From Candidatus Altarchaeum sp. (lineage in GTDB: Archaea; Altiarchaeota; Altiarchaeia; Altiarchaeales; Altiarchaeaceae), in the NCBI GenBank assembly GCA_018260615.1, contig JAGWDQ010000012.1, positions 1 to 14,764 of the forward strand: a DNA stretch of 14,764 nt, written 5' to 3'. Of the stretch, positions 1 to 14,764 are shown one piece after another. The notes beneath the pieces were generated by a model that was not told the origin of the DNA, ran no database searches, and worked only from the letters and a program-made list of their open reading frames with translations. Each line of letters opens with the position of its first letter. Position 1 is the stretch's first letter. The position numbers and the translations under genes were made by a program.

Positions 1-4
1 ATAC

Positions 5-120
5 TGAAAATTCTTTGAGAATTTTCAATCTTTAAAAATCTGCTGATTTTTAAATACTCTGTGACTTTGTGTGATTTCAAAATCTTGCAGATTTTGAAAT
101 CTCCGAACGAAGTGCGGTGA
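5..120. repeat. Cluster of three perfect AT-rich hairpins (REP/BIME-like) followed by a TCCGAACNNAGTGNGGT motif
   Basis: TGAAAATTCT-ttg-AGAATTTTCA (5-27); TTTAAAAATC-tgct-GATTTTTAAA (31-54); GATTTCAAAATCT-tgc-AGATTTTGAAATC (73-101); then TCCGAACGAAGTGCGGTGA (102-120). Arms checked as exact reverse complements. Confidence 0.8.
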
Positions 121-295
121 GCATTTTTTATTTAATTTTTGTTACCTTCGGACAGATATTCTTCCCCCTTCTTTTGTGGTTTGCTATGTTTCTTTATAAA
201 CATATCCAATATTTTTATTTCCGAATTTATGTTTAAATTTTCCACACATCTATTAATTATCTTTTCATCTTAATTTTTATGATTAATTTTTCATT

Positions 296-2005
296 ATGAC
301 CACAATATTTTTACATCCGCCGGGCATTTATGACTTCCGAAAGCGTCCTGTATTTATAGGTGCGATGAGCGAAGCAGTCCCGTCAACACCTGTGTTTGAA
401 ATGTATCCGATGGGATTTGTATCAATGGCACATTATCTTGAGCGGCATGGACACAAAGCACGCATCGTGAATATTGCATTAAAGATGTTAAACAGCGAAA
501 AATTTGATGTTGAAAAATTTATAAAAAAGTTAGATGCAGAGGCATTTTGCATAGACCTTCACTGGATAGCCCACCTTCACGGTGCAATTGAAATCGCAAA
601 AATATGCAAAAAATTTCACCCGAATACGCCTGTTATATTTGGCGGCTTTACTTCCACCTATTATTCTGATGAAATTTTGACTAAATTTCCATTCATTGAT
701 TATGTGCTTAAAGGCGATTCCTGCGAATATCCCTTGCTGAAATTAATTGAAAATTTAAATAAAACCGATAAAGAAGACATTCCAAATTTATCATGGCGAA
801 AAAACAATATGAACAAATCAAATCCAATAACGAATGTTCCCGAAACAATCAGTTTTGTAATTGACCCGAAATTTATGCTAAAATTAATTATCCGGGATAT
901 GGACATTGACGCTAATCTGCCTTACAGGTCATGGCTTGATGAACCGACGATGCCCATACTTACATCAAAGGGATGCCTGTATAATTGTGTCAATTGCGGC
1001 GGCTCAAATGAATGCTACAAACGAATTTACAACCGGAAAAAGCCGGCATTTATGGAGCCGGATAAAGTGATTGAGCAGTTGTGCCTGAATGAAGAATATA
1101 TTAAGAATCCGGTATTCTTTCTGAATGATATACGGATGGGCGGCAAAAAGTATTATACTGAAATATTTGAAAAAATAAAAAAGGAAAAATTTGATTTGCC
1201 GGTTGTATTTGAGTTATTTTCTCCGTTAACAGAGGAATTTGCGGAATCTTTGAAATGCACATTTGCACATTACAACCTTGAAATGTCTCCCGAAGATGCC
1301 TCTGATAATGTGCGATTTTGCACGGGAAAAAATTATACAAATGCAGATGTTGAAAAGAGCATAGAAATTGCCCTGAACAATGATTGCGATAAATTTGACC
1401 TCTTTTTTATGCTCGGACTTGGAAGGCAGAGTAAGGAAAGCATTTACGGAACAGTTGATTATATTGATTCAATTATTGGGAAATTTAAAAATTTTGGGGA
1501 ACATAAGGTTTATCCGTTTATATCTCCTTATGCTCCGACTCTTGACCCGGGATCCATCGCATTTGAAGAGCCGGCCAAATACGGTTATGTTGTTTTGCAT
1601 AGGACACTTGAGGAACATTACAATGCCTTTGATAAACTATCCTGGAAGGACTTTTTTAACTACCGGACAGAAAATCTTTCTCCTGATGATATTATTGCTC
1701 TTACTTATGACACGGCAGTTAAATTAGCACACATCAAAAGAAAGCACAATATGGTTAATGATGAGTATGTTGAGAACATGGAAAAGCAGGTTGAAATTTC
1801 AAGGAATGTGATGAAAAAGGTTGCTCAAATTTCAACGATGAATCTTAAGGAAAATGAACAGGAAATTAATTTAATGAGAGCGGAAATTAATGAGTCAATG
1901 AAACCATTAATTTATAAAAATAAGGAACTGAACTGGCCAAGAAGCAGGAAATCACTGAATGTATATGTGTTGAATATTTTAGGCAAGATTTTGAGAAGGT
2001 TATGA
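296..2005 (+). CDS. B12-binding domain / radical SAM protein (Ta0216 / TIGR04190-like), 569 aa
   Basis: N-terminal cobalamin-binding-type Rossmann region (LHPP...YPMGF..., IDLHW, VIFGGFTSTYY, DYVLKGDSCE). Radical SAM CxxxCxxC motif SKGCLYNCVNCGGS at C227/C231/C234. The TIGR04190 family call is from recalled similarity, not a search. Confidence 0.9.
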   Translation: MTTIFLHPPGIYDFRKRPVFIGAMSEAVPSTPVFEMYPMGFVSMAHYLERHGHKARIVNIALKMLNSEKFDVEKFIKKLDAEAFCIDLHWIAHLHGAIEIAKICKKFHPNTPVIFGGFTSTYYSDEILTKFPFIDYVLKGDSCEYPLLKLIENLNKTDKEDIPNLSWRKNNMNKSNPITNVPETISFVIDPKFMLKLIIRDMDIDANLPYRSWLDEPTMPILTSKGCLYNCVNCGGSNECYKRIYNRKKPAFMEPDKVIEQLCLNEEYIKNPVFFLNDIRMGGKKYYTEIFEKIKKEKFDLPVVFELFSPLTEEFAESLKCTFAHYNLEMSPEDASDNVRFCTGKNYTNADVEKSIEIALNNDCDKFDLFFMLGLGRQSKESIYGTVDYIDSIIGKFKNFGEHKVYPFISPYAPTLDPGSIAFEEPAKYGYVVLHRTLEEHYNAFDKLSWKDFFNYRTENLSPDDIIALTYDTAVKLAHIKRKHNMVNDEYVENMEKQVEISRNVMKKVAQISTMNLKENEQEINLMRAEINESMKPLIYKNKELNWPRSRKSLNVYVLNILGKILRRL

Positions 2006-2032
2006 TTAATAAGAATTCACAAAATTTAAAGT

Positions 2033-2078
2033 TATTTAAAGTTTTATAAACTTTAAATATCCGAACAGAGTGAGGTTA
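2033..2078. repeat. Perfect hairpin plus TCCGAAC motif, second copy of the REP-like element
   Basis: TATTTAAAGTTT-tat-AAACTTTAAATA (2033-2059), immediately followed by TCCGAACAGAGTGAGGTTA (2060-2078), which is 15/19 identical to 102-120. Confidence 0.7.
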
Positions 2079-2178
2079 TTTATTTAAATCGTAAGTTTCA
2101 TACATGAAATGAAAGAAAATTTAGTTACAATTATACTTATACATGAGTTTGAAAGATATTTAAAAAATGTCTAAAAAC

Positions 2179-2229
2179 ACCTTTAAAATTGTCTTTTTGT
2201 TGCCATGTCAATTTTACAATTTTAAAGGT
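2179..2229. repeat. 14-bp perfect inverted repeat with 23-nt spacer
   Basis: ACCTTTAAAATTGT (2179-2192) and ACAATTTTAAAGGT (2216-2229) are exact reverse complements. The spacer contains the near-palindrome TTGCCATGTCAA. Confidence 0.75.
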
Positions 2230-2263
2230 CAAAACCCCATAACTTTCAAAGACAGGTTATATT

Positions 2264-2280
2264 TTGTATTATTAATACAA
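2264..2280. promoter_or_regulatory. 17-bp perfect palindrome, candidate operator upstream of the small ORF
   Basis: TTGTATTA-T-TAATACAA ends 40 nt upstream of the ATG at 2321. The palindrome is seen directly; the operator role is inferred. Confidence 0.45.
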
Positions 2281-2320
2281 TACCCTAATATTTTTTATTA
2301 CAACCTTTAATTAAAAGAAA

Positions 2321-2482
2321 ATGGAAAAATTAACACAACCTTGGAAAAATCAAATAGTGATTGGCTCAATAGAAATTAGAGTAATCCCACAACACAAAGT
2401 CAGATTAGAGACACTGGAAGGCATATTAAAATCAAAAAAATCATCAACGGAGTTGGTGAGAGAATTAAGAAGAGGGGGCTAA
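2321..2482 (+). CDS. Small 53-aa protein resembling an archaeal VapB/AbrB-type antitoxin (not in the ORF track)
   Basis: ATG 2321 to TAA 2480-2482 gives MEKLTQPWKNQIVIGSIEIRVIPQHKVRLETLEGILKSKKSSTELVRELRRGG. The C-terminal LxGILK..KSSxELVRELR pattern resembles archaeal antitoxin tails. The sequence is purine-rich and coding-like within otherwise AT-rich intergenic DNA. Confidence 0.6.
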   Translation: MEKLTQPWKNQIVIGSIEIRVIPQHKVRLETLEGILKSKKSSTELVRELRRGG

Positions 2483-2500
2483 CAAGGTTAATTCTTACTT

Positions 2501-3421
2501 TTACTTTTTCAATTTGTTAAATCTCTCCATTACAACATTCCACTCAATCAGCGATGTCTGACACCCGTAATTTTCAACAACAAAAGAAGCAGTCGCATTT
2601 CCAAGCCGTACACAGTCAATCAGATTAAAATTTCTCAGATGCGCAGCAATAAATCCCGCATTAAATGCGTCTCCTGCCCCGCTTTCATTAACCGCTTTTG
2701 TTTTATACGCATCAACATGAACTGTCTTGGAATTTGTAATAACATCTGCCCCATTTGCACCTTTTGTAATTATTAAAATTTTTTTGTTTCCGAAATTTAT
2801 TGCTTCGTCCAGATTTTTTTCCTTACAAATTTTATATTCTTCTTCATTTACTACAAACACATCAACAAATTTTAAAATTTTCCTCAACTTTTCCTCGTCT
2901 TCCCTGCTTAACTCAAATACACCATATCCCGGATTAAAGACAACAAAATTTTTGTTCTTTTTGCATAATTTCACAACCTTTTGATATAAATTCAGATATG
3001 TTCTTGCTAAATACACACATTTTGCATTTTCAGTTACATCGGGATGGACATCTTTTGATAATTCCTCAACCTTCTCGCTGACGCCTTTATAAAAAAAACT
3101 AATAAAACCACTGGGGTTTTTAAAGAATAAAGAATGCGTTGTTTCGCCGAATATTGCCTTTAAATTTAATTTAATCCCTAAATTTTGCAGATAAGAAATG
3201 TAATCATAAGCATCATGTCCCGCAACGCTAAAAAAAACAACATCCAGTCCGAGTTTTCTTGCTGCAACCGCTGTATTCGCCCCCATTCCGCCAAAAAATT
3301 TTTTTAAGGTTATGGCTTTTGCTGATTCGTTTAATGTCGGAATGTTGTCTACTTCATAGAAATAATCAATACATATATCCCCGAACACAAGTAAATCAAT
3401 TTTATTAGTGTTGTTTTTCAT
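2501..3421 (-). CDS. PfkB/ribokinase-family carbohydrate or nucleoside kinase, 306 aa
   Basis: N-terminal GDICID and GGMGANTAVAARKLG signatures, VNEEE (N/DxxE), ITKGANGA, and C-terminal GAGDAFNAG anion-hole/catalytic Asp motif. Confidence 0.92.
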   Translation of the reverse strand: MKNNTNKIDLLVFGDICIDYFYEVDNIPTLNESAKAITLKKFFGGMGANTAVAARKLGLDVVFFSVAGHDAYDYISYLQNLGIKLNLKAIFGETTHSLFFKNPSGFISFFYKGVSEKVEELSKDVHPDVTENAKCVYLARTYLNLYQKVVKLCKKNKNFVVFNPGYGVFELSREDEEKLRKILKFVDVFVVNEEEYKICKEKNLDEAINFGNKKILIITKGANGADVITNSKTVHVDAYKTKAVNESGAGDAFNAGFIAAHLRNFNLIDCVRLGNATASFVVENYGCQTSLIEWNVVMERFNKLKK

Positions 3422-3448
3422 TGTTCACTTTCATTGTTCAAATATGTT

Positions 3449-4639
3449 TTAAATTTCCTTTCCCATCATCTTTGCCACAGTATTTACATCCTTATCACCT
3501 CTTCCTGATAAATTTACAACAACTGTTTGAGCTTTAAATTTCTCCCTGTTTTTTATCAGAAAAGCAATCGCATGTGATGATTCAAGTGCCGGAATAATTC
3601 CCTCTGTTTCGGATAAAATTTTAAATGCCTGCAACGCTTCATCATCTGTCGCATAGCCCACATTCAGCCGTCCTTTTTTATATAAATAAGCAAGTTCCGG
3701 ACCTACACCGGGATAATCAAGCCCTGCCGAAATGCTGTGGGAAATTTGTATTTGTCCGTATCTGTCCTGCAAAACCTTTGTCATCATTCCATGAAAGACC
3801 CCATCACTTCCGGCATAAAGCGAGGCACCGTGCTTTCCGCTTTCAATTCCTTCTCCGCCTGCTTCAACGCCATAAAGTGCCACATTACTCTCATCAACAA
3901 AATCATAAAATATTCCCATAGCGTTACTTCCTCCGCCGACACATGCAATTATTGCATCGGGAAATTTATTTTCTTTTTCAATAATTTGCCTTTTTGTTTC
4001 TTCGCCGATTATTTTCTGAAAATTTCGGACAATGATTGGATAAGGATACGGGCCCACAACACTGCCTATCAGATAATAGGTATCTTTAACATTTGCAACC
4101 CAGTCCCTGAATGCCTCGTTAATTGCATCCTTTAATGTTCTTGAACCGGATTTGACAGGAATAACCTTTGCTCCCATCAGTTCCATCCTGAATACATTCA
4201 GTTTTTGCCTTTCAACATCTTCCTCGCCCATATAAATTTCCACATTTAAATTTAACAGTGCGCCTGCAATTGCCGTTGCTACTCCATGCTGTCCCGCTCC
4301 GGTTTCTGCAATAATTCGCTTTTTTCCCATCCGCTTTGCCAGTAATGCCTGTCCTAATGTGTTGTTTATTTTATGTGCCCCGCCGTGTGCCAAGTCCTCT
4401 CTTTTAAGATAAATTTTACATCCGAGTTTTTCGGACAAATTTGCAGTATAAGTGAGGGGTGTAGGCCTGCCGACAAAGTTCTTTAAGTAATCAGCAAGTT
4501 CATTTTGAAAGTCAGTTGCAGGATAAATTTCATTATATTTTTTCTCTAATTCCTCAAGGGCACTCATTAAAATTTCAGGTGCAAACTGCCCGCCGTATTT
4601 GCCGAATTTTTTTTGATTATTTTGTTTATTTAAATCCAC
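3449..4639 (-). CDS. trpB: Tryptophan synthase beta chain, TrpB1 type, 396 aa (GTG start)
   Basis: [15 protein letters not shown] (PLP Lys90), AETGAGQHG (Glu112), [46 protein letters not shown]. Confidence 0.98.
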
Positions 4640-4670
4640 TTTTATTTAAATTTAATGTTGTCTTTTCTCT

Positions 4671-4833
4671 TTATTCATAGTATTCATCTTTATGTATATT
4701 CTGAATTTTTTGAATATTATTTGCGTCATAATATGATACAGGTCCTTCATCTGATGCGTTAACTCCGTCAATAATTAAAACCGGTATCAAAACCCCGGGA
4801 TAAACTTCCTAAAATTTTAATTTTATTTTCCAT
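4671..4833 (-). pseudogene. Possible frameshifted small ORF (about 53 aa)
   Basis: An ATG at 4833 overlapping the end of the upstream CDS gives MENKIKIL. Removing one base joins it to the frame EVYPGVLIPVLIIDGVNASDEGPVSYYDANNIQKIQNIHKDEYYE* (TAA 4673-4671). The span is 163 nt, i.e. 54 codons plus 1. Confidence 0.25.
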
Positions 4834-6250
4834 GTTTCTCTTTTTTATATTTTCTGTACAATACATACAACAATCCGAAAACAATTATAATTAAAAGTAT
4901 AATGCCAATAATAGCGATTTGAGTATAATCCGGTTGTTGCGGTTGTTCCTGTTTTGTTTCCGTTAAATTTTCCTTTGCCTTTTTTTCAGCAGCAATTTTT
5001 GCTTCATTCTCTTCAGTCGCTTTCCTTTCTTTCATCTCTCCTTCATATGTTTTTAATGCAATAGTTACATCTTCTTCACCTGTCTGACATGAAAGTATGG
5101 ACTCTTTGTATTTTTCGTCAGCAAAATTTTTCTCAGCGGTTTTCAGCATATCATAAGCGGACTCGGCAAATACAGATGTCTTGTTTCCGTAAGGCAAAGA
5201 ACTTAAATTTAAAATTTCAGACCGTAATCTGTCAATACATGCAGACGCATTCGCCTTTAAATTTTCCGTAGTTTGCATTATTGCATTTTCTTTTTCCATT
5301 TCTGCTTTCTTTTTTGTTATGGTTTCATTTATATCTTTTAGCATAATAACACAGTCATTCGCATATCTTTCTGCCGCTATGCATCCTTTACTTGTCTCAT
5401 ATTTTCTTGCATAAGAAAGTTTTGTTTCAACATCACTGAAGTCGTAGTCAATTTTTTCCTTGCTTGCAATTGCTTTTAAAATTTTAAGCGCGCTTTCACA
5501 TTCCTCTATTTTTTTCTGTGTGGTTAAGTTGGCATTTAAAGGAACACCCGCAACAATATTTTTACCTTCATTGTGTGCATTCCAGCAGGTTATATTTATT
5601 CGTTTCGGAATATCATTTAAATGGACATCAATATAAAATTCCGATGATTTATATGCTTGTATCGGCGACGGAATAGTAAATTTTTCTTTTGATTCATAAC
5701 TCTCTTTATTTGCATAAATTTTTGTATAATAGCATGAAAGACTTTCTCTTCCGTTATTTGTTAATTTTCCAGTTACAATACCCTCTGGTTTTTCACATTC
5801 AATGTATGTTTTGTTTGAAATTTCAGCGGAAAAATTTAAGGGATAGCCAATAAATTTGACACTTGCAGACTTTGTTATATTCCATAAGTATGTTTGACCT
5901 GCACTATCGGTATAAAAACAATATAAATTATGCGAAAAATTTTTAGTTGTTGCCTCTCCATGAGAGGTTGTCGTATAAGTAAAATTTTTTTCATACTCTT
6001 CAAACTTGTTAGTTCTAAACGGCATTCCATCATCGTACCGGCACTCTATTACAAAGTTAGTCAGAGCAATTTTTAGACCTACTTTGTAGTCCGCTGTTTC
6101 ATCAACAAATTTTGTCTGGTTTTCAGGCAGCATTAAAAGCTGAACCTCATCTGTTTGCATTTCTTTTACCTGTTCTCCGTAAATTATTCCGAGCATTCCG
6201 ATAACTGCAATTGCAACAATTCCTACAAAAAATATACTTGTGTTTTTCAT
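4823..6250 (-). CDS. Exported, C-terminally membrane-anchored hypothetical protein (beta-rich N-half, helical C-half), 475 aa
   Basis: N-terminal hydrophobic segment SIFFVGIVAIAVIGMLGIIYG. C-terminal TM IAIIGIILLIIIVFGLLYVLY followed by basic tail RKYKKEKHGK and preceded by a Q/P linker. Ten Cys and several N-x-S/T sequons. Confidence 0.88.
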   Translation of the reverse strand: MKNTSIFFVGIVAIAVIGMLGIIYGEQVKEMQTDEVQLLMLPENQTKFVDETADYKVGLKIALTNFVIECRYDDGMPFRTNKFEEYEKNFTYTTTSHGEATTKNFSHNLYCFYTDSAGQTYLWNITKSASVKFIGYPLNFSAEISNKTYIECEKPEGIVTGKLTNNGRESLSCYYTKIYANKESYESKEKFTIPSPIQAYKSSEFYIDVHLNDIPKRINITCWNAHNEGKNIVAGVPLNANLTTQKKIEECESALKILKAIASKEKIDYDFSDVETKLSYARKYETSKGCIAAERYANDCVIMLKDINETITKKKAEMEKENAIMQTTENLKANASACIDRLRSEILNLSSLPYGNKTSVFAESAYDMLKTAEKNFADEKYKESILSCQTGEEDVTIALKTYEGEMKERKATEENEAKIAAEKKAKENLTETKQEQPQQPDYTQIAIIGIILLIIIVFGLLYVLYRKYKKEKHGK

Positions 6251-6380
6251 TTTGGTTTTGATTATTTTTGGTTTAAATTTTGGTTTAAATTTTAAAATTT
6301 ATTTAAATTTTATATTTAATTAATTATTAATTTTATATTTAATTAATAAAATAATTACTTTAAAATAACTAATTGAAAAA
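6251..6380. promoter_or_regulatory. Divergent promoter region, extremely AT-rich, with direct repeats
   Basis: 130 bp between divergent start codons with only 10 G/C bases; no G or C from 6284 to 6357. TTTTGGTTTAAA x2 (6266-6289) and AATTTTATATTTAATTAAT x2 (6306-6324, 6329-6347). Confidence 0.6.
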
Positions 6381-8252
6381 ATGAGGTCCCACATTTTATT
6401 ATTTTCGGCATTTTTTGTATTTGTTATTGTGGTTATTATTGCACCGTTATCTTTTGTTAGTGCATATTTTCCACCTCATGAAAAAAATTTATTGTCATTA
6501 GATGTAACAAAGATAGCAAAGTCAGAGATAAATGTAAGTTATCAGGCACAAATTGAGGTTGAAAACACAAATCTTCCATCCGGATACAATACTTTTACAG
6601 TTTATATTCCTTATGCCATTGAAGATGAAAGACAAAAAGTTGCCGCTCTTTATACAAACATAACACTCTCAAATTCAACATTTAATTCAACATTGGCAAA
6701 TTGTTCCTGCAATAGGGACATAAATCAATATCTGTGCTGTGAAATTGTCCAAAAGAGTGATGGAAAGAAAGTAAAAATAACCTTTTCTGTTCCGAAAGGC
6801 AGGTTTAATACGAGTTATGAGATAACCGAAGATGTAAAAGTAAATAATTCTATGAGCATTACATCGTTAAATAAGACAAACAATACCGATGCAAATATAA
6901 CAAAATTTCTAAATTTTGACAGCTGGGCAAATAATGATGAAGAAATTAAAAATTTCACGATAAATTTAACAAAGGACTCAAAAAGTGATTTTGAAAAGGT
7001 TTTAAAGATTACCGAATGGATTTACAACAACATAGAATATAACATTTCCAGAGGTGGAAAATTTCAAAGCGCATCACAGACATTCAACAAAACTAACAGA
7101 CAAGGGGTTTGCAATCACTTTACAAATTTATTCCTGGTTATGTGCCGAGGTCTCAACATTTCAGCAAGAGGCATCGCGGGAGAAATTTTTAACGAAACAA
7201 ATTATATCAGCGGACATGCGTGGGCGGATGTTTTTATTGATAAATGGTATGCTGTTGATCCGACATTTGGAGAAATCGGATTAGTTGACGGCGGAAGGGT
7301 TGGATTTACACAATCCGTAAGTGTAAGCGGTTTGCTTTATTTTGATATGGATCCGACTTATCTGAGTATTATTTCGTGGGATATTTCTTCTGCGGACTTT
7401 GGAAAACCAAATACGACCGAATGGGAAAATATGATAAATGTTACAACAAATTATACATGGACAAATAAGACGGAAAATAATATTACTCATATTGCAAACG
7501 GAACTTTACAGATAACAGCAAACATTACACGATTAAATTTATCCGGAGCAATAACCGGAATGATAACCCTATCTCCGCCGGATACATCTTCCTTGGAGAT
7601 AAATGTAACGGTTTGCGAATATGGAAAGCCATTAAACGGATATTTCTTAATTCCAGAACATGAAAATTCAACAACCATAATCTGGATATTAAATTTTACG
7701 AATGTAAATTTAAGCAATGAGCAAAATTATATGTTTCCGGTCGTCGTGCATTCCTTACTCTCAAATGCAACAACTGTAAATGTAACAACATATCCGAGTT
7801 TCATCATTCATCCGTTAATGAAAACAATGGAATCAGATAATTTTCAGCTGAACATTAATGTAAGAAATGTCGGCTTGAGGGATGGAAATGTTTATATACG
7901 GGTTTTTTTGGATGGTAACCCTATCCCTTATGCTACTGATAATTTATTCGTCAAAGGCGGAAGCAATACAAATTTTACAATAATAAATTTCACTAATGTT
8001 ATTGGGTCACATCTTGTTGAGCTCACAGGAGATGGAAAGGGATTTAAATTTTTTATCGGAAGTTATAAAGGCGATGTAAATTTGGATACAAAAATATCAT
8101 TGGAAGATGCTTTACAATTAACAGAATTTATTGCAGGTGCAATAAATGAAACAGAAGCGGGCAGGGCTAAAATGGATTATAATGATGCAGATAACAATAA
8201 CATTACTGATATATTTGATGTTGTTAAAATTTTAGAGGCAATCTCACAATAA
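6381..8252 (+). CDS. Secreted transglutaminase-like (Cys-His-Asp) protein with Ig/CARDB-like region and C-terminal dockerin type I-like domain, 623 aa
   Basis: Signal peptide MRSHILLFSAFFVFVIVVIIAPLSFVSA. Transglutaminase core GVCNHF (C244), GHAW (H279), AVDPT (D293). C-terminal duplicated Ca-binding loops GDVNLDTKISLEDA and DYNDADNNNITDIFDVVKIL. More than 30 N-x-S/T sequons. Confidence 0.9.
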   Translation: MRSHILLFSAFFVFVIVVIIAPLSFVSAYFPPHEKNLLSLDVTKIAKSEINVSYQAQIEVENTNLPSGYNTFTVYIPYAIEDERQKVAALYTNITLSNSTFNSTLANCSCNRDINQYLCCEIVQKSDGKKVKITFSVPKGRFNTSYEITEDVKVNNSMSITSLNKTNNTDANITKFLNFDSWANNDEEIKNFTINLTKDSKSDFEKVLKITEWIYNNIEYNISRGGKFQSASQTFNKTNRQGVCNHFTNLFLVMCRGLNISARGIAGEIFNETNYISGHAWADVFIDKWYAVDPTFGEIGLVDGGRVGFTQSVSVSGLLYFDMDPTYLSIISWDISSADFGKPNTTEWENMINVTTNYTWTNKTENNITHIANGTLQITANITRLNLSGAITGMITLSPPDTSSLEINVTVCEYGKPLNGYFLIPEHENSTTIIWILNFTNVNLSNEQNYMFPVVVHSLLSNATTVNVTTYPSFIIHPLMKTMESDNFQLNINVRNVGLRDGNVYIRVFLDGNPIPYATDNLFVKGGSNTNFTIINFTNVIGSHLVELTGDGKGFKFFIGSYKGDVNLDTKISLEDALQLTEFIAGAINETEAGRAKMDYNDADNNNITDIFDVVKILEAISQ

Positions 8253-8321
8253 ATTACAACAAAATTTTAAATTATAAAAAAATAACCTCATTTTGTTCGT
8301 ATATTTTTTAAACTTTAAAAA

Positions 8322-8798
8322 ATGATAAAAATAGGCATAATATCTGACACACACATACTCCGGGGGATGGAAAAAATTTCAAAATCAATTCTCAATGAAT
8401 TTTCAAATGTGGATAAAATTCTTCACGCGGGAGATTTTGTTTCAATTGATGTCTTAAACCATCTGCAGAACATCGCCCCGACAATTGGCGTTCGCGGAAA
8501 CATGGATCAATTTAATATACTGCCTGCTTATCAGGAACTCAAAATTGAGGGCTTAAAAATAGGGCTTATTCATAATGCGGGTTCTTATCGTGAAGACCCT
8601 GTCAAAAACCCGCTTAATCTGGCAAAATCCAAAGGTGTTGATGTTCTGGTTTATGGGCATACTCACACACGATTTATGAAAAAAGCAGGGGACATTTTAC
8701 TTTTGAATCCCGGGAGTCCGACCCTCGCGGACCAAAAAAGTTTTATGACTGCAAAAATCAATGGAAAAGACATATCTGTTGAGGTTTTTGAATTATAA
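8322..8798 (+). CDS. Metallophosphoesterase, YfcE/MJ0936 family, 158 aa
   Basis: Motifs IISDTH, HAGD, RGNMD, LIH, GHTH, NPGS. Confidence 0.93.
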   Translation: MIKIGIISDTHILRGMEKISKSILNEFSNVDKILHAGDFVSIDVLNHLQNIAPTIGVRGNMDQFNILPAYQELKIEGLKIGLIHNAGSYREDPVKNPLNLAKSKGVDVLVYGHTHTRFMKKAGDILLLNPGSPTLADQKSFMTAKINGKDISVEVFEL

Positions 8799-9743
8799 AA
8801 AGAAAATTTTATGACCAAACAACAGAGAAAGCACAAATAAAAGGAAAAAGAATATAAGTGTTGTTACCAGGACATTGCCGGATGCTATATCAGAATTTAA
8901 TTTATAATGAACTGCTAATATCATCGTCATAAGTCCGGACGGCATCAGGGATTGCAGCAATATTATATTTTTTTCCATAGGAGTTAAGGGAATATTTAAA
9001 AGTCCCATTAAGCAGATAATTAAAAAAGCAAAGGCGGGAATAGCCCCTAATTTAATAACCGAAGAGAGGACTGAAATTTTAATAAATTTAGAAATTTTTC
9101 CGATATCCAAATACATCCCAAGATAAAGCAGGGTAAAAAACAAACTCGTACTTCCAATCAGTTCAAATAAATTTACCGTATCAGCCATAATGCCTTCAAC
9201 ACCAACACCCCAAAAATTTCCAATAAGTATTCCAAATATAAACGCATATAAAGGCGGAAATTTGAAGAAATTGAGTAAAATATTAGATATGTTTGGCTTG
9301 TTTTTTCCGTAAATTCCTGCGGTAAATGTAACTATTGTTATTAAGCCGATGAACATTCCAAGGTCATAAAGCACGGCATAAAACAAGCCGGTTGAACCAA
9401 AGAAATAAAAAGATATGGGATAGCCCAAAAATCCCGTATTTGCATGTGCTGAAGTAATTATGAAACTGCCTGCGGACGGTTTGTCTAAATTTAAAAATTT
9501 TGATGCAAAAAACGCAACAAAAATTCCAAAAACCAAAATAACAAAAGCAATAAATGTCAGGATAAAATTTGATAAATGGACGGGATTTTTCAGGAATGTC
9601 GCCAAAACCAGCGCAGGAAGTGCAACATAAATAATAAAAATGCGGAGCACGCGCCGAATTGCATCCTCAAATTTTGTCCTCCTTAAAATTTGCCCGATTC
9701 CCAGCAACAATGCAAATATAATTATTGTTTCAAACAAAATCAT
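8793..9743 (-). CDS. AEC (auxin efflux carrier / membrane transport protein) family permease, 316 aa
   Basis: About 10 hydrophobic segments; YVALPALV, ANTGFLGYP, PPLYAFIFG and LMPSG...LAVHY motifs typical of AEC permeases. Overlaps the convergent phosphoesterase gene by 6 nt. Confidence 0.88.
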   Translation of the reverse strand: MILFETIIIFALLLGIGQILRRTKFEDAIRRVLRIFIIYVALPALVLATFLKNPVHLSNFILTFIAFVILVFGIFVAFFASKFLNLDKPSAGSFIITSAHANTGFLGYPISFYFFGSTGLFYAVLYDLGMFIGLITIVTFTAGIYGKNKPNISNILLNFFKFPPLYAFIFGILIGNFWGVGVEGIMADTVNLFELIGSTSLFFTLLYLGMYLDIGKISKFIKISVLSSVIKLGAIPAFAFLIICLMGLLNIPLTPMEKNIILLQSLMPSGLMTMILAVHYKLNSDIASGNVLVTTLIFFFLLFVLSLLFGHKIFFL

Positions 9744-9829
9744 TTAAAAATTCATTTAAAATTTTAAAAGTTTTATTATTAAGTATTTATCCTTGATTAT
9801 TTATCATTAAATCTATTATAAATTTTAAA
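9744..9829. promoter_or_regulatory. Short divergent promoter region between the AEC permease and the CBS protein
   Basis: 86-bp AT-rich gap between divergent ATGs, with several TATA-like stretches. Specific boxes cannot be assigned. Confidence 0.45.
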
Positions 9830-12800
9830 ATGGCAATCCTTGCAAAAGATATAATGACGCCAAATCCGAGCTCTTGTTATAGGTACATTTCTCTTGACAG
9901 AGTTATAGAAATTATGGAAAAAAAGGAGGATGGTAAGGTATCCTATATTGTCCTTACTGATGAGCATTCTGTTTTATTGGGGATTTCATCCAGATGGAAT
10001 ATAGCAAGATTTATCTTAAAATTTAACATCAGCGAAGAAAATTTAACAAATATTCCCATAAACAACATTATGCAGATAAATGTAATAAGTAAGGATGTTG
10101 AAACACCTTTTGAACAGGTGATTGAAAACGTAATAAGTACAAATTCAGAATGTATGATTTGCACTGAAACCAAACGGGGAGAAAACTTTGCATCTGTAAA
10201 AGGAATTATCTGTAAAAGAGATGTACTGGCAGGGATCAGCGATATTATATTGCATTCCAGGGACATTAAAAGGTATGCGGATGACATAATAGCGGAAGAC
10301 CTAATGAACACAAAAGTAAAAGATACTGGAATATGCTATAAATATGAAGATGTTATTGATGTAAAGAAAAGGATGGCTGAAAATAATATAAAACATGTAT
10401 GTGTTATTAATGAAATCAACGATAAACAAAAACTTATTAAAGTTATTTCTTATAAGGACTTAATAGATATAAAAACTTCAAATGCCATATCTGAAATAAA
10501 AACAAAAAGAGAAGATGAAATTTCAAAAAGAAAATTGGGGGACTTACAAAACAAAGAAAAATTTTCTCAATACAATGATAAGACCTTAATTGCCTGTTCC
10601 AAAAATACAAACTTATCAAAATTAATAGAATTGATGATGGTTTGTCATGTGGGGGTGATTCCGGTAATTGACGAGGATGATACCTTACTTGGAATAATTG
10701 GAAGGAAAGAAATTTTTGAGGCGTTTCTTTTTGTATTAGATGATTGTAAAAGAAATAATATTGATTTTGATGAACTTGTTTTGCATACCCAAAAATTGAC
10801 AGAAATACCTGAAGCACAACCCTTGCAAACAAATACAAATAGTGATACGAATCTCAACAAAATAATGATTCCGAGATTTGCGATTGATGTTATTTCACCA
10901 ATGCAAAGACAAGATAGAGGACAGGAAAATGGCAAAGTTATATGTTGCGGCACAAATGAAAAAGTAAACGATGTCGGATTAAGTATGAAAAATAACAACA
11001 TATCTCATGTTGTAATAACCAGCGACGGAACAGATAATGGCGCACTGCTCGGCATAATTTCAGCAAGAGACATAACAATTTACCGGCGAATAATGGATGC
11101 ATCCGGAGCCAACATTGATGACACACCTATTCGTGATTTCGCAAATCCTTTATGCCCCTCTGTAATTTACTGCTCAAAATACACATCTTTTCCGGAAATT
11201 GTTGAAACAATGGTTAAAAATAACATCGGAAGTATGATTGTTATGGGCAAAGAAAATATCAATGTAGAAGAAGAAACAAATAATATGAAGGGGAATTTAA
11301 ATCAGGCCGAAGAAGATATGAGATGCGAAATAGAAAATGAGATACCCGGATTAAAACACAAATCAAAATTTTTTGAAACAATTGGAGAAGAATATATAAG
11401 AATGATTACAAACATAACTAATTCAAATGCTGATGTTACAAAGATAAGCACCGGCATTATGAACATTCTTAAAACATACCTGTCATTAACAGGATTGAAA
11501 CTAAATGAAGAAATAAATAAAGAAATAACTGAAAAATTTAAAAATCGCATAGAAAAAGAAATATCCTTACTTCTATCAAAAATTCCGGAAGAAAAATTCA
11601 GTTCATCAAAGGATATGGAAATACAGATTGAAAAATTAATAAGTGATTTGAAAAAATATATAGGTGCGATGGGAATTACAAAACAAAAAGAGCAGTCAGA
11701 AGTAATTGAAAGAATAATGGATGATGAAAAAAATGCGATTATGGCTGCGTTTGAAGGAGATATACCTAAAACATGCTATGATTGTGATGGTCTAATAATA
11801 AAACTAAAAGAGGGAATACACTTAAAGGACTATTTTATCCATGTTCTAAAGTGGAAGATAAACAACATCCTGCTTAATATTGCTAAAATGCAATTTGAAA
11901 GCAAAAATGTTGAGGACGAAATCAATTCCATAAATAATGAGTTGGCAAAAATTTTGGCAAAGATAAACATGCAGGAAGATAAGTTAGAAAATTGTAAAAC
12001 AATAATGGCAAAGACATTGTGGATAATTGCGGACTCGCACAAAAAGGTTGCTAATCTAAAGAGTATAAGCGATAAATTTGCTGCTATTCTAAATATATAT
12101 ATTGAGAGTGCATACAGTCAGGATTGCAGGGGGAAAATTATGGAGGTCTGGAATAAAAAAGCAAAAAATGTAAGTGAAAATTTTAGATACGGATTATATA
12201 AAATTATCAGGGGAAAAATTGTGGGTTTTATATCCAGAAGCGATGTATTGCGGGGAATAAAAACAACTCTTTCGTTTTTACACTTGCCTTTTATTGAAAA
12301 TGAAATGACTAAAAAAGATATTGCAAAAATTTGCGCGAAAGCAGAAGATATTATTATGAATAAAAATGTCAAAGATGTTAAGACATGCAACGCAACAGAC
12401 AAAATTATTAAAGTGGATGGAAAAATGTGCAAGTTCCATATAGGGCATATCTGTGTTGTCCATAATGAAAATGAACTGATAGGCATTGCTTCTTATGACG
12501 ATTTTGTTCCGACAATAATTTGTCCTGCTGCTGTTTTGTCTTCATCAACTATGGAAAAAACAATGAGTAAAAATAGCGAACTTTTTGTATGTGATAAAGA
12601 TACCTTGTTAGAGGACTTGATAGAAATTATAGTGGTGAATAAAATAGGAGCAATTCCCGTGGTTGAAAAAAAAGTAAATGATGGATTTTACAGACATCAT
12701 GAAAATGTCTTTGACGAACTTATAAAATCAATATCGGAGAAAAAGAGAAGTGTATCTTTTATTCCTGTTATTGGAAATAAAAATATGGATGTTAACAAAG

Positions 12801-13204
12801 GTATTGATTTTTTAAACCCTGCACAAAATTTGCAAAGTCAAAATTATACGAACACTTTACTAAAAGATATGTATGAAGGCAGGATAACCAAAATCCTTTT
12901 ATTAAAACAAATCAGTGATACCAAAACAAGTATATTTGCAACAGGGATAAATAAAGAATACAATAGAAAATTTAAGGAAGGACTAAAAAATAAGAAATTG
13001 GTAGAGGTAAAACAACAGTTTAGAAAATTTAATGAAATGCTTAAATATATCAGTATAGACAGAAGAATCAGCGGCATAATAATAGAAAATGAAGATGAGG
13101 ATATGTTTAAATACAGGTATTTGCTCAAAGGAATTATATGTAAAAAGGAACTTTTTGAGTCCGGCATGAATGTAATAAAAATAATTGATAATTTAACTAC
13201 ATAA
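9830..13204 (+). CDS. Large multi-CBS-domain protein (8 CBS domains / 4 Bateman modules) with two large internal insertions, 1124 aa
   Basis: Repeated CBS motifs, e.g. AKDIMT, AEDLMN, VGVIPVIDEDDTLLGIIGRKEI, LLGIISARDI, GKIVGFISRSDV, LIGIASYDD, GAIPVVE, LKGIICKKEL. No transmembrane or recognisable enzymatic domain. Confidence 0.9.
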   Translation: MAILAKDIMTPNPSSCYRYISLDRVIEIMEKKEDGKVSYIVLTDEHSVLLGISSRWNIARFILKFNISEENLTNIPINNIMQINVISKDVETPFEQVIENVISTNSECMICTETKRGENFASVKGIICKRDVLAGISDIILHSRDIKRYADDIIAEDLMNTKVKDTGICYKYEDVIDVKKRMAENNIKHVCVINEINDKQKLIKVISYKDLIDIKTSNAISEIKTKREDEISKRKLGDLQNKEKFSQYNDKTLIACSKNTNLSKLIELMMVCHVGVIPVIDEDDTLLGIIGRKEIFEAFLFVLDDCKRNNIDFDELVLHTQKLTEIPEAQPLQTNTNSDTNLNKIMIPRFAIDVISPMQRQDRGQENGKVICCGTNEKVNDVGLSMKNNNISHVVITSDGTDNGALLGIISARDITIYRRIMDASGANIDDTPIRDFANPLCPSVIYCSKYTSFPEIVETMVKNNIGSMIVMGKENINVEEETNNMKGNLNQAEEDMRCEIENEIPGLKHKSKFFETIGEEYIRMITNITNSNADVTKISTGIMNILKTYLSLTGLKLNEEINKEITEKFKNRIEKEISLLLSKIPEEKFSSSKDMEIQIEKLISDLKKYIGAMGITKQKEQSEVIERIMDDEKNAIMAAFEGDIPKTCYDCDGLIIKLKEGIHLKDYFIHVLKWKINNILLNIAKMQFESKNVEDEINSINNELAKILAKINMQEDKLENCKTIMAKTLWIIADSHKKVANLKSISDKFAAILNIYIESAYSQDCRGKIMEVWNKKAKNVSENFRYGLYKIIRGKIVGFISRSDVLRGIKTTLSFLHLPFIENEMTKKDIAKICAKAEDIIMNKNVKDVKTCNATDKIIKVDGKMCKFHIGHICVVHNENELIGIASYDDFVPTIICPAAVLSSSTMEKTMSKNSELFVCDKDTLLEDLIEIIVVNKIGAIPVVEKKVNDGFYRHHENVFDELIKSISEKKRSVSFIPVIGNKNMDVNKGIDFLNPAQNLQSQNYTNTLLKDMYEGRITKILLLKQISDTKTSIFATGINKEYNRKFKEGLKNKKLVEVKQQFRKFNEMLKYISIDRRISGIIIENEDEDMFKYRYLLKGIICKKELFESGMNVIKIIDNLTT

Positions 13205-13214
13205 ATAATTTAAA

Positions 13215-13664
13215 ATGAGTGAAATTTTATCAGAGGGAAAACTTTTATTAACTGAATACAAAGGAAGTGTTTCAAATATCCCCGAAAAATTTAAAAGGGC
13301 TGAAGAAAAAGGAAAAATAATTTACATCTCCCTAAACGGAAAACATATTCCAAAAACTAATTCTGACATTGTTTTGAGCGAGGTACCTGAATTTCATACT
13401 CAAAAAGGGATAGAAATTTTACCGCACTTGTTGTTTGAAATAATCAGAGATACAATTGCATCGTATGAGCATAATAATATAAGCGGCATAATAATTGAAA
13501 TTGACGAAATATTTGAAAAATTTAGAGATAAATCCAAAATTTCCGACTTTCTTTCTGCGTTGAAATCCGTGTTGCATATCTCAAATATCACAGTAGTTAT
13601 GCTTACAAAATCATCGGACGATTTGCTTAAAAAGTATGGTCTAAATAAGAATTTATTTGATTAG
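13215..13664 (+). CDS. Small cytoplasmic protein, probably DUF835 / degenerate KaiC-RecA-like fold, 149 aa
   Basis: Alternating beta/alpha pattern with IIYIS strand, Walker-B-like strand ISGIIIEIDE, helix KISDFLSALKSVL and terminal strand ITVVMLT. No Walker A motif. Starts 10 nt after the CBS gene stop. Confidence 0.65.
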   Translation: MSEILSEGKLLLTEYKGSVSNIPEKFKRAEEKGKIIYISLNGKHIPKTNSDIVLSEVPEFHTQKGIEILPHLLFEIIRDTIASYEHNNISGIIIEIDEIFEKFRDKSKISDFLSALKSVLHISNITVVMLTKSSDDLLKKYGLNKNLFD

Positions 13665-14754
13665 AATAAATTTTCATATTTGCCAGATTTTTTGCAACAT
13701 CGCTGAATACGGTTGGAATAATTTTTCTTTTATTTATATTTTTTACGCTGTTCGCTATTGTTTCGGCAGCAGAAATTTCCATATCCGGGGTAATCTTTCT
13801 TATTCTGTTTTTAAGTAAAAATTTCATAAACCCCGGAAATACAACCGCATTATTAATCTGATTTGGAAAATCACTCCTGCCGGTTGCTATAATTCCGACA
13901 TTATCCAAATTTTTTATTTCATCCGGAAATATTTCGGGAATTGGATTTGTAAGAGCAAAAACAATTGCCTGTTTATTCATTTGCTTTATATCTTCTTTTT
14001 TGATTAAATTTCCAACTCCGCTGACACCAATAAAAACATCCGCACCGCTCAGGCATTCTTTTAAATTTCCCCTTAAATTTCCCTTGTTTGTTTGCATGGC
14101 AATTTCTTCCTTAAATTTATTCAGGTCAGTTCTTCCATTATGAATTGCTCCTTTTGAATCAGTGACTATTATATTTTTGAATCCGTAAGCAAGTAAAAGT
14201 TTTGTTATGCCTATACCCGCAGAGCCGCATCCGGCAATGCAAATTTTTACATTCCTGTCTTTTTTTAAAATTTTTAGGGCGTTTATTAAGCCGGCAAGAG
14301 TTATGATGGCAGTTCCCTGCTGGTCATCATGAAATACAGGAATATCTGATGTTTTGATTAGTTCTTCATAAATTTCAAGTGCCTTCGGACTTTCTATATC
14401 TTCCAGATTTATCCCGCCGAATGACGGAGAAATTGCTTTAATTACATTTATAATTTCCGCTTTGTTTTGTGTTGCTAACGATATGGGAATTGCATCAACA
14501 TCTCCGAATTGCTTGTAAATTAATGACTTGCTTTCCATAACAGGAATTCCCGCATATTTTCCTATATTTCCTAATCCCAGAATTCTTGAACCGTCTGTTA
14601 CTATTGCTATTAAATTTCTCTTTGAAGTGTATTTATCAACCAAAGTTTCATTTTTCTTTATTTCAAGACAGACATCTGCAATTCCGGGAGTATAAAGCAT
14701 TGCCAGGTCCCTTTTGCTTTTTAAATTTTTACGCTTTAATTCAATCTTTCTCAT
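13627..14754 (-). CDS. mae: NAD(P)-dependent malic enzyme, short type without PTA domain; true start may lie upstream of the window
   Basis: YTPGIA, IVTDGSRILGLGNIG, GGINLEDI, FHDDQQGTA, GCGSAG (dinucleotide fold), DSKG, NPIPEI, ATGRSDFPNQINN. The frame is open from the ATG to the window edge (T-N-L before M). Confidence 0.95.
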   Translation of the reverse strand: MRKIELKRKNLKSKRDLAMLYTPGIADVCLEIKKNETLVDKYTSKRNLIAIVTDGSRILGLGNIGKYAGIPVMESKSLIYKQFGDVDAIPISLATQNKAEIINVIKAISPSFGGINLEDIESPKALEIYEELIKTSDIPVFHDDQQGTAIITLAGLINALKILKKDRNVKICIAGCGSAGIGITKLLLAYGFKNIIVTDSKGAIHNGRTDLNKFKEEIAMQTNKGNLRGNLKECLSGADVFIGVSGVGNLIKKEDIKQMNKQAIVFALTNPIPEIFPDEIKNLDNVGIIATGRSDFPNQINNAVVFPGFMKFLLKNRIRKITPDMEISAAETIANSVKNINKRKIIPTVFSDVAKNLANMKIYSNQINSYLDHTF

Positions 14755-14764
14755 AAGATTTGTT

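Follow-up and report, generated by a model that had tools for sequence, protein, structure and literature searches.

The gene at positions 9,830 to 13,204 of the window (the whole 14,764-nucleotide stretch of Candidatus Altarchaeum DNA analysed) encodes a protein of 1124 residues, P0001. It is interpreted here, with a probability of roughly 0.5, as a cytoplasmic, lineage-restricted regulatory protein with four Bateman modules in tandem (CBS1+2, 3+4, 5+6 and 7+8), in which a helical domain is nested in a hairpin of CBS6 and would provide the output. As judged from profile comparisons, CBS6 is convincingly a complete CBS domain with a beta2-beta3 hairpin that carries an all-helical domain of about 320 residues. 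CBS8 probably carries an alpha/beta stretch of about 150 residues at the equivalent point, with the final 27 residues of the protein completing the domain. The features are located as follows.

9,744 to 9,829: AT-rich intergenic stretch, the presumed promoter, common to the multi-CBS gene and a divergent transporter gene (8,793 to 9,743, minus strand)
9,830 to 13,204, plus strand: gene for the 1124-residue multi-CBS protein (single open frame, Pfam, other assemblies)
9,842 to 10,018, plus strand: CBS1, residues 5 to 63 (Pfam, 32.5 bits)
10,058 to 10,243, plus strand: CBS2, divergent, residues about 77 to 138 (hhalign to the CBS profile)
10,295 to 10,468, plus strand: CBS3, residues 156 to 213 (Pfam profile)
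10,577 to 10,726, plus strand: CBS4, residues 250 to 299 (Pfam profile)
10,934 to 11,077, plus strand: CBS5, residues 369 to 416, with the canonical G-I-I-S-x-x-D motif (Pfam profile; motif read from the translation)
11,156 to 11,254, plus strand: CBS6 N half, beta1-alpha1-beta2, residues 443 to 475 (Pfam positions 7-39; hhalign columns 7-40)
11,255 to 12,211, plus strand: nested domain 1, an orphan with about 12 predicted helices, residues 476 to 794 (helices from a low-confidence model)
12,212 to 12,274, plus strand: CBS6 C half, beta3-alpha2, G-F-I-S-R-S-D, residues 795 to 815 (Pfam and hhalign)
12,347 to 12,508, plus strand: CBS7, residues 840 to 893 (Pfam profile; AlphaFold pLDDT 75-92)
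12,575 to 12,667, plus strand: CBS8 N half, residues 916 to 946 (Pfam positions 7-37; modelled with CBS7)
12,668 to 13,120, plus strand: C-terminal non-CBS stretch, residues 947 to 1097, read as an insertion into CBS8 or as belonging to a contiguous tail
13,121 to 13,201, plus strand: candidate beta3-alpha2, K-G-I-I-C-K-K-E-L-F, possibly the CBS8 C half, residues 1098 to 1124 (small score gains)
13,215 to 13,664, plus strand: orphan gene for the 149-residue P0003, starting 10 nt past the stop codon of the multi-CBS gene

The neighbours of the gene are the transporter gene, the orphan gene and a gene for malic enzyme. The source genome is a MAG in 148 contigs and in one public assembly the gene is represented by two ORFs, both of which could be taken to mean that separate genes have been fused by assembly or gene calling. 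Such a fusion is scarcely credible, however, as the 3375-nt frame recurs at 98.7% nucleotide identity in four other, independent assemblies, and the two-ORF copy, from a fifth, differs by two internal deletions. In addition, an orthologue from a different metagenome sample (P0002, 54% identical) is collinear from end to end and keeps both non-CBS stretches. The ORF is real and is not an assembly artefact.

CBS (PF00571) is the only family found by a Pfam scan of the whole protein, the check that had been proposed in the initial annotation, with 140.5 bits over 7 stretches against a cut-off of 24 bits. Scanned singly, five of the repeats score 28 to 32.5 bits each. CBS2 had no match in Pfam when scanned alone and was identified by hhalign against the CBS profile (E 1.2e-3, template 2-58). 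CBS domains bear a ribose-phosphate motif, G-h-h-S/T-x-x-D/N, at beta3-alpha2. This is intact in CBS5, CBS6 and CBS7 of both orthologues, and degenerate in CBS2, CBS4 and CBS8 and at the motif near residue 1101. CBS7 and the N half of CBS8 are modelled by AlphaFold as a Bateman module up to beta2 of CBS8 (pLDDT 72-92), and this model superposes on solved CBS pairs with Z of 13-14 and an rmsd of about 2 A over model residues 6-120. The full-length AlphaFold model, made from a 2-row alignment, has a mean pLDDT of 33.6, and its repeats outside CBS7 and the CBS8 N half are not reliable.

The break in CBS6 had been placed after NNIGSMIVMG473, with resumption about 320 residues later at residue 795, and the profiles agree with this: the N half covers Pfam positions 7-39 and residues 795-810 the complementary positions 40-55 (hhalign template columns 41-57). 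When the halves are spliced they score 39.7 bits in Pfam, against 17.7 and 14.6 bits singly, which exceeds every intact repeat of the protein. The spliced domain scores 37.6 bits with a CBS HMM made from the organism's own genome, and hhalign rates the spliced profile at 58.1, compared with 32.3. These gains should be read in light of a test in which all 26-mers of the protein were joined in turn to each N half. There the splice score was found mainly to gauge the canonicality of the appended C half; the C half of CBS6 is highly canonical and lifts the score of any N half. Both halves rank with the best conserved parts of the protein between the orthologues, at 65% identity for the N half and 84% for the C half. 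Because of the low confidence of the full-length model, the reassembly of CBS6 in three dimensions is a prediction from the sequence profiles. A nested domain within a CBS repeat is well supported at this one site, and the same layout is seen in the orthologue.

Nested domain 1 is 40% identical between the orthologues, where the linkers are 29-39% identical, and is the least conserved structured part of the protein. It contains no clear internal repeats, the top window pair having a z of 3.9. The CxxC motif within it (C649, C652) was considered and rejected, since it is not kept in the orthologue.

CBS8, with a canonical N half, stops at the same profile position as CBS6, thus both breaks are in the beta2-beta3 turn. 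The residues that follow consist of a linker-like part (948-975), a helix, long hairpin and helix (989-1052), and a helix-strand (1058-1087). Adding residues 1098-1112 to the CBS8 N half gains 7.6 bits in Pfam, 3 bits with the own-genome CBS HMM and 2.3 in hhalign score, and the segment from 1078 is an equal or better complement to this N half. The orthologue shares 67% identity over residues 1098-1124. AlphaFold does not place 1089-1124 on CBS8 (pLDDT 25-34). In ESMFold2 fragment docking, conducted with 1090-1124 against 830-949 and with 950-985 present as a competitor, a score of 0.42 was obtained against 0.02 for the best control, with contact agreement of at least 75% across the runs and a partner pLDDT of at least 53. 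In benchmarking, 58 of the 80 solved complexes attained this mark, as did 2 of the 110 mismatched pairs, and scores of 0.60 or below include 7 of those 80 complexes and both passing mismatches. The docking is weak support for closure of CBS8 and, because CBS folds are textbook structures, the pass may mirror resemblance to solved structures. The initial annotation described two CBS domains split at one loop. This is firm for CBS6; for CBS8, the break after its N half stands, as does the modelled folding of that half with CBS7, while the proposed resumption at 1098 is unconfirmed as the closing half.

It is possible, though less likely, that only CBS6 is split and that there is no second insertion, the last 180 or so residues being a contiguous tail in a protein of 9 to 10 repeat units. 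CBS8 would then end in a degenerate beta3-alpha2 at about 950-972 and be followed by two beta-alpha-beta-beta-alpha units, one that is ACT-like or a degenerate CBS (976-1055) and one that is a degenerate CBS whose long hairpin resembles the one in CBS2 (1056-1124). This order of elements does occur three times past residue 905, and AlphaFold has a strand (952-953) and a helix (960-970) directly behind beta2 of CBS8. However, residues 948-975 are no better conserved than the inter-domain linkers, being 29% identical between the orthologues with a 2-residue indel, unlike every other C half. By hhalign, residues 1076-1093 are set on CBS columns 27-44 (E 0.01), where I-S-G-I-I-I-E-N at about 1080 resembles a separate beta2 strand, and the greedy mode sets 1069-1112 on columns 20-57; CBS2 also has K-G-I-I-C-K behind a hairpin loop of comparable length. 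Yet all of these alignments are weak (pairwise E 0.01-0.13), with a single strand accounting for their reliable columns. With every one of the four half-domains the greedy mode yields a full-length 'contiguous' alignment, and the extra columns were not counted because they have zero confidence. Pfam has no match in 1010-1124 or 1070-1124. The top Foldseek matches to the model of residues 830-1124 are AcuB structures, a Bateman module with a C-terminal ACT domain, aligned over 210-230 columns (E 9.5e-9), but the likeness beyond the CBS pair is local, with an rmsd of about 17 A. A third relative (L016) lacks the CBS8 N half and retains exactly the residues from about 982 to 1124, a length matching that of a free-standing CBS pair, although it may be a truncated remnant as in-frame stops close its frame and the conserved codons are not preceded by a canonical start.

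The half-motifs could alternatively be relics in an orphan protein that evolves fast, where some CBS repeats have decayed and helical filler has replaced them, leaving a structural scaffold or oligomeriser that has no ligand-coupled output. The tiny, patchy family, the degenerate ligand motifs of CBS2, CBS4 and CBS8, the low conservation of nested domain 1 and the deleted, split copy in one assembly would all fit with such decay. It is nonetheless distinctly unlikely, given the conservation of both CBS6 halves and their joint CBS score, the best in the protein, and the canonical motifs of CBS5, CBS6 and CBS7 that are kept by both orthologues, which are 54% identical overall. Furthermore, in the C-terminal part dS is saturated in comparison with the third relative and dN is 0.2-0.3. 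A regulatory protein in which the nested domain would serve as output is the interpretation retained here.

The family is confined to one lineage. Across the public collections searched, it comprises one full-length homologue, the orthologue P0002, and one partial homologue. Searches of 60 other genomes in the phylum did not detect it, and it is absent from three genomes of the same genus, themselves incomplete, which suggests that it is dispensable. A search of 5.8 billion clusters with the whole protein returned the orthologue only, and among shorter proteins only P0006 matched residues 830-1124. Metagenome scans and a genome scan found no relatives, the latter returning two unrelated weak CBS matches. 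Phylum-wide six-frame searches with nested domain 1, residues 947-1124 and P0003 produced chance-level matches only. Both non-CBS stretches were without a match in Pfam, NCBIfam, PADLOC, PDB sequences, ESM Atlas features and tblastn of phages and plasmids, and the ESM Atlas fold search matched the CBS pair and nothing else. A phmmer search of 1.84 billion representative proteins with nested domain 1 had 0 matches; this blank carries less weight because neither the query's own protein nor the orthologue was returned. The searches agree with the initial annotation that no effector is recognisable and that the layout is unusual, no characterised homologue of such an architecture having been found and the layout being kept in the single full-length orthologue. 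The term signalling system claims too much for a family that numbers two to three sequences from one lineage. No description of a CBS domain with another domain nested inside it was found in the literature, of which coverage was incomplete.

There are known systems that share some of these properties. The best PDB sequence match is MJ1225 (PDB 3kh5; E 4.3e-8 over residues 180-306), an AMPK-gamma-type archaeal four-CBS protein that likewise has tandem CBS domains and no enzymatic domain. The match to HhpR in NCBIfam is weak, at 16 bits against a 520-bit cut-off. Unlike MJ1225 and HhpR, the Altarchaeum protein has twice the repeats per chain and about 470 non-CBS residues nested in or appended to repeats 6 and 8. 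Proteins of this four-CBS class are described as exerting their effect through the binding of other macromolecules (PMC11705074). The Bateman sensor of AcuB drives an accessory ACT domain, and it is this ACT domain that binds AcuC (PMC13121692). The combination of a Bateman sensor and a small accessory domain is common to AcuB (PDB 9s4v and others) and the protein described here, the accessory domain contacting the regulated partner in AcuB. However, the ACT domain of AcuB follows a complete Bateman module, whereas Pfam finds no ACT domain in the Altarchaeum protein, nor are there acuA or acuC neighbours. Membership of the AcuB family was thus rejected, the likeness being structural only.

Foreign domains and longer hairpins also occur within CBS pairs. 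The DRTGG domain of the CBS-pyrophosphatases (CBS-DRTGG-CBS) sits between two CBS domains and not within one. These enzymes (PDB 3l31, 3l2b) resemble the Altarchaeum protein in having a foreign domain inside a Bateman module, and its CBS pair model aligns with them at 111 positions (chain residues 66-289), but Pfam shows neither DRTGG nor DHH in it. The loop at 516-525 of human cystathionine beta-synthase we take to be in the CBS beta2-beta3 hairpin. Deletion of these residues is recorded in the title of PDB entry 4uuu. A CBS-pair protein in the same archaeal genome (L028) has about 10 extra residues in the hairpin that is split in CBS6. The hairpin expansions of these two proteins are of about 10 residues, in contrast to a domain of about 320 residues at this site in CBS6.

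The orphan gene is directly 3' of the multi-CBS gene in both orthologous loci, and P0003 is a candidate partner. Its homologue starts 1 nt downstream of the orthologous gene (49% identity, E 7e-22). P0003 has no family match in Pfam, PDB sequences, PADLOC or the other searches, and a homologue search returned a 97% allele only. A DUF835/KaiC-like identity (PF05763) for residues 947-1097 and P0003 was rejected, Pfam being blank to E 10 and PF05763 absent from the genome. Homology between residues 947-1097 and P0003 was also rejected (BLASTP E 0.13 over 17 residues; hhalign 11 columns, E 0.026).

Few ligand sensors are as widespread as CBS pairs and, to our knowledge, those described act on end-attached domains or separate partners. 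From their motifs, modules 3 and 4 may bind adenosyl ligands (AMP, ADP, ATP, SAM, c-di-AMP or similar) in their clefts. Since the strand with the CBS6 motif starts immediately at the insert junction, ligand occupancy could reposition the nested domain, which would then act as the output through binding another protein or through self-association. P0003, presumed to be co-transcribed, would be the leading candidate for such binding. A broader proposal is that the Bateman sensor signals via domains nested in two beta2-beta3 hairpins instead of a terminally fused domain, with one nested domain being a new all-helical fold and with P0003 as the dedicated, regulated target in a previously undescribed two-gene archaeal regulatory device; taken as a whole, this is rather unlikely.

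The weight of these findings is limited by a family that has two to three members, all from uncultured archaea, by nested domains with no recognisable function and by the split of CBS8 being no more than probable. If the interpretation is true, a hairpin-nested domain would be a natural template for the engineering of ligand-controlled domains, and a domain of about 320 residues that emerges from the hairpin beside the ligand-binding strand would represent a different coupling of sensing to output.

The multi-CBS protein of the window, P0001 (1124 residues), is the product of a single long open frame, which occupies 9830-13204 of the plus strand. The host is the MAG of an uncultured archaeon, 2.2 Mb in 148 contigs and 87% complete, in which archaeal 16S and 23S rRNA are present; in the genome collection used, just 61 species represent its phylum. 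Four further public assemblies contain the identical 3375-nt frame (98.7% nucleotide identity), again with the small gene for the 149-aa protein P0003 next after it and the neighbourhood unchanged. In a fifth, GCA_002841095.1 (L050:2562-5760), two internal deletions, corresponding to nt ~233-303 and ~763-846 of the window gene, split the giant gene into ORFs of 237 and 802 aa; this copy stems from misassembly or is a true deletion variant. The sole full-length homologue among 5.8 billion protein clusters, P0002 (1068 aa, 54% identical), comes from a different metagenome and is collinear with P0001 from end to end, including both non-CBS stretches, so the architecture is conserved in a homologue. 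This collinearity and the recurrence in other assemblies establish that the gene is real.

The initial annotation traced eight CBS repeats in P0001 and recognised no effector domain, and both observations were borne out. CBS is all that Pfam recognises (140.5 bits over seven stretches), and NCBIfam returns nothing but far sub-threshold matches, to CBS-bearing families. Scanning the protein piecewise with Pfam locates seven repeats. The eighth, CBS2, aligns over the whole of a CBS profile that was compiled from twelve host CBS-pair proteins.

CBS repeats of P0001 (residue coordinates; gene on the plus strand)
5-63, CBS1, whole, by piecewise Pfam
~77-138, CBS2, divergent and missed by Pfam; hhalign E 1.2e-3, template columns 2-58
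156-213, CBS3, whole, by piecewise Pfam
250-299, CBS4, whole, by piecewise Pfam
369-416, CBS5, whole, by piecewise Pfam
443-475, CBS6, N-terminal half, Pfam profile positions 7-39 of 57
840-893, CBS7, whole, by piecewise Pfam
916-946, CBS8, N-terminal half, Pfam profile positions 7-37

The canonical ribose-phosphate motifs are kept in CBS5, CBS6 and CBS7 of both P0001 and P0002. By its profile matches, P0001 is built of successive Bateman modules, and the beta2-beta3 hairpin of CBS6 harbours a foreign, predicted helical domain. That CBS6 is broken by an insert had been proposed from the start, and the halves are indeed complementary: residues 795-810 match Pfam positions 40-55, exactly the part absent from 443-475. 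Joining 434-475 to 794-815 gives one unbroken Pfam match (positions 7-55) of 39.7 bits, against 17.7 and 14.6 for the halves alone and 28-32.5 for the intact repeats of P0001, with the reservation that the C-terminal half, which carries a G-F-I-S-R-S-D motif, is so canonical that any N-terminal half scores higher with it appended. An independent HMM built on CBS domains of the host genome gives 37.6 bits for the spliced repeat and 19.2 and 11.4 for its halves. In profile-profile comparison the halves fall on template columns 7-40 and 41-57, and the score almost doubles upon splicing, from 32.3 to 58.1. The C-terminal half is also the best conserved piece of P0001 (84% identical in P0002). The residues after 475 and before 794 gave no reliable alignment to a CBS profile. 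Judged from these profile matches, the probability that CBS6 is truly split is about 85%.

The insert itself (residues 476-794) is predicted by AlphaFold, at low confidence, to form about twelve helices of 17-31 residues each; its pLDDT of 45-65 is the highest, and still low, within the full-length model. Its composition is rich in I, K, E and N, and neither a hydrophobic span nor a clear internal repeat was found. It is 40% identical in P0002, where the CBS repeats are 56-72% and the inter-domain linkers 29-39% identical. A CxxC motif is not kept in P0002 and was discarded as a conserved feature. No resembling family was found in Pfam, NCBIfam or PADLOC, and no match among PDB sequences, by ESM Atlas features, in phage and plasmid collections or in the 61 genomes of the host phylum. 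A phmmer search of residues 474-795 against 1.84 billion representative proteins returned zero matches, a blank that is weaker than it looks since both P0001 and P0002 were missing from the output, the query's own cluster seemingly being unrepresented or withheld.

The second proposed split, in CBS8, fared less clearly. Its N-terminal half is present and ends at profile position 37, but the resumption at residue 1098, after a second non-CBS stretch, was less well supported. Splicing to the proposed C-terminal half adds 7.6 bits with Pfam and just 3 bits with the own-genome HMM or 2.3 with hhalign, and a segment starting at 1078 complements the N-terminal half at least equally well. AlphaFold, suggested initially as a check that the halves refold, was of partial help: the full-length model, from a two-row alignment, has a mean pLDDT of 33.6, too low to show CBS6 reassembled, but in a model of 830-1124 CBS7 and the N-terminal half of CBS8 are confident (pLDDT 72-92) and superpose on solved CBS pairs with Z 13-14 and an rmsd of about 2 A (model residues 6-120). 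This job used a 20-row alignment with added CBS-pair homologues, trimmed before beta3 of the second repeat and therefore unable to dictate how CBS8 is completed. Since 1089-1124 has a pLDDT of 25-34 and 952-986 one under 50, the model is silent on what closes the repeat. Between 989 and 1051 the model has two helices with a long hairpin between them (pLDDT 65-73). The best Foldseek matches were AcuB proteins (Bateman plus ACT), over 210-230 columns though at an rmsd of about 17 A, a hint that 976-1052 is an ACT-like beta-alpha-beta-beta-alpha unit.

A contiguous C-terminal region, with no second split, is a tentative alternative and somewhat doubtful. Past residue 905 the order of secondary-structure elements allows a reading as three successive beta-alpha-beta-beta-alpha units; 1076-1093 resembles a beta2 strand with a long hairpin behind it, such as CBS2 has, and a K-G-I-I-C-K motif is common to CBS2 and the C-terminal region. 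However, the 28 residues past beta2 of CBS8 are only 29% identical in P0002, with one indel, no better than linkers, while the last 27 residues of P0001 are 67% identical. The Pfam gain also favours a split, as, weakly, does docking of 1090-1124 on 830-949 by ESMFold2 with 950-985 as competitor, which scored 0.42 (best control 0.02). Of 80 solved complexes 58 attained the mark applied, as did 2 of 110 mismatches; scores of 0.60 or less, however, include only 7 of those complexes and both passing mismatches. Runs share at least 75% of contacts, with a partner pLDDT of at least 53; the result may show likeness only, because solved structures include many CBS folds. CBS domains occur as pairs, and the even repeat count under a split fits this rule.

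A third relative, L016 (1-469 of a 1584-bp contig, Logan run ERR14788036), corresponds, at 66% identity, to residues ~982-1124 and to no other part of P0001. As in the window, a malic-enzyme gene in convergent orientation comes directly after the frame, but the P0003 gene is absent. In-frame stops (nt 17-31) lie immediately before the first homologous codon, and the first canonical start codon is 31 codons downstream of it; these 31 codons are under purifying selection (dN 0.25-0.30, dS saturated). L016 may be a copy truncated recently, an artefact of the contig end or a free-standing module that uses an unusual start; only the last of these bears on CBS8, and it would favour the contiguous arrangement. 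The gene, the eight repeats and the split of CBS6 stand, and the split of CBS8 is left at roughly even odds.

Upstream of the P0001 gene is a divergent auxin-efflux-type transporter gene. The P0003 gene (13215-13664) begins 10 nt past the P0001 stop codon, and its last 38 nt (13627-13664) overlap the end of the convergent malic-enzyme gene. The P0002 gene is likewise followed, 1 nt on, by the gene for a P0003 homologue (49% identical, E 7e-22), so the one divergence that can be examined has left the gene pair intact. Neither a family nor a PDB relative was found for P0003. A link between P0003 and the second non-CBS stretch through an I-S-G-I-I-I-E motif did not hold up on testing, and neither did a DUF835/KaiC identity for the two. 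Searches for P0003 and both non-CBS stretches came up empty in three further genomes from the genus (65-87% complete) and in the phylum's remaining 57. The window also encodes, on the minus strand at 4823-6250 and divergent from a transglutaminase-like gene, a 475-aa protein with no Pfam or NCBIfam match. About 7 kb past the window's end, on a longer contig of the same lineage, is a GmrSD-type gene (PF03235 and PF07510; L047:16875-18569), a type IV restriction-like defence.

Ordinary CBS proteins are plentiful in the host genome (53 CBS matches). Contigs C98, C77, C114, C147 and C130 (L017-L046) carry CBS genes, several for four-CBS proteins; C98 has a tandem of three CBS-pair genes, and C77 has several. 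Separately, at locus L002 (445-2368), a 544-aa protein has ~330 N-terminal residues without assignment and two C-terminal CBS repeats; the overlapping 110-aa frame that follows it, matching CBS profile positions 1-42 only, may be a frameshifted further repeat.

P0001 is a CBS/Bateman protein by membership and falls outside the AcuB, CBS-pyrophosphatase and HhpR families. Closest to it in possible mode of action are AcuB-type proteins, in which a sensor is joined to an accessory effector domain, and the CBS-DRTGG-CBS regulatory insert of CBS-pyrophosphatases. In these, however, the foreign domain lies after or between repeats, whereas in P0001 it lies inside one. The CBS beta2-beta3 hairpin is presumably the site of the loop deleted in PDB 4uuu, a small loop expansion. 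Such expansions, there (by the title of 4uuu) and in a CBS-pair protein of the host genome, indicate that the hairpin tolerates insertion. No description of a full domain nested in it was found in an incomplete coverage of the literature, and the layout, shared by P0002 alone among the protein clusters searched, is unusual.

Established Bateman-module behaviour and the example of AcuB, a Bateman sensor with an accessory effector domain (PMC13121692), suggest how P0001 could work. Modules 3 and 4 would take up adenosyl ligands in their clefts. Because the insert junction is where the ligand-contacting strand of CBS6 begins, a bound ligand could change the orientation of the nested domain. As the output, this domain would either self-associate or bind a protein, for which P0003 is the obvious candidate. 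In recent work, archaeal proteins made of CBS domains only are shown to target other macromolecules, HhpR acting on transcription and HibA/AHA on ribosomes, and by this analogy protein binding is the most likely kind of output for P0001.
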